Shown: piece by piece, positions 1 to 57,289 of the stretch | How positions within the stretch are numbered: the first letter of the stretch is position 1 | How the letters are laid out: every line of letters begins with the position of its first letter | Source of the DNA: Candidatus Parcubacteria bacterium | Lineage (GTDB): Bacteria; Patescibacteriota; Minisyncoccia; Sungbacterales; SURF-37 | Assembly (NCBI GenBank): GCA_003599755.1 | Contig: QZJO01000012.1 | Location: 1-57,289, forward strand | Length of the DNA: 57,289 nt | Direction: 5' to 3' | Notes under the pieces: model-generated | The model's input: the letters and a program-made list of their open reading frames with translations, nothing else | The model's database searches: none | What the model was told of the DNA's origin: nothing | Translations under genes and position numbers: made by a program

Positions 1-1729
1 GCCCTATGCGTTCTCGCTCGACACAACGACGCTTGCCAACGGCGCGCACACCATTTCGGCCCGCGCGCGGGACGCGGCGGGGAATACCGGGGTGGCGGCT
101 TTGGTGAATGTTACGGTAACCAATACCGCGCCCGATCCTTCGAATCTTATCCTGAACCCCTCGTTGGAAACGCTTGGCACTGACGGCAATCCCGAACACT
201 GGTTCAGCAATGCCTTCGGCCAAAACGATGCCGTATTCAGCTATCCCGTGGCGGGATTTAACGGCGCAAGCGCAGCGCGCGTGGATATAACCACCCACAC
301 CGATGGCGACGCCAAATGGTATTTTGCCGACGTACCGGTAACGCCGGGGGAAACCTACACCCTTTCGCACGCATACCGCTCGAATACAACTACGAACATT
401 ACGATCGTCTATACCATGAGTGTCGGCGAACCCCTGTACGTATGGCTTCAGGATGCGCCAGCCGCAACCGATTGGACTCGTACGTCGAGCGTATTCGTCG
501 TTCCCGACGGCGCGACTTCCATGACCTTCCTGCACATCCTGCATTCCGCCGGGTGGCTCGAAGTGGATGATTTCTCGCTCGCGAGCGGCAACCTGAATCA
601 ATTTGCGCGTCCCATGATCTCGTACACGTTCGATGACGGCTGGCTGACGCATTACACCCAGGCACTGCCGATTCTTGAGGCCGCAGGCGCAACGGGCGTG
701 TTCTACATCATGAGCCAGCCGACCCAGCAGGCGGAATCGAATGAGTTGATCGCAAATCCATCTTTGGAAGATGCCGGCACCGGCGGCGACCCCGTGAACT
801 GGTTCCGCGGCGGATGGGGGACGAATACGCGTACGCATACTTATCCGGTCGCGGGCATCGATGGCGCGCATGGCGCACGGGTGGAAATCACCGCATACAC
901 CAGCGGCGATGCCAAATGGTATTTCGGTGACGTGCCGGTAACACCGGGCGATAACTATACGTTCTCGGATCGCTATCAAGCGGATATCCCGTCCGAAGTC
1001 ATCACTCGGTACGCGATGACCGATGGCACGCACCAATACGGGCATTTGAACACGCTCGCCCCCACGAACGGCGCATGGAATATCTACACCAAAGACATCG
1101 TCATACCGGCAGGCACAGAATCAATGACGATCTTTCATCTGATCGCTGGCGTGGGATCGCTGACGGTTGATCAATTCAGTTTGCGCGACGGCAAAGAATC
1201 CGAGCTCTATATCAATCCCTCGCAAGCGCTCGCGCTGCAATCGACAGGACATGAAATCGGCGCGCACACGCGCACGCACGCCGACCTTACAACGCTCACG
1301 CCTGCAGAGCGGCAGAATGAAATCGTGGGCTCGCGCACTGAACTGCTTGCCATGGGCGTCGGGAGCATCGAGACGATCGCATATCCGTTCGGCGCGTACA
1401 ACGACGCGGTTCTTGCCGACACCCAGGCCGCCGGATATGCGGCGGGCCGCGGCGTGGAGCGCGGCAACAACACGACCGGAACGAACAAGTACACGCTGCG
1501 CGTCCAGCAAGTTGCCCGAACGACGACCATGGCGGATATTCAGGGCTGGGTCACCGACGCCATCAGCAACAATGCATGGCTCATTCTCATGTTCCACCAG
1601 ATCGATCATGACCCAGCCAATACGTTCGGCAATTCGCCCGAACTCCTGCAAGAGATCATGGCCTATGTGAACGCCGCGAACATCGATATCGTCACCATTA
1701 CGCAAGGTCTCGCGCTGATGAACCTGTAA
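1..1729 (+). CDS. Secreted polysaccharide deacetylase (CE4/NodB) with Ig-like domain and two CBM-like repeats; 5' truncated by window edge
   Basis: Frame open from base 2 (PYAFSLDTTTLANGAHTISARARDAAGN, Ig-like); TFDDG, HTRTH, AYPFG and LMFH CE4 motifs; two similar NPSLE...GDAKWYF.DVPVTPG repeats. Confidence 0.85.
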   Translation, partial: PYAFSLDTTTLANGAHTISARARDAAGNTGVAALVNVTVTNTAPDPSNLILNPSLETLGTDGNPEHWFSNAFGQNDAVFSYPVAGFNGASAARVDITTHTDGDAKWYFADVPVTPGETYTLSHAYRSNTTTNITIVYTMSVGEPLYVWLQDAPAATDWTRTSSVFVVPDGATSMTFLHILHSAGWLEVDDFSLASGNLNQFARPMISYTFDDGWLTHYTQALPILEAAGATGVFYIMSQPTQQAESNELIANPSLEDAGTGGDPVNWFRGGWGTNTRTHTYPVAGIDGAHGARVEITAYTSGDAKWYFGDVPVTPGDNYTFSDRYQADIPSEVITRYAMTDGTHQYGHLNTLAPTNGAWNIYTKDIVIPAGTESMTIFHLIAGVGSLTVDQFSLRDGKESELYINPSQALALQSTGHEIGAHTRTHADLTTLTPAERQNEIVGSRTELLAMGVGSIETIAYPFGAYNDAVLADTQAAGYAAGRGVERGNNTTGTNKYTLRVQQVARTTTMADIQGWVTDAISNNAWLILMFHQIDHDPANTFGNSPELLQEIMAYVNAANIDIVTITQGLALMNL

Positions 1730-1742
1730 CAAGGCGCGTGAT

Positions 1743-1780
1743 ACTAAAATCTCCTCCGCCGCGGCGGAGGAGATTTTAGT
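1743..1780. terminator. Bidirectional intrinsic terminator (perfect 38-bp palindrome)
   Basis: actaaaatctcctccgccg|cggcggaggagattttagt between convergent genes. Confidence 0.8.
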
Positions 1781-3207
1781 TATTCCGGCAGAGCGTCCTG
1801 GAATGCTTTGAGCGAGGCGGAATCGGACCAGATACGCCAATCCTGCTCTTTGTTCTCGTTGAACCAGACCCAGCCCTGCACGAGCGGGTGCTTGGGTAAT
1901 TGCACGGTCAATGCATCGGTAATCCATGACGCCTTTTGCGGGCCCGCAGCCGACGCGAACGATGTGATATAAATCGGCTTTCCGTAATTCGCGAGTTTTT
2001 CCAAGGCGCTGCCGAAGATTTGCGAGAACGAAAGCCACGGATTGCCGAAATTAAATCCATCCACGCCGACGATATCGACATAGAGATTACCCGGATAAAA
2101 GTTCTCAATGGCGTTGGCGGCGGTATTCGGCACCGATACCTGATTCGGACTCCATCCGAATTTCACGTTCGGGACGTTCGCGAAGTAGGAGCGAATATGG
2201 CGGTAGGCCGCGACGTGCTTTTCGGACGTATTGCCGTTGAGCGTGATGGAACCGGGCATCCAACTGCCATTAAACTCCGAAAAGGGAATCAGGATGACCG
2301 GCCCCCCAAATGCCTTGGCCTGTGCGGCAAAGCTCGCGAGATACGCATTCCAACTGCCGGCAAGAATCGCGTCGTACGAAAAACGGGGATCGTTGGCGCC
2401 GACGTTGTAATCCATAGCTTCCCAGAAGATCAGAAGCGTATCGCCGCGGTCGCGCGTGTAGGGAGCAAGATGTGCGGGAAAGGCGTTGTTGTTTCCCCAA
2501 TGGACGAACGTCGCCAGAATATCCGGCTCATCACCGACTTGCTGGTGGAATTCGGCGATGTCGCTATCACGCCAGCCGGCGTACGCGCCCCACTGTATCG
2601 CGGCAGCCGCAGGCGGCGGCACCGGTGTCGGGGCAGGCGCTGGGGCAGCTGCAGGCGGCGGCGGAACGGGAATTGGCGCTGGCAGTGGAATCGGCGTCGG
2701 CAGAGGAGCCGGAGGCGGGGGAGTCGGTGCTGGCGGAGGAAGCGGCGTGGGTGATGGCGGCGGTATAGGCGTGGGCGCCGGATTCGCGCTGCACGAATTC
2801 GTGACAATAAAAATGGTGTTGGAAAGCGTCATGCGCTCGGGATTCGAGGCGCGAACGCGATACACGTATGGAGTTCCGGCACGCGCGGTTTTGTCGGTAA
2901 ATTGATCGCCCACAGTCGCGCCCACGCGCCACCAGCGCCGTTCGCTCGGAAGTTTCCGTTGGATTTGGTAAATTTCGGCATTCGCCGATTGCGTCCATGT
3001 CAGGCGAACCTCCGAAACCGCTCCCGCGCACTGCGGCGCAACCGAAAGCGTAAACGGTCCCGGCTGGACCGGCGCCGACACGGCCAGGTGTTCTGCTGCC
3101 GTGAAATTTGCAGTGCTAAAAAATGCCGCCAATACCGCCAGTGCCGCAAGACCGACCCGTCCGTCCATCGCAGGGAATGTTTTCATCCGCGCTACCCTAG
3201 CACTCAT
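1780..3207 (-). CDS. GH26-like protein with signal peptide, FN3-like domain and Pro-rich linker
   Basis: Hydrophobic N-terminus; LTW...Y.Y.VRA FN3 pattern; poly-Pro stalk; SEFNGSW, FYPG..YVDIVGVDGFN and WFNENKE.DW GH26 motifs. Confidence 0.8.
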   Translation of the reverse strand: MSARVARMKTFPAMDGRVGLAALAVLAAFFSTANFTAAEHLAVSAPVQPGPFTLSVAPQCAGAVSEVRLTWTQSANAEIYQIQRKLPSERRWWRVGATVGDQFTDKTARAGTPYVYRVRASNPERMTLSNTIFIVTNSCSANPAPTPIPPPSPTPLPPPAPTPPPPAPLPTPIPLPAPIPVPPPPAAAPAPAPTPVPPPAAAAIQWGAYAGWRDSDIAEFHQQVGDEPDILATFVHWGNNNAFPAHLAPYTRDRGDTLLIFWEAMDYNVGANDPRFSYDAILAGSWNAYLASFAAQAKAFGGPVILIPFSEFNGSWMPGSITLNGNTSEKHVAAYRHIRSYFANVPNVKFGWSPNQVSVPNTAANAIENFYPGNLYVDIVGVDGFNFGNPWLSFSQIFGSALEKLANYGKPIYITSFASAAGPQKASWITDALTVQLPKHPLVQGWVWFNENKEQDWRIWSDSASLKAFQDALPE

Positions 3208-3221
3208 CCGAAAATTTTTCC

Positions 3222-3230
3222 TGTGGATAA
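3222..3230 (-). promoter_or_regulatory. Consensus DnaA box in divergent intergenic region
   Basis: TGTGGATAA (reverse complement TTATCCACA), followed by a degenerate copy. Confidence 0.5.
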
Positions 3231-3417
3231 CTGCGTGGACTTTTATACGCTTTATTGCAGAAAACCGACGCGCTCAAAATTATCGATTTCATCGGGCAAA
3301 TAAACCGCCGAGACGCCAATGCCGAAACTGGCCAGACCACAAAACCCCATGCTACCCTCGGCATGCGCCAAGAGGCGATACATCCGCTCCCCCACAACGC
3401 AAAAGGAGGCCCGAATC

Positions 3418-4710
3418 ATGCTCACCGTGCAGCGCGGTCCGAAGATCGCCGAGGGCAAGACCAAGATCCTGTACTGCGAAGAAGGCCGACCCGGCCGCGT
3501 CGACATCGAGCAGAAGGACGATATCACGGCCGGCGACGGCAAGAAGCACGACATCCTCTCCGGTAAGGGCGCGGCCGCGAATCAGACCGCGGTCAACATC
3601 TTCAAGCTCCTGCAGTCCAACCCGATGATCCCCGTCGCATTCAGGGGACAGTCATCGGCCACGAGCTTCGCAGCGCCGCTGTGCGAGATGCTGCCGCTCG
3701 AAGTGGTCGTGCGGCGCCGGAATTTCGGTTCCTTCGGCCAGCGCAACCCGCACGTGCCGGAGATGACCGTGTTCCCGCGCCTCGTGCTCGAGTTCTTCCT
3801 GAAGACCAAGGGCAAGCAATGGAACGGCATGGGGCTTCCGGAGGACGACCCTTACATCCGGTTCTCGAGCGATGGCATGATGAACCTCTACCATCCGAAG
3901 AAGCCCCTCGGCTCGGACTGGGCGACCGGCGAGCTTTCGGTGCCGGAGATCATCACCTCGAAGCGTCTGGATGAGATCAGGCATGTGACGCCGTATCTCT
4001 TCCTCATCCTCGAGAAGGCCTTCTTCCTCGCCGACGGCCTCGAGCTCATCGACTTCAAGCTCGAGTTCGGCATCGGCCCAGACAAGCGCCTCTATTTGGC
4101 CGACGTGGTCACGCCCGACGAAGTGCGGCTCCTGAAGGATGGCCGGCACGAATCCAAGGAGTTCTATCGCCGGAACGGCCAGCTCGACAAGGTCCTCGAG
4201 ATCTACCAGCGCGTGGCCCGGGCGACCGAGCGGTTCCCCGATGCCCCGCCGCAGACCGTCATCCTCTGGCGCGGCTCGACGAAGGACGACTTCACGCCGT
4301 TTGCCGACGCCCTCAAGTCGGGCGCGGTGCCGGGGCTCGCCATGATCCCCGTGACCTGCTCCATGCACAAGGAAGCGGAGCGGGGATGCCGGCTCTTGGC
4401 CAAGGCGATCCAGGAGCATCCCGATGCGGTAGTCATCGCCTACGTGGGCCGGTCCAACGGCGCGGGACCGACGCTCGCGGCACACACGCATGCGCCGGTC
4501 ATCACGGTTCCGGCCGGATGGGAGCGGTTTCCCGAAGACGTCTGGTCGTCGCTGCGCGCGCCATCCGACGTGCCGGTCATGACCTGCCTCACGCCGGCCA
4601 ACGCGGTCTTGGCCGCGCTCAATATCTTCGCGATGAAGAACCCCTTCGTCTACGCCGCGGTGCGCTCGAAGCTCGAAGCGCGCCTCACCAACACCATCGA
4701 GATCGCGTAG
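3418..4710 (+). CDS. purC-purE: Bifunctional SAICAR synthetase / class II AIR carboxylase (PAICS-like PurC-PurE fusion)
   Basis: AEGKTK, KDDITAGDG, LIDFKLEFG, LADVVTPD (PurC); SMHK, GRSNGAGP, DVWSSLRAPS (PAICS-type PurE); SD AAGGAGG at 3403-3409. Confidence 0.9.
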   Translation: MLTVQRGPKIAEGKTKILYCEEGRPGRVDIEQKDDITAGDGKKHDILSGKGAAANQTAVNIFKLLQSNPMIPVAFRGQSSATSFAAPLCEMLPLEVVVRRRNFGSFGQRNPHVPEMTVFPRLVLEFFLKTKGKQWNGMGLPEDDPYIRFSSDGMMNLYHPKKPLGSDWATGELSVPEIITSKRLDEIRHVTPYLFLILEKAFFLADGLELIDFKLEFGIGPDKRLYLADVVTPDEVRLLKDGRHESKEFYRRNGQLDKVLEIYQRVARATERFPDAPPQTVILWRGSTKDDFTPFADALKSGAVPGLAMIPVTCSMHKEAERGCRLLAKAIQEHPDAVVIAYVGRSNGAGPTLAAHTHAPVITVPAGWERFPEDVWSSLRAPSDVPVMTCLTPANAVLAALNIFAMKNPFVYAAVRSKLEARLTNTIEIA

Positions 4711-4729
4711 CAGTTCTTCGGACAGCCCT

Positions 4730-4766
4730 GCCGGGCGGAGTTGCGACTCCGCCCGGCTCTTTTTTT
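4730..4766 (+). terminator. Intrinsic terminator
   Basis: gccgggcggagt-tgcg-actccgcccggc followed by a T tract. Confidence 0.85.
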
Positions 4767-4768
4767 AT

Positions 4769-4797
4769 TTGACTATTTATTAATTTTATGATATATC
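4769..4797 (+). promoter_or_regulatory. Sigma70-type promoter for the phosphotransferase gene
   Basis: TTGACT-17 nt AT-rich-TATATC. Confidence 0.55.
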
Positions 4798-4860
4798 TTT
4801 GCCGGGTATATCGCTCTTACGTAGCGCGAAAACGCCGCATATGCGGCAGAGGAGACGCCG

Positions 4861-5832
4861 GTGAAAGGAATTCCGACCGCGGATCAGGTCAGAGCCCACA
4901 TCAGAGCCCACTATGCGGACTTCCGCGACGCGGATGTCGAGCTGTTCGACGCCCACAATCACGTGATCTATCGGGTCATCCTTCCCGGCGGCCGAACGTA
5001 TGCGATTCGGATGATCAATCCGGAAAGCTATCGCCGCGGCGAGTGGATCTCGGTGGCCGAGGAACACGACATTCTCGCGGCTATCGCGGGCACCGGACTC
5101 GGTCCCAAGACCTACGGCTGCGATGACCGGCTCGTGGAACCGTTCATCCTCCAGGAGTTCGTCACCGCAACCTGCTACAACGACCTCAAGCCGCTTTCGG
5201 ATGAGCATCTCGCGAGCGCGGCCCGCGCAATCGCGCTTCTCAACGAGGAGCCGATATCGCCGGACAGGTTTCCGTTCATGCGGCAATACATCCACAAGGG
5301 CTACGCACGGGCAAGTGCCGCGTGGTACTTCCGGCTCGCGGATTCGATCCGCCGGCTGCCGCGCCGTGATGTGCTCCGATGGACGGCCCGCATCCTGCCG
5401 CTTGCCCGGAAGGCATCGCGTCTTCTCGCGAAAGCCGAATATCTGCTGCCGTCGGAATTCTCGTTCCATTTCGACGGCGCGCATACCGGCAATACCTACT
5501 GGCGCGACGGCAAAACGATGTTCCTCGACTGGCAGAAGGTAAGCTGGCGCAACGATCCAAGCTTCACGCTCGTGCGCTTCGCCACGTCGACTGCCGAGCA
5601 GGGCATCGTCTCGGAGCGCGTTTTCGAGACGCTGGTCAATACGTACCAGCAGGTTCGGCCCGTGCCTGAGTTCGATGAGATTGCCGTGTTCCGGCTGATG
5701 GAACGGCAGGTTGCGGATCTGGTCTTCGTGCTCTGGGATCATACGCGCCGGCGCGACGCCCAGCCCGTAGAAGAGGGGACGAGTATCGTCCCGCGCTATC
5801 GAGAAGTACGGCGCGCGCTCCAACGGTACTGA
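4861..5832 (+). CDS. Aminoglycoside phosphotransferase / choline kinase-like small-molecule kinase
   Basis: YAIR, EHDIL..IAGTGLGPK, HFDGAHTGN (Brenner-like) and FLDWQ motifs; GTG start with AGGAG. Confidence 0.75.
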   Translation: MKGIPTADQVRAHIRAHYADFRDADVELFDAHNHVIYRVILPGGRTYAIRMINPESYRRGEWISVAEEHDILAAIAGTGLGPKTYGCDDRLVEPFILQEFVTATCYNDLKPLSDEHLASAARAIALLNEEPISPDRFPFMRQYIHKGYARASAAWYFRLADSIRRLPRRDVLRWTARILPLARKASRLLAKAEYLLPSEFSFHFDGAHTGNTYWRDGKTMFLDWQKVSWRNDPSFTLVRFATSTAEQGIVSERVFETLVNTYQQVRPVPEFDEIAVFRLMERQVADLVFVLWDHTRRRDAQPVEEGTSIVPRYREVRRALQRY

Positions 5833-5842
5833 GCGATTACAG

Positions 5843-5877
5843 ACAGCGGGCACCAGTCGGTGCCCGCTGTTCCTTTT
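5843..5877 (+). terminator. Intrinsic terminator
   Basis: acagcgggcacc-agtc-ggtgcccgctgt-tcctttt. Confidence 0.8.
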
Positions 5878-5911
5878 CAAGGGTTAAACGCGCTACCATG
5901 GCAGTATCCCC

Positions 5912-6376
5912 ATGAAGCTAAAAGCCGGACAAAAAGCGCCGGATTTCAAACTTCCGGACCAAGACGGGATCATGCACGCGCTCAAGGACTACCGCGGCAA
6001 ATGGGTACTGTTGTATTTCTATCCCAAAGACGATACGCCCGGCTGCACGCGCGAGGCCTGGGACATCCGCGACCGCCTCCCGAATTTTACGAAGCTCAAA
6101 ATAAAAGTTTTCGGCGCGAGCGTGGATCCGATCAAAAAGCACAAAAAATTCGCCGAGAAATACCATTTGCCGTTCACGCTTTTGTCCGATGAACAAAAAA
6201 CGCTCGTGAAAGCATACGGCGTCTGGGGCAAGAAGAAATTCATGGGCCGCGAATACGACGGCACGTTCCGCACGTCCTTTCTCATTGATCCGGACGGGAA
6301 GATCGCGCATATCTACGAAAAGGTAAAACCTGAAATCCACGCCGAAGAAGTCCTGGCATACTTCCGCGCGCGCTAG
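5912..6376 (+). CDS. bcp: Thioredoxin-dependent thiol peroxidase (Bcp/PrxQ)
   Basis: LYFYPKDDTPGCTREA and RTSFLID motifs. Confidence 0.93.
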   Translation: MKLKAGQKAPDFKLPDQDGIMHALKDYRGKWVLLYFYPKDDTPGCTREAWDIRDRLPNFTKLKIKVFGASVDPIKKHKKFAEKYHLPFTLLSDEQKTLVKAYGVWGKKKFMGREYDGTFRTSFLIDPDGKIAHIYEKVKPEIHAEEVLAYFRAR

Positions 6377-6467
6377 CCGCCGTTCATGAAAACGCTCATC
6401 CCGCGGCATCATTCATAAGCGTGAAAATTTCGCCAAGATTGATCCGGCGGCGAACATCGTTCCAACT

Positions 6468-7829
6468 ATGAGCGAAAAAATTCCTCCTTTCCCAAACACG
6501 CCAGAGACGGAAGTTCGCTTAAAAGATGCGGAGCTCGTTGAAGCGCCCCAAAAACTCTCGCCCAAAGAGGCATCAAAAGAATTGATGACGCCTGAGCGTC
6601 TCGAACTTGCGCATGCCATTCGAACGGAACGTCGCGAGAATTTTCAGCGCCTGCGGGAACTAAGAGCCAAGGCGCTTCTGCTTGAGCACCAGCTGCAGAA
6701 CAAAACAGCAGAGGCAAATAGGATACAGGAAGAACTAAGCCAGCTTTCTTCCGAGCGCGCCGATGAAGCTACGGTGCTCGCCGAAAGAATTTCTCAATTG
6801 CTTGAAGAGCAGGAATTGCTGCGCGGAGAACGAGAGGGATTACATCAATTACTGGAAGACGACGCAGCAATTGAAAGTATCAGAACAAAAGTTCAGGAGC
6901 ATTACGGAAAGGCAGAAGAGTTGGGGAATAAAAAATTCGAAGGGGAGTTGAAAACCGTACAGCAGGTCATGATGCGAAATGATGCGTTTGTCGTCCATAC
7001 GATTGAATGGAATCCGGAGCTTCGTCATAACGCGAATTCGAACGTAAGCCAGGCCACGACGTTTGAGGATGACCTGAAAATTTTATTGGCCTTCGAACCT
7101 ACGATATCCGCTTCTTCGGTAAAAACCGGCGTAAACGAGGAAGGAAAGGTAAGCGGCCTTTGGAGCCAAGCCGGCGGCGTTCTGTTAGGCAAGGGTGAAA
7201 TCCGTTCCGCTTCAGCGATTGATGCGGGAACTGTTTCCCGGGGCATCAAAAATCGCTGGAATACCGAAGAAGGACAAACGCCGGAAGAAATCGATGCGGT
7301 TGTGCGGATGCGGCGCGCGGCTTTCGATGAGCGCGCTCAGGCCGAAGGTATTCGGAAAGTCGAACTCGGCGGATACAACGAGCTCGTGATCGATAATCCG
7401 GAGGTATTCGGCTATTTCAAACCCGCGGACGTCGATGAGAATGGAATTTTTTGGATACATAATTTACGTACAAAAAAAGAGCTTGAAAAAATGCATGAAT
7501 TACACGGGCGGGGCAGGTCCTATACTATGGAACTCGAAGTATTTAACCGAAATCTAGAAAGCTACCGAGAAGAAATGAACAGGGTAAAGCAAGTAGGTTT
7601 GCCCGTGTTTGTGATGACGCCGGATCGCCGGGTCCTCGAATGCCTTGATATTACAAATTCAGGACAAGTGATCGTAGGAAGGGAATTGAGACCCGAGGAT
7701 GTCGCAAATGGCAGGAGCGGCGTGGTTATCGAAGACCGAAAAAAGCTTGGGGAGGAGCTTTTGAGCAAACAGGTATTCCGAGACGAAAAAACAACTCAGG
7801 AAGCGAAAAAAATCGTCGAAGAACTCTAA
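6468..7829 (+). CDS. Hypothetical protein: N-terminal coiled coil, possible ADP-ribosyltransferase-like C-terminal domain
   Basis: 453-aa ORF, more AT-rich than neighbours; Glu/Leu/Lys heptads; VVH...ISAS...YNE pattern. Confidence 0.75.
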   Translation: MSEKIPPFPNTPETEVRLKDAELVEAPQKLSPKEASKELMTPERLELAHAIRTERRENFQRLRELRAKALLLEHQLQNKTAEANRIQEELSQLSSERADEATVLAERISQLLEEQELLRGEREGLHQLLEDDAAIESIRTKVQEHYGKAEELGNKKFEGELKTVQQVMMRNDAFVVHTIEWNPELRHNANSNVSQATTFEDDLKILLAFEPTISASSVKTGVNEEGKVSGLWSQAGGVLLGKGEIRSASAIDAGTVSRGIKNRWNTEEGQTPEEIDAVVRMRRAAFDERAQAEGIRKVELGGYNELVIDNPEVFGYFKPADVDENGIFWIHNLRTKKELEKMHELHGRGRSYTMELEVFNRNLESYREEMNRVKQVGLPVFVMTPDRRVLECLDITNSGQVIVGRELRPEDVANGRSGVVIEDRKKLGEELLSKQVFRDEKTTQEAKKIVEEL

Positions 7830-7847
7830 TCATTTCCCAAAATTGCT

Positions 7848-8393
7848 ATGAGCGGCGACATTGCGGTCATCCTGATACTGATATTGCGCCTCGTGGTGCC
7901 GTTTTCGCTGTTCCGCTGGCCATTGGCCGGCATATTTTTGTGCATTGCAGCCGACGCCTCGGACGTGATGATTCTGCAGGCCACGGGCTACGGATTCCTC
8001 GACGGCGGGTACTATCACCATTTCGACAAGATCGCCGACATTTATTATTTGTTCTTCGCCTGGCTCGTAGCCAGGAAGTGGGACGATCCTTTGGCGCGCG
8101 GCACGGCTACGTTTTGGTTCTGGTGGCGCATGGCTGGCGTGGCCGCGTTCGAGCTCACCGGCTGGCGGCCGATATTCCTGATCGCGCCGAGCATCTTTGA
8201 AAATTTCTACATCGCCCGCCTTGTCATCACGAAATTCAAACCTTCGTTCCGGTTCCGCCCGAGCACGCTCATCGTTATACTATTGCTCGTCGGCATCCCG
8301 AAGATCGTCCAGGAATATATCATGCATTTTGCCTACATCGACCAAACGTGGACCTTCATCCGCGAGCACTTCTTCTGGTGGCTCTACGAGTAG
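7848..8393 (+). CDS. Hypothetical integral membrane protein
   Basis: Several hydrophobic segments; DASD and YHHFDKIADIYY motifs. Confidence 0.75.
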   Translation: MSGDIAVILILILRLVVPFSLFRWPLAGIFLCIAADASDVMILQATGYGFLDGGYYHHFDKIADIYYLFFAWLVARKWDDPLARGTATFWFWWRMAGVAAFELTGWRPIFLIAPSIFENFYIARLVITKFKPSFRFRPSTLIVILLLVGIPKIVQEYIMHFAYIDQTWTFIREHFFWWLYE

Positions 8394-8458
8394 CGCCGCT
8401 CTGGCGCCCCAGATAAGATTCGCGCCGTTGAAACGTCATTATCCCATCTTCCCTAAGG

Positions 8459-8857
8459 ATGGGTTTATTTCGTTTCCTCCGTATGCAATTACCCGCGCTT
8501 GCGAGAAACTACGGTTATCTTTGGGTAACGCTCATACTGTTTCTCGGCAGCATCATCGGCCATTGGACGTTCGCGTGGTACGCGTTCGTACGCGAGCAGG
8601 AAGCGCATAACCAACCCGTACAGGCACGCGAGTATTTCATCGAAGTGTCGCGGGACACGCTTGAGAATTGGCAATCAGAATTCCTCCAGCTCATCTGGCA
8701 GGTCGCGGGCCTTGCATTCCTCTTGTACGTCGGGTCGCCGCAATCCAAAGAAGGGGATGAGCGCAAGGAAGAAAAAATCGACCGCATTCTTGCCGCGGTG
8801 GATAAAAACGGTGAGAACATCATCAAAGCACTCGATAAGAAATATCCCCGGAAGTAG
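8459..8857 (+). CDS. DUF6766-like membrane protein
   Basis: TLENWQSEFLQL...VGSPQSKEGD motif; start could be 8483. Confidence 0.7.
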   Translation: MGLFRFLRMQLPALARNYGYLWVTLILFLGSIIGHWTFAWYAFVREQEAHNQPVQAREYFIEVSRDTLENWQSEFLQLIWQVAGLAFLLYVGSPQSKEGDERKEEKIDRILAAVDKNGENIIKALDKKYPRK

Positions 8858-8866
8858 AATACGGAT

Positions 8867-9019
8867 ATGGAAAAGATCAAAATCGAGCAGCATAGCATGT
8901 CGGGCCTGTTCTGGATCGCCGGGTGGCTCTTTGCCATCGGCTTTCTGGGGCTAACATTTTGGCAGGGCGTTCTGGCGATTGCTATCTGGCCGTATTATCT
9001 GGGCATCGCGTTCCGCTAG
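8867..9019 (+). CDS. Small membrane protein (50 aa), below the ORF-track cutoff
   Basis: MEKIKIEQHSMSGLFWIAGWLFAIGFLGLTFWQGVLAIAIWPYYLGIAFR; TAGAAT 6 nt upstream of ATG. Confidence 0.75.
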   Translation: MEKIKIEQHSMSGLFWIAGWLFAIGFLGLTFWQGVLAIAIWPYYLGIAFR

Positions 9020-9042
9020 AGAACAGCCCCTTCAATGAGAAC

Positions 9043-9070
9043 CGGCCCGCCGTCTTCTGACGGCGGGCCG
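9043..9070. terminator. Hairpin between convergent genes
   Basis: cggcccgccgtc-ttct-gacggcgggccg. Confidence 0.7.
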
Positions 9071-9080
9071 TTGGGTTCGG

Positions 9081-9689
9081 CTACGTTCTGGCAGCCGGTT
9101 CGTACTCTCGGAGCGCGAGCACTTCGCAGGCGCGGAGGATCGGCGCGATGCGCCGTTCGCCTCGGCTGTCCCGCCGCCACTCGAGCTTGATGCGCGCGGG
9201 CTGATCACCTGCTTCTTCGCGCAGGAACGGCGCTCCGTGCCAGGGCTCCAGGGCAAGTTCGCACCGGGCCTCGTTGTCGGATCGATCGTCGATGCTGCAG
9301 TTGCTGTAGAACGATAGCGTCCCCCGGTATCCGTACTTGATGTAGACCATGGCGATGCGTCTGGCGAGCGTCAGCGTCATCAGCTGCTCTTGGTAGCCCG
9401 CGTCATCGAAGCGGATGAACCCGGGCAATCGCCGCAATGCCAGCACGGCGTAGAGATCGGGTTCTTGCTTCTCCCGATCCCATGCCGTCTCGCCGATGAA
9501 CGTGGGCCTGATGCTGTGCGAACGGCTCAGGAAGAGACCCGTGCCGGCCACCGCTTGCCGGGTAGCGATGAGTTGGGCGGGCGCATTGAGGCGTCCGTTG
9601 ACGAACGACCAGTCGAGCGGGATGCTCTCGACGAGCTTCAGCATGACGAACATGTCGCCTTCGGGAATCAGGAACCGTTTAACGTTCAT
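9081..9689 (-). CDS. Hypothetical protein, probably co-transcribed with purB
   Basis: 202-aa ORF starting 14 nt after the purB stop; GGAGG SD. Confidence 0.7.
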   Translation of the reverse strand: MNVKRFLIPEGDMFVMLKLVESIPLDWSFVNGRLNAPAQLIATRQAVAGTGLFLSRSHSIRPTFIGETAWDREKQEPDLYAVLALRRLPGFIRFDDAGYQEQLMTLTLARRIAMVYIKYGYRGTLSFYSNCSIDDRSDNEARCELALEPWHGAPFLREEAGDQPARIKLEWRRDSRGERRIAPILRACEVLALREYEPAART

Positions 9690-9703
9690 CGTGTCCTCCG
9701 TAT

Positions 9704-11137
9704 CTACAGGATCTCTTCGGGAACGTACGCGGCCGCGTCCGGATACCGGTCCGTGATGTCGGCGATGCGGGCCGAGACCCTGTCCACGTGCTCGTGCGCA
9801 AGGCCGTGCACCGGTGTCTCGACGAGCGCCTGGATCTGGTCCGATCCCAAGGGATAGTCCGGATCCGCGGCGAGCGCATCAATGAATCCGCTGAGCTGGC
9901 CGCGGCGCAGCACGCCGACCGCGTGGCGCTTGATGATCGCATGCGCTTGTTCGCGGCCCATGCCGGCCTTGAGCCCGGCCATGAGCAGGCGCGTGGACGA
10001 CAGAAACGGCAAGAACCGGTTGAGCTCGGCAGTGATCATGCCGGGAAACACTTCCATCTCGTCGAGCACCGTCAGGAACGCCTGGAAGATGCCGTCGAGC
10101 GCCATGCACACACCCGGCAGCACGATGCGCCGCACGGCCGAGCAGGACACATCCCCCTCGAGCCACTGCTCGCCGGAGATCTCGGCCGCCATGGCAAGAT
10201 ACCCGTTCAAGATCACCTTGAGCGCCCGAATCCGCTCGCACGTGCGCGCATTGAGCTTGTGCGGCATGGCGGTCGAGCCGGTCTGATCCGACCCGAAGCC
10301 CTCATGAAGAAGCTGATGCCCTGCCATGAGGCGGACCATGAGCGCGAAATTGGCGGGTGCTGCCGCCAGCTGCGCGAGAACGCTCGCGACTTCCAGATCG
10401 AGCGAGCGAGGATAGACCTGGCCCGTGCTCTGGAGCGCGGCCGGGAAGCCGAGGTGCTCCCGGATGTCGGCCTCGAGCGCCGCAACGTTCTCGGCGCTAC
10501 CGAGAAGATCCAGCATGTCCTGCTGCGTGCCCATCGCGCCCTTGATGCCGCGCAGCGGATAGCGCGCGATAAGATGCTCGAGCCGATCAAGCGCGATGAG
10601 CAGCTCCTCGGCAAAGGTCGCGAAGCGCTTGCCCAGCGTCGTGACCTGGCCCGGCATGTTGTGCGAACGGCCGGTCATGGCAAGGAGCTGGAATTCCTGG
10701 CTCCGCATACCGAGACGCGCGAGTACGGCAACCGTACGGTCGCGGAGGAGCAGGAGCGACGCGCGGACCTGGGCCTGCTCGATATTGTCCGTCAGATCAC
10801 GCGAAGTGAAGGCCTCGTGGATCAGCTGAAGCTTCCGGCGGGCGTACAAGCTTGCCAGCGCATTGAATTCCTCGATGCGCGCCTTCACGTCCTGGCGAAG
10901 CCGGATTTCCCGCTCGCGAATCGATGCCAGATTGACCGTGGAAAGGACGCGTTCATACGCGGCGATATCCTCGGTCGCGAACGGAAGCCCGAGCCGCTTT
11001 TGGGATTTGAGCACGCGGACCCAGAGCCGCCGTTCGTCGATGACCTTCTGTTCCGGGGACCAGATCACGACCATTGGCGTGCTCGGGTACCGGCTTGCGA
11101 GTACGTCTTCGATGACGGGCCGTTGCTTCGTATGCAT
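9704..11137 (-). CDS. purB: Adenylosuccinate lyase
   Basis: LASRY, TSRDLTDN, GRSHN, RGIKGAMGT and GSTAMPHKLN signature; SD TAAGGAGG. Confidence 0.93.
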   Translation of the reverse strand: MHTKQRPVIEDVLASRYPSTPMVVIWSPEQKVIDERRLWVRVLKSQKRLGLPFATEDIAAYERVLSTVNLASIREREIRLRQDVKARIEEFNALASLYARRKLQLIHEAFTSRDLTDNIEQAQVRASLLLLRDRTVAVLARLGMRSQEFQLLAMTGRSHNMPGQVTTLGKRFATFAEELLIALDRLEHLIARYPLRGIKGAMGTQQDMLDLLGSAENVAALEADIREHLGFPAALQSTGQVYPRSLDLEVASVLAQLAAAPANFALMVRLMAGHQLLHEGFGSDQTGSTAMPHKLNARTCERIRALKVILNGYLAMAAEISGEQWLEGDVSCSAVRRIVLPGVCMALDGIFQAFLTVLDEMEVFPGMITAELNRFLPFLSSTRLLMAGLKAGMGREQAHAIIKRHAVGVLRRGQLSGFIDALAADPDYPLGSDQIQALVETPVHGLAHEHVDRVSARIADITDRYPDAAAYVPEEIL

Positions 11138-11236
11138 GACAAAGATCCTCCTTATCGTTCGTGACGGACGGTCGGAAAACCTAGAACGACCCTAGCATAG
11201 GATCGAGGCGGCCGATAGTTCGAACGCTCTATATTT

Positions 11237-11276
11237 AAAAACATACGGCGCAGAGGAATCTTCTCCCCTGCGCCGT
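11237..11276 (-). terminator. Intrinsic terminator of the 11307-11969 gene
   Basis: Minus strand: acggcgcagggga...tcctctgcgccgt-atgttttt. Confidence 0.75.
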
Positions 11277-11306
11277 TCTTCTTCTGGGCGCCTCCTAGAG
11301 CGCCTA

Positions 11307-11969
11307 CTACTGCTTCACGGTCGTGATGCGGACCTGGCCGAAGCCGCCCTGGTGGCCGTTGGGCTGCGCCGGCCGGCTGTTCGAGATCGCGCGCGGCCCC
11401 GCCTCCGCCCTCCAGCAGAGCTTGAGGAAGTCCGTACGGGACTTCCTGAGCTCGCGCTCGGCCTCGGCGCGCACCTGCTCGCGGGCCGCGGCCGCGTCGT
11501 TGTGGATGGTGCCGGCGAGCCCGAACACCTTGGCGCCGGCCTCGCGGGCGAACTCGACGCACGCCATGCAGATCGGCGCCCGCCGCTGCTGGCCGTCCCC
11601 GACGAGGATGAGGTTCGACATCTTCGCGGCCGGCTGCGGCTCGGACTGGCAGCCGGGCATGCCGCACAGGTACAGCGCAGCCGCGAAGTACGCGTCCAGC
11701 TCCTTGGCGCGCACCCGCTCGGCCGCGATTCGCGCCTGCTCGGCCCGGTGCCGCTCCTCGGCCTCGATGTACGAGACGAGGGGCTTGGTCGGGATGCCGC
11801 GCTTCTGAGCCTCCGCGCCGTGGTTGGCGCACAGCGCCTCGAGCTCGGGCTTGCCGTTCGCCATCCGGATGATGGCGGAGAAATTCTCGGCCGTCGCCTC
11901 GACGACCGAGCAGCCCACGGTGACCGCGCAGCTGTACAGCCGACTCGGAGTGAGGTCGGAAAGGTTCAT
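11307..11969 (-). CDS. Hypothetical protein with two Cys-rich (putative Zn-binding) repeats
   Basis: YSCAVTVGC...LCANH and YLCGMPGC...ICMAC repeats; SD AAAGGAG; strongly GC-biased third positions. Confidence 0.8.
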   Translation of the reverse strand: MNLSDLTPSRLYSCAVTVGCSVVEATAENFSAIIRMANGKPELEALCANHGAEAQKRGIPTKPLVSYIEAEERHRAEQARIAAERVRAKELDAYFAAALYLCGMPGCQSEPQPAAKMSNLILVGDGQQRRAPICMACVEFAREAGAKVFGLAGTIHNDAAAAREQVRAEAERELRKSRTDFLKLCWRAEAGPRAISNSRPAQPNGHQGGFGQVRITTVKQ

Positions 11970-12068
11970 GAGCCGCTCCTTTCGGGCAGGATGCGCATCC
12001 GGTCATCCTGCCGCTTCGCACGTGCGCTGCTTTTACTGCAGTTCCAGAGAACAAATATCTTAATATAT

Positions 12069-12097
12069 ATTATACTAATAACATATATTTATGTCAA
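12069..12097 (-). promoter_or_regulatory. Perfect consensus sigma70 promoter
   Basis: Minus strand TTGACA-taaatatatgttattag (17 nt)-TATAAT. Confidence 0.85.
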
Positions 12098-12205
12098 TAG
12101 TAGCTCTTGCGCCGCACGGCGAGATGCACCCGCTATTGTTCTCCAGAACGCTTTCGTGCGATAAGCAACCATAGCAGAACCAAATCCATAATCCGAGGAG
12201 GCGCC

Positions 12206-12694
12206 ATGGAGCGCATCGGAAAGGTCATCGCCGTCTGCCTCAGCAAGCAGGGCAACGTCCCGAAATACCCGCAGGCCCGGGTCATCGTGGACCAAGGATT
12301 CACCGGCGACTTCCACGCGGGCGCGACCCGTATCAGCCGCACGACCGGCCAACCCAAGCTGAACGACCGGCAGTTGAGCTTGGTCGCCGACGAAGTACTC
12401 GATGCCCTCGAGGAAGAACTCGGCATCTTCCTGCCGGCCGGCTCATTCGGTGAGAACATCACCACCCTGGGGCTCGGCAACCTCGCCGACATCCCGAACG
12501 GCGCGATCATCGCGATCGGCGACGCCGTGCGACTCCGCGTCATGGCGCAGAATACGCCCTGCGCGAATCTCAACATCTACCATCCGCAGATGGTGCGGCA
12601 CAGCTACGGCCGCCGCGGGATCCTCGCGACGGTGCTGGCCGGAAACGGGGCCGAGCTGCGGCCTGACATGCCGATCCGCGTCACGGCGCGATGA
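12206..12694 (+). CDS. MOSC domain protein
   Basis: GFTGDFHAG, RQLSL, GSFGENITT, NTPC and GRRGILATV motifs; GAGGAGG SD. Confidence 0.88.
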   Translation: MERIGKVIAVCLSKQGNVPKYPQARVIVDQGFTGDFHAGATRISRTTGQPKLNDRQLSLVADEVLDALEEELGIFLPAGSFGENITTLGLGNLADIPNGAIIAIGDAVRLRVMAQNTPCANLNIYHPQMVRHSYGRRGILATVLAGNGAELRPDMPIRVTAR

Positions 12695-12710
12695 TGCCGG
12701 AGAAGACAAC

Positions 12711-12741
12711 AACGTCCGTCAGCCGAGGGCTGGCGGACGTT
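12711..12741. terminator. Hairpin terminator between convergent genes
   Basis: aacgtccgtcagcc-gag-ggctggcggacgtt. Confidence 0.7.
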
Positions 12742-12759
12742 TGCACAGCTTCGCGTTTC

Positions 12760-13046
12760 TTATCGATCCTCGTACGAGCGGGGCGCGATGCGGTTGTCGA
12801 TAAATCGTCCAATATATATAGAGAGAATCACGGCGTTCGCCGCGATCGGCCCGAGCGCCAAGATATACAGCAAGATTCCTTCGGCGCGGAAGTATTCGAA
12901 CGCCGCAAGCGCGAGCGTCCAGGGCAAACCCAGGATGAGGGTAACGAAGCTTTCCCCGAACAGGCCTTGCGCTAGAATAAGGTAAACCGCGGCGAGGAGG
13001 TAGACGAGCGCGAGCCCCAGCCGATGACCGAGAAGTTTGATCTCAT
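12760..13046 (-). pseudogene. Small membrane protein gene with apparent 1-nt frameshift near 13021
   Basis: TATTAT-6 nt-ATG at 13046 reads MRSNFSVIG; the hydrophobic body (LGLALVYLLAAVYLILAQGLFGESF...) is in the adjacent frame. Confidence 0.55.
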
Positions 13047-13090
13047 AGATTAATAATAACACCGCGAAAACAGAGCCCTTTAGGGGTAGC

Positions 13091-13555
13091 ATGAAAACCA
13101 CAACCATTTCATTTCTTGTGGACGATAGCCGAGTAGTACTTGCTGAAAAGAAGCGCGGATTCGGCCAAGGATTCCTGAACGGCTACGGCGGCAAAGCGCA
13201 GGAGGGGGAGACGCCCGAGGACGCCGCAATCCGTGAGCTTCGCGAGGAGGCCGGCGTCGCGGCCGCGCCGGATGCGCTCGAGAAAGTCGCGGTGATCGAT
13301 TTTTTCGACGGCAAACAGCCGGTCACCGAATGCCATATATTTTTCGCATCGGCCTGGGACGGCGAGCCGCGGGAGACGGAGGAAATGGCCAAGCCAGCGT
13401 GGTTTGATCGCGCGAACCCGCCGTTCGAGCGCATGTGGGCGGCCGACCGAACATGGTTGCCGCTCGTATTCAACGGGCAAAAAATCCGCGCCAAAGCATA
13501 TTACGAGCAGGGGATGAAAAAGATGGATCGCTTCGAGCACAAACCATTGTCATGA
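13091..13555 (+). CDS. Nudix hydrolase, MTH1/8-oxo-dGTPase-like
   Basis: KKRGFGQG.LNGYGGK...ETPEDAAIRELREEAG Nudix box; ETEEMAKP.W and MWAAD..WLP. Confidence 0.9.
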   Translation: MKTTTISFLVDDSRVVLAEKKRGFGQGFLNGYGGKAQEGETPEDAAIRELREEAGVAAAPDALEKVAVIDFFDGKQPVTECHIFFASAWDGEPRETEEMAKPAWFDRANPPFERMWAADRTWLPLVFNGQKIRAKAYYEQGMKKMDRFEHKPLS

Positions 13556-14130
13556 ACAAGAGAATCATCGTCGTCCACGGCTGGGATGGCTATCCCGAAG
13601 AAGGATGGTTCCCATGGTTGAAAGGATTATTGGAGAGTCGCGGCTTCACGGTAATCATTCCTGCCATGCCCTCACCGGCCTATCCGAAAATCGAAGAATG
13701 GGTTCCCTATCTTTCGCACATCATTGGGACGCCGGATGAACAGACATACCTTATCGGCCACAGCATCGGTTGCCAGACGATCATGCGGTTTCTCCAAACC
13801 AAGAATCAGAAGGTTGGGGGAGTCATTTTCGTCGCCGGATGGTTCAATCTGCTTCCCGAAAGCATCGCTGACGAGGAATCGCAGGCCATTGCCCGGCCGT
13901 GGATAGAAACGCCGATCAATTACGAGCGTGTAATGCGTGCGGCCAATGTCATAGTTGCCATTTTCTCGGATGACGATCCGGCCGTGCCGCTCTCTGATGC
14001 GGAATTATTCAGAGAACGACTCGGGGCAACAATCATCGTGGAACGGGGTAAGGGGCATTTCAGCGGCAGCGATAACATCACGACGCTGCCCGTCGTAGCG
14101 GAACAATTATTCGCCCTAGCGGCCGCGTGA
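13552..14130 (+). CDS. RBBP9/YdeN-family alpha/beta hydrolase
   Basis: VHGW..., WFPWL, GHSIG nucleophile, SDDDP and GHF; ATGA overlap with the Nudix gene. Confidence 0.9.
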   Translation: MNKRIIVVHGWDGYPEEGWFPWLKGLLESRGFTVIIPAMPSPAYPKIEEWVPYLSHIIGTPDEQTYLIGHSIGCQTIMRFLQTKNQKVGGVIFVAGWFNLLPESIADEESQAIARPWIETPINYERVMRAANVIVAIFSDDDPAVPLSDAELFRERLGATIIVERGKGHFSGSDNITTLPVVAEQLFALAAA

Positions 14131-14205
14131 TGCGCCGCTAAGAATACGCGCTCCGTATCGTCGTACGTACTGTATCCGTAACGGAGCTCGTTTTATTTTT
14201 TGCCT

Positions 14206-14751
14206 ATGAAACGCATCATTATCGGAACATTCGCCTCCCGTGATAATGCGGAAAATGCCATCGGCCATCTGAAAGAGGAAATGGACATCAGCGACGATGA
14301 CATTTCGTTCATCTACCGCGACACTTCCGGCCGCACGCGGGAAGAAGATACCCGGAGTATGGGCGAACGCGGCGATACGCCGGCCGAAGGCGCGAAGCAG
14401 GGCGCGATCGCCGGAGGCGCACTCGGGGCGCTCGCGGGCATCGCGACGGTCATGGGAGTTATTCCGGTCATCGGCCCAATTTTCGCCGCGGGGCCCCTCG
14501 TCGCCGCGCTCGGTATCGGCGGCGCGGCGGGCACCACGGTCGCCGGCGCGGCCACGGGCGCGGCTGCGGGCGGCCTGATCGGGGCGCTGGCGAACATGGG
14601 CGTCGCGCGGGAACGCGCGGAACAATACGCGAGTCAGATCGTCGAGGGCAGCATCCTGGTTATTGCCCACGACGAGCGAGCCGATGAGGTTGCGGACGCG
14701 TTCGTACAATCCGGCGCGATCGAAGCGGAAATTTATATGCCGAACCCGTAG
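14206..14751 (+). CDS. General stress protein (YflT-like domain plus Gly/Ala-rich membrane hairpin)
   Basis: IIGTF.SR.NAE.AI..L and GA..GA.AGG.LG.LAG....IP.IGP..AAGP pattern. Confidence 0.8.
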   Translation: MKRIIIGTFASRDNAENAIGHLKEEMDISDDDISFIYRDTSGRTREEDTRSMGERGDTPAEGAKQGAIAGGALGALAGIATVMGVIPVIGPIFAAGPLVAALGIGGAAGTTVAGAATGAAAGGLIGALANMGVARERAEQYASQIVEGSILVIAHDERADEVADAFVQSGAIEAEIYMPNP

Positions 14752-14947
14752 TTCCACCGGGCCGTATACGTGCTCCATCTTTTGCAGCCAACGCGCATGC
14801 CAATGATAAAAATTTGAGCGGCCCGCTGCAGCGGCCCGTGGCCACCCTGACACCGAATCATCTCGGACTAGACGCACTGCAGCAGGTAATAAGGGAAACG
14901 CCTAAATTGCTCGAAATTCTACTACCGGGTATGCTGGCGGTATTCGC

Positions 14948-15658
14948 ATGCCCGCAAACCCGTCCGAATCCATACTGACCGCCCGGAATGTCGGCGTTGT
15001 CCTGAACGGACGCGTCATTCTTGAAGACATCAGTTTTGCCGTCGATCGGCAAGAATTTTTTACGATCATCGGTCCCAATGGATCGGGAAAGACCACGCTC
15101 TTTCGCGCGCTCATCGGCATGATCCCGCACACCGGCGAAATCCGCTGGGCGCCGGACGTACGCATTGGGTACGTGCCGCAGCAGCTGGATTTGGAACGAA
15201 ACCTCCCCTTATCGCTCCGTGATTTTCTCCGAACCAAGAGCGGCTCCGCCGACAATCTCGAGGCATACCTCGAACTCGTACACCTTGCGCCCGAACTCCT
15301 TGACCGTCCGCTCGGGGCGCTGTCGGGCGGGGAATTCCAGCGAGCGCTGGTCGCTTTCGCTCTGATCGGAGATACCACTGTCCTTTTATTCGACGAGCCG
15401 ACCGCGGGCATCGACCGGCCGAGCGAAGAGCAAATTTACGAGACCCTGCACCGGCTGCAGGATGAGCGCGGCCTGACCATCATCACCATCTCGCACGACT
15501 TGAGTTTGGTGAACCGCTACGCCACCAAAGTCCTCTGCCTCAACAAGCGCAATATCTGCTTCGGCACGCCCGAAGAAGCGCTGCAATCCAAAAATCTTGC
15601 GGAGCTGTACGGCGCGGAGCATTTCAAATACTTCCACCACCAACACTATGACCATTGA
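14948..15658 (+). CDS. znuC: Metal (Zn/Mn) ABC transporter ATPase
   Basis: GPNGSGKTT, IGYVPQ, LSGGEFQR, LLFDEPTAGID, SHDL; His-rich C-terminus. Confidence 0.85.
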   Translation: MPANPSESILTARNVGVVLNGRVILEDISFAVDRQEFFTIIGPNGSGKTTLFRALIGMIPHTGEIRWAPDVRIGYVPQQLDLERNLPLSLRDFLRTKSGSADNLEAYLELVHLAPELLDRPLGALSGGEFQRALVAFALIGDTTVLLFDEPTAGIDRPSEEQIYETLHRLQDERGLTIITISHDLSLVNRYATKVLCLNKRNICFGTPEEALQSKNLAELYGAEHFKYFHHQHYDH

Positions 15659-16433
15659 ACCGTTCGCGCTCGCGCTGGCGGCCCTTGTCGCCGTGGCCTC
15701 GGGCCTCGTCGGCTCGTTCGCGCTTATGCGGCGCATGACGCTGGCCGGCGACGCGCTGTCGCACGTCGCGTTGCCGGGCATCGGCCTGGCGATCCTGTAC
15801 AGCATCAATCCCGTGCTCGGAGGAGCGATCACGCTGATCATCGGCACGCTGATCATCTGGAAAGTCGAGCGAATATCCGCGCTCAATACCGATGCCGTAA
15901 TCGGAGTGCTCTTCGCCCTGAGCTTGGCCGTCGGCGCGATCGCATTCGAAGAAGAGCACGAACTTATTGAAGCGCTCTTCGGCGGGATGGAGCCGGTATC
16001 GGGTATCGAGTTCGCCGTGGGGGCGCTGGTCGGCGCGCTCGTGATCGGGTTCATTCTCCGCTACCGCCACGCGCTCGTACTCTCGCTCGTATCGCGGGAG
16101 CTCGCCAAGACCGCGGCAGTGCCGATCGACCGCCTGCAGCTCGGTTTCCTCATCGCGTTCGCGCTGACCGTGATCGTCGGCATGAAATTTTTGGGCGTGC
16201 TCTTAATGGGCTCGCTCATCATCGTGCCCGCGGCCACGGCACGCAACGTCGCCACGGATTTGCGGAGCATGCTTATGATCGCTTCGATTTCAGCCCTTGT
16301 TGCGGTTCTGTCCGGCCTGATCCTGGCCATACCGCTGGCATTCCAGCCCGGACCGGTAATCATTCTCATCGCCGGTATCCTCTTTATCGGCTCGCTCGTC
16401 GTCAATGCCATCCAGTCGCGCCGTATTGGATGA
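15648..16433 (+). CDS. znuB: Metal ABC transporter permease (ABC-3)
   Basis: RRMTLAGDALSHVALPG and GVLLMGSLIIVPAATAR; overlaps the ATPase gene. Confidence 0.85.
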   Translation: MTIEPFALALAALVAVASGLVGSFALMRRMTLAGDALSHVALPGIGLAILYSINPVLGGAITLIIGTLIIWKVERISALNTDAVIGVLFALSLAVGAIAFEEEHELIEALFGGMEPVSGIEFAVGALVGALVIGFILRYRHALVLSLVSRELAKTAAVPIDRLQLGFLIAFALTVIVGMKFLGVLLMGSLIIVPAATARNVATDLRSMLMIASISALVAVLSGLILAIPLAFQPGPVIILIAGILFIGSLVVNAIQSRRIG

Positions 16434-16479
16434 AATCGCTCATTTTATCGCATATATAGGCGCATACCCGCTCAAGGAC

Positions 16480-16508
16480 TTGCAATAAAATATCATTTGG
16501 GTTATACT
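16480..16508 (+). promoter_or_regulatory. Sigma70 promoter of the cold-shock gene
   Basis: TTGCAA-17 nt-TATACT. Confidence 0.75.
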
Positions 16509-16568
16509 GAAAATGTAGTAAGAGACGGGTCGAGTTTCTGAAGTATTGTTGTAATTCCCCACGCAGAT

Positions 16569-16769
16569 ATGCAGCAAGGAACCATCAAAACGCTGACCCC
16601 GCGCGGATTCGGATTCATCGCTCGCGAAGGCGAAACGAAGGATCTGTTCTTCCACTCGAAGGACCTCCAGGGCGTCACGTTTGAAGAGCTGAAAGTCGGC
16701 GACACCCTTACCTTCGACGTCGTCGAAGGCGAAAAGGGCCCGGCAGCGGTCAACGTATCGCGCGCCTAA
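16569..16769 (+). CDS. cspA: Cold-shock domain protein
   Basis: RGFGFI (RNP1), DLFFH (RNP2), GEKGPAAVNV. Confidence 0.92.
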   Translation: MQQGTIKTLTPRGFGFIAREGETKDLFFHSKDLQGVTFEELKVGDTLTFDVVEGEKGPAAVNVSRA

Positions 16770-16775
16770 GCCAAC

Positions 16776-16813
16776 GCAAAAACCGTCCCGATCCGTCGGG
16801 CGGTTTTTGTTTT
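16776..16813 (+). terminator. Intrinsic terminator
   Basis: gcaaaaaccgtcccga-tccg-tcgggcggtttttgt followed by Ts. Confidence 0.85.
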
Positions 16814-16927
16814 GCGCTCGCGCGACCACATCCGCTATACCGTGGCAATCACGCCGCGTAGGGCAAAGAACCGTTATATTCCCTTCTATCATCCGTCACC
16901 ATCTCCAAAGCCATAATCGCAAACATC

Positions 16928-17296
16928 ATGCCTACCTCTACCCGGCGCAAGCGGAGCACTGACCGGACCGAGATGCCGCGCACGATCCGCGCATCAGAAC
17001 CCAAGGCCCAGCGCACGTGGCAAAAGACCCACGATAGCGCGGTCGAAACGTACGGCGAAGGGGAGCGGGCGCACCGGGTCGCGTACGCCGCGTTGAAGCA
17101 TTCCTTTAAAAAGGAGCGTGGTATTTGGGTGCGAAAAGCGCGAAAAGGCCCGTCGGATCCGCAAGCGGCGCAAAGATACGGCGCGCGGCCAAAACTCACG
17201 GCCGGCGGCAAAGTCGCCAAGACCGAGTCAGAGGCGCAGCGCAAAGCGCAAGAGGCGCGACGGGAATATCGCGCGTTTCGGAAGCGCCGAGGATAA
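16928..17296 (+). CDS. ChaB-family protein
   Basis: P.T...S..KAQRTW.KTHDSA.E.YGEGERAHRVAYAALKH.F...W..K..KGPSD. Confidence 0.82.
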   Translation: MPTSTRRKRSTDRTEMPRTIRASEPKAQRTWQKTHDSAVETYGEGERAHRVAYAALKHSFKKERGIWVRKARKGPSDPQAAQRYGARPKLTAGGKVAKTESEAQRKAQEARREYRAFRKRRG

Positions 17297-17308
17297 CCGA
17301 CTGGGGAA

Positions 17309-17647
17309 TCAGAACCCGCGGCGGCGCCGGTCGCCCCCGCGCTCGTCGCGGAAACCCTGGTCACGCCGCGGCCCGCCTGCCGGACGGGCAGGCCGCTCTT
17401 CCATGGGCCGCGCTTCGTTGACCGCGAGCCGACGGCCCTCGTAGTCCTTGCCGTCGAATTGCTGAACCGCGGCTGCGGCTTCCGCTTCGGTTGCCATTTC
17501 GACAAAACCAAAACCGCGCGAGCGTCCGGTCACGCGGTCCAAAATAATCGCCACGTCGATCACCGTACCCGCCTCGGAAAAGAGATTCTTGAGCTCGTCT
17601 TCCGTCATCCGATACGGCAAGCCCCCTACATATAACTTTTTAGCCAT
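17309..17647 (-). CDS. RRM RNA-binding protein
   Basis: KLYVGGL (RNP2), RSRGFGFVEM (RNP1), VNEARP; Arg/Gly tail. Confidence 0.92.
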   Translation of the reverse strand: MAKKLYVGGLPYRMTEDELKNLFSEAGTVIDVAIILDRVTGRSRGFGFVEMATEAEAAAAVQQFDGKDYEGRRLAVNEARPMEERPARPAGGPRRDQGFRDERGGDRRRRGF

Positions 17648-17801
17648 ATACGCGCAGTCGCTATCATTACGGAAGACGGACGAGCTCTCGGAATATTTCA
17701 AGGGCCGCGCCGCCGCCCTTCCGCGCCTGTGATTAGTCGCGGCCCAGGATGCCCGCATCCGTGCTATACTACATAGCGTACTTATCCATTATCCGTTGCC
17801 T

Positions 17802-17936
17802 ATGATGGGCTATGGCAATCCCATGGGCTGGGCAGGGGGATACGGCAATTCGCTCGGCGTATTGAGCCAAATCGTCTGGCTCATCGCCGGCATCCTCCTT
17901 GCGGTCTGGCTCTGGAAGCAGATTCAAAAGGCATAA
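17802..17936 (+). CDS. Small single-pass membrane protein (44 aa), below cutoff
   Basis: MMGYGNPMGWAGGYGNSLGVLSQIVWLIAGILLAVWLWKQIQKA; extended -10 TGCTATACT at ~17762. Confidence 0.7.
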   Translation: MMGYGNPMGWAGGYGNSLGVLSQIVWLIAGILLAVWLWKQIQKA

Positions 17937-18035
17937 CCGATTACACCGCGACCCGAGATTCGGCATCCGCGCGCATGCGCGCGGATGTGGTTGCATCTGC
18001 GACGTATAACCAGTCATCCATACGACCCGCCAATC

Positions 18036-18800
18036 ATGTTTGATCTCAAAGGAAAAGTAGCGCTCGTCACCGGCGGCCGGCGCGGCATGGGCCGGACGCA
18101 CGCATTGGCACTTGCCGCGCAGGGTGCGGCAGTCGCCATCACCGACGTCAACGCCGAGGATTGCGCCGCCGTGGCCCAGGAAATCGCCGCCGGCATCGGC
18201 GGCAAAACCGCATGCTATGCGATGGACGTATCGGACGCCGCGAAGATCAACACGACATTCGACGCGGTCATCGATGAATTCGGCCGGCTCGATATCCTCG
18301 TCAACAACGCCGGCGTCTATATACCGAAGCCGGCGCTGGACATTACCGAGGTCGAATGGGACCGGATGCTCGCCATCAACTTGAGAGGGCAGTTCCTCTG
18401 TGCCCAGCGAGCGGCCAAAGAAATGGCCAAAACCAAATGGGGCCGCATCATCAATATCTCCTCCATCGCATCGGGCCAGATCGGCGTCGGCATCGCGGGC
18501 GGCGCGCACTACACGGCCTCCAAGGGCGGCATCATCGGCATGACCGAGACGCTCGCCGTGGAATGGGCCGCACTCGGCATTACAGTCAATGCGATCGCGC
18601 CGGGCGCCATTGATACGCCGATGGTGCAAGCCGCCCAAATGCCCGCCGAGGCGCTCGCGGGCCTGATCCAGCGGATCCCGCTCAAACGGATCGGCAAACC
18701 CGAGGAGGTATCCGCTGCCGTGGCATTCTTGGCATCCGAAGAAGCAAGTTATATTACCGGCGCGACGCTCGCCGTCGACGGCGGATGGCTTGCGACCTAA
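18036..18800 (+). CDS. Short-chain dehydrogenase/reductase (FabG-like)
   Basis: TGGRRGMG, NNAG, YTASK, VNAIAPG, VDGG. Confidence 0.92.
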   Translation: MFDLKGKVALVTGGRRGMGRTHALALAAQGAAVAITDVNAEDCAAVAQEIAAGIGGKTACYAMDVSDAAKINTTFDAVIDEFGRLDILVNNAGVYIPKPALDITEVEWDRMLAINLRGQFLCAQRAAKEMAKTKWGRIINISSIASGQIGVGIAGGAHYTASKGGIIGMTETLAVEWAALGITVNAIAPGAIDTPMVQAAQMPAEALAGLIQRIPLKRIGKPEEVSAAVAFLASEEASYITGATLAVDGGWLAT

Positions 18801-18821
18801 GTTCCTCGGCAGCATTGCTGC

Positions 18822-19109
18822 ATGGAATTTATCGGCCAAACGATTCGCGTAATGACGAAACAAGAACCGGGCTGGCTCCGGCCCGTTTCGTTCCGCCTCG
18901 ACGGCAAAGAACATACGGTCGTGCGCGTGGATGAACGCTGGGAAGAACATACGCTCGGCGATTCCTGGTGGCAGCGGCGCCACCGCGTGCATTATGCCGT
19001 GACCGTCGCGGACGGGCGCCGATTCGAACTCTATTGGGACCGCGGTGCCCGGGGCCAAGGCGAGACCTGGGTGCTCCTCAAGGAACTTGCCGATGAGTCG
19101 GCCGATTGA
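18822..19109 (+). CDS. DUF6504-like small protein
   Basis: P.SF...G....V..V..RW....WW....HY.V...DG..FELY.D.....W.L. Confidence 0.65.
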   Translation: MEFIGQTIRVMTKQEPGWLRPVSFRLDGKEHTVVRVDERWEEHTLGDSWWQRRHRVHYAVTVADGRRFELYWDRGARGQGETWVLLKELADESAD

Positions 19110-19152
19110 CATATCTTCGGTATCCAGACGTCTCACGCTATACTGAAATCCT

Positions 19153-19554
19153 ATGAACAAGTCACTCATCATCACGATCCTCGTTGGTATTGCCCTCGCT
19201 GCAGGCGCGTATTGGTATTGGACGAACGCCGCCGATACTAACGGCGCGCTAACGCCGCCGGCCGCGACGCCGACGCCAACACCGACACCTCCCGCAAATG
19301 TCTCCCCGGCAGCTGCGGCTGCCCGGAAAGATCTTGCCGGCCGACTCGGCGTGCCCGAAAGCGATATCACCGTCGTCATGGAAACGGCCCGCGATTGGCC
19401 CGACGCCTGCCTCGGGCTTTCGCTGACCGATCGGGTGTGCGCCCAAGTCATTACGCCCGGCTTCGAAATCACGCTCCACGCCCACGGCGAGGACTTTTTC
19501 TACCGAACGAATGCCGACGGGTCCGTGGCCTATCTCATAGATCCGAAAGGGTAA
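19153..19554 (+). CDS. Membrane-anchored surface protein with Pro/Thr linker
   Basis: N-terminal TM; WPDACLG....VCAQVITPGF domain; TATACT 8 nt upstream of ATG. Confidence 0.78.
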   Translation: MNKSLIITILVGIALAAGAYWYWTNAADTNGALTPPAATPTPTPTPPANVSPAAAAARKDLAGRLGVPESDITVVMETARDWPDACLGLSLTDRVCAQVITPGFEITLHAHGEDFFYRTNADGSVAYLIDPKG

Positions 19555-19560
19555 CATTGC

Positions 19561-19598
19561 CAAAAATGCCCTCCGCCGGAAAGCGGAGGGCATTTTGC
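19561..19598 (+). terminator. Intrinsic terminator
   Basis: aaaatgccctccgc-cggaaa-gcggagggcatttt. Confidence 0.8.
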
Positions 19599-19703
19599 GT
19601 TGCCCCGACAGCTGTTCCGCGATATACTGACATTGACGAACAGCCGTAGGGGACGCCCGATAATCTCCCGTCGTTCGCACGCGCGAACCGGTGTGCACGC
19701 AGT

Positions 19704-20195
19704 ATGCTGCATGTGGGAGACAAGGCACCGCTGGGGCTCCACGTACTGGATAGCGAAGGCAAGCGGGCATCGCTTGCGCCGTTCGCCGGTCGGTATGTGA
19801 TTCTCTATTTCTATCCGGAAAACGAATCGGCCGACTGCGTGCGGCAGGCCCGTAGCGTCCGGGACGTACACGACCAGATCAAACGGTACGGTGCGGTGGT
19901 TATCGGCGTATCGCCGGATCCGCCCGCCTCGCACCGCGCCTTCCGAACCCGGCACGACATCAACTTTCCGCTATGGTCCGATCCCGCATACGCGCTGATG
20001 GAAGCGTTCGGCGCGCGGCGCACGATACAGTTCATGGGCGATACTTACTCGTACCTCGCGCCTTCAACCGTTGCCATTCATCCGGATGGCACGGTCGCGC
20101 GCATTTGGGAAACCAACCACCCCGAGCGCCACGGCGAGGACATCGTGGCGTTCCTCCGGAGCGCCGATCCGAAAGCGCCTTCGCGCTCGGCCTAG
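19704..20195 (+). CDS. Divergent Bcp-like peroxiredoxin
   Basis: LYFYPENESADCVRQA, GVSPD, FPLWSD; conserved Arg position reads LAPST. Confidence 0.8.
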   Translation: MLHVGDKAPLGLHVLDSEGKRASLAPFAGRYVILYFYPENESADCVRQARSVRDVHDQIKRYGAVVIGVSPDPPASHRAFRTRHDINFPLWSDPAYALMEAFGARRTIQFMGDTYSYLAPSTVAIHPDGTVARIWETNHPERHGEDIVAFLRSADPKAPSRSA

Positions 20196-20270
20196 CGATT
20201 ATCATTGAAAACGACGCATGCATATGGTATGCATACGCGCGTCACTATCCGTAGCCGCGCGCACTCGTTC

Positions 20271-20711
20271 ATGGAATTGCCTCTGAGCAAAGCCGACGCC
20301 GAGCGCCTACTCGAGATCATATACCTCGGCGCAACGGTGATTAACGAAAGCCGGGAAGACGATCGGCTTGCCGAATACGACAAACTGGAACAACTAATGC
20401 TCAAAGCCGCGGCTGAGTCGGGCGCGCGCGGCGTTTTCTTCAATACCGAAACGAACGCATACGAATACACCGGAGCATTTCGGGAAGGCCGGGTCCGAAA
20501 ATTCCGCGAAGACCATGACGACTACGTGTTTTGGGAAGAACTGGTCGACCGTCTCGTGCATCGGGATCTCGAACGCCGCAACACCGTGCAAAAACCGGAC
20601 AAACCCTTCGCGCCCGGTCTTGATCCGGCGCACGACGAGATCGCGACCGAATATTGGCGCGAATTCGAAGAGCACGGCATTGACCGGCTCGGTATCTGGG
20701 AAGGCATGTAA
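20271..20711 (+). CDS. Hypothetical acidic protein
   Basis: 146-aa ORF; FWEEL..RL..RD and Y..EFEEHGIDRL motifs. Confidence 0.72.
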   Translation: MELPLSKADAERLLEIIYLGATVINESREDDRLAEYDKLEQLMLKAAAESGARGVFFNTETNAYEYTGAFREGRVRKFREDHDDYVFWEELVDRLVHRDLERRNTVQKPDKPFAPGLDPAHDEIATEYWREFEEHGIDRLGIWEGM

Positions 20712-20743
20712 CGCCGGGTGCAACCGTTTCGTTAATTATTAAT

Positions 20744-21280
20744 ATGAAAACCTCGAACATAATGCTTGCCGCCGGCCTGGGGATCGTTATCGCAATCGGC
20801 GCATTTGCCGCATACGACAGCATGCGCTCGCCCCGCCAACCCGACAGCAACGGCACTGTCTGCACGCTCGACGCGTTCGTGTGCCCGGATGGCACCGTGG
20901 TTGGCCGCATACCGCCGAGCTGCGATTTTGCGCCCTGTCCCGCGCCAGCGCCGGAAACCCGGCTTGAAACGCGTATCGACCAAGGCGCGAGCGGCCTCGA
21001 CGTGAAGGTAACGCCGCACGAAGTACTGGAAGATAGCCGCTGCCCGATCGGCGCGACCTGCGTCTGGGCCGGAACCGTGCGCGTACGCGCGACCTTGGAA
21101 AGCGGTCTTGGCACGGCAAACCAAGTGTTTGAACTCAACGCGCCGGTCACGACCGAAGCCGAAGTGATTGAACTGGTCCAGGTAATGCCCGAAGCCCGGC
21201 TCGATGTCGCCATCAGGCCGGCCGATTATCGGTTCATCTTTCGCGTAGCGAAACGGCCGCCGCTTGCTGCGCCGCGCTGA
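20744..21280 (+). CDS. Membrane-anchored Cys-rich surface protein
   Basis: TM; CTLDAFVCPDG..VGR.PPSC.FAPCP module; EDSRCP....CVWAG domain. Confidence 0.78.
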   Translation: MKTSNIMLAAGLGIVIAIGAFAAYDSMRSPRQPDSNGTVCTLDAFVCPDGTVVGRIPPSCDFAPCPAPAPETRLETRIDQGASGLDVKVTPHEVLEDSRCPIGATCVWAGTVRVRATLESGLGTANQVFELNAPVTTEAEVIELVQVMPEARLDVAIRPADYRFIFRVAKRPPLAAPR

Positions 21281-21285
21281 CGTTT

Positions 21286-22008
21286 CTAGTAGCCCGAGAA
21301 TTCCTCGGTACGGATATTATCTTCGTTCACGCCGAGTTTGGCCGCCAGCGCGCGCATGGCGCCAACCATGGCCGCAGGCCCGGCAAGATACCAAATAGGT
21401 GCGGTCGGATCGGCAACGTGCCGCTGCACCATAGCCGTATCGATGTATCCGGTTTCGCCACTCCAGGGTTGTTTTGCACCGGCCATGTCCGTCATCGTTG
21501 CCACGAGCTTGAAGGTCGGACTCTGCGATTCGGCCCGCTGCAATTCCGCCAGAAATGCGGCGTCCTCGGGCCGGCGATTCGAATAGAAGAGCGTAAGCGA
21601 ATGGGGTAGTTTACGCTCGATCGCGTCCAGGATCATGGCGCGGGCGGGCGTGACGCCGATGCCGCCCATCAGGAATACGGCCGGCTTTGCCGCGTCGGTG
21701 TGAAGCGTGAACGATCCGATCGGTGCTTCCCATCTGACCGCGGTGCCGAGCGGCATGGTCCTGAGTACGCGTTTGAAAGCGGTATCGCGCATGCGCGAGG
21801 CGATCATCAGTTCCGACTCGTGGGGTGCCGCCGCAATGGAAAACGCCCGGTTCGGCCCTTCGGCGTCGGATTCGGGCGGATCGATCAGCGTCACTTCCGC
21901 GTACTGGCCGGCCCGATACGAAAAACTTGCCGGTTTTTCAAAATAAAACGCCATGGTCCCTTCCGCAATCTCGTCCCGCCGCACCAATTTGACTTCATAC
22001 GTGTTCAT
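21286..22008 (-). CDS. FAD/NAD(P)-dependent oxidoreductase (FNR-like)
   Basis: AGQY, RAFSIA, GGIGVTP, YLAGP..MV, EEFSGY. Confidence 0.9.
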   Translation of the reverse strand: MNTYEVKLVRRDEIAEGTMAFYFEKPASFSYRAGQYAEVTLIDPPESDAEGPNRAFSIAAAPHESELMIASRMRDTAFKRVLRTMPLGTAVRWEAPIGSFTLHTDAAKPAVFLMGGIGVTPARAMILDAIERKLPHSLTLFYSNRRPEDAAFLAELQRAESQSPTFKLVATMTDMAGAKQPWSGETGYIDTAMVQRHVADPTAPIWYLAGPAAMVGAMRALAAKLGVNEDNIRTEEFSGY

Positions 22009-22142
22009 AGATGTTGCGGCATCCGCCCGAAAGATGCGGCCCGCGAACCCGTCGCCCGGCATATACCAGGGCTCGCAATTCAGCGCTCGTTCAAGTGCTA
22101 TACTAGTATGAGACACATTATACCGCATAATCCATACCCGTT

Positions 22143-23126
22143 ATGAAACGTATCATTGTGGCAACCGCAGCACTCGCGCTCCTCGTGCCGCTCGCAGCCG
22201 CAGCGGCGACGTTCCGCACCGACGGCACCTACACGCTTGGGCGCGAGGAGACGATTGAAGGAAATCTCTATGCGGCGGGAGGGAACCTCGTGTTCGAAGG
22301 CAGGGTGAATGGGGATCTCATTGCCGCGGGCGGCAACGTCGTGGTCTCAGGACCGGTAGCCGGCGATATCCTGATCGCCGGCGGGAACATCACGGTCCAA
22401 GGGCCGGTGGACGGGGATATCCGCGCCGTGGGCGGTACGATCGTTATCTCGAATGCGGTCGGCGGCGAAGTGGTTGTAGCCGGCGGCCAAGTGCATGTGG
22501 CTGAGGGCGCGGTCATTGCCGGAGATTTCGCCGTCGGCTCGGAGACCATCACCATTGACGGCGAAGTACGCGGCTCGGTCATTCGGCCGCCCGAGCGCCC
22601 CGAAGACCGCGATGGCGCGGGCATTGCGGCGTTTGTGAGTTTCTTCCAGGTCGCGATGGCCGTGATGCTCTTCACGGCGGGCATTTTATTCGTAACGCTC
22701 TTCGGCCGCGGCACCCGCGCGGTGGTCGCGCGCGCCGAGGCCAATTTCCTCGGCGAGGCGATCCGCGGATTCGTCGTCCTCGTCGCATTGCCGGTAGCCG
22801 CGATCATCGCCGCCGTATCGCTGATCGGCATGTATTTGGCGATTCTCGGCGGACTCGTTTATATTGCCGCGCTGCTCCTCGGCTCGATCTTCGGGAGCAT
22901 AATTCTCGGCAGCCTGATTCTGCGCTATACGGTGCGCAAAGAAGGGGAGCGCGTCGGCTGGCTCGCGGTACTCGTCGGCGTCATCGCCTTCGAAGCGCTC
23001 AAATTCATTCCGATCGTGGGCTGGATCGCCTGCTTCATCTTCTTCCTTGCCGGGTTCGGCAGCGTACTGTACTTCGGATGGAAGAATACCGAGCGCGCGT
23101 GGCGGCAGGAGCACGCGCTCCTCTAA
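22143..23126 (+). CDS. Membrane protein with polymer-forming (bactofilin-like) beta-helix repeats
   Basis: Signal peptide; repeated G.V.GD..AAGG.V units; C-terminal TM bundle (IP.VGW). Confidence 0.8.
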   Translation: MKRIIVATAALALLVPLAAAAATFRTDGTYTLGREETIEGNLYAAGGNLVFEGRVNGDLIAAGGNVVVSGPVAGDILIAGGNITVQGPVDGDIRAVGGTIVISNAVGGEVVVAGGQVHVAEGAVIAGDFAVGSETITIDGEVRGSVIRPPERPEDRDGAGIAAFVSFFQVAMAVMLFTAGILFVTLFGRGTRAVVARAEANFLGEAIRGFVVLVALPVAAIIAAVSLIGMYLAILGGLVYIAALLLGSIFGSIILGSLILRYTVRKEGERVGWLAVLVGVIAFEALKFIPIVGWIACFIFFLAGFGSVLYFGWKNTERAWRQEHALL

Positions 23127-23146
23127 CAACAGGGTTGAATGCGTGT

Positions 23147-23186
23147 CAACGGCGGATGTTATGCACATCCGCCGTTGCATTTTCTT
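23147..23186 (+). terminator. Intrinsic terminator
   Basis: caacggcggatgt-tatgc-acatccgccgttg-cattttctt. Confidence 0.75.
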
Positions 23187-23222
23187 GCGATTGGCGCGCG
23201 AGTATGCGATAACGTTCGGGTG

Positions 23223-23780
23223 ATGACCGAAAAAAACCGTCTTATCATTATCATCGGCGCGCTCGGTATTCTGATTGCCGCGGGTGCGTTTTATTTTGCC
23301 GGCTCCGAATTGCTCGGCTTCGGCACCGCTTCCCCGGTGCTATCCTCGCACATACCGGACTGGAAGACCTACGAGCAGCCGCGCTACAAATTTTCCATAC
23401 AGTATCCACCCGACTACGAATTCGCCGAATCAGCGGACGCGAACCAAAACGCGTTTTACATCGGATTCGCCGGCCCATCGGCGTCAGGACCGGCCATCGC
23501 GTATATCGCCGAGGCGCGAAAGACCACAGTGAGTGATATCCGGCGCGCGCTCCGCGGCCAGGATGATTTTTCCGAAAGCACGCTCGTAACCGACCAAGGG
23601 ACGCGCATTACGGTCTACGGGTACGAGCGCGGAGAAGACGACGCCGAGCCGAACGCTCCGGCCGGCCGCTATGAAGTCGCCGTATTCGAGCATGGCGAAT
23701 ACGTAATCAGCGTTTCCTCGGCTCATCCCGCGCTGTTGACGCAATTCCGCCAAGCCATCGGCACGGTGGTCCTGAAGTAA
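23223..23780 (+). CDS. Membrane-anchored PsbP-like surface protein
   Basis: TM, then WKTY....YKFSIQYPPDY motif. Confidence 0.7.
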   Translation: MTEKNRLIIIIGALGILIAAGAFYFAGSELLGFGTASPVLSSHIPDWKTYEQPRYKFSIQYPPDYEFAESADANQNAFYIGFAGPSASGPAIAYIAEARKTTVSDIRRALRGQDDFSESTLVTDQGTRITVYGYERGEDDAEPNAPAGRYEVAVFEHGEYVISVSSAHPALLTQFRQAIGTVVLK

Positions 23781-23790
23781 AAATTCCCAG

Positions 23791-23829
23791 CAGAACGTCG
23801 ACTCCGTCGGTGTTCTTTAAATTTAAAAA
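23791..23829. terminator. Hairpin between convergent genes
   Basis: agaacgtcgac-tcc-gtcggtgttct followed by an AT tract. Confidence 0.55.
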
Positions 23830-23843
23830 TCATGAGCTGCCGA

Positions 23844-24083
23844 TCAAGCAGCAGCCCATGGAATCATCGACCAACGACCGCCGGCATCGGTATCTTCCAG
23901 AATCCAGAGCTGAAGTAGCATATGATTCGGCCGATCCATCGGTCGGTGCTTCTCGATGAAGAACTCTCCCGCCATTTGCGCTGCAGCAATCGTCTCGACC
24001 TCTGCGATAAATCGCCATGCGATGACCGGCGGCGCCTTCGGAGCGCCATCTATGGTGCGCACGGTCGCAAGCCAGGCCTCCAT
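23844..24083 (-). CDS. Hypothetical protein (79 aa)
   Basis: GGAGG SD 6 nt before ATG (MEAWLATVRT...); fills an intergenic gap. Confidence 0.55.
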   Translation of the reverse strand: MEAWLATVRTIDGAPKAPPVIAWRFIAEVETIAAAQMAGEFFIEKHRPMDRPNHMLLQLWILEDTDAGGRWSMIPWAAA

Positions 24084-24159
24084 GACATACCTCCAGACAT
24101 GGTACCGAACCACGGGAATCTTTGTTTCCCATTTCGTATCCGCGTCTTATAGTGCAATC

Positions 24160-25071
24160 ATGTCGCGCATGTCCCGCCGCAACCGAGTCATTCACGGCGA
24201 TAATCTTGCGGCGCTCAAGACGCTCGCGCCGGATTCGGTGGCGCTCATCTACATCGATCCGCCGTTTAATACCGGAAAAACGCAGCGGCGCAAACGGCTC
24301 AAGACCGTCCGCGCGGCCGGGGGTAGCCGTATCGGTTTCCAAGGCCAAAACTATCGGACGATACTCCTCGGCGAGCAGCGCTACGCGGATCAGTTCGATG
24401 ATTATCTCGGATTCCTGGAACCGCGCCTCAATGAGGCGCGCCGCGTACTCGCGCCCGGCGGCAGCATCTATTTTCACAACGATTACCGGGAAGTGCACTA
24501 CTGCAAAATTCTCCTCGATCGGATCTTCGGCCGTGAAAATTTTCTCAATGAGATTATCTGGGCCTACGACTACGGCGCGCGGACCACGAAGAAATGGCCG
24601 ACCAAGCACGACACGATTCTCTGGTACGCGAAGAATGCCGCCAATTACATATTCAATTACGATGCGATCGCGCGGATTCCCTACATGGCGCCGGGCCTCG
24701 TGGGTCCGGAAAAAGCCCGACGCGGCAAGTTGCCGACCGACACCTGGTGGCATACGATCGTCAGTCCGACGGGTAAGGAAAAAACCGGCTACCCGACGCA
24801 AAAGCCGCTCGGCATCCTGGAACGCATTGTCCAGGCCTCATCGCACCCCGGAGACCTGGTCATGGATTTTTTCGCGGGCAGCGGTTCGTTCGGCGAGGCC
24901 GCGCGGCGCCTCGGCCGCCGATTCATTCTCATCGACTCCCATGCGCCGGCGATCCGCGTCATGGAACGGCGATTCGCCCGATATCCGGACGTGCGGTTCG
25001 AGCGGTTACGTGCGGTCATTTCCCGTACGCCGCGCCGGCACAAGAAGCCGATCCTCGGCGCGCGATCCTAG
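24160..25071 (+). CDS. Site-specific amino-DNA methyltransferase (beta class), orphan
   Basis: YIDPPFN (motif IV) precedes YPTQKP and DFFAGSGS (motif I); TATAGT 6 nt upstream of ATG. Confidence 0.92.
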   Translation: MSRMSRRNRVIHGDNLAALKTLAPDSVALIYIDPPFNTGKTQRRKRLKTVRAAGGSRIGFQGQNYRTILLGEQRYADQFDDYLGFLEPRLNEARRVLAPGGSIYFHNDYREVHYCKILLDRIFGRENFLNEIIWAYDYGARTTKKWPTKHDTILWYAKNAANYIFNYDAIARIPYMAPGLVGPEKARRGKLPTDTWWHTIVSPTGKEKTGYPTQKPLGILERIVQASSHPGDLVMDFFAGSGSFGEAARRLGRRFILIDSHAPAIRVMERRFARYPDVRFERLRAVISRTPRRHKKPILGARS

Positions 25072-25167
25072 CACGTCCCAAACGACGCCGAATCGCACAC
25101 GGCGTCAACTGCGCCGTTATGCACCGCCTGGTTGCCGCGCGGAGTGCCTGTGGCACAATTGAATCGT

Positions 25168-25761
25168 ATGGCAAAAGTATTGGTGGGTCTGATACTCGGA
25201 CTGGCTGCGGCCGGCGGCGTCTGGTGGTTCGTGTTCGGTCCGGAAGAAATCAGTACATCGAATACACCTCCGCCCCCTCCGGCAGCTACCGGTACAACGC
25301 CGCCCCCAGCCGCTCAGGCGGAACCGGCCTATCCCGATGACTTCGTACTCCGATCAGGCGAGATTCCGGCGCAATTCATCCTCGCACCTATCGATGAAGA
25401 AACGCTCGCGATGGGCGTGACCGGCAATCCCGGCTATATCACCGACCCGCAATTCATCCAATTCGCGATCGGCGAAGACGTCGATATCGCCAAAGTCGAC
25501 AAAGTATATTTGATCGGCTATACCATGCCGGGCGCGGAACTCGGCGAGATGGGAATGTACGTCGTGCGTTTCAAATCCGAAGCGGATCTAGCGTCCCAAA
25601 TCGCGAAATTGCCGCCCGCGGCGAACAATAATCTGGAATACTACCGGCGGGGCAGGGTGCTGGTCATCGTCTGGAGCGCCCTGGAGGCATATGCATCCGA
25701 GCGCGCGGCCGTGGGCACGATCATGACCGGGCGCCTGGGCATGAGCACCGTCGCCCGATAA
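25168..25761 (+). CDS. Membrane-anchored protein with Pro-rich linker
   Basis: N-terminal TM, PPPP linker, globular C-terminus. Confidence 0.72.
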   Translation: MAKVLVGLILGLAAAGGVWWFVFGPEEISTSNTPPPPPAATGTTPPPAAQAEPAYPDDFVLRSGEIPAQFILAPIDEETLAMGVTGNPGYITDPQFIQFAIGEDVDIAKVDKVYLIGYTMPGAELGEMGMYVVRFKSEADLASQIAKLPPAANNNLEYYRRGRVLVIVWSALEAYASERAAVGTIMTGRLGMSTVAR

Positions 25762-25770
25762 CTACTGCGC

Positions 25771-26409
25771 ATGCAGCGCACAGGCCTTATCATCACGCTT
25801 CTTGTCGTCGCTGCCGTGGGAGCAAGCGCGGCCTATTTTGCGTTTCAGGATCGCGCGCCGTTCGGCGGCAAACCGCCGCTCGACATTCCGGATGAGCCGA
25901 CGGATTTTGCCGAGGCCGGCGTGGTCGTATTCAACAATCCGGGCCTCAAACCCGATACGCCGTATTTGATCTACGAAGAACCGGGCAAACCCGCGCTCAG
26001 CGTCCAACTCATACTAGATGCCACGAGCGCCTGCGCCGCGCCCGATGGCGCCGCACCGTGCATGGCCATAAGCACGTCCCTCGAGGCGGGATTCGGCGGC
26101 AAACGGGCGACGGTAGAGGGCATCAGCAACGACGGCGCGGTGCTCGTGCGCAAGCTCTGGGTTCTGGATGAGAACGAAACGCCGCGATTGCCCGCGCCCG
26201 GTGATACATTTATCTCGTGGACCCAAGCCCGCGAGCTTATCCGCGGCTGCCATGCCACGTTCGTCATGCAAACGCATACGCTTGATGTTTACATCACGCT
26301 CCCCGATGAGCGCACGGTGCGCGCGGTAGAACCGGCGATCGATGAAGTGTTTCGTGCGCTCGCGGACGTCCGCGACGCCTGCGGCCCCATACCGGTCGCG
26401 ACAGAGTAG
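25771..26409 (+). CDS. Membrane-anchored hypothetical protein
   Basis: TM; NNPGL....YL.YEEPGKPA and W..A..LI..C....V.Q.H...V...EP.ID...CG.I..ATE domains. Confidence 0.75.
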   Translation: MQRTGLIITLLVVAAVGASAAYFAFQDRAPFGGKPPLDIPDEPTDFAEAGVVVFNNPGLKPDTPYLIYEEPGKPALSVQLILDATSACAAPDGAAPCMAISTSLEAGFGGKRATVEGISNDGAVLVRKLWVLDENETPRLPAPGDTFISWTQARELIRGCHATFVMQTHTLDVYITLPDERTVRAVEPAIDEVFRALADVRDACGPIPVATE

Positions 26410-26467
26410 GGTCGAGCGCCACCCGGGATCGCCGAAAGATTGACGCCGCCTCGGCGTCAGTCGTTGC

Positions 26468-26734
26468 ATGTCGTTGTTCGAAGTATTCCTGCTGGTCGCG
26501 ACGATCGCGCTTGCGCTCGTCACCATCCTGATCGCCGCGTTTCTCATCCTTGCGTGGCGGCTCGCGAACGATATCCGAGATCTCATCCGATCGTTCAAGG
26601 AAGAGTGGCGCGCTGCCATGCGCGAACGCCGGGACTCAAGTCCCGCCGCGTTCGCCGCCCTGATCCCGGTGGCAGGAAAAATTCTCGGCGCGGTTTGGGA
26701 CGCCATCAGCCGTCGGCAGCGGCGTTGGTTTTGA
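26468..26734 (+). CDS. Small membrane protein
   Basis: Long N-terminal hydrophobic helix, basic C-terminus. Confidence 0.6.
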   Translation: MSLFEVFLLVATIALALVTILIAAFLILAWRLANDIRDLIRSFKEEWRAAMRERRDSSPAAFAALIPVAGKILGAVWDAISRRQRRWF

Positions 26735-26740
26735 CAATCA

Positions 26741-26769
26741 TTGACTATAAACTGGAGTAATTGTATAAA
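26741..26769 (+). promoter_or_regulatory. Sigma70 promoter
   Basis: TTGACT-17 nt-TATAAA. Confidence 0.7.
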
Positions 26770-26826
26770 AGATCCAGCAGCTCCTCGCGCAGGAGCAGTG
26801 TTCCAACTCAAACCGGGAGGTGGCCC

Positions 26827-27120
26827 ATGAGGATGTTCATCCTCGTCCTTACCGCCCTGGCGCTGGCCGTCGCCGGCCCGCCTGGAACCGCACTCGCGGA
26901 TCCGTATCTGCAATGCGAGCCCGCGCCCACGGCCGGCCTCGCCGCGGCCCGTTCTACCCAAGATCGGTCGGCCGCCGCGATGATCCTGCCCGCATTCGCC
27001 GTCAGGACCTTGCGCTACGACTACCCGCCCCTGACCGCCAAGCTCGTGGATCCGGCGGCTGCCGACACCTGGACCATCGATCCGGGTCCGCCGACGCCGC
27101 GCCATCCGCCGCGGTTGTAA
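26827..27120 (+). CDS. Small secreted hypothetical protein (97 aa)
   Basis: SD GGGAGGT; signal peptide MRMFILVLTALALAVA...ALA; own promoter and terminator. Confidence 0.6.
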   Translation: MRMFILVLTALALAVAGPPGTALADPYLQCEPAPTAGLAAARSTQDRSAAAMILPAFAVRTLRYDYPPLTAKLVDPAAADTWTIDPGPPTPRHPPRL

Positions 27121-27133
27121 CGACTGCGCGACC

Positions 27134-27188
27134 CGGGCGCCCGGAACAACCCTGCCGCAAGGGAAGCTCCGGGCGCCTCATTTCTTTC
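27134..27188 (+). terminator. Intrinsic terminator
   Basis: ggcgcccgga...tccgggcgcc followed by tcatttcttt. Confidence 0.65.
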
Positions 27189-27200
27189 ATGCCGCCGCAT

Positions 27201-28283
27201 ATGGCCATGACCGTCAAACAACTCATGCATTGGTATGAACGCTACCTCGCGCCGGTGGCGTTTTTCGCGGGCTTTATGCTCGATGCGTTCACGCTCACGC
27301 GCGTGGACGTAGCATGGGAAAATATCATTCTCGTCGGGCATTTGTGCATCGCCGCGGCCGGCATTCTTCTCATCAATGCGCTCGAGGCCAACCGCTTGCC
27401 GGCATGGATCAGCGAGCGCTTCGCGCCGCTCTTTCCGCTCATGGTGCAATTTTCGTTCGGCGCCCTGTTCAGCGGCTTTACGGTGCTCTATTTCCGCAGC
27501 GGATCGCTGACGGCAAGCTGGCTCTTTTTGCTGATCCTGGCCGCGTTCTTGATCGGCAACGAATTCTTGCGCGAGCGCTATCGGCATCTGGCGTTCCACG
27601 GCAGCATCTATTTTCTTGTGCTCTTCGCGTATCTGATATTCGCGGTTGCGGTCGCGATGCGCGAAGTCGGCCCGCGCCCGTTTCTGGTCGCCGGCCTCGG
27701 AGCGCTCGGACTCATCGCGTTGCTCATGACCGCGCTTTGGCGTATCGCGCCCGCTCGCTTTCATGAGAACCGCGCGAAGTTTTTCGCCGGCGTGGCCAGC
27801 GTATACGCGGCATTCAATATTTTATATTTTACGAATGAGATTCCGCCCATCCCGCTCTCGTTGAAGCATGCGGGGATCTATCACTCGGCGGCGTACGAAG
27901 GCGCGGCGTTGCGGACCACGTACGAGGCGCCGCCCTGGTACCGCTTTTGGCAGGAAACCAACTCGACGTTCAACTGGCAGCCGGGCGAACCGGTATACGC
28001 GGTCAGTGCGGTGTTCGCGCCGGCCGCGATCCAGGCCGACATCGTACACCACTGGCTGTTTTACGACGCGTCGGCGGGGGACTGGGTGGAGCGCGGTCGC
28101 TATAGCTACGCAATCGTCGGCGGCCGTAGCGACGGCTACCGGGGCTTTTCTTTCAAACAGGCAATCGAGCCGGGCCGCTGGCGCGTGGATATCCGTACCG
28201 GGCGCGGCGAACTTCTGGGCCGCGTGCGATTTACCATCGTAACCGCCGGCGGCGCGATTCCGCTCAGCGCGCGCGAGCTGTAG
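27201..28283 (+). CDS. DUF2914 domain membrane protein
   Basis: GF..D..TL.RVD, IPPIPLSLK, AVFAP...I.H.W, I.GGR.DGYRG, GRWRVD motifs; start uncertain. Confidence 0.82.
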   Translation: MAMTVKQLMHWYERYLAPVAFFAGFMLDAFTLTRVDVAWENIILVGHLCIAAAGILLINALEANRLPAWISERFAPLFPLMVQFSFGALFSGFTVLYFRSGSLTASWLFLLILAAFLIGNEFLRERYRHLAFHGSIYFLVLFAYLIFAVAVAMREVGPRPFLVAGLGALGLIALLMTALWRIAPARFHENRAKFFAGVASVYAAFNILYFTNEIPPIPLSLKHAGIYHSAAYEGAALRTTYEAPPWYRFWQETNSTFNWQPGEPVYAVSAVFAPAAIQADIVHHWLFYDASAGDWVERGRYSYAIVGGRSDGYRGFSFKQAIEPGRWRVDIRTGRGELLGRVRFTIVTAGGAIPLSAREL

Positions 28284-29100
28284 CCGCCTGCATAGCCGCG
28301 ACGTCATCGTGCAATCGCGCCAAGCGAGGCCCGAGCGCGTCCACGAGGAACCGGGCCGTATCTGCAAGCGCGAGAAACGACGCGCGATCCAGGGTCTGAC
28401 CCTTTTTCACCGCGTAGAGTTTATTGCCAATGAATTCGAACGAATAGCCGTTCCGCTCCGGCCGCAGCAGCTCAGCGATGATTTCGGGCGTGAATATCTC
28501 GAACGCTTCGATTTTGAGATGCTCGTTGACGTGCACTTCGAATTGATCATCGAAATCTGCTCGGATGGAGATGCGCCGCTGGTGCGGCCATTCCAGATCC
28601 AGATCTTTCAAAAACGACTTCGGATCGACTGTCATATCGGGCACGAGGCCATCGAACGAAATTTCCGATACGGCGAAATAATACGTATGCTTGCGCTTGC
28701 CATGGCCGACCACATAGCGATATTGAAACAACCGCATGGGCCGGCCGCGGTATACGCCTTCCAGGATATGACTTGCCGCGCGATTCCTGCCGCGAGCGAA
28801 TAGATTCCCCGCCGCATCCGCGGCATTGCCGTGTTGCGCGTACGTAAACCCGAGCTCACGGGCGAGCGCGCGGAAAAACCGCTCTTCCATACGCATGCGC
28901 GCCAGCGCTATGCCGCCGACAAGCCAGAGCGCCGCCGCGACGAAGCCCCAGAAGGCATTGAACGCCGCTGCGGCAGCGACGCCGAGTGCGAAAAGGCCGA
29001 GCGCGGGACCGAAGAATTTCCAGCCCCAGACGTCAACGATATAGCGCCACACCGCGACGTTGACATCGTGAATCGTGCCGAACGATTGGGCATCATCCAT
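28264..29100 (-). CDS. Hypothetical membrane protein (possibly DUF3137-like)
   Basis: Two TMs, then F..LA..LGF.Y, F.Y.Y..G.GK and FD..F.V motifs; TATACT 8 nt upstream of ATG. Confidence 0.72.
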   Translation of the reverse strand: MDDAQSFGTIHDVNVAVWRYIVDVWGWKFFGPALGLFALGVAAAAAFNAFWGFVAAALWLVGGIALARMRMEERFFRALARELGFTYAQHGNAADAAGNLFARGRNRAASHILEGVYRGRPMRLFQYRYVVGHGKRKHTYYFAVSEISFDGLVPDMTVDPKSFLKDLDLEWPHQRRISIRADFDDQFEVHVNEHLKIEAFEIFTPEIIAELLRPERNGYSFEFIGNKLYAVKKGQTLDRASFLALADTARFLVDALGPRLARLHDDVAAMQAATARAR

Positions 29101-29148
29101 TGCCGCCAGTATACTATTCTCTGACGAAAGAATCCGTCGCGCCCGCCT

Positions 29149-29604
29149 ATGACCATGTTCAAAACCACCACCGCCAAGACGCCGGCCGAATACATCCGCA
29201 TGCAGCCCGAGCCGCGCCGAACCGATATCGCCAAGCTCCATGCCTTGATCCGGAAAACCGTGCCCCACCTCAAGCCGCACATCCAGATCGGCATGCTCGG
29301 ATACGGATCCTACCACTATCGCTACGCAAGCGGCCGGGAAGGGGATTGGGCGATCATCGGACTCGCCAACCAGAAGAATTACATTTCGCTTTATGTCATG
29401 GCGGCCGAAGGCGGCCGATACATCGCCGAGAAATATAAAAAAGAATTGCCCAAGGCCAGCATCGGCAAAAGCTGTATCCGATTCAGGCGCCTTCTGGATG
29501 TCGATGCGGCCGTGCTCGCGCGGTTGATCAAGGAAGGCGCTCAGGTCATGCAAAAGGCAGGCGCGCAAAGCGCGGAAGCGGTTCGATCCGCACGCGCCAA
29601 ATAG
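29149..29604 (+). CDS. DUF1801 (YdhG-like) protein
   Basis: MLGYGSYHYRYASGREGDW, QKNYISLY, GKSCIRF. Confidence 0.85.
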   Translation: MTMFKTTTAKTPAEYIRMQPEPRRTDIAKLHALIRKTVPHLKPHIQIGMLGYGSYHYRYASGREGDWAIIGLANQKNYISLYVMAAEGGRYIAEKYKKELPKASIGKSCIRFRRLLDVDAAVLARLIKEGAQVMQKAGAQSAEAVRSARAK

Positions 29605-29623
29605 CCGCCGAATACGACGATCT

Positions 29624-29652
29624 TTGACAGATCGCCGTATTCGGTATATCCT
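29624..29652 (+). promoter_or_regulatory. typA promoter
   Basis: TTGACA-17 nt-TATCCT. Confidence 0.7.
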
Positions 29653-29689
29653 TAGTACATTGTCCCCGGGGCAGGGACTTTTTTCATGG

Positions 29690-29805
29690 ATCCCGTTAGA
29701 GGCCGCAGTTCGCCGCTTGTCCGCGAACTCTACGGATCCGTATGGGCATCATTCACTTCTAACAGAATCTCTGGCAGATCGACCGCGACCTGCCTCTAAC
29801 GGGAT
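29690..29805. mobile_element. MITE-like fold-back insertion at the typA start codon
   Basis: 14-bp perfect terminal inverted repeats ATCCCGTTAGAGGC/GCCTCTAACGGGAT; ATGGA repeated at 29686 and 29804. Confidence 0.7.
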
Positions 29806-31594
29806 GGAAATACGAAACATTGCCATCATCGCGCACGTGGACCACGGCAAGACCACGCTGACCGACGCGCTCCTGCGCCAAACCGGCTTCATGGGCGAAG
29901 TCGGGTCCATGGATTCCAACGCTCTGGAGCAAGAGCGGGGGATTACGATTTACTCCAAAAACGCCTCGATTCTCTATCGGGATACCAAAATCAATATCGT
30001 CGATACCCCCGGCCATGCTGATTTCGGGTCCGAAGTGGAGCGGGTGCTGCGCTCGATCGATTCAGTGCTTTTGGTCGTGGACGCGCAAGAAGGCCCCATG
30101 CCGCAGACCCGGTTCGTGCTCCGCAAATCGCTGGAACTCGGCATCCGGCCGATCGTCATCATCAACAAGATCGACAAGCCGGCCGCGGATCCCGCGCGCT
30201 GCGAAGAGCAGGTGCTCGAATTGTTCCTGGAGCTCGGCGCGAACGACGCCCAGGCCAATTTTCCGGTCGTCTACGCGATCGGCCGCGACGGCATTGCCAA
30301 ACGGACGCTTACCGAAACATCCGACGATCTGACGCCGCTTTTGGAAACGATCTTGGAATTCGTGCCGGCCACGGACGCGGCCAAAAAGGAAGAACCATTG
30401 CGCTTCCAGCCGTTCAACCTCGGCTACGATAACTTCCTCGGGCGCCTCGCCATCGGCCGCATCCACGAAGGCACGGTGACCGTAGGCCAGCATGTGGTGA
30501 TCAAAAACCAGGCCGGCGCGACGCGCTCGGGAAAAATCATTAAAATATTCACGTTCCGCGGATTGGAAAAAATTGAGGCCGACCGGGCCGAAGCGGGCGA
30601 TATCGCCATGCTCGCGGGCCTCGGCGACATCGATATCGGCGAGACTGTGGCCGAAACCGCGGACGCCGAACCGCTGCCGGCCATCGCCGTGGACGAACCG
30701 ACGATCGTACTGAAATTTTTGGTCAATAATTCGCCGTTCGCCGGCCGCGAAGGGAAATTCGTCACGTCGCGCCAGATCCGCGAGCGGCTCGAACGCGAAC
30801 TTCAAGTCAATGTCGGATTGCGCGTCGATTTTGCCGAGGCCGACGCGTTTACGGTCTACGGCCGGGGCGAGCTGCACATCGCGATCCTCCTCGAAACCAT
30901 GCGCCGCGAAGGGTACGAGCTGCAGGTCTCGCAGCCGCAGGCGATTTTGCAACACCGGCCGGACGGTATCTATGAGCCGTTCGAGGAAGTGGTCGTGGAT
31001 ACGCCGAGCGCCTGGCAAGGCACGATCATCGAGCGGCTCGGCACGCGGGGATTCGTGGTCCAGAACATGCACGTCGCCGGCGATGCCGTACGCCTCATCT
31101 TCGAGGGACCGACGCGGGGATTGCTCGGCTATCGAAACCAGTTCGTCATCGATACCAAAGGCGAAGGAATTTTATCATCGCGCTTCCTCGCGTTCCGCCC
31201 GTATGCGGGCGACATCAATAAGCGCCCCACCGGATCCATGATTTCCATGACCACGGGCAAAGCCCTCGCCTACGCGCTCTGGAATCTCCAGGAGCGGGGC
31301 GCGATCTATATCAAACCTAACACCGACGTGTACGAGGGCATGGTGATCGGCAACACGGCCAAAGGGGAGGAAATGGCGGTCAACCCGACCAAGGGTAAGC
31401 AGCTGACTAACGTCCGCGCCGCGGCGTCGGACGAGGCGATCGATTTGGTGCCGCCCCAGGAGCTGACGATCGAGCGGGGGCTCGAAATCATGGCTGCCGA
31501 CGAATACCTTGAGATCACGCCCCAAGGCGTGCGCCTGCGCAAGCAGCATCTGACCGCCGTGGACCGCACGCGCGCCAAGCGCGATGGCCGCTAA
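29804..31594 (+). CDS. typA: Translational GTPase TypA/BipA
   Basis: [53 protein letters not shown]. Confidence 0.97.
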
Positions 31595-33261
31595 TACGGC
31601 CGGACTGCCGAATACTCGTCGGCGATGTCCACCACCTCCGGATCGCCGCGATAACGAATCCGGCTTGCGTTCTGGGCGGTTCCGGTCAACTGTTTGATTA
31701 CCTGCACGGTGATGCGCGATCCGTTTTTCGCCGTGGCCGTGACCCGGTCACCCGCGAATCCAAGCGCGCTGATGTGCGAACCATTTTGGGCGATGAACTC
31801 CGTGCTCGACGCTGCGCCGAAAAGATCCGCATTCGAAGCGTTCTCGAGCGCGAGCGCGAGCGACCCGACGAAAAGATCGGCATCGAGAAAACTGGCGTTT
31901 TCGACGGTCGCGCGGAATTCTTCTGCGCGCCATGATTCCACTTCGACGGCCGAACCATTCGCGATCGACAACAGATCAAGCTCGGGCAGCGTGACGTGCA
32001 CGGTCGCGCTCGAGAGAAAACAAAACAAGCAGATTTTTTCTTCGGGAATATCGGCGATAAAAAGCGTACCGTCTTGGACTCGCACGTCGGTGCGCTCGAT
32101 GGCGCGCTCGGTGCCGGTCACCCGAACGGCGTACGCCTCGCCTTGGGTAACCACGGCCCGCCGCCCGCCGCTGACCGCGATCGAGCGAAACTCTGCCGTG
32201 GCGACGGTTTTCTCGCCTTCACGATACATCGGACTCTCGGCCCGCAGCCGTTGGTATTCAACGGCGAGCCGCGAGCCGTTCACCGTGCCCACCGCAATCG
32301 CGCCGAACCACACCACGAGAAGCGCGAAGCCGGCGACTGGGGGTAGCGAACTTCGGCGTCGCATGAGTGCGAGCCCGAGGAACGAAAGGAACAAGAGCGG
32401 GATGCCGACGATGAGCCACGCCGCCCCAAGCGTCGCATACAGCATCCCCGACGAGACATATTCGCGGAGCGGGAATTCAATGACCGATGAATCGATATTG
32501 GAAACGCTTGCCGCCAGCGCGACGGTTACGGCGACGAGCCCGAGGAGTGCGGCAAGAAACAAAAGCGCGCCAACGATACCGACAAGCACCGGAAGCAGAA
32601 CGCCGAGTACGACCCCGATGGCCCGCACGACGCGTCCCAACACGAGGAAGGGGAGCGCGATGGCGCGCCGGAGGGCGCTGGGCGTATCCTGCGACGAATC
32701 GGCGCCACGGTCTTTCATAAAATCCGCGACCGAGGCAAGCGTGATCGGATCGCCGCGCATCTGCAATTTTTCCGTGGCGGTCTTGGCCTCCGGCACGGCA
32801 ATCCAGAGCACGATGTAGGCAAGGATCCCCGCACCGCCGAACACCAGCGAAAACGCGAAGATCAAGCGCACGATAACCGGATCAATGCCAAGGTACGCCG
32901 CTAATCCCGCGGCAACGCCAGCGACGACGCCTGTCTCCGTATCGCGGTACAGTCGCCGACCGCCCGCGCCGCGCGCCGGCGCAGCCGGCGACGCGCCGCC
33001 GCCGAGTTCTTCGGGCGAGCCCATTGCCGCGCGAAGTGCGGCGACGTCGTCCACGGTCAGGATGCGGTCCGGACCGCCGATCTTGGATTCCAGGAATCGT
33101 TCGGCGATGCGCGTCTCGATATCGGCGACGATTTCATCGCGATCATCGAACGCGGCGAAATGGCTGCGGATGGAGTCCAGATATTCGCCGAGCATCTCGT
33201 ACGCGTCCTCCTCCGCGTGAAAGAGCCGGCCGCCGATCGTGATGCTAATTGCTTTTTTCAT
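31591..33261 (-). CDS. PspC domain protein with C-terminal DUF2807/GIN-like beta-helix
   Basis: MKKAISITIGG..F..EEDAY..L; RLYRD....VAGVAAGLA.YLG.DP..VR (PspC); repeated NAS/NGS units. Confidence 0.85.
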   Translation of the reverse strand: MKKAISITIGGRLFHAEEDAYEMLGEYLDSIRSHFAAFDDRDEIVADIETRIAERFLESKIGGPDRILTVDDVAALRAAMGSPEELGGGASPAAPARGAGGRRLYRDTETGVVAGVAAGLAAYLGIDPVIVRLIFAFSLVFGGAGILAYIVLWIAVPEAKTATEKLQMRGDPITLASVADFMKDRGADSSQDTPSALRRAIALPFLVLGRVVRAIGVVLGVLLPVLVGIVGALLFLAALLGLVAVTVALAASVSNIDSSVIEFPLREYVSSGMLYATLGAAWLIVGIPLLFLSFLGLALMRRRSSLPPVAGFALLVVWFGAIAVGTVNGSRLAVEYQRLRAESPMYREGEKTVATAEFRSIAVSGGRRAVVTQGEAYAVRVTGTERAIERTDVRVQDGTLFIADIPEEKICLFCFLSSATVHVTLPELDLLSIANGSAVEVESWRAEEFRATVENASFLDADLFVGSLALALENASNADLFGAASSTEFIAQNGSHISALGFAGDRVTATAKNGSRITVQVIKQLTGTAQNASRIRYRGDPEVVDIADEYSAVRPY

Positions 33262-33604
33262 ATTTCCTGATAAGCGCGGTTATGGATTTCGACAGTGATT
33301 CCCATCCTTCTTCGAGGTTCGCGAGCGCGGCGCGTCCCTGATCGGTGAGCGTATAGTACTTGCGCGGCGGACCCGCCTCGGATTCCACCCAGCGGTACCG
33401 AAGCAGGCCATCGGTGCGCAGCCGGCTCAAGAGGGGATAGAGCGTTCCTTCGACGACCAAAAGGTCGGCGTCTTTGAGCTCGACGAGGATGTCGGACGCG
33501 TAAATTTCGCCCCGCGCGATGATCAGGAGAATGCAAAATTCAAGCGTGCCTTTGCGCATCTGGGCGATCGTATTTTCGCTCGGTATGCGGGTTTCTTGAC
33601 CCAT
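33245..33604 (-). CDS. PadR-family transcriptional regulator
   Basis: QMRKG.LEFCIL, EGTLYPLLSRL, W.ES..GPPRKYY.LT..G. Confidence 0.92.
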   Translation of the reverse strand: MGQETRIPSENTIAQMRKGTLEFCILLIIARGEIYASDILVELKDADLLVVEGTLYPLLSRLRTDGLLRYRWVESEAGPPRKYYTLTDQGRAALANLEEGWESLSKSITALIRKYEKSN

Positions 33605-33616
33605 AGGAAAACCCTA

Positions 33617-33651
33617 ACACCTAGTACCTTGTTTTGCAAGGTACTAGGTGT
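33617..33651. promoter_or_regulatory. Putative PadR operator (15-bp perfect inverted repeat)
   Basis: acacctagtaccttg-ttttg-caaggtactaggtgt between the divergent padR and sdpI-like genes. Confidence 0.7.
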
Positions 33652-33694
33652 GTATAAGTTACATCCTGCTGCAACCTCTTGTATAATGGGACAT

Positions 33695-34333
33695 ATGACT
33701 ACGCGAACCGCTACCATCGTTATCGGCGCGTTGATCGCCGTCGTTATCGGCGCGGCGTGGTATTGGTACGGATCGCTGCCCGACCCGATCGCTTCGCATT
33801 GGAACGCGGCAGGGGAGGCGGACGGCGTCATGGCGAAATTCTGGGGACTTGCGCTCTTCCCGCTGGTTATGGGCGGATTGTTCGGATTATTTCTCCTGAT
33901 ACCGGTCATCGACCCGTTGCGGCGCAACATCGAAGGATTCCGGCGAGAGTTCAATATATTTTTCATCGCCATCATCGCATTTTTCACGTACCTTTTCGCA
34001 TTGGTACTTGCTTGGAATTTCGGCGCGCGGTTTCCATTCGGCGGCGCAATCGCGCCGGCACTTGGCGCTCTCATCTTCCTCATCGGCGTCATTCTTCCGC
34101 GCACGAAGCGGAATTGGTTTTTCGGCATCCGCACGCCCTGGACGCTTTCGTCCGATCGCGCCTGGACCGAAACGCACCGCCTCGGCGGCCGCCTGTTCCA
34201 GATCGCGGGCATCCTGGCGGTCGGCGGCGCAATCGCGCCCTCGTACGCGTTCGTGCTCGCCATCGGGCCGCTCATCGCCGCGGTTCTGATTCTCTTGCCC
34301 TATTCATATATCGCGTACCGGCGCGAACGCTGA
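33695..34333 (+). CDS. SdpI-family membrane protein (DUF1648 + SdpI)
   Basis: LP..IASHWN..G.ADG; RNWFFGIRTPWTLSS...W..THR; TATAAT 7 nt upstream of ATG. Confidence 0.88.
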   Translation: MTTRTATIVIGALIAVVIGAAWYWYGSLPDPIASHWNAAGEADGVMAKFWGLALFPLVMGGLFGLFLLIPVIDPLRRNIEGFRREFNIFFIAIIAFFTYLFALVLAWNFGARFPFGGAIAPALGALIFLIGVILPRTKRNWFFGIRTPWTLSSDRAWTETHRLGGRLFQIAGILAVGGAIAPSYAFVLAIGPLIAAVLILLPYSYIAYRRER

Positions 34334-34434
34334 TATCCATCCGGTCCCGATGAGCGGATGCCGCATGGTCGCGCGGCGGCTTTTGCTTGAATCGGCGCTG
34401 GTTTCATGCGATCATTGCGCAGCTGCAACGTATC

Positions 34435-35733
34435 ATGCATCGTCTCTTCGCCCTCAAACGGGAATACACGCGCGCCATCCGAGTCGGATGGTTTTTGGCG
34501 CTTCGCCAAATCAAGCGCTCGAACAAAGGCACAACCGCGCTCATCATTTTCATCATGGTACTGACGTTTCTTAACCTGGTGGTCGTATCCGGACTCTTGG
34601 TCGGCCTGATTTCCGGCTCATTCAAACAGTACCGCGAAGGGTATTCGGGCGAAGTCATCATCACCTCGGCTCCGGGCCGCGACTATATCGAAAACTCGCC
34701 CGCGCTCATCTCGTTTCTTGGGCATCATCCAAACGTCACGGCCATGTCTCCGCGCTACACCACATCGGCCCAGATACTCGGCACGCTCAACGACAACCCG
34801 GAAAAAAACGAGCGCCCGAACAGCATCGGCGCCCGCATTGTCGGCATCGATCCGTTGCGCGAGGAAGCGGTAACCGGCTTTTCGCGCTTTATCCTTTCCG
34901 GTTCGCCGCTTGCGGCGGGGGAGGAAGGCGCGATTCTCATCGGCGCCAATCTCATTAAAAAATATTCCTCGTTCGCCGATGCCAATATTCCCGGCCTCAA
35001 TTTCCTTGAAGACGTCGACGTGGGCACGCGCGTACGGGTCACGCTCACGAGCGCGGACGGCAGGGCGGTGCGCAAAGAATTTATCGTGCGCGGCATCGTG
35101 AAAAGCAAAGTCGACGAAATATCAACCCGGGTATTCATAACGTCCAACGAGCTGCGCCGGATGCTGCCCGTCCATAAGGAACAGGTTCAGGAAATCGCCG
35201 TGAAGACCGATGCCGCTTACGCGTCGGCACTCGTCCGGCAATCCAAGCAATTCATGGGGTCGAATGCCGCGCGCATTCAGACCGCGGACGAGGCCATCCC
35301 ATCGTTCCTGCGCGACATCGAGGCCACCATGACGGTACTCGGCAATGCACTGTCATCCATCGCGCTCGTTGTCGCTTCTATTACGGTATTCATTGTGGTC
35401 TTCATCAACGCGGTGACGAAGCGCAAATTCATCGGGATCATGAAAGGCATCGGCATTAGCCCGCGCGCGATCCAATTTTCCTATATTTTCCAGGCGCTAT
35501 TTTACGGTATCGCCGGTTCCATCATCGGCCTCATACTCACGTTCGCCGTACTCCGGCCGTATTTCAATGCGCATCCGATCGACTTTCCGTTTTCCGACGG
35601 GATTCTGGTCGCCACGCCGGCGGGCGCGGCCGCGCGCGTTGCGATCCTGCTCGCGGTGACCTTGATCGCCGGCTACTTGCCTGCGAAGCTTATCGTGCGC
35701 AAAAATACGCTCGACTCTATTCTCGGCCGCTGA
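34435..35733 (+). CDS. ABC transporter permease, FtsX/LolC/MacB-like
   Basis: TM, large extracytoplasmic loop, then three TMs; GIDP..E and KRKFIGIMKGIG; start uncertain. Confidence 0.85.
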   Translation: MHRLFALKREYTRAIRVGWFLALRQIKRSNKGTTALIIFIMVLTFLNLVVVSGLLVGLISGSFKQYREGYSGEVIITSAPGRDYIENSPALISFLGHHPNVTAMSPRYTTSAQILGTLNDNPEKNERPNSIGARIVGIDPLREEAVTGFSRFILSGSPLAAGEEGAILIGANLIKKYSSFADANIPGLNFLEDVDVGTRVRVTLTSADGRAVRKEFIVRGIVKSKVDEISTRVFITSNELRRMLPVHKEQVQEIAVKTDAAYASALVRQSKQFMGSNAARIQTADEAIPSFLRDIEATMTVLGNALSSIALVVASITVFIVVFINAVTKRKFIGIMKGIGISPRAIQFSYIFQALFYGIAGSIIGLILTFAVLRPYFNAHPIDFPFSDGILVATPAGAAARVAILLAVTLIAGYLPAKLIVRKNTLDSILGR

Positions 35734-35855
35734 CCCGCCTGCGTTTTTGTCCTACTATGCGTTTGCGTTCATATGCATCTCGAAGAACGGGTGATATGAG
35801 ATTCACCACCCAAAGCGATCATGCCCTATTCCGTAAGGACAGAAATTTAGGCGGG
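35734..35855. mobile_element. MITE-like fold-back insertion at the permease stop codon
   Basis: Imperfect ~22-nt terminal inverted repeats (cccgcctgcgtttttgtcctac / gtaaggacagaaatttaggcggg) flanked by CTGA direct repeats at 35730 and 35856. Confidence 0.6.
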
Positions 35856-35863
35856 CTGATTCC

Positions 35864-36538
35864 ATGATCCGCGCCACGCAACTGGTCAAAACTTACGGCA
35901 GCGGCGAACTCTCGCTGACCGTGCTGAAGCATCTAAATCTGGAAATTCAAGACGGCGAGTTCGTCGCGGTGGTCGGCCCGTCGGGAGCCGGAAAATCCAC
36001 GCTCTTGTATCAGTTGTCGCTCTTGGACGAACCGACCGAGGGCGAGGTATACCTCGACGGCATCAAAACCTCGGGGTTGAGTCAGGCCGAAAAGACGCTC
36101 CTGCGCCTGCATAAACTCGGCTACGTATTCCAAGATTACGCCCTGCTGCCGGAGCTCAACGCGATAGAAAACGTGACTCTGCCGATGCTGATGCAGGGCC
36201 TCGCGGAATCCGAAGCAAAAGACCGCGCGCGCCATGCACTCGGCCGCATCGGACTTTCCGACAAACTTCAAAATCTGCCGAGCCAGCTTTCCGGCGGGCA
36301 GCAGCAGCGGGTTTCCATCGCCCGCGCGATCGCGCACGACCCGCATATCCTCTTTGCCGACGAGCCGACGGCGAACCTCGACTCGGCCAACGGCCAGCGG
36401 GTCATGGAAGCGTTTCGAGATCTCCACGCCGAAGGCCAAACCATCATCATGGTGACGCACGAAGAGGAATACTCGCGCCATGCCCGGCGCGTGATATCGC
36501 TCAAAGACGGTGCTATTGTTTCGGATACCCGGACATAA
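35864..36538 (+). CDS. ABC transporter ATPase, LolD/MacB-like
   Basis: GPSGAGKST, LSGGQQQR, FADEPTANLD, VTHE. Confidence 0.92.
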   Translation: MIRATQLVKTYGSGELSLTVLKHLNLEIQDGEFVAVVGPSGAGKSTLLYQLSLLDEPTEGEVYLDGIKTSGLSQAEKTLLRLHKLGYVFQDYALLPELNAIENVTLPMLMQGLAESEAKDRARHALGRIGLSDKLQNLPSQLSGGQQQRVSIARAIAHDPHILFADEPTANLDSANGQRVMEAFRDLHAEGQTIIMVTHEEEYSRHARRVISLKDGAIVSDTRT

Positions 36539-36547
36539 CGACTCCCC

Positions 36548-36727
36548 ATGCATCCTCGTACGGTGTTATATATCGGCGCCGGCATCGTCATCCTTCTCGT
36601 GATCGGCGGCATGGTGTTCGAGCCCGAACCCGCGCCGGCCGATCCCGATCCGCGGTATCCCGTTGAACCGCCGTTTGCGGAGCCGAAACCGCGGCCGATC
36701 GAAGCGGCCGACATGTCCAATCCATGA
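36548..36727 (+). CDS. Small single-pass Pro-rich protein (59 aa), below cutoff
   Basis: MHPRTVLYIGAGIVILLVIGGMVFEPEPAPADP...; its stop overlaps the next ATG (ATGA). Confidence 0.65.
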   Translation: MHPRTVLYIGAGIVILLVIGGMVFEPEPAPADPDPRYPVEPPFAEPKPRPIEAADMSNP

Positions 36728-37716
36728 ATAGAACATCGCTCATTACCCTTGCCGCACTCGTTGCCATCCTCGGCGGCGCTGCGGTTTGGTATGCCCAAAA
36801 TCGCACTGACGCCGCCGAACGCGACGATGCGGCAGTACGCTCACGCGTCGAGGAATTCGGTCGTCGGCTCGCGAGCGTTCCGCTGCTCGCGCCCGCCGAT
36901 GCTGCCGCGGCGGCCATGGAGGAGCAATACCGGGAATTCGTCGCCCCCGATCTCTTGGCCGCATGGCAGCGCGAACCGCTCGCCGCGCCCGGACGCCTAA
37001 CCTCGAGCCCATGGCCGGATCGCATCGAAATCACCGGCTTGGATTACGCTCCGCCGGGCGTCTATACCGTGCGCGGCAACATCGTCGAGGTCACGAGCGC
37101 CGATATCGCATCGGGCAGCGCCGCAGCCGTGCGCCGACCGGTTACGCTGATCGTCGAATGGCGCGGCGGCCGTTGGCTCATTACCGGGTTTACCAGCGAA
37201 TCCGCGCTGCCGGAGGGCTGGCAGGCGTTGGACCACGAGGGAATCCGTTTCGCATATCCGCCGGGATTCAGCGTGCGCACCGGCGCGGATCTGGGCGGAG
37301 GATTCGTCACGCCGACCATCGCCCGCGCCGACGCGCCGGCCAGCGCGTTTGATGCCGAGCAGACAAATCTTATCGACGCCGCGTTCGTCATCGCCGCCCG
37401 GCCGGGTGCCGATTCCGCATGCCTTTCGTTTGCCGATGCGCCGCAGCCGCCGAATGAGGACGCGATCAGCGAAGGAACGATCAACGGCGTCGCATTCATG
37501 ATGTATCGAACGGTGGGCGCGGCCGCGGGCAATCGCTACGTGAGCGAGCTCTTTCGCACCGTACAGAACGGCCGCTGCTATGAAATCGCATTAGTCGTCC
37601 ATACTGGGAATATCGGCAACTATCCACCCGACACGGTCGCAGAATTTGATGAACGCCGGGCGTTCGACGTGTTGGAACGGATGCTGGATTCGCTGCGCCT
37701 CCCGCCGAATCAGTAA
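36724..37716 (+). CDS. Membrane-anchored surface protein
   Basis: TM; APGRLTSSPWPDRIEI domain; GAAAGN.Y....CYEI domain. Confidence 0.8.
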   Translation: MNRTSLITLAALVAILGGAAVWYAQNRTDAAERDDAAVRSRVEEFGRRLASVPLLAPADAAAAAMEEQYREFVAPDLLAAWQREPLAAPGRLTSSPWPDRIEITGLDYAPPGVYTVRGNIVEVTSADIASGSAAAVRRPVTLIVEWRGGRWLITGFTSESALPEGWQALDHEGIRFAYPPGFSVRTGADLGGGFVTPTIARADAPASAFDAEQTNLIDAAFVIAARPGADSACLSFADAPQPPNEDAISEGTINGVAFMMYRTVGAAAGNRYVSELFRTVQNGRCYEIALVVHTGNIGNYPPDTVAEFDERRAFDVLERMLDSLRLPPNQ

Positions 37717-37796
37717 GATCGCTCGGCGGGCATCGTCACAGTAGGGGAGTCAAAAGGTCGAATTGCATTTCAATTCGTCTTTTTAATTTCTCTCCT

Positions 37797-38030
37797 ATGC
37801 GCACCTCCTCCATCGCACGCACTGCCGCGCTTGCCGCGATTATGAGCGGCGCAACGCTTGGCGTAGTACATGCCCAGCAGGCCACGCCGACGCCACCGGG
37901 AACACCCACGCCAACGCCGCCCGACACCGGTCTTGGCGGGGATGCGATGGGCATCCTCGTGACGCTCGCCGTATCGGGCGCGATCGCTCTGGTCGGTCTT
38001 CGGTACGCCTTGGGCAGCGCACATCGATAA
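37797..38030 (+). CDS. Minimal sortase substrate (signal peptide, Pro/Thr peptide, PPDTG, TM, basic tail)
   Basis: VHA signal cleavage site, QQATPTPPGTPTPTPPDTG, hydrophobic helix, Arg-containing tail; adjacent to sortase. Confidence 0.75.
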   Translation: MRTSSIARTAALAAIMSGATLGVVHAQQATPTPPGTPTPTPPDTGLGGDAMGILVTLAVSGAIALVGLRYALGSAHR

Positions 38031-38096
38031 CCGGTATTCGCGCGCCGGATGCCCCTGCAGGCGGGGCATCCGGTTTCGCACGGAACCATAGGCATT

Positions 38097-38711
38097 ATGC
38101 AGCCCACGCCGCAGGCGGTTTCAGCAGCGGGTATCGGCGCGATCGCGGTCGCGGTTTTTGCCGCGACCGCCGTGCGCGCGCTCGTGCCGCTCGGCGCGGT
38201 TGAATTCGATCCCAGCGTCCGCGCCGAATCGCCGCGCGCCAACACGGCATCCCGGCCCATGACCACCGAGGACCAGCCGCGCGAACTGATCATTCCGAAC
38301 CTCGGTATCGGCGCGGCGATCGAACCGGTCGGCGTGACGCCGAAGGGCGCCATGGCCGCGCCCGCAAGCTTTCGCGACGTCGGCTGGTATCGCTACGGCC
38401 CCGCGCCAGGGCAGGAGGGCAGCGCGGTTATCGCGGGCCACGTGGACAATGCCCTCGGGCTTTCGGGCGTATTCAAACGGCTCGACGAACTCGAGCGCGA
38501 AGACGATATCGTGATCCGCGCCGATGGCGGCAAAACGCTCGTATTTCGCGTAACCGAAATCCGCACCGTGCCCCTCGATGAAGTCCCGGCCGAACGCGTA
38601 TTCGACACCGCCGGCGAGCCGCGCCTCGTGCTCATTACGTGCGCGGGCCGCTGGCTCCGCGACCGCAGCACGTACGATCAGCGCCTGCTTGTATTTGCGA
38701 CGCTGCGCTAG
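38097..38711 (+). CDS. Class F sortase
   Basis: VGWY..GP.PG..GSAVIAGHVD, LVLITCAG, YDQRL (His-Cys-Arg triad). Confidence 0.92.
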   Translation: MQPTPQAVSAAGIGAIAVAVFAATAVRALVPLGAVEFDPSVRAESPRANTASRPMTTEDQPRELIIPNLGIGAAIEPVGVTPKGAMAAPASFRDVGWYRYGPAPGQEGSAVIAGHVDNALGLSGVFKRLDELEREDDIVIRADGGKTLVFRVTEIRTVPLDEVPAERVFDTAGEPRLVLITCAGRWLRDRSTYDQRLLVFATLR

Positions 38712-38740
38712 CGGCGCGGCATTGGTCTGGGCAAGCGGAA

Positions 38741-38762
38741 TCCGCCGGACGGCGGCTTTTTT
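38741..38762 (+). terminator. Intrinsic terminator
   Basis: ccgcc-ggac-ggcgg-ctttttt. Confidence 0.6.
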
Positions 38763-38788
38763 GCGTCACCGCATGCTATGCTGACGGT

Positions 38789-39385
38789 ATGCAACGGATG
38801 CTGAATTCGCCATGGTTCCTCGCCGGCGCAGCGTTTCTTGTTCTTGCCGCAACAGCCGCCGTCCTTGCGGCTATGGACCAGGTCCTGATATGCCGTTGCG
38901 GATACGTCAAAATTTGGCACGGCATAGTGGCAAGTTCTGAGAATTCTCAGCACCTTGCGGACTGGTATACGTTTTCCCACATCATCCACGGCGTTGCCTT
39001 TTACGGCATCGGCCATCTGGTACGGCGGACGCTTGCACGGCGGGGGATTGCCGTGCCGCTCGGCGCCATATTCATCGGCGCGCTGGGGATCGAGGCGGGA
39101 TGGGAAGTATTCGAAAATACCGATTACGTCATCAACCGCTACCGCGAGGTCACGATTTCCCGCGAGTACTATGGCGACAGCGTCATCAACTCGATCGCCG
39201 ACGTCGCGGCGATGATCGCGGGGTTCGCGCTTGCCGCGCGCCTGCCGATCTGGACAACGCTAGCCCTGGTCGCCGCCCTGGAAGTCGGCGTGGGCTGGGC
39301 CATCCGCGATAATCTGACGCTCAACATACTTATGCTTTTGTACCCGTTGCCGTTCATTCTCGAATGGCAGCGGGGCGGGGGGTAG
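38789..39385 (+). CDS. DUF2585 (UPF0314) membrane protein
   Basis: C.CGYVKIW.G...SSENSQH.ADWYTFSHIIHG, GDSVINS, IRDNLTLNI. Confidence 0.9.
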   Translation: MQRMLNSPWFLAGAAFLVLAATAAVLAAMDQVLICRCGYVKIWHGIVASSENSQHLADWYTFSHIIHGVAFYGIGHLVRRTLARRGIAVPLGAIFIGALGIEAGWEVFENTDYVINRYREVTISREYYGDSVINSIADVAAMIAGFALAARLPIWTTLALVAALEVGVGWAIRDNLTLNILMLLYPLPFILEWQRGGG

Positions 39386-39472
39386 CGCGCCGTATGAAAG
39401 AATACGGCAAGGGCCTCGTCACCCCTGGGCGAAAGGTCGGATCGTATCCGTGATCCGCATTTTTTTATTCGT

Positions 39473-39673
39473 ATGGCTCGATCGACGCCAAGCCCTGTCG
39501 CGGTGCAAAAATTCCTGAGCGGCGTGGATTATCCGGCGACCAAGGACGATCTCATCGAGCGCGCCGAGGACGAAGGCGCTGATGAGGCGATCGTTGAGTC
39601 CCTGCGCCAGCTGCCGATGGACGAATTCGCGTCGCCGACCGATGTGACCGAAGCCATGAGCAAGCGCGCATAG
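39473..39673 (+). CDS. DUF2795 protein
   Basis: VQKFLSGVDYPATKDDL..A...GA......L..LP...F.SP.DV. Confidence 0.88.
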   Translation: MARSTPSPVAVQKFLSGVDYPATKDDLIERAEDEGADEAIVESLRQLPMDEFASPTDVTEAMSKRA

Positions 39674-39779
39674 CATCGCGACCCGATACCGCACCGTATA
39701 CCGCCGGACAGATCCGTTGCAGCGGATCCTGCCCGGCGGTATCATGATCTCTGGTTGTCCGCACTAACGATTACGACTC

Positions 39780-40250
39780 ATGAAAGCAGTCATCGCGATC
39801 CTCGTTGTCGTCATCCTCGGCGTAGGCGTTTGGTATTTCATGCAGAATTCCGCCGCGCCCGCTGCCGAAACTCCGCCCGCGGCCGCGCCGACGCCGACAC
39901 CTTCGGCTGGCACGGAGCAAACGCCGCCCGCCCAGACGCCACCGACCGCGCCGCCGCCGGCAGCTCAAGGAACAGTGAAAGAATTTACCGTGACGGGAAC
40001 GAACTTCGAATTTTCGCCCAAGGAGATGCGCGTGAAGCGCGGCGATCGCGTCCGCGTGACATTCGTCAGCGCGGGCGGCATGCATGATTGGGTTCTCGAA
40101 GAATTCAACGCCGCGACTCAACAGCTTGCCGCCGGCGAACGCGAAACCGTGGAATTCGTCGCCAGCAAAACCGGAACGTTCGAATACTACTGCTCGGTCG
40201 GCGCGCATCGCCAGATGGGCATGACCGGAAATCTTATCGTCAGCGAATAA
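39780..40250 (+). CDS. Membrane-anchored cupredoxin (type 1 copper)
   Basis: TM, Pro/Thr/Ala stalk, His in MHDW, YYCSVGAHRQMGM ligand loop. Confidence 0.88.
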   Translation: MKAVIAILVVVILGVGVWYFMQNSAAPAAETPPAAAPTPTPSAGTEQTPPAQTPPTAPPPAAQGTVKEFTVTGTNFEFSPKEMRVKRGDRVRVTFVSAGGMHDWVLEEFNAATQQLAAGERETVEFVASKTGTFEYYCSVGAHRQMGMTGNLIVSE

Positions 40251-40275
40251 GCGGGCCACATCGCCCCAGCGACAG

Positions 40276-40309
40276 CAAACCCATCCCGGCGGCCGCCGGG
40301 ATGGGTTTG
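40276..40309. terminator. Terminator-like perfect 34-bp palindrome
   Basis: caaacccatcccggcgg|ccgccgggatgggtttg. Confidence 0.7.
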
Positions 40310-40383
40310 ATTTGACGATACGGTGCCGCAACGGCATCGCGCATGCGCACCGCGTAAGGAGGCCTCTCCCAGGGCGTCTAGGC

Positions 40384-40770
40384 ATGGATATGGAAAACAA
40401 CCGTACTCCATCACTCGTGCATGACTTAGAGCGCGATGAGAGCATCGGGCCAACCGCGCGCACGACAAACCATGGCCGCATCCGGCAATGGGCCGAAGAA
40501 CGCGGCGGCAAGCCGGCGATCATTGCGACGGCCGGCCGCGACGCGAGCGGCATACTGCGCATTGATTTCGGCGAGGCCACCGAACATCTGCAAACGCTCT
40601 CGTGGGACGATTTTTTCAACATTTTTGAGGAGCAGGGCTTGGAATTCCTCTACCAAGAACGGATGGCCGATGGATCGCCAAGCCGCTTCTTCAGATTCGT
40701 GACGCGCGAATTGGAAAGCGAAGAAGAGGAGGACGCGCGCATCGAAGATGGGGGTGATGAGGACACCTGA
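40384..40770 (+). CDS. Conserved hypothetical small acidic protein
   Basis: TT.H..IR.WAEERGG.PA, G.LRIDF, SWD.FF..FE...L.FLYQE. Confidence 0.78.
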   Translation: MDMENNRTPSLVHDLERDESIGPTARTTNHGRIRQWAEERGGKPAIIATAGRDASGILRIDFGEATEHLQTLSWDDFFNIFEEQGLEFLYQERMADGSPSRFFRFVTRELESEEEEDARIEDGGDEDT

Positions 40771-40839
40771 ACGGAGTATACTGAGCGGCCAAAACGCCGT
40801 AGTATATGAACGGTGCGCCGCGAGCGGCGCTCCATTCCC

Positions 40840-41814
40840 ATGGCAACCGCCCAGCCAGCTACCCAGCTTCATATACCCGAACGCCTCCAGCGCCGGCTTG
40901 TCCTTGATGAACTATTCGATCTGACGCTCTACCAGCGGCTGCGTGCATTCGCGTCGGCCGATACCGCCCGAATGCTCGATGCTTTGATTCCGGTCGAGAC
41001 CGGCCATTTGCGATTCTGGCAGCAATTTTTCGGCATCCGCGAGGCCAAGCTCGATATGCGGCGGCGCATGCAGCTGGGAGTGATGGTGCTCGTTGCCCGC
41101 GTGTTCGGCGAACGGGGGATTCATCTGGTCCTGCAAGCCATCGAGGTCTACGGCGTAAAAAAATACCTCGATGTATGGGACGCGTATCGCGGCGGGCCGC
41201 TCGGCGAAGCGGTGCGCGGCATCCTGATCGACGAATTCAAACACGAAGACGATATCGTCACCGAAGCCGCGGCCCGCAAACTCCACCCGGAACGCGTGCG
41301 GGATATTTTTCTCGGCTTCAACGACGGCATGGTCGAGATCCTGGGCGCGGTCAGCGGATTTTTTGCCGCATTCCCAGCGACTTCGACAGTACTCGTGGCA
41401 AGCGCAACGGTCGCGGTTGCCGGCTCGATTTCCATGGCCGCCGGCGCGTTTGCCGCCTTGAGTTCGGAGCGCGAGATCGAACGTATCGAAGAACGCCGCA
41501 AACAATTTCTCGGTACTGCAGGAAACGGCCCGAAAAAAAGCCATCCGCTCGCGTCGGGCGCCGTAGTGGGGATCTTCTATTTCATCGGCGCCATGGTGCC
41601 GGTCGTGCCGGTCCTGTTCGGCGCCGAGTCGCTTACCGTATCCATCATCGCCGCAACCGTCGTGGTCGTGATCGTTTCCTATATCCTTGCCTTTCTTTCG
41701 GGCATGAGCGTGGCGCGCCGCATCGGGCTCAACCTCGTGATCATCGCCATCGCCGTGGGCGTGACCTATACCATCGGCTCGATCGCCAACCGCGTCTGGG
41801 GCCTCGCGCTCTGA
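40840..41814 (+). CDS. Ferritin/rubrerythrin-like + VIT1/CCC1 metal transporter
   Basis: E..H carboxylate motifs (VETGH, DEFKHE); LGFNDG.VE and AGSISMA.G. Confidence 0.85.
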   Translation: MATAQPATQLHIPERLQRRLVLDELFDLTLYQRLRAFASADTARMLDALIPVETGHLRFWQQFFGIREAKLDMRRRMQLGVMVLVARVFGERGIHLVLQAIEVYGVKKYLDVWDAYRGGPLGEAVRGILIDEFKHEDDIVTEAAARKLHPERVRDIFLGFNDGMVEILGAVSGFFAAFPATSTVLVASATVAVAGSISMAAGAFAALSSEREIERIEERRKQFLGTAGNGPKKSHPLASGAVVGIFYFIGAMVPVVPVLFGAESLTVSIIAATVVVVIVSYILAFLSGMSVARRIGLNLVIIAIAVGVTYTIGSIANRVWGLAL

Positions 41815-41833
41815 CGGACGATGTTAAATGCAA

Positions 41834-41859
41834 ACACCGAGGGATGCTTCCCCCGGTGT
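41834..41859. terminator. Hairpin terminator between convergent units
   Basis: acaccgaggga-tgct-tcccccggtgt; T-rich tail on the minus strand. Confidence 0.65.
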
Positions 41860-42051
41860 CGGTGTATCGTGGGTGCGGCGCTTGCCGCTCATTGTAGCGG
41901 AACAGTCCTTGCTGGCTTGCTTTGGGATCGAGTCCCGCCGCGCACCAGATCTCGCCCCGAGGACGAAACGGTTTTGCTTGTGGTGATCTGCCGCGGCAGA
42001 TCCCTCTGCGCCACCCGTGAACTGTCATGATCGATATGCCTTACTCAGGCG

Positions 42052-43068
42052 TCAGGCGGTAGCCGGCGCCGCAGGCGGCGCGGGATGCGTGCCATTCAGG
42101 CCGGAATGTTCGAGCAGGTGGCGCCGCATGTTGCGCGGCAGCACCTCGGTGGGACCATGACGGTCATGCGACGAACTGGCGTTCTTGTAGCCGGGACACC
42201 ACAACTGGAGCTTGTAGATCTTGGACGAGTCGCCGTGAGGCCACGTGTAGACGCCATCGTCGCGGAAATCATACACGGAGCCCTTGTACTCCGCGCGATG
42301 CCGCTCTTCGGCACTTGAGCGCGGCGCGGAACCGGGCTGCGACTCGCCGGCAACAGGAACGACCACGGCAGGCCGCTCGCTATCGCCCATGGTCCTCTGG
42401 TGCTCCTTCTGGAGCTCGCGATTCGCTCGCTTGAGCCCCTGATTCTCCGCTGCGAGATCCTGGTTCAGCTGCCGCTCGGCAATGAGCTCCCGGCCGGTCC
42501 TGCGACTCCGGCGGTACCCTTCCTGCACGATGGCGACAGCCGCGACGAGAAGACCGAACGCGACGAGCACCGCGGTCCAGAGGCCGGTGAGCCACCGATC
42601 CTTGCCCGCGGCCATGGCCTGGAGCGCTGTTCGATCCTGCTCCAGAAAATCCTTGTCCCTGCCCAGGGTCGTGACGCGATCGGTGAGCTCGCGATTCTCC
42701 TTGAGCACCGCTTCGGCCTTCTGGCCGAGCTCTTGGTTGACCTTCTGAAGGTCCGCGATCTCGTCCACGCGGGCGTTATGCCGCTGCCGCAGCTCGACGT
42801 AATCGCGCTGCAACGCCTGGTAGGCGTTGTGCTCGTTGTCGAACGCGAGCGCCATCTTGCCAAGACGGCTCTGCAAGCAGACTGTCAGCGCATCAAGGCC
42901 GCCGTAGCTCCCGTAGGCCGGGTTCTGCGGATCGCACAGGGGGTCGTACTGCCGTTCGGCGAGAGCCGAATCGGTCGCGACGGTGACCGGGCCCCCGGAT
43001 GCCGCCCAAACCTGAACAGCGATGCCGAGAACGAGGACGAGTGCGAGGGTGAACGCGCGTAGTATCAT
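42052..43068 (-). CDS. Hypothetical protein: signal peptide, coiled coil, TM, cytoplasmic coiled coil, Cys/His tail
   Basis: SD GGAGGAGG; MILRAFTLALVLVLG...VWA; heptad repeats; WLTGLWTAVLVAFGLLVAAVAIV TM. Confidence 0.78.
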   Translation of the reverse strand: MILRAFTLALVLVLGIAVQVWAASGGPVTVATDSALAERQYDPLCDPQNPAYGSYGGLDALTVCLQSRLGKMALAFDNEHNAYQALQRDYVELRQRHNARVDEIADLQKVNQELGQKAEAVLKENRELTDRVTTLGRDKDFLEQDRTALQAMAAGKDRWLTGLWTAVLVAFGLLVAAVAIVQEGYRRSRRTGRELIAERQLNQDLAAENQGLKRANRELQKEHQRTMGDSERPAVVVPVAGESQPGSAPRSSAEERHRAEYKGSVYDFRDDGVYTWPHGDSSKIYKLQLWCPGYKNASSSHDRHGPTEVLPRNMRRHLLEHSGLNGTHPAPPAAPATA

Positions 43069-43246
43069 CTCTGCCTCCTCCGGTTTGTAGGTGCGTAACG
43101 CGTTACTGTCAGTTGTCAGGGTACCCAGGGCACCCCGCGCGAGAACCGGCGCATGCCGGAAGAGCAGGGAGGGGTCGGCGCGATTTCGCAACATTCCGAC
43201 GGATCCTACTCAATACGAAAACTTCCGCCGGAAATGGTGCCCGCGA

Positions 43247-43276
43247 AATCTACCCTAGAGAGGACGGGTATGTCAA
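43247..43276 (-). promoter_or_regulatory. Sigma70 promoter ahead of a long structured leader
   Basis: Minus strand TTGACA-18 nt-TAGATT. Confidence 0.6.
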
Positions 43277-43358
43277 GGCCGTCTTTCAGCGATACGGCCC
43301 CGCAAGAAGCCGTGCGGCAGGCCGTCAGCCGATATGCGGAATCATTCGCATCCTCGCC

Positions 43359-44435
43359 ATGACTGATCAACCCTGGCATCTGACGTTTACCGGCAACGAC
43401 GCGTGGCAAGAAATGCTCGCGGCGATTTCGACCGCCACCGTATCGATCAAACTCGCGCACTATATCCTCAAAGACGTGAAGCCGGGAAAAATCGGCTACG
43501 AATTCGCAACCGCATTCATCGAGAAAGCCCGCGCCGGGGTAGCGGTGGAGTTGATTCTTGACGCGTTCGGCAGCCACCCGATCTACACCGATTGGAAGCT
43601 GCGTCGGGCGTTTGCCCAAGCCGGCGTGCGCCTGCGCTTCCACACGATCCGCCGCACCACGCCGCATCCATTATTTTTCTTCGCCCGCGACCACCGCAAG
43701 CTCGCGCTCGTGGACAGCCGCGTCGCGTTCCTCGGCGGCATCATTATCGAGGATCGCGCGCGCTCCTGGCGCGACACCCAGATCCGCCTCATCGGCCCGG
43801 CCGCGCTCGAGGCCGGCCGGGCATTCGACCGCTCATGGCATTCGATCGCCGAACGCGGTTCGTCGGTCGCGGACAATATGGGATCGGGAAACGGCGTGAC
43901 ACGCATTTTACAAAGCGGTCCGCATCGCGCGCGCCGGGCAATTCTGAATACCTATATCGAAGCAATCGATGGAGCCGCCGAATCGGTGCTGGTTACGTCG
44001 CCCTACTTCGTCCCGCCCCGATCGCTGTTTCGGGCGCTCCGGCGGGCTGCCGCCCGCGGCGTCGCGGTCCACATACTCGTCCCCGAGCGCCAGATGGAAC
44101 GGATCATGGAATTCGCCAATGCTTCATTCTTCGAAGCGGCGTTAGCCGGCGGCATGCGCGTGCATCTGTACCCGTCGTACCTGCATGCAAAAACCGTCAC
44201 CGTCGACCGGGAATGGGCGAGCGTCGGTAGCTGCAACATCGATCGCCTTTCCTTGGAATATAATTACGAATTCACGGCGATCTCCCGCGATCCCGCGCTT
44301 AACCGCGCGCTCGTCGAACAGTTCGGGCGTGATCTGCGCGTGGCGCGCGATCTGGAGCTCAATGCGTGGCGTCGGCGACCGTATTGGCAGCGCGCCCTCG
44401 AGACCATCGGCGCCTTGGCGCGGCCCATGCTTTGA
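43359..44435 (+). CDS. cls: Cardiolipin synthase / phospholipase D family
   Basis: Two HKD motifs (RDHRKLALVD, LHAKTVTVD); SPYFVP; VGSCNID. Confidence 0.88.
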   Translation: MTDQPWHLTFTGNDAWQEMLAAISTATVSIKLAHYILKDVKPGKIGYEFATAFIEKARAGVAVELILDAFGSHPIYTDWKLRRAFAQAGVRLRFHTIRRTTPHPLFFFARDHRKLALVDSRVAFLGGIIIEDRARSWRDTQIRLIGPAALEAGRAFDRSWHSIAERGSSVADNMGSGNGVTRILQSGPHRARRAILNTYIEAIDGAAESVLVTSPYFVPPRSLFRALRRAAARGVAVHILVPERQMERIMEFANASFFEAALAGGMRVHLYPSYLHAKTVTVDREWASVGSCNIDRLSLEYNYEFTAISRDPALNRALVEQFGRDLRVARDLELNAWRRRPYWQRALETIGALARPML

Positions 44436-44486
44436 AACGGATACCGGTTCGTAAGAACCGCCGCGATGTGCCGTCGTTCACCCTAT

Positions 44487-44660
44487 ATGGCACGGTATGG
44501 CAAGGGAGCTCCGCGCGAAGTGGCAAAAGCCATGCGCCAACACAAGCGCACGAGCGGCCGCATCAAAAACCGGCGGCAAGCCATCGCCGTAGGACTCGCG
44601 AGGGCGCGCCGCCGCAACGCAAAGGTACCGCCGCGTCGCCAGCGCAGCAGCTCTCGTTAA
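44487..44660 (+). CDS. DUF6496-like small basic protein
   Basis: MARY......V..AM...K....K.R.QAIA.GL..AR....KVP. Confidence 0.75.
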   Translation: MARYGKGAPREVAKAMRQHKRTSGRIKNRRQAIAVGLARARRRNAKVPPRRQRSSSR

Positions 44661-44673
44661 TTTCCATCACCCT

Positions 44674-45027
44674 ATGGCACCACTCGCACCGACCGCTTCG
44701 ATTCTTGTCACATGGCTCGTGCTGACGCTCGCGGTGATCGCGGGCGCTTATGTCCTTCCCGGCGTGCGCGTTACCGGATTCGTCGCCGCACTCGTGACCG
44801 CGCTGGTGCTCGGCATCATCAATGCCCTTGTACGCCCCGCCCTCCTCGTGCTGACGCTGCCGATCAACGCGCTGACGCTCGGTCTTTTCACGTTCGTCAT
44901 CAACGCGCTTCTTATTATGCTGGCCGCGGTCATCGTCCCGGGATTCGAAGTTGATTCATTCTGGTCCGCGCTCTTGTTCAGCATCGTGCTTGCTATCATC
45001 ATTGCCGTGCTCGCGTACATTTTCTGA
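44674..45027 (+). CDS. YvlD / 4-TMS holin-superfamily membrane protein
   Basis: ALVLG.INA.VRP.L..LTLP...LTLGLF..VINA....VPGF.V..FW.A. Confidence 0.9.
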   Translation: MAPLAPTASILVTWLVLTLAVIAGAYVLPGVRVTGFVAALVTALVLGIINALVRPALLVLTLPINALTLGLFTFVINALLIMLAAVIVPGFEVDSFWSALLFSIVLAIIIAVLAYIF

Positions 45028-45063
45028 CCGCTGCCGATCATTATTAGTGGGGTTGGAAACCGA

Positions 45064-45098
45064 AAACGGAACCGCGTTCCCGCGATTCCGTTTTTGTT
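45064..45098. terminator. Bidirectional terminator
   Basis: aaaacggaaccgcg-ttcc-cgcgattccgttttt. Confidence 0.75.
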
Positions 45099-45118
45099 CT
45101 TGAGGATGTCCGCATGCG

Positions 45119-45916
45119 CTATGCCGCGTGCAGCGGATCAAGCGTCCATCGGATATCCTGCCAGGCGCCCGCTGCCGTAGGGCTTACCGCCACGATCGAC
45201 GTTCCAATTCGGTCTTCGATCGCGGCATGCACCACGTCCAAGCTCCTCAGTTCGCGGCGGATGGCCGCCAATCCGCGGCCGCTCGTGCCGTAGAGCGCCA
45301 ACATCCGATCGTGGAAAAACCAATCGGCGACCTCGGGTTCCAGCTTCCCCAGATCACCGCCGGCCATATCGATCGCGCGCAGCACCACTCCGAAGCTTGC
45401 ATCCGTGATGTCTTGGATGAGCCGCCAATCAGACGCGACGGCTCGATCATTGCGCACGATAATCGTCATGGCCGCCCGCTTCATTTTGAAACGGCCGAGC
45501 GTTACGCCGGGTACCGCGACCACTACCACGCCCACGACGATGCGTTGCGGCGCAGGATCGCGCGCGGCCTCGGCTCGAAGCCATGTCGCAAGCACGTCGA
45601 TCGCCGCGTCTGCTCCCGGCAGCGTGCCGTCTTCCAGACGACCCACAAGCCATTCCAGTCGACGGGCGGCAGCTTCGCTATCATCCGGCACAAGCAAGCG
45701 AAACGCATCGCCCGCACGCGGCGATTCATAGGTGTCGCGTGATGCATCCGCGCGCGGCGTCAGCGCCGAGCGCAACCGCGCGGACAAATGCGCCGCGAAT
45801 GCCGCGTCCCGTGCCGCGTAGGCGATCAACGATGCAGCAAGCGTTTCGCCGTACTGCCACGCGCGGCGCGCCGGATCGGCAATGACTCCGTGATGAAGAG
45901 GAGATTGGTACGGCAT
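45119..45916 (-). CDS. Hypothetical protein with degenerate PTH2-like C-terminal domain
   Basis: MTIIVRND...DASFG...DW...AIED..GTSIVAVSP...LDPL resembles the Pth2 layout; start uncertain. Confidence 0.6.
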   Translation of the reverse strand: MPYQSPLHHGVIADPARRAWQYGETLAASLIAYAARDAAFAAHLSARLRSALTPRADASRDTYESPRAGDAFRLLVPDDSEAAARRLEWLVGRLEDGTLPGADAAIDVLATWLRAEAARDPAPQRIVVGVVVVAVPGVTLGRFKMKRAAMTIIVRNDRAVASDWRLIQDITDASFGVVLRAIDMAGGDLGKLEPEVADWFFHDRMLALYGTSGRGLAAIRRELRSLDVVHAAIEDRIGTSIVAVSPTAAGAWQDIRWTLDPLHAA

Positions 45917-46179
45917 ACGCGCGATGCACAGGGCATGCAGTGTGAAGACGCCCGAAACACGCATGCCTTACCGCCGCGGGCCTGCATTTCACGCGATGCG
46001 CCTTCCCAATGCGCCTCCGGTAATATTCGACCGAGCGTCCCGTCGTCCATGGGCACGACACGTAAGGGCGCGCGCGCCATGCGTGGGCGCACCGAACGTG
46101 GCATACGACGCCCGGGCGTGCCGGTGGTCGCGGCAGCGCCCGATGCGCCGAAATCATTATTGAGCTATGAAATCAATCC

Positions 46180-46437
46180 ATGGCCAATTACCATACGACG
46201 GAGCGGATTGCAGAACAAGATGAAGCAACGGATCAGCGCGACGGCGACGATGAGGTGGGCGATGAGGATGAGCAGGACCTTACGATGGTTACCGCTGAAG
46301 TCAGCGGCGCACCATCCGCCGCTGCCGGACGCGCTTCGCGCGGCGCGCGGTCTCCCAAGCGAGCAAAGTCCGGCGGCACGCGGTCGCGCAGCAGGGGACG
46401 ATCGTCCCGAGGCCGCTCGCGCGCGCGACGCGGCTGA
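46180..46437 (+). CDS. Small low-complexity protein (acidic N-half, Arg/Ser-rich C-half)
   Basis: 85-aa ORF after an AT-rich patch; strong charge segregation. Confidence 0.5.
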   Translation: MANYHTTERIAEQDEATDQRDGDDEVGDEDEQDLTMVTAEVSGAPSAAAGRASRGARSPKRAKSGGTRSRSRGRSSRGRSRARRG

Positions 46438-46626
46438 GCGGCGCGGATCGCCGCATCGGAAAATCCCGAAGACGGCCAGGTCTTGCGGACGAGCCACTGC
46501 CGCCTCTATAAATAGGGGAAGCACACGCTCGCGGCGCCGGCGCAGGCGCATGCCTGCCTTCGCCGGTTCCGCGTCTTTGCGGCAATGCGGCAGTTTCCGG
46601 TATACATCGGTTCGCGCATACGAGAC

Positions 46627-48666
46627 ATGCGGACGGCCTTAGCTCCGTCCGCGCTTGATATTGAACGCGGCGCGCTCGTGTTCATCCTGTATTTGGGCAC
46701 CGCGCTTTTGGGGCTTTCGTTGAGCGCAGTCGGCGATTTTGCCGCGCTCATCTGGCCGCCGACCGGCATCGCGCTTGCCGCGGTGTTGCTCGGCGGCTAC
46801 CGCCTCTTGCCGAGCATTACGCTTGCGGCATTTGCCGCGAATCTTATCACCGGCGCTCCGGTCATTGCGGCAGCCGGCATTGCGCTCGGCAATACCCTCG
46901 AGGCGCTTGCCGGTGCGTTTCTTTTGCGCCGCTGGGGATTTCGATCGACGCTGGATCGGCTGGAAGACGTTCTCGGGCTTTTGCTGACCGCAGTGCTCGC
47001 CACGATCATTAGTCCCATTATCGGCCTGGCAAGCTTAGTCGCCGCGGGCGCGATTGAACCGGAACTCATTCCCACCGCCTGGCGCGCATGGTGGCTCGGC
47101 GACGCGCTCGGCATGATCGTCGTCGCTTCGCTGATTTTGACCTGGCAGCGTCGACCTTCCTGGTCCGGCATACGCCGCGCCCTGGAGACCGTATCCCTGT
47201 TCGCGTTTCTGGCCGCCGTCGGCCTGACGGTGTTTTGGACGTCACAAGGCCCGCAATCCGAGCTTGCGGCCGCGTATCTTGCGTTCTTGCCGCTTCTCTG
47301 GGCGGCGGTCCGCTTCAATCAGCGCACCGTCGCTACCGCGGCATTCGCGCTTGCCGCGCTCGCGGCATGGGGGACGCTGCGCGGCGGCGGCCCCTTCATG
47401 GGAATGACGCCGTTCGAAAGCTTGTTCGGCCTGCAGGTGTTCATCAGCGTGGCGACCGCAACGACGATGATTCTTGCCGCCGCGGTTTCCGAGCGGGGAC
47501 ACGTCGTGACCGCGCTCCAGGGCTACACGGGCGAACTGGAGCGGCACCGCACGTCCCTCGAGCTTGAGATGGCAAAGGGCGAAGCCCTGCTCGAAAGCTT
47601 GGGCGAGGCGATCTTAGCCGTGGATCAAACCGGAAAAATTTCCATCACGAACCGCGCGTTCGATAATCTTTTGGGCGTGAAGAGCGGCGAGGTGATCGGC
47701 CGAGATCTCCTGGACGTCATTGACGTATACACGACCGACGGCGCGTTTCTTGAGCGCGCCGGCCGGCCTATTTTCCGCGCGCTCGGAGGCGAGCGCGTGC
47801 GTATCAATTGCTACGTGGCGCGGCGAGCCGGTGCCGAGCGCATTCCCGTATCGGTGGTCGCAAGCCCTTTGTGGTTCGGCGGGGAAGTGATCGGCGCGGT
47901 GGACGTGCTCCACGACATCCGGCGCGAAATGGAAATTGATCGGGCCAAGAGCGAATTCGTGTCGCTTGCCTCGCATCAGCTGCGCACGCCGATCACGGCC
48001 ATCAATTGGCACCTCGAAGCGGTGATAAACAAAAACGCGTACCGGAAGCTGCGGCCGAAACACCGCCGGTACTTGCGCGAATCGCATCGCGCCACGCAGC
48101 GGCTGCTCGGCATGGTCGGCGCGCTCCTTAATATCTCGCGCATCGAGGCCAACACCTTCAGCATCCAGCCGCGGCCCATGCATCTGGGGCGTCTCGTTGC
48201 GAGCGTGATCGAAGAATTTTCCGAAGAGATCGAGAAAAAGAAACTTCACGTCCAGACCAAACTCGGCGCGCCGTTGCCGGCGATTCCGCTCGATGCGGGC
48301 ATCATGCGCATGACGATCGAAAACCTCGTCTCCAACGCCGTCAAATACACCCCGCCGGGCGGAACGATCAAAATTACCCTCAAGCGCAACCAAGCCGATG
48401 CGGTGCTGACCGTAGCTGATACCGGCTGCGGCATTCCCAAGGCCGATCAAGGCAACGTGTTCTCGAAATTCTTTCGCGCGCAAAATGTGGCCCAGGCGGT
48501 TCCCGACGGCAATGGCCTCGGGCTTTATATCGCCAAATCGATTCTCGAGCGGGCCGGCGGCGCCATTCGCTTCACGTCAAGTGAAAAACGTGGTACACAA
48601 TTTCGTATATCGCTGCCGCTCTCGGGGATGCGAAGCCAGGAAAAATCCTCTTCATTGCTGATCTAG
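46627..48666 (+). CDS. MASE1-PAS sensor histidine kinase
   Basis: IWPPTGIALA and WWLGD (MASE1); PAS; ASHQLRTP H-box; NLVSNAVKY, DTGCGI, GNGLGL; start may be 46585. Confidence 0.93.
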   Translation: MRTALAPSALDIERGALVFILYLGTALLGLSLSAVGDFAALIWPPTGIALAAVLLGGYRLLPSITLAAFAANLITGAPVIAAAGIALGNTLEALAGAFLLRRWGFRSTLDRLEDVLGLLLTAVLATIISPIIGLASLVAAGAIEPELIPTAWRAWWLGDALGMIVVASLILTWQRRPSWSGIRRALETVSLFAFLAAVGLTVFWTSQGPQSELAAAYLAFLPLLWAAVRFNQRTVATAAFALAALAAWGTLRGGGPFMGMTPFESLFGLQVFISVATATTMILAAAVSERGHVVTALQGYTGELERHRTSLELEMAKGEALLESLGEAILAVDQTGKISITNRAFDNLLGVKSGEVIGRDLLDVIDVYTTDGAFLERAGRPIFRALGGERVRINCYVARRAGAERIPVSVVASPLWFGGEVIGAVDVLHDIRREMEIDRAKSEFVSLASHQLRTPITAINWHLEAVINKNAYRKLRPKHRRYLRESHRATQRLLGMVGALLNISRIEANTFSIQPRPMHLGRLVASVIEEFSEEIEKKKLHVQTKLGAPLPAIPLDAGIMRMTIENLVSNAVKYTPPGGTIKITLKRNQADAVLTVADTGCGIPKADQGNVFSKFFRAQNVAQAVPDGNGLGLYIAKSILERAGGAIRFTSSEKRGTQFRISLPLSGMRSQEKSSSLLI

Positions 48667-48682
48667 TTCCGAACGATATCGT

Positions 48683-49132
48683 ATGCCATCACCGACCAAA
48701 TCTCGGCGCACGCCGCCGGCAAAGCCGCATGTCGAACGCAAGCGTATCCTCATCGTGGAAGACGAGGCGGCATTGCTCGCGCTCCTGGCCGATACGTTCG
48801 GTGAAGAACATTTTGCGGTCTTTACCGCCAAAAGCGGGCGCGAGGGATTACGCGTCGCGTTCCGCGAACGGCCGGACCTCATCATCCTCGATCTTTTGAT
48901 GCCCGATATGGACGGTCTCGCGATGCTCGCCGCGCTCCGCCGCGATCGCTATAAGTGGGGCAAATACGTGCCGGTTATCATTCTTTCGAACCTCTCGAAT
49001 CCCGAAACCGTCGCGGCCGGCATGCGGCAAGCCGACGACTACCTGATCAAGGCCGACTGGAGCATGGCCGACCTGGTCCGCAAGGTAAAAGAAAAACTTG
49101 CCGCCGGCGCGACGTCGCGCGTGCATCCGTAG
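48683..49132 (+). CDS. Single-domain response regulator
   Basis: ILIVEDE, PDLIILDLLMP.MDG, LSN, DYLIK. Confidence 0.92.
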   Translation: MPSPTKSRRTPPAKPHVERKRILIVEDEAALLALLADTFGEEHFAVFTAKSGREGLRVAFRERPDLIILDLLMPDMDGLAMLAALRRDRYKWGKYVPVIILSNLSNPETVAAGMRQADDYLIKADWSMADLVRKVKEKLAAGATSRVHP

Positions 49133-49133
49133 A

Positions 49134-49165
49134 CAAACACAAATCCCGGCGATCGCTCGCCGGGA
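49134..49165. terminator. Terminator of the ncRNA (and of the convergent response regulator)
   Basis: Minus strand tcccggcga-gcga-tcgccggga-tttgtgtttg. Confidence 0.75.
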
Positions 49166-49308
49166 CCCGTATCACACGTTCTCGGAACCGGGATCCGCTT
49201 TCTTCGCACGTGAACCAGTAATTGGTGCCCATACTGCCCGAAGGCTAAGGACACATAAAATTTTGGTGTTACGACTTAGTCGAAGTGCGGCGCTTCCGAA
49301 AACGTGCT
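49138..49308 (-). ncRNA. Rod-shaped ncRNA, 6S RNA-like
   Basis: Own promoter and terminator; closing stem cacgttttcggaa/ttccgagaacgtg; nested helices, AU-rich asymmetric bubble, apical gcc-UUCG-ggc. Confidence 0.65.
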
Positions 49309-49314
49309 AGCTTT

Positions 49315-49344
49315 AGTATACTTCGCCGGAATTTAAAAAGTCAA
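49315..49344 (-). promoter_or_regulatory. Sigma70 promoter of the ncRNA
   Basis: Minus strand TTGACT-18 nt-TATACT. Confidence 0.72.
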
Positions 49345-49469
49345 TAGCACCGCTATCCATGGCATACTCACAACTTCTGCACAAGGTGTTCGATGCGCGC
49401 GTCGCATAGGTAGGGCGCGATAGAACGGCTTGCCTCCGGTGGAATTTCGTGCGGCAACTGAAATATACC

Positions 49470-50063
49470 ATGCAGCAGCAACCCAAACCAGGGCCCGCGC
49501 CGGCAAAAAACGGCAAATTGCAGTCGATCGTATTCGGCGGCGGCTGCTTCTGGTGTACTGAGGCGGTATTTTTACGTCTCAACGGCGTCCGGTCGGTCAC
49601 ATCCGGATACGCCGGCGGCGCCACGCCCCATCCTACGTATGAGGCCGTATCGTCCGGCCGTACGGGGCATGCCGAAGTCATTCGCGTGGAATATGATCCG
49701 ACCGAAGTATCGCTGCAAACACTCTTGGAAATATTTTTCTCAGCACACGACCCGACGACCAAAGATCGCCAGGGCGCGGACATCGGCTCGCAGTATCGTT
49801 CGATCATTCTCGCGACGACCGAAGAGCAGGCGGCCGCGGCGCGCGCCATGATTGCCGAGCTTGAAGCAGCGCGCGCGTTTCGGCACTCCATCGTCACCGA
49901 AGTGCGGATGCTGGATGCATTCTGGCCGGCTGAAGCGTACCATCAGGATTTTTACGCGAAAAATCCCGATCAGCCGTATGCCGCGGCCGTCATAACCCCG
50001 AAACTAAAAACGGTCGCGAAAAAATTCCCCGCATCGCTCAAACCGCGTCCGCAAGAACCATGA
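49470..50063 (+). CDS. msrA: Peptide methionine sulfoxide reductase A
   Basis: GGGCFWC, SGYAGG, TGHAE, HDPT..RQG.D.G.QYRS, AE.YHQ. Confidence 0.95.
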   Translation: MQQQPKPGPAPAKNGKLQSIVFGGGCFWCTEAVFLRLNGVRSVTSGYAGGATPHPTYEAVSSGRTGHAEVIRVEYDPTEVSLQTLLEIFFSAHDPTTKDRQGADIGSQYRSIILATTEEQAAAARAMIAELEAARAFRHSIVTEVRMLDAFWPAEAYHQDFYAKNPDQPYAAAVITPKLKTVAKKFPASLKPRPQEP

Positions 50064-50638
50064 ACAAGCTTCCCGAAATATTTATTCTCTTCGATACCGA
50101 ATACACGAGCTGGGAGGGCGCTATGGACCGGAATTGGAGCGGTCCGAACGAATACCGCGAGCTCGTCCAGATCGGCGCGATCCGGGTTGACGGCCGAACG
50201 CTTGCCGAGACCGCGGATTTCACTGTATACGCGCGACCCGAGAAAAATCCCGAACTTTCGGCATTTTTTATGGAACTGACCGGCATCAGCCAAGCGACCG
50301 TTGATGCAGATGGCTTGCGGTTTCCTGAAGCGATCGGCCGATTCGCCGCATGGGTAGGGGATGATCCGCTCTATTGCTGGGGCGGCGATCGGGCCGTGCT
50401 CGAAGAGAACTGCCGCTTTCACGCCATGGCGTATCCGTTGGCGGACAACCGCCATGGCGATATCCGCGCCCTATTTCAAGCCGCCGGCATCACGACCGTC
50501 GGCTACGCGTCGAGCACGATCGTGCGCGCATTCGGCCAAGAGCCCGCTCGCCGTGCGCATGACGCGCTCAACGATGCCCGCCAAATTCTCGATGCCCTGC
50601 GGCTACTCCAAGCATCGCGCAGCACTCCTCGCCTATGA
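50060..50638 (+). CDS. DEDDh 3'-5' exonuclease (ERI-1/KapD-like)
   Basis: FDTEYT, ELVQIGA, LTGISQ, WG.D, HDALNDA. Confidence 0.88.
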   Translation: MNKLPEIFILFDTEYTSWEGAMDRNWSGPNEYRELVQIGAIRVDGRTLAETADFTVYARPEKNPELSAFFMELTGISQATVDADGLRFPEAIGRFAAWVGDDPLYCWGGDRAVLEENCRFHAMAYPLADNRHGDIRALFQAAGITTVGYASSTIVRAFGQEPARRAHDALNDARQILDALRLLQASRSTPRL

Positions 50639-51207
50639 CACTCGGGACGAACGCCATCGGAAAAATCGCCTTCCAGGCCGTCGTGCTCATGGCCATCGTG
50701 GGCACCGCGCTTTGGCTCGGCCAAATCGCCGAGAATAATACGCTCATCCAATCCCTGGTCTCGCGCTACGGTTATGCGGGCGCGTTTTTCATCTCCGTAT
50801 TCAGCGGATTCAATTTCATCGCGCCGTTTCCGGCGGTATCGTTTTTCCCGCTGCTCGTCGCGTCCGGCCTTAATCCGGTCGCGGTGCTCGCCATCATGAC
50901 CGTCGGTATGACGATCGCCGATTCCATCGCGTATCTGGCCGGCCGCATCGGCCGGCATATCGCCGGGGCGCTCGAGGAACGCATCCGCGAGCGGCTCGAC
51001 CGTATCCGCCTCCGCAGGCATTGGGAGCCGATCGCGCTCTTGTTCCTCTTTGCGGCATTCGTGCCGTTGCCGAATGAATTAATCGTGATCCCGCTTGGAT
51101 TTATCGGCTATCGGCTGTGGTCGCTCGTACCCGTACTCCTGCTCGGCAATGCCACGTTCAACACACTCGCCGCGTTCGGCATCATCAACCTCGCCGGCGC
51201 GCTCTAA
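50635..51207 (+). CDS. DedA/VTT-family membrane protein
   Basis: YGY.G.F, G.TIAD...Y..GR, PLPNE....PLG...Y. Confidence 0.82.
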   Translation: MTLGTNAIGKIAFQAVVLMAIVGTALWLGQIAENNTLIQSLVSRYGYAGAFFISVFSGFNFIAPFPAVSFFPLLVASGLNPVAVLAIMTVGMTIADSIAYLAGRIGRHIAGALEERIRERLDRIRLRRHWEPIALLFLFAAFVPLPNELIVIPLGFIGYRLWSLVPVLLLGNATFNTLAAFGIINLAGAL

Positions 51208-52204
51208 GCAATACGCCGCTTTCGGCGCAGTCGCGCTCATCGGCGCGGCCGTTGCGGCGGCGTGGTGGCTCGGCGTGCCGGATACCGCCGAATACGAAGC
51301 TCGTCTGCCGCGGGCGCCAGTACCGGCCGCAGAGCCGACACGCGATTCGGCAACGCTGTTGTTCGTCGGCGACATCATGCTCGACCGCGGCATTGATGCC
51401 ATCATGCGGCGCCGCGACGATTGGATATTCCCGTTTCGCCGCATGCAGCCGTTGTTGCGGGAGGCCGATCTTCTGATCGGCAATCTGGAAGGACCGATTT
51501 CGGATCAGGGGACGAATGTCGGCAGCATCTATTCGTTCCGCGCCGATCCGCGGGCGATCGAGGGCCTGGTGGCAGCCGGATTCGATATCCTCTCGGTTGC
51601 AAACAATCATATCTGGGATTACGGCCCGGACGCGGCCAGAGACACGCTCACGCGCCTCGGCCAAGCGGGCATCGCGCCGGTCGGCGGGGGAGTAGACGTC
51701 GCTGAAGCCCACGCGCCCGTCATGCGTACGATCAATGGCGTGCGTATCGCGCTGCTCGCATATACTGACCTCCTACCCGAAAGCCGCGGCGCGGCCGACG
51801 CATCGCCGGCCATCGCGTATTTGGATCCGGCCATCGTGCGAGCGGACATCGCGGCTGCAAGGCAAAATGCCGACGTCGTCATCGTCATGTTACATTGGGG
51901 CAACGAATACGAGCCGCACCCGACGGCTGCGCAACGCGCCCTGGCGCGCGTGCTCATTGCCGAGGGTGCGACGCTCGTCATTGGTCATCATCCGCACGTG
52001 GTGCAGGATATCGAACGGGTAGGGGAAGGCCTCATCGCCTACAGCTTGGGCAATTTCGTGTTCGATCAGAACTTCTCGCCCGAAACGAGCCGCGCGATCG
52101 CATTGCGCGTCATGCTCGATCGCGGAGGACTCGCCGGTTGGCAAGCACTGCCGATCCGCTTTACGGCCGCATTCGAACCGTATCCGGCAACTACTACGCC
52201 ATGA
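51149..52204 (+). CDS. CapA-family (PGA_cap) metallophosphoesterase-fold protein
   Basis: VGDIM..R, GNLEGP, ANNH..DYG, LHWG.EY, GHHPHV, YSLGNF.FDQ; start overlaps the upstream gene, uncertain. Confidence 0.9.
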   Translation: MPRSTHSPRSASSTSPARSKQYAAFGAVALIGAAVAAAWWLGVPDTAEYEARLPRAPVPAAEPTRDSATLLFVGDIMLDRGIDAIMRRRDDWIFPFRRMQPLLREADLLIGNLEGPISDQGTNVGSIYSFRADPRAIEGLVAAGFDILSVANNHIWDYGPDAARDTLTRLGQAGIAPVGGGVDVAEAHAPVMRTINGVRIALLAYTDLLPESRGAADASPAIAYLDPAIVRADIAAARQNADVVIVMLHWGNEYEPHPTAAQRALARVLIAEGATLVIGHHPHVVQDIERVGEGLIAYSLGNFVFDQNFSPETSRAIALRVMLDRGGLAGWQALPIRFTAAFEPYPATTTP

Positions 52205-52259
52205 GACGAGCTGAATAACGCGGCATGCGCCGTACGCCCGGGTGCGCTACGATAGAAGC

Positions 52260-52781
52260 ATGCGACTCGCGCGCCATCGGTATCCGGCATCCTATGTCCG
52301 CAGTTTCGTGTTCGGCGTCGAAGACAGCATTGTCTCGACGGTCGGGCTTATTTCGGGCATTGCCGCGGCCGGCGTTCCGATCCAGACCATCGTGCTGACC
52401 GGATCGGTCCTCATCCTCGTGGAAGCGTTTTCCATGGCCGTGGGCGATTTTTTGTCCGAAGAGTCATCCGAGCGCTATGTGCGCCGGCGCGCCGTACCGC
52501 TGCGCGGACCGCTCATGGCCAGCGCGATCATGTTCGGCTCGTACCTGGTTTCCGGCATGATCCCGCTCGCACCGTACGTGCTGCTCGGCGCCGAGCGCGC
52601 ATTCTGGCCCTCCATTGCGTTCTCGCTTGCCGCGCTCGCGCTTCTGGGCGTCGTCGGCGGCCATACATCCAAAACATCCATGATCAGAGGAGCGGTACGC
52701 GCCGCCCTCATCGGTGGCGCGGCGATCCTCGTTGGCATTACCGTGGGCGCATTGGTAGAGTACATACGCCATGCCGTATAA
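52260..52781 (+). CDS. VIT1/CCC1-family transporter (short form)
   Basis: FVFGVEDS.VST.GL, VEAFSMA.G.FLSE, G.IPL.PY; TACGAT 6 nt upstream of ATG. Confidence 0.88.
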   Translation: MRLARHRYPASYVRSFVFGVEDSIVSTVGLISGIAAAGVPIQTIVLTGSVLILVEAFSMAVGDFLSEESSERYVRRRAVPLRGPLMASAIMFGSYLVSGMIPLAPYVLLGAERAFWPSIAFSLAALALLGVVGGHTSKTSMIRGAVRAALIGGAAILVGITVGALVEYIRHAV

Positions 52782-54003
52782 CCGCCGACGCGTTATCATC
52801 GTAGGATCGCTGTTCGCGCTCGTCCTCGCGGGCGGATTTCTATGGGCGCGCTTCGCGCCCGCGATCCGGCCGGTACTGTTTCCCGCACCCAGCGACATCA
52901 CGCAACAAATTCCGCCCGCGTCGAACGAGCCGCTTCCGCCCGGTGAGAACCAAACGAATTTTCCACTCAAACTTCCGGACGGGTTTTCGATTTCGATATT
53001 AGCCAAAGACCTTGCCGGCGCGCGCGTCATGCGGCTCGACGATTTCGACAACCTGTGGCTCTCGCGCACGACCGCGGGCGCGGTCACGCTCTTGGAAATC
53101 GACCGGGATACGGGCCTCGTACGCAATCAGGGTGACGTATTCAGAAACCTCAACAAACCGCATGGCCTGGCGTTCGCGCCCGATAACCAGAATCTTCTCT
53201 ACATCGCCGAAGAGCACCGCATCTGGCGCGTCACGACGTATAGCGAAGACGTTGGACAGGAGATCGCGCGCTTGCCGACCGGCGGCGGCCACTATACCCG
53301 CACCATCGGCTTTGCCCCGAACGGAGAATTGTTCGCGTCCGTCGGCTCATCGTGCAATGTCTGCCGTGAAGAAGATGAGCGGCGCGCAACGATTCTCGCG
53401 GTAGATGATCGGCCATCGGGCTCCACGCGCGTCTGGGCAGAAGGATTGCGCAACACGGTATTTTTCACCTGGGACGATGCGGGTCGCATGTGGGGCACCG
53501 ACATGGGCCGCGATTGGCTTGGCGACGATTTGCCACCCGATGAGATCAACATTATCCGCGAAGGAGGGGATTACGGCTGGCCTATTTGCTACGGCAAAAA
53601 CGTCCACGATACGGAATTCGATAAGAATACATACATCCGAAATCCCTGCGAAGAACCGTCAACCATACCGTCGCACGTTAATCTTCCCGCGCATTCGGCG
53701 CCCCTCGGCCTCGCGTTCATACCCGCCGATGCGGGCTGGCCGGCCGATTACGTCGGCGACTTGCTCGTCGCATTGCACGGTTCGTGGAACCGATCGGAAC
53801 CCGACGGATACAAGATCGTACGCATGAAGCTCAATGGGGCAGGGGAGCCGGAGGGGATCGAAAATTTCATCACCGGATGGCTCACGACCGACGGCGCGGC
53901 GCTGGGCCGGCCAGTGGACCTCGTATTCCGGCCCAACGGCGATCTTTTGATCAGCGACGACAAGGCCGGGGTAATTTATCGCGTTCAACCGCCGCGGCAA
54001 TAG
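52771..54003 (+). CDS. PQQ-dependent sugar / sorbosone dehydrogenase family beta-propeller
   Basis: PHGLAF, GGH.TR, SVGSSCNVC.E, GLRN, GRDWLGD..PPDE, HSAPLG, HGSWNR, GRPVD. Confidence 0.9.
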   Translation: MPYNRRRVIIVGSLFALVLAGGFLWARFAPAIRPVLFPAPSDITQQIPPASNEPLPPGENQTNFPLKLPDGFSISILAKDLAGARVMRLDDFDNLWLSRTTAGAVTLLEIDRDTGLVRNQGDVFRNLNKPHGLAFAPDNQNLLYIAEEHRIWRVTTYSEDVGQEIARLPTGGGHYTRTIGFAPNGELFASVGSSCNVCREEDERRATILAVDDRPSGSTRVWAEGLRNTVFFTWDDAGRMWGTDMGRDWLGDDLPPDEINIIREGGDYGWPICYGKNVHDTEFDKNTYIRNPCEEPSTIPSHVNLPAHSAPLGLAFIPADAGWPADYVGDLLVALHGSWNRSEPDGYKIVRMKLNGAGEPEGIENFITGWLTTDGAALGRPVDLVFRPNGDLLISDDKAGVIYRVQPPRQ

Positions 54004-54012
54004 AAGGGAGGC

Positions 54013-55032
54013 ATGGCCACCACACATGATTTAGGAAAAATCGGCCTCGTGCTCCCCGGCGGATTCCTCCGCGGCGCGTTTCAAGTCGGGGCGCTGCGCG
54101 CGATCCGAGAATTCGGCATCCGGCCCGCGTATATCGTCGGCGTATCGGTCGGCGCGCTGAACGGCGCGGCGTTTGCCGCGGGCAAGCTCGACGAGCTCGT
54201 CGATACGTACTGGCGCGTATCGCCCCATCCGGCAAAATTCATCTATGACTGGAATCTTTCGGCGCTCTTCCACTTCTTCAGCCATTCGGATTCAGTGTTT
54301 TCGAATATCCCGCTCCACCGGCTCATCGAAGAAACGATCGATTTTGCGTCGCTCGTGAACTCGCCCACGCGGCTTGATATCGTAACCACCGATTTCCAGG
54401 ACGGCGCCGAAGTCGTGTTCTCGACCAAGAATCCCGCGCACCGCGACCCCGAACTCCTAACCCGGGCGCTCTTGGGATCGGCCGCCATGCCGGTCGTGTT
54501 CCCGCCGTTCGAGCGCGGGGGGCATCAGTTGTTCGACGGCGGCATCATCGCCGAAAATCCGATCTCGCACGCCATTCGCGAGGGCTGCGATACGATTTTC
54601 GTTATCCTAACCGACGCATCGGAGCATGTGCGCACCAAAATGCAGTTTCGTACCATGGCGCATATTGCCCGGCGCACGGGCAATCTCTTTTCCTGGCGCG
54701 CCACCAAGAAAGATATCCGGCGGGGGAATGAGATCAATCAAGATCTCGACGAGCTAGAACGAATCAAACGGGACATCGCGCTGGAGATCGCCAAGCACGA
54801 CCGCTCCGCCGCGCTCCAAGAAGCCGTGACCGCGAAATTCCAAGAAGCGCGGTTCTCGTTTTCCGGAAAACGGCGCGTCGCGCTCCATATCATCGAACCA
54901 GAGGCCGAAGAAGATAACACATCGTACACCATGTTCCATTTGCGCCGGCGCACGGTGCCCGAATACATCGCCGACGGCGATGAGCGCATGGCCGCAACGC
55001 TTTTAGCGCTCGGTCTCGAGCGTCCGTATTGA
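54013..55032 (+). CDS. Patatin-like phospholipase
   Basis: GG..RGAFQVG, GVSVG nucleophile, SAAMP..FP, DGG. Confidence 0.9.
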   Translation: MATTHDLGKIGLVLPGGFLRGAFQVGALRAIREFGIRPAYIVGVSVGALNGAAFAAGKLDELVDTYWRVSPHPAKFIYDWNLSALFHFFSHSDSVFSNIPLHRLIEETIDFASLVNSPTRLDIVTTDFQDGAEVVFSTKNPAHRDPELLTRALLGSAAMPVVFPPFERGGHQLFDGGIIAENPISHAIREGCDTIFVILTDASEHVRTKMQFRTMAHIARRTGNLFSWRATKKDIRRGNEINQDLDELERIKRDIALEIAKHDRSAALQEAVTAKFQEARFSFSGKRRVALHIIEPEAEEDNTSYTMFHLRRRTVPEYIADGDERMAATLLALGLERPY

Positions 55033-55057
55033 CTATTCGAATATAATACGGTATATT
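55029..55057 (+). promoter_or_regulatory. Sigma70 promoter overlapping the patatin stop codon
   Basis: TTGACT-17 nt-TATATT. Confidence 0.7.
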
Positions 55058-55110
55058 ATATATCCGCGGCATGCCGCTGCGGCTGTTCTCGAACAAAGGA
55101 GGGATCGCGC

Positions 55111-55590
55111 ATGCAACTGTGCTACGCGCTCGTGATGCTCGGCATCATCATGCTGCCGACCGCCGCTCGGGGAGAGGACGGGCCTCCGACAGAGCCCCTC
55201 GGAAAGATCTGCAATCACCCCGGCGGCCTGCCCGCGGCCGAGCGTCTCACTGTGGCCATCAGCTACCAGGACGCGACGCCGGAGTTCATCAACTTCGCCG
55301 GGATCCTCAACCTGGTGCTCATCAACTGGTGGCAGAATCACGGCAAGCAGGAGACCGACGGCATCTGGTGTGTTTCGCTCGCGTCCGCCACGACCGATAC
55401 GGCATCGTCAGAGCCGCGAGCCGGCATCACGGTCTACGGTCTGCTCGGCGGAAAACCGATGCTGCCGCGGCCGGCCGTGTTCTCGACGAGCTTGCGAAAC
55501 CGTATGGCTGCGGCCGATATCGTATTCGAAGGCATCCGCGGCACATTCGCACGAGCAACCGCTGATCACAAGACGGCGGTGCAGCGGTGA
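55111..55590 (+). CDS. Secreted hypothetical protein
   Basis: SD AAAGGAGG; signal peptide ending AARG; translationally coupled to the receiver gene. Confidence 0.7.
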   Translation: MQLCYALVMLGIIMLPTAARGEDGPPTEPLGKICNHPGGLPAAERLTVAISYQDATPEFINFAGILNLVLINWWQNHGKQETDGIWCVSLASATTDTASSEPRAGITVYGLLGGKPMLPRPAVFSTSLRNRMAAADIVFEGIRGTFARATADHKTAVQR

Positions 55591-55943
55591 TGGCGCGGGT
55601 TCTGGTCGTGGATGACAACGCTGGCGTCCGCAACATGCTTGTCGATCTCATCTCCATGAACGGCCATGACGTTACCCAGGCCGCCGACGGCATCGCGGCG
55701 CTCGAGATGCTGCGGACAAATCCGTTGCCGAATCTTTTGGTTACGGATGGAAGTATGCCGAGGATGGACGGCATCGAGCTCGCACGCCGCGCGCGCCGAC
55801 TCGGCGTTCTCAAGATCCTCATGGTCACTGGCGATAGCCATATCTATCGCGATGGCGCACTCGCCGCGGGCGTTGACCGCGTCATCGAAAAACCGGTCGA
55901 CTTCGCCGAGCTCTCCCGCACCGTCGCTGAACTGCTCATCTAG
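55587..55943 (+). CDS. Single-domain response regulator (CheY-like)
   Basis: VLVVDD, LLVTD..MP.MDG, VTG, EKP. Confidence 0.88.
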   Translation: MMARVLVVDDNAGVRNMLVDLISMNGHDVTQAADGIAALEMLRTNPLPNLLVTDGSMPRMDGIELARRARRLGVLKILMVTGDSHIYRDGALAAGVDRVIEKPVDFAELSRTVAELLI

Positions 55944-55960
55944 CTCCCTCAGCCCTTCAA

Positions 55961-55996
55961 CGGGCGTCCGCATCTGCGGACGCCCGAATCCTTTTT
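55961..55996. terminator. Intrinsic terminator
   Basis: cgggcgtccgca-tc-tgcggacgcccg-aatccttttt. Confidence 0.8.
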
Positions 55997-56009
55997 ATAC
56001 ATACATGCG

Positions 56010-57212
56010 CTAAGCCTCCGCGGCATCGAGCGGCGAATCAACGGCCTCGGGCTTCGGTACGCGCTTTAAGCTTGCCGAGATAACGGTGTATTCGCGCAGC
56101 GGCAGGCGAGCGGCCGCGATTGCTTCGCGCGCTTCGGCCGGCAGATCGGCCAAGAGCGCCTTAAGCCGTTTTTCATCGGCTGCCAATACCGCATCCCACT
56201 TGCCGAGCGGCTCCAAAATCGCGCGCACGCGTTCAAAATCATAGGCAAACCGCTTTTGCACGCTGCGAGCGAGCACGCCTTCGTCGCCGAACACCCGGTC
56301 AAACCCTTCGCGCGCCATGTAGTCGGCAATCTCGCCCTTGAGTTCGGCCATACGCGCGGTGGCTTTGCGCTGCGACTTCAGTAAATCGAAATATTCTCGA
56401 ATAGCCGCGTCCATCGCCGCTTGATCCGGACGCGCGGCTGCGGATGCGCGATACAAATGCTTCCAGGCCGGACACTGCTTTTGATAGGGGCACGTGGCAC
56501 ACCATGCGCCCGGCACCGGCTCAAAGGGCTTCGCACTCGCGATCCCGCCCTGGATTTCGGCGATCGTGCCGAGAATCTGGTCGCGCGTTCCTTCGTTGGC
56601 CTCGGCGGTGCGCCGCGTGGAGAGTTTTTCGCCGTGTTTCAAAAAATAGAGCGACAACGTAACCTGCTCGGGCGCGACATGCGGCCAGCGCCGGGCGAGG
56701 CCGAGGGAATAGACCGCAAGCTGCAGATTCGAATCCACTGCGGCCTGCGACGGCAATTTACGGTTGGTTTTGTAATCGATGACTTCGAATCCGTCCTCGG
56801 TCTTGTCGATGCGGTCGATCCGGCCGGCGAGCACATGCGTGTCCTTGCGGCGCGGATCTTCGATGAGCACCTCGAAATGAGATTCCAGATCCACGACCGA
56901 AAAATTCCATGGCGGATTTTTCGCGTAAAAATTACGGAGCATCTGCTCGCCGGCTTCCTGATACAGCGCCCGCTCGGAATCGGCGAGGGGAAACTTCTCG
57001 TACGGCGGCCAATTGGCGCGAAAGTAGCTGATCGTCTCGTCGAGCGTGGGAAACAGGGGATCGCGGGAAAATAAATACTGGAGGGTTTTGTGCACCAAGG
57101 TCCCGAATATCGCCGCCGGGGGCTTGGGCGCCTTGATACGCTCCAGTTCCTGGAATTGGTATTTCCGGGGGCAGAGCTTATATGTTTCGAGTGCGGAGTA
57201 GGATGTACGCAT
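56010..57212 (-). CDS. PD-(D/E)xK RecB-family nuclease with four Fe-S-type Cys
   Basis: SYS....CP.KY, FG..VH, GRIDRID, IDYKT, QL..Y, CATCPYQKQC. Confidence 0.9.
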   Translation of the reverse strand: MRTSYSALETYKLCPRKYQFQELERIKAPKPPAAIFGTLVHKTLQYLFSRDPLFPTLDETISYFRANWPPYEKFPLADSERALYQEAGEQMLRNFYAKNPPWNFSVVDLESHFEVLIEDPRRKDTHVLAGRIDRIDKTEDGFEVIDYKTNRKLPSQAAVDSNLQLAVYSLGLARRWPHVAPEQVTLSLYFLKHGEKLSTRRTAEANEGTRDQILGTIAEIQGGIASAKPFEPVPGAWCATCPYQKQCPAWKHLYRASAAARPDQAAMDAAIREYFDLLKSQRKATARMAELKGEIADYMAREGFDRVFGDEGVLARSVQKRFAYDFERVRAILEPLGKWDAVLAADEKRLKALLADLPAEAREAIAAARLPLREYTVISASLKRVPKPEAVDSPLDAAEA

Positions 57213-57289
57213 ACGGCCGTTGCGCTGTGTTCTGATTCTAGAGTACGCTCTTGGCAACAGCAACCGCGAGCACAGCTTGCTCAAAGGGG

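Follow-up and report, generated by a model that had tools for sequence, protein, structure and literature searches.

We consider it likely that the segment at 29691-29804 of the window (the whole stretch of DNA analysed, 57,289 nucleotides) is a MITE of a hairpin-ended family whose full members carry a GIY-YIG nuclease gene, and that this copy entered the start codon of a typA/bipA-like gene, rebuilt it and relays ribosomes to typA. The element belongs to a widespread family which, judging by its sequences, seems built to pass ribosomes on to the host gene. Stop-restart ends of this kind would show how a parasite can occupy the most sensitive triplet of essential genes in 1-Mb genomes with the host surviving, and the family would provide hundreds of independent replicates for studying short-distance reinitiation.

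Insertion at the typA start codon

The element precedes a gene whose product we take to be TypA. The features of the locus are as follows.

29624-29652, + strand: promoter-like site TTGACA-17-TATCCT, a consensus match only (10 of 12 positions; one found against 0.2 expected)
29662-29685, + strand: leader hairpin GTCCC..GGGAC followed by TTTTTTC, directly before the original start codon (sequence and fold)
29686-29688, + strand: original typA ATG, now the start of an upstream ORF (uORF), as judged from the uninterrupted starts in relatives
29686-29799, + strand: uORF MDPVRGRSS...ATCL, 37 codons from the old ATG to a TAA in the right repeat, its frame open through the interior
29687-29690, + strand: left copy of the target duplication TGGA, as judged from identical flanking 4-mers in the family
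29691-29804, + strand: gene-less mobile element of 114 bp with ends TCCCG...CGGGA; only the ends are common to other copies
29691-29703, + strand: left terminal inverted repeat TCCCGTTAGAGGC, coding for PVRG of the uORF
29707-29713 and 29723-29729, + strand: internal hairpin agttcgc/gcgaact (sequence and folds)
29731-29742, + strand: palindrome tacggatccgta (sequence and DNA fold)
29792-29804, + strand: right terminal inverted repeat GCCTCTAACGGGA, holding the TAA at 29797-29799; its final A is the A of the typA ATG
29804-31594, + strand: typA/bipA-like translational GTPase gene, 596 aa, N-terminus aligning from residue 1 with relatives
29805-29808, + strand: right copy of TGGA, which completes the typA ATG with its TG and begins codon 2

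An earlier sequence-only reading described 14-bp terminal repeats, and the pair is present as it stated: ATCCCGTTAGAGGC stands at 29690-29703 and its exact reverse complement at 29792-29805, these being the only matches in the window when up to two mismatches are allowed (0.31 expected; two reached in 3 of 100 shuffles). Comparison with the family, however, sets the perfect inverted repeat at 13 bp (29691-29703 and 29792-29804), because the 14th pair is formed by the last and first base of the TGGA duplication. For this single copy, a 5-bp duplication ATGGA may be an alternative to the 4-bp TGGA. The same reading had the repeat supplying the AT of the typA ATG, which has to be corrected, since the element ends in A and gives that base only; A at 29804 and the duplicated TG together rebuild the codon. 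The inner hairpin and the palindrome that it listed were both located, and taking out 118 nt, as it proposed, leaves ttcATGGAAATACGA, an intact typA start agreeing with the uninterrupted start of relatives, ...ATGGAAAT(T/A)(A/C)G.... The copy entered at TGGA after the A of the typA start, with duplication of those four bases.

The insertion proposed by that reading is upheld by comparison of typA 5' regions, where 14 of 20 relatives lack any insert at the start codon and the sequence is no conserved leader, and by the presence of further genomic copies of the terminal repeat, 17 of them paired. In four of the 20 relatives (L033, L035, L043 and L044) a member of the same family occupies the typA start, and a scan for small copies in other genomes added a fifth such case (L054); insertions of the family at typA occur in at least five other genomes. 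The interiors and lengths of these five copies are unrelated. The nearest relatives compared share 66-76% identity in typA DNA, and although the copy in L035 (G009) and that in the window both belong to the CCGCGGTCGC subfamily, their interiors are unalignable at such divergence. A hairpin and T-run similar to those of the leader are found at or near the typA ATG in relatives, directly at the ATG in L026 and L031.

Removal of the segment at the RNA level in the manner of an intron, or a native conserved leader or riboswitch of typA, is hardly tenable. The flanking direct repeat would permit exact restoration of the start, and the sequence forms a stem, but intron features are absent, most relatives have no insert, and copies with target duplications lie at many unrelated genes. 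An Rfam scan of 29000-30500 with E values up to 10 returned only three chance snoRNA-like hits (E ≥ 1.4), and these readings were rejected on that scan together with the 14 insert-free relatives. Logan contigs from four runs are broken at the element, and none bridges it or skips exactly 118 nt, so they are uninformative on expression and on unoccupied alleles; a joint from 29706 to 29780 in these contigs derives from other copies of the family.

Copies in this genome and the GIY-YIG nuclease

The 17 paired copies in this 0.93-Mb genome have the ends TCCCGTTAGA...TCTAACGGGA and are flanked by 4-bp duplications (TGGA, TGAA, TGAG, TGCA, CCAG and TATG). Twelve lie exactly on gene start codons, where the right-end A plus TG opens an ORF of 118-596 aa, and a 13th is stacked upon another copy. 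From their N-termini, the host genes are presumably those for L6, L19, L9, NusA, CysS, MurG, a MurJ-like protein, a HIT protein and TypA, with a GyrB-like gene also among them. The interior of the typA element has no other match in the genome, and copy interiors are unrelated even within this one genome, contrary to what one would expect of a MITE amplified recently.

Two copies of 277 bp (C2:12075-12351 and C3:6284-6560) each code for a 94-aa protein as their sole gene, and that of the former matches the Pfam GIY-YIG model (E = 5e-15). Among solved structures, the closest relatives are the UPF0213 proteins 1zg2 and 1ywl, and Slx1 is matched weakly. All 25 aligned members match PF01541, with Y-T-G, H38 and E58 invariant and R34 nearly so. 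Judged by the shared ends, the typA element is the gene-less partner of such nuclease-coding copies, a relation that escaped the sequence-only reading; full members of about 277 bp have a single-domain GIY-YIG nuclease of about 94 aa as their only gene. One copy (C4:6976-7099) is an internal-deletion derivative which keeps part of the nuclease gene. The typA element has what is expected of a MITE, namely terminal repeats, a target duplication, multiple copies, insert-free relatives and a gene-coding partner.

Of the 78 full-size copies analysed, 67 contain an ORF that is 80 aa or longer and 65 have an ATG at the end; the duplication is TGAA in 52. In 23 of the 78, the nuclease ORF runs from the host ATG to the TGA of an ATGA, and full copies would express the nuclease from the start codon of the host gene. 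It is likely this enzyme, supplied by the two intact 277-bp copies, that would move the element.

That the nuclease is instead a hitch-hiking, homing-type cargo and the motor some other, unrecognised enzyme seems quite unlikely to us. GIY-YIG enzymes are hydrolytic nucleases that are not known to have strand-transfer or transposase chemistry, and this genome has further small GIY-YIG genes in different settings: within the 23S rRNA gene, next to tRNA-Asn and flanked by inverted repeats of another kind. In 67 of the 78 full-size copies, nevertheless, the ends enclose no gene other than the nuclease ORF; the repeats themselves code for its first and last residues (MNPVR and LSLTG), and distinct nuclease lineages pair with distinct matching repeats. 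Moreover, five common transposase models (Pfam Y1_Tnp, DDE_Tnp_1, rve, DDE_Tnp_4 and the IS110 transposase) found no match in this genome; the first of them, PF01797 (HUH Y1), was detected in 6 of 14 known genomes used as a control, and the TnpB zinc-ribbon model reached only 20 bits in this genome, below the cut-off.

The uORF and a proposed relay to the host gene

The ORF coordinates confirm what the sequence-only reading described at the left end, where the upstream ATG at 29686 opens a 37-aa ORF whose TAA (29797-29799) lies in the right repeat, 4 nt before the typA ATG at 29804. Because the promoter-like site is 5' of the insertion, the element would be transcribed within the typA mRNA. 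Translation would begin at the old ATG, next to the U-rich leader, and ribosomes would read the throw-away 37-codon uORF through the element, melting the terminal stem in which the A and U of the typA AUG are paired; they would stop at the right-end TAA and restart 4 nt on at typA, via termination-reinitiation and/or RNA unfolding. The uORF may come to be annotated as a hypothetical gene. A frame starting at TTG (29624-31594) crosses the element without a stop and continues into typA, so that automatic gene calling may give the protein a spurious N-terminal extension of 60 residues.

The scan for small copies in other genomes returned at least 120 stretches, of which 80 loci, holding 87 copies, were analysed; an exact search of viral_contigs gave no match for the small-copy or the full-size pattern. 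Seventy-six of the 87 copies listed adjoin an ATG with an ORF of at least 60 aa, against a null of 41% of 6572 ATGRR sites in this genome that open at least 60 codons. Among these 76 listed copies, the flanking 4-mers are identical in 55, the interiors are independent (74 clusters), and the upstream ATG is kept in 59 and lost in 17. The uORF frame is stop-free through the interior in 24 of the 59, compared with 6 and 4 in the other forward frames (Fisher p = 9e-7) and 8, 5 and 8 in the reverse frames; where the upstream ATG is lost, the frame is open in just 3 of the 17 listed copies. Of the 24 open uORFs among the listed copies, 17 end at the right-end TAA (TAA-N4-ATG) and 7 at an ATGA overlap. 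Where the length puts the TAA in phase, 17 of 28 listed copies are open versus 3 of 56 frame controls (p = 6e-8). In-frame fusions are absent from the 10 listed copies of the in-frame class, and the three length classes of the listed copies are skewed (36/26/14; chi-square p = 0.008).

The stop-restart module postulated by the sequence-only reading thus gains comparative and statistical backing from the excess of open uORFs ending at built-in stops; it is not general, since the uORF ends early, inside the element, in 35 of the 59 listed copies. As the same is seen in 4 of 8 copies in this genome, many host genes manage without a tight relay. These early stops, together with the persistence of the 17 listed copies that have lost the upstream ATG and the many ATGRR sites that already open long frames, would suit a passenger without any relay, its uORF incidental, typA initiating independently at the rebuilt ATG, and start codons being the only harmless sites in a dense genome. 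We regard this as unlikely, as it leaves unexplained why independent copies keep the uORF frame open 4-6 times more often than control frames, why open uORFs end precisely at TAA-N4-ATG or ATGA, and why fusions are missing and lengths skewed among the listed copies. Independent initiation at typA would also have to deal with an AUG whose A and U lie in a predicted 13-bp stem, and with the fixed 9 nt preceding the ATG (TCTAACGGG), which hold no Shine-Dalgarno-like motif. Shine-Dalgarno use in the genome as a whole is 11.7% against 10.1% in controls, figures that rest on crude ORF calls with unreliable starts, and the 55 targets reconstructed from the listed copies are A/T-rich upstream with no G-rich block. 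Relay of translation from the uORF to typA remains our preferred reading.

Folding of the leader

The terminal stem of the typA element appears in both the minimum-energy and the centroid RNA folds, and the DNA fold of the element gives z = -3.36. With the element in place, the typA leader has an ordinary total RNA folding energy (z = -0.89; 36 of 200 shuffles fold as well). From these predictions, the stem could regulate typA. We think it very unlikely, however, that the element is an exapted cis-regulatory hairpin of typA, such as a stem that responds to temperature or ribosome load and gates the start, although such a role is compatible with a relay. The placement of two bases of the start codon (A and U) within the predicted stem and the recurrence of the family at typA in at least five other genomes point that way; the unrelated interiors and lengths of the typA copies, the occurrence of the same element at many unrelated genes, the 14 of 20 relatives with no insert, the missing Rfam match in 29000-30500 and the unexceptional folding energy point away from it.

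A possible class of DNA transposon

A bolder and more tentative proposal, to which we would give a little less than an even chance, is that the family represents an unrecognised class of prokaryotic DNA transposon. Its sole protein, an Ssn-like GIY-YIG nuclease of about 94 aa, would move a hairpin-ended element into ATGRR starts, probably via single-stranded DNA, borrowing transcription and start codon from the host. The right end would serve as a three-frame relay, with TAA-N4-ATG in one frame, an ATGA overlap in another and fusion avoided in the third, and at typA the copy would function as a relay that a ribosome-associated GTPase now needs for its expression.

Comparison with known systems

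Classical bacterial MITEs descend from insertion sequences of the DDE type and are found for the most part between genes. The present family differs in its GIY-YIG-coding partner and in that 76 of the 87 listed copies sit exactly on a rebuilt start codon. It resembles Correia/NEMIS, ERIC, RUP and Nezha MITEs, as reviewed in PMC3184786, in small size, terminal inverted repeats, target duplication and many copies, and also in co-transcription with neighbouring genes and a long RNA stem-loop. The IS200/IS605 and REP/RAYT systems are named in the discussion of the paper on Ssn nucleases (PMC11893778).

Our family is like those systems in consisting of tiny hairpin-ended elements with gene-less derivatives and a plausible single-strand mechanism. 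In IS200/IS605 and REP/RAYT, HUH Y1 transposases recognise hairpins, the elements are very small with hairpin ends, and gene-less hairpin derivatives spread. IS200/IS605 elements are not known to make target duplications or to have terminal inverted repeats, whereas the present family has both, in a genome with no PF01797 match.

Mycobacterial interspersed repetitive units (MIRUs) are small, apparently mobile repeats at start codons (Supply et al. 1997, as reported in PMC12548453 and PMC3184786). Their internal ORF is coupled to the host gene by a -4 overlap, an arrangement believed to keep any influence on expression small. Start-codon insertion, an internal ORF that stops at the host start or overlaps it and tetranucleotide direct repeats are shared with the present family. 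MIRUs have no known nuclease-coding partner, their terminal repeats are imperfect and they form tandem arrays; here, in a different phylum, the terminal stems are strong and TAA-N4-ATG or ATGA is built in.

Another of the closest parallels is the Ssn family, whose members are site-specific ssDNA nucleases with a single GIY-YIG domain and are associated with NTS/SRM hairpin repeats (Chenal et al. 2025, Nat Commun, PMC11893778); the authors of that paper likened the NTS-ssnA-NTS arrangement to an insertion sequence. Our search of the literature found no paper on an element with inverted repeats, target duplication and a GIY-YIG gene entering bacterial start codons; the supplements of the Ssn paper may list such loci, and the terms "start codon" and "Patescibacteria" are absent from its main text. 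The published degenerate SRM motif is not enriched, with 4 hits in this genome compared with 4-10 in five shuffles, and none lies within 50 bp of the 17 copies. The two systems are alike in having a 94-aa single-domain GIY-YIG gene bracketed by hairpin-forming repeats, which also occur gene-less in many copies. They differ in that the Ssn gene lies between complete hairpin repeats and ours between the two halves of one hairpin, and in the 4-bp target duplication and precise start-codon landing seen here. If the nuclease is the motor, the GIY-YIG fold would gain a transposon-like role in bacteria, which the Ssn paper put forward as a hypothesis, and few known autonomous mobile elements would be smaller than this unit of about 280 bp, made up of a 94-codon gene and two 13-bp ends.

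Structure and boundaries of the typA element

The repeat ATCCCGTTAGAGGC at 29690-29703 is the perfect reverse complement of 29792-29805. With up to 2 mismatches allowed, it has only 2 matches in the 57-kb window, where 0.31 are expected and 2 were reached in 3 of 100 shuffles. The insertion belongs to a family of hairpin-ended mobile elements with small gene-less copies and full-size copies carrying the gene of a 94-aa GIY-YIG nuclease. The features are as follows.

29624-29652: promoter-like site upstream of the old ATG
29686-29799: uORF from the old ATG, 37 codons, TAA at 29797-29799 (ORF table)
29687-29690 and 29805-29808: target duplication TGGA (family comparison)
29691-29804: element proper, 114 bp (boundaries from family comparison)
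29707-29713 and 29723-29729: inner hairpin (sequence and predicted folds)
29731-29742: palindrome (sequence and predicted folds)
29804-31594: 596-aa gene with its ATG at 29804 (ORF table), which we take to be typA after the naming in the sequence-only reading

Comparison of the copies in the window's own assembly places the first base of the element at the T of TCCCG and the last at the A of CGGGA. The 14-bp terminal repeats of the sequence-only reading are exact as sequence, but their 14th pair thus falls on the duplication, joining the final base of the left TGGA to the opening base of the right one; the typA ATG receives only its A from the element, not AT as had been proposed. The inner hairpin, the palindrome and the 37-codon uORF of that reading were all recovered, and the copy agrees with a MITE in every criterion tested.

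A TTG-started frame of 656 aa (29624-31594, forward strand) crosses the element from end to end without a stop and continues into typA. Its TTG belongs to the hexamer that opens the promoter-like site, so that a 60-residue N-terminal extension of TypA, if annotated, is probably an artefact.

The typA start in relatives

The typA genes of 20 relatives from the same order, 66-76% identical in DNA to that of the window, were compared, and the 5' regions of 14 of them lack an insert at the typA start, which argues for an insertion rather than a conserved leader. Loci L026 and L031 lead by a hairpin and T-run straight into ATGGAAAT, the same intact start that excision of 118 nt from the window had been said to give, and does. 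A family copy lies exactly at the typA ATG in 4 of the 20 relatives (L033, L035, L043 with two copies in tandem, and L044) and in a Lloydbacteria MAG outside this set (L054). The typA copies of different genomes have their ends alone in common, while interiors and lengths differ.

A second insert type occurs at typA in L027 (genome G028), L037 (G001) and L035 (G009), the last also with a family copy. Here a repeat of the initial 16-33 nt of typA comes first, and a short GC hairpin and a spacer separate it from the real start. The layout resembles the tRNA-rebuilding arrangement at C10:118021. The typA leader itself (29624-29685) comprises the promoter-like site, a GC hairpin and a T-run directly or closely ahead of the ATG. 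A similar hairpin and T-run recurs in L026, L030-L032, L034 and L036, and the leader looks like one of terminator or attenuator type.

Family copies in the genome

The assembly searched has 928,662 bp in 13 contigs and is 100% complete by markers. Elsewhere in it, matches to the 123-nt stretch are confined to the leading 24 and trailing 29 bases. The recurrence of the terminal repeat, on which the sequence-only reading depended, was confirmed by 17 paired copies, 68 to 277 bp long, whose ends read TCCCGTTAGA...TCTAACGGGA. The direct repeat of 4 bp on their two sides varies by copy (TGGA, TGAA, TGAG, TGCA, CCAG, TATG). In 12 of the 17, the last A of the copy and the next TG open an ORF of 118-596 aa; by their N-termini, the host genes presumably encode L6, L19, L9, NusA, CysS, MurG, a MurJ-like protein, a HIT protein and TypA.

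A 13th copy (C4:6976-7099) is stacked directly on C4:7104-7219, the tandem pair (C4:6976-7219) lying ahead of the MurJ-like gene of 567 aa. A piece of the nuclease gene survives in the upstream copy, which marks it as a deletion derivative of a nuclease-coding element; small copies have thus arisen by deletion in at least some cases. Recreation of the ATGRR target by each insertion may account for the stacking here and at typA in L043.

A 100-bp copy with ends CCCCG...CGGGG and duplication CCAG (C1:254771-254870) lies within the 5' end of a gyrB-like gene. Its internal ATG opens 17 codons (MANKAQAKSNIEKVSNG) in frame into ASYTAKDIYVLEGL..., and the element thus seems to provide this gene with a new start and N-terminus.

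A GIY-YIG nuclease as coding partner

Two copies contain a 94-codon ORF, which begins at the original ATG of the host gene and stops at a TGA overlapping the rebuilt ATG (ATGA).

C2:12075-12351: 277-bp copy ahead of a 420-aa gene
C3:6284-6560: 277-bp copy ahead of a MurG-like gene

The encoded protein matches Pfam GIY-YIG (E=5e-15); among solved structures it comes closest to the UPF0213 proteins 1zg2 and 1ywl, and Slx1 was matched weakly. No match to the Pfam models of Y1, DDE_Tnp_1, rve, DDE_Tnp_4 or IS110 transposases was found in this genome, and the TnpB zinc-ribbon model reached only 20 bits, below threshold. Homologues of the nuclease (E up to 1e-8) occur in 46 of 62 genomes of the same order, with up to 10 per genome. 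Inverted repeats of at least 9 bp surround the gene at 21 of 30 loci examined in this order, 11 of them of the CCCGTTAGA type and the rest with other repeats, likewise beside ATG or TATG.

Full-size copies were sought by exact ends in metagenomes (at least 120 matches; 80 loci taken, 78 copies analysable). Among the matches listed, 67/78 contain an ORF of 80 aa or more, 52/78 have a TGAA duplication and 65/78 end in ATG, followed in 61 of these 65 by at least 60 open codons or the contig end. Also among the matches listed, 45/78 belong to the length class in which the upstream ATG shares its frame with the ATGA stop, and the nuclease ORF spans host ATG to ATGA overlap in 23 (24 by a looser count). 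All 25 such nucleases aligned match PF01541, with Y-T-G, H38 and E58 invariant and R34 nearly so; the codons for residues MNPVR and LSLTG lie in the two terminal repeats.

Three further small GIY-YIG genes were observed in this genome. One, at C1:96347-96577, lies with a surrounding 15-bp inverted repeat (GTCCGGCACCTTCTT) inside an apparent 23S rRNA gene, which fits the non-intron GIY-YIG insertions described for CPR rRNA genes (PMC11270868). The others are at C10:118021-118248 and C10:123502-123741: one adjoins a tRNA with, as judged by eye, a GTT (Asn) anticodon, and a duplicate of the 5' part of this tRNA lies upstream; the other occupies an intergenic gap and is enclosed by an inverted repeat of another kind (CCCGGTTGTGAAATTTCAGCTG).

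Small copies in other genomes

Small copies were sought in a single genome from each species, by exact ends and a length of 96-126 bp with flanks unconstrained; this gave at least 120 matches, and 80 loci with 87 copies were analysed. Hosts among the matches listed are mostly labelled Patescibacteria MAGs (Saccharibacteria, Parcubacteria groups), and a few Omnitrophota, Elusimicrobia, Planctomycetia or Gammaproteobacteria. Among the matches listed, 76/87 copies abut an ATG with an ORF of at least 60 aa, a test passed by 41% of 6572 ATGRR sites in this GC-rich genome. Of the 11 failing copies among the matches listed, five have duplicated TGAA or TGAG, in one case imperfectly (CGAA/TGAA), which points to an insertion preference for the sequence (A)TGRR in addition to selection. 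The interiors are effectively independent, as the 76 copies form 74 clusters at 80% identity among the matches listed.

The proposal that the element end acts as a stop-restart module was assessed on the 59 small copies among the matches listed that retain an upstream ATG. The frame of this ATG is stop-free through the interior in 24/59, whereas the two remaining forward frames are so in 6 and 4 (Fisher p=9e-7, among the matches listed); the reverse frames give 8, 5 and 8. Among the same matches listed, the right-repeat TAA is in phase in 28/59, of which 17 are open to it (3/56 in frame controls, p=6e-8); ATGA is in phase in 21/59, with 7 open to it; and only 10/59 are in phase with the host gene, none of them open. 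Length classes over the 76 copies are skewed (36/26/14, p=0.008) and 3/17 copies without an upstream ATG are open, again among the matches listed. Eight small copies in this genome have an upstream ATG; 4 of them, all of the TAA class and including that at typA, are open. The open-frame excess thus favours the proposal, but 35/59 uORFs among the matches listed stop early, which counts against it, so that the predicted relay (stop at the element end, restart on the host gene) would be frequent, not obligatory.

Proposed mechanism at typA

The predicted fold of the element as DNA has z=-3.36. Neither the ligation step nor the formation of the 4-bp duplication has a counterpart in GIY-YIG chemistry known to us. 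The nuclease may recognise the folded ends, as an analogy with Ssn nucleases suggests, which cleave single-stranded DNA beside a hairpin (PMC11893778).

In the RNA, a short hairpin/U-rich leader separates the promoter-like site from the old ATG, and no promoter-like sequence was found inside the element. No G-rich Shine-Dalgarno block was found in 55 reconstructed targets among the matches listed, nor any Shine-Dalgarno block in the fixed TCTAACGGG ahead of the rebuilt ATG. The predicted fold closes the element by a 13-bp stem that takes in the first two bases (A and U) of the typA AUG, with an unremarkable total energy (z=-0.89). The promoter and leader placement, the lack of a Shine-Dalgarno block and the stem holding the AUG together make the uORF relay the best reading: we infer that ribosomes would initiate at the old AUG, possibly ahead of transcription of the 3' arm, translate the uORF through the stem, terminate at UAA and reinitiate on typA 4 nt downstream. 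This is compatible with the two published explanations of translational coupling, by unfolding of the RNA and by reinitiation over a very short distance (PMC12548453).

Relation to known systems

No published description of this family was found in the literature searched. IS200/IS605 and REP/RAYT have the hairpin logic in common with it, but the enzyme differs and, to our knowledge, they lack the target duplication seen in the family. As a system, the family comes closest among published ones to the Ssn nucleases with NTS/SRM repeats. The published SRM motif was neither found at the elements nor enriched in this genome. The Ssn authors comment on a resemblance to an insertion sequence (PMC11893778), and start codons and these phyla go unmentioned in their main text. 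For the relay, a precedent exists in the MIRUs, which, according to PMC12548453, are apparently mobile, lie at start codons and carry an internal ORF coupled at -4.
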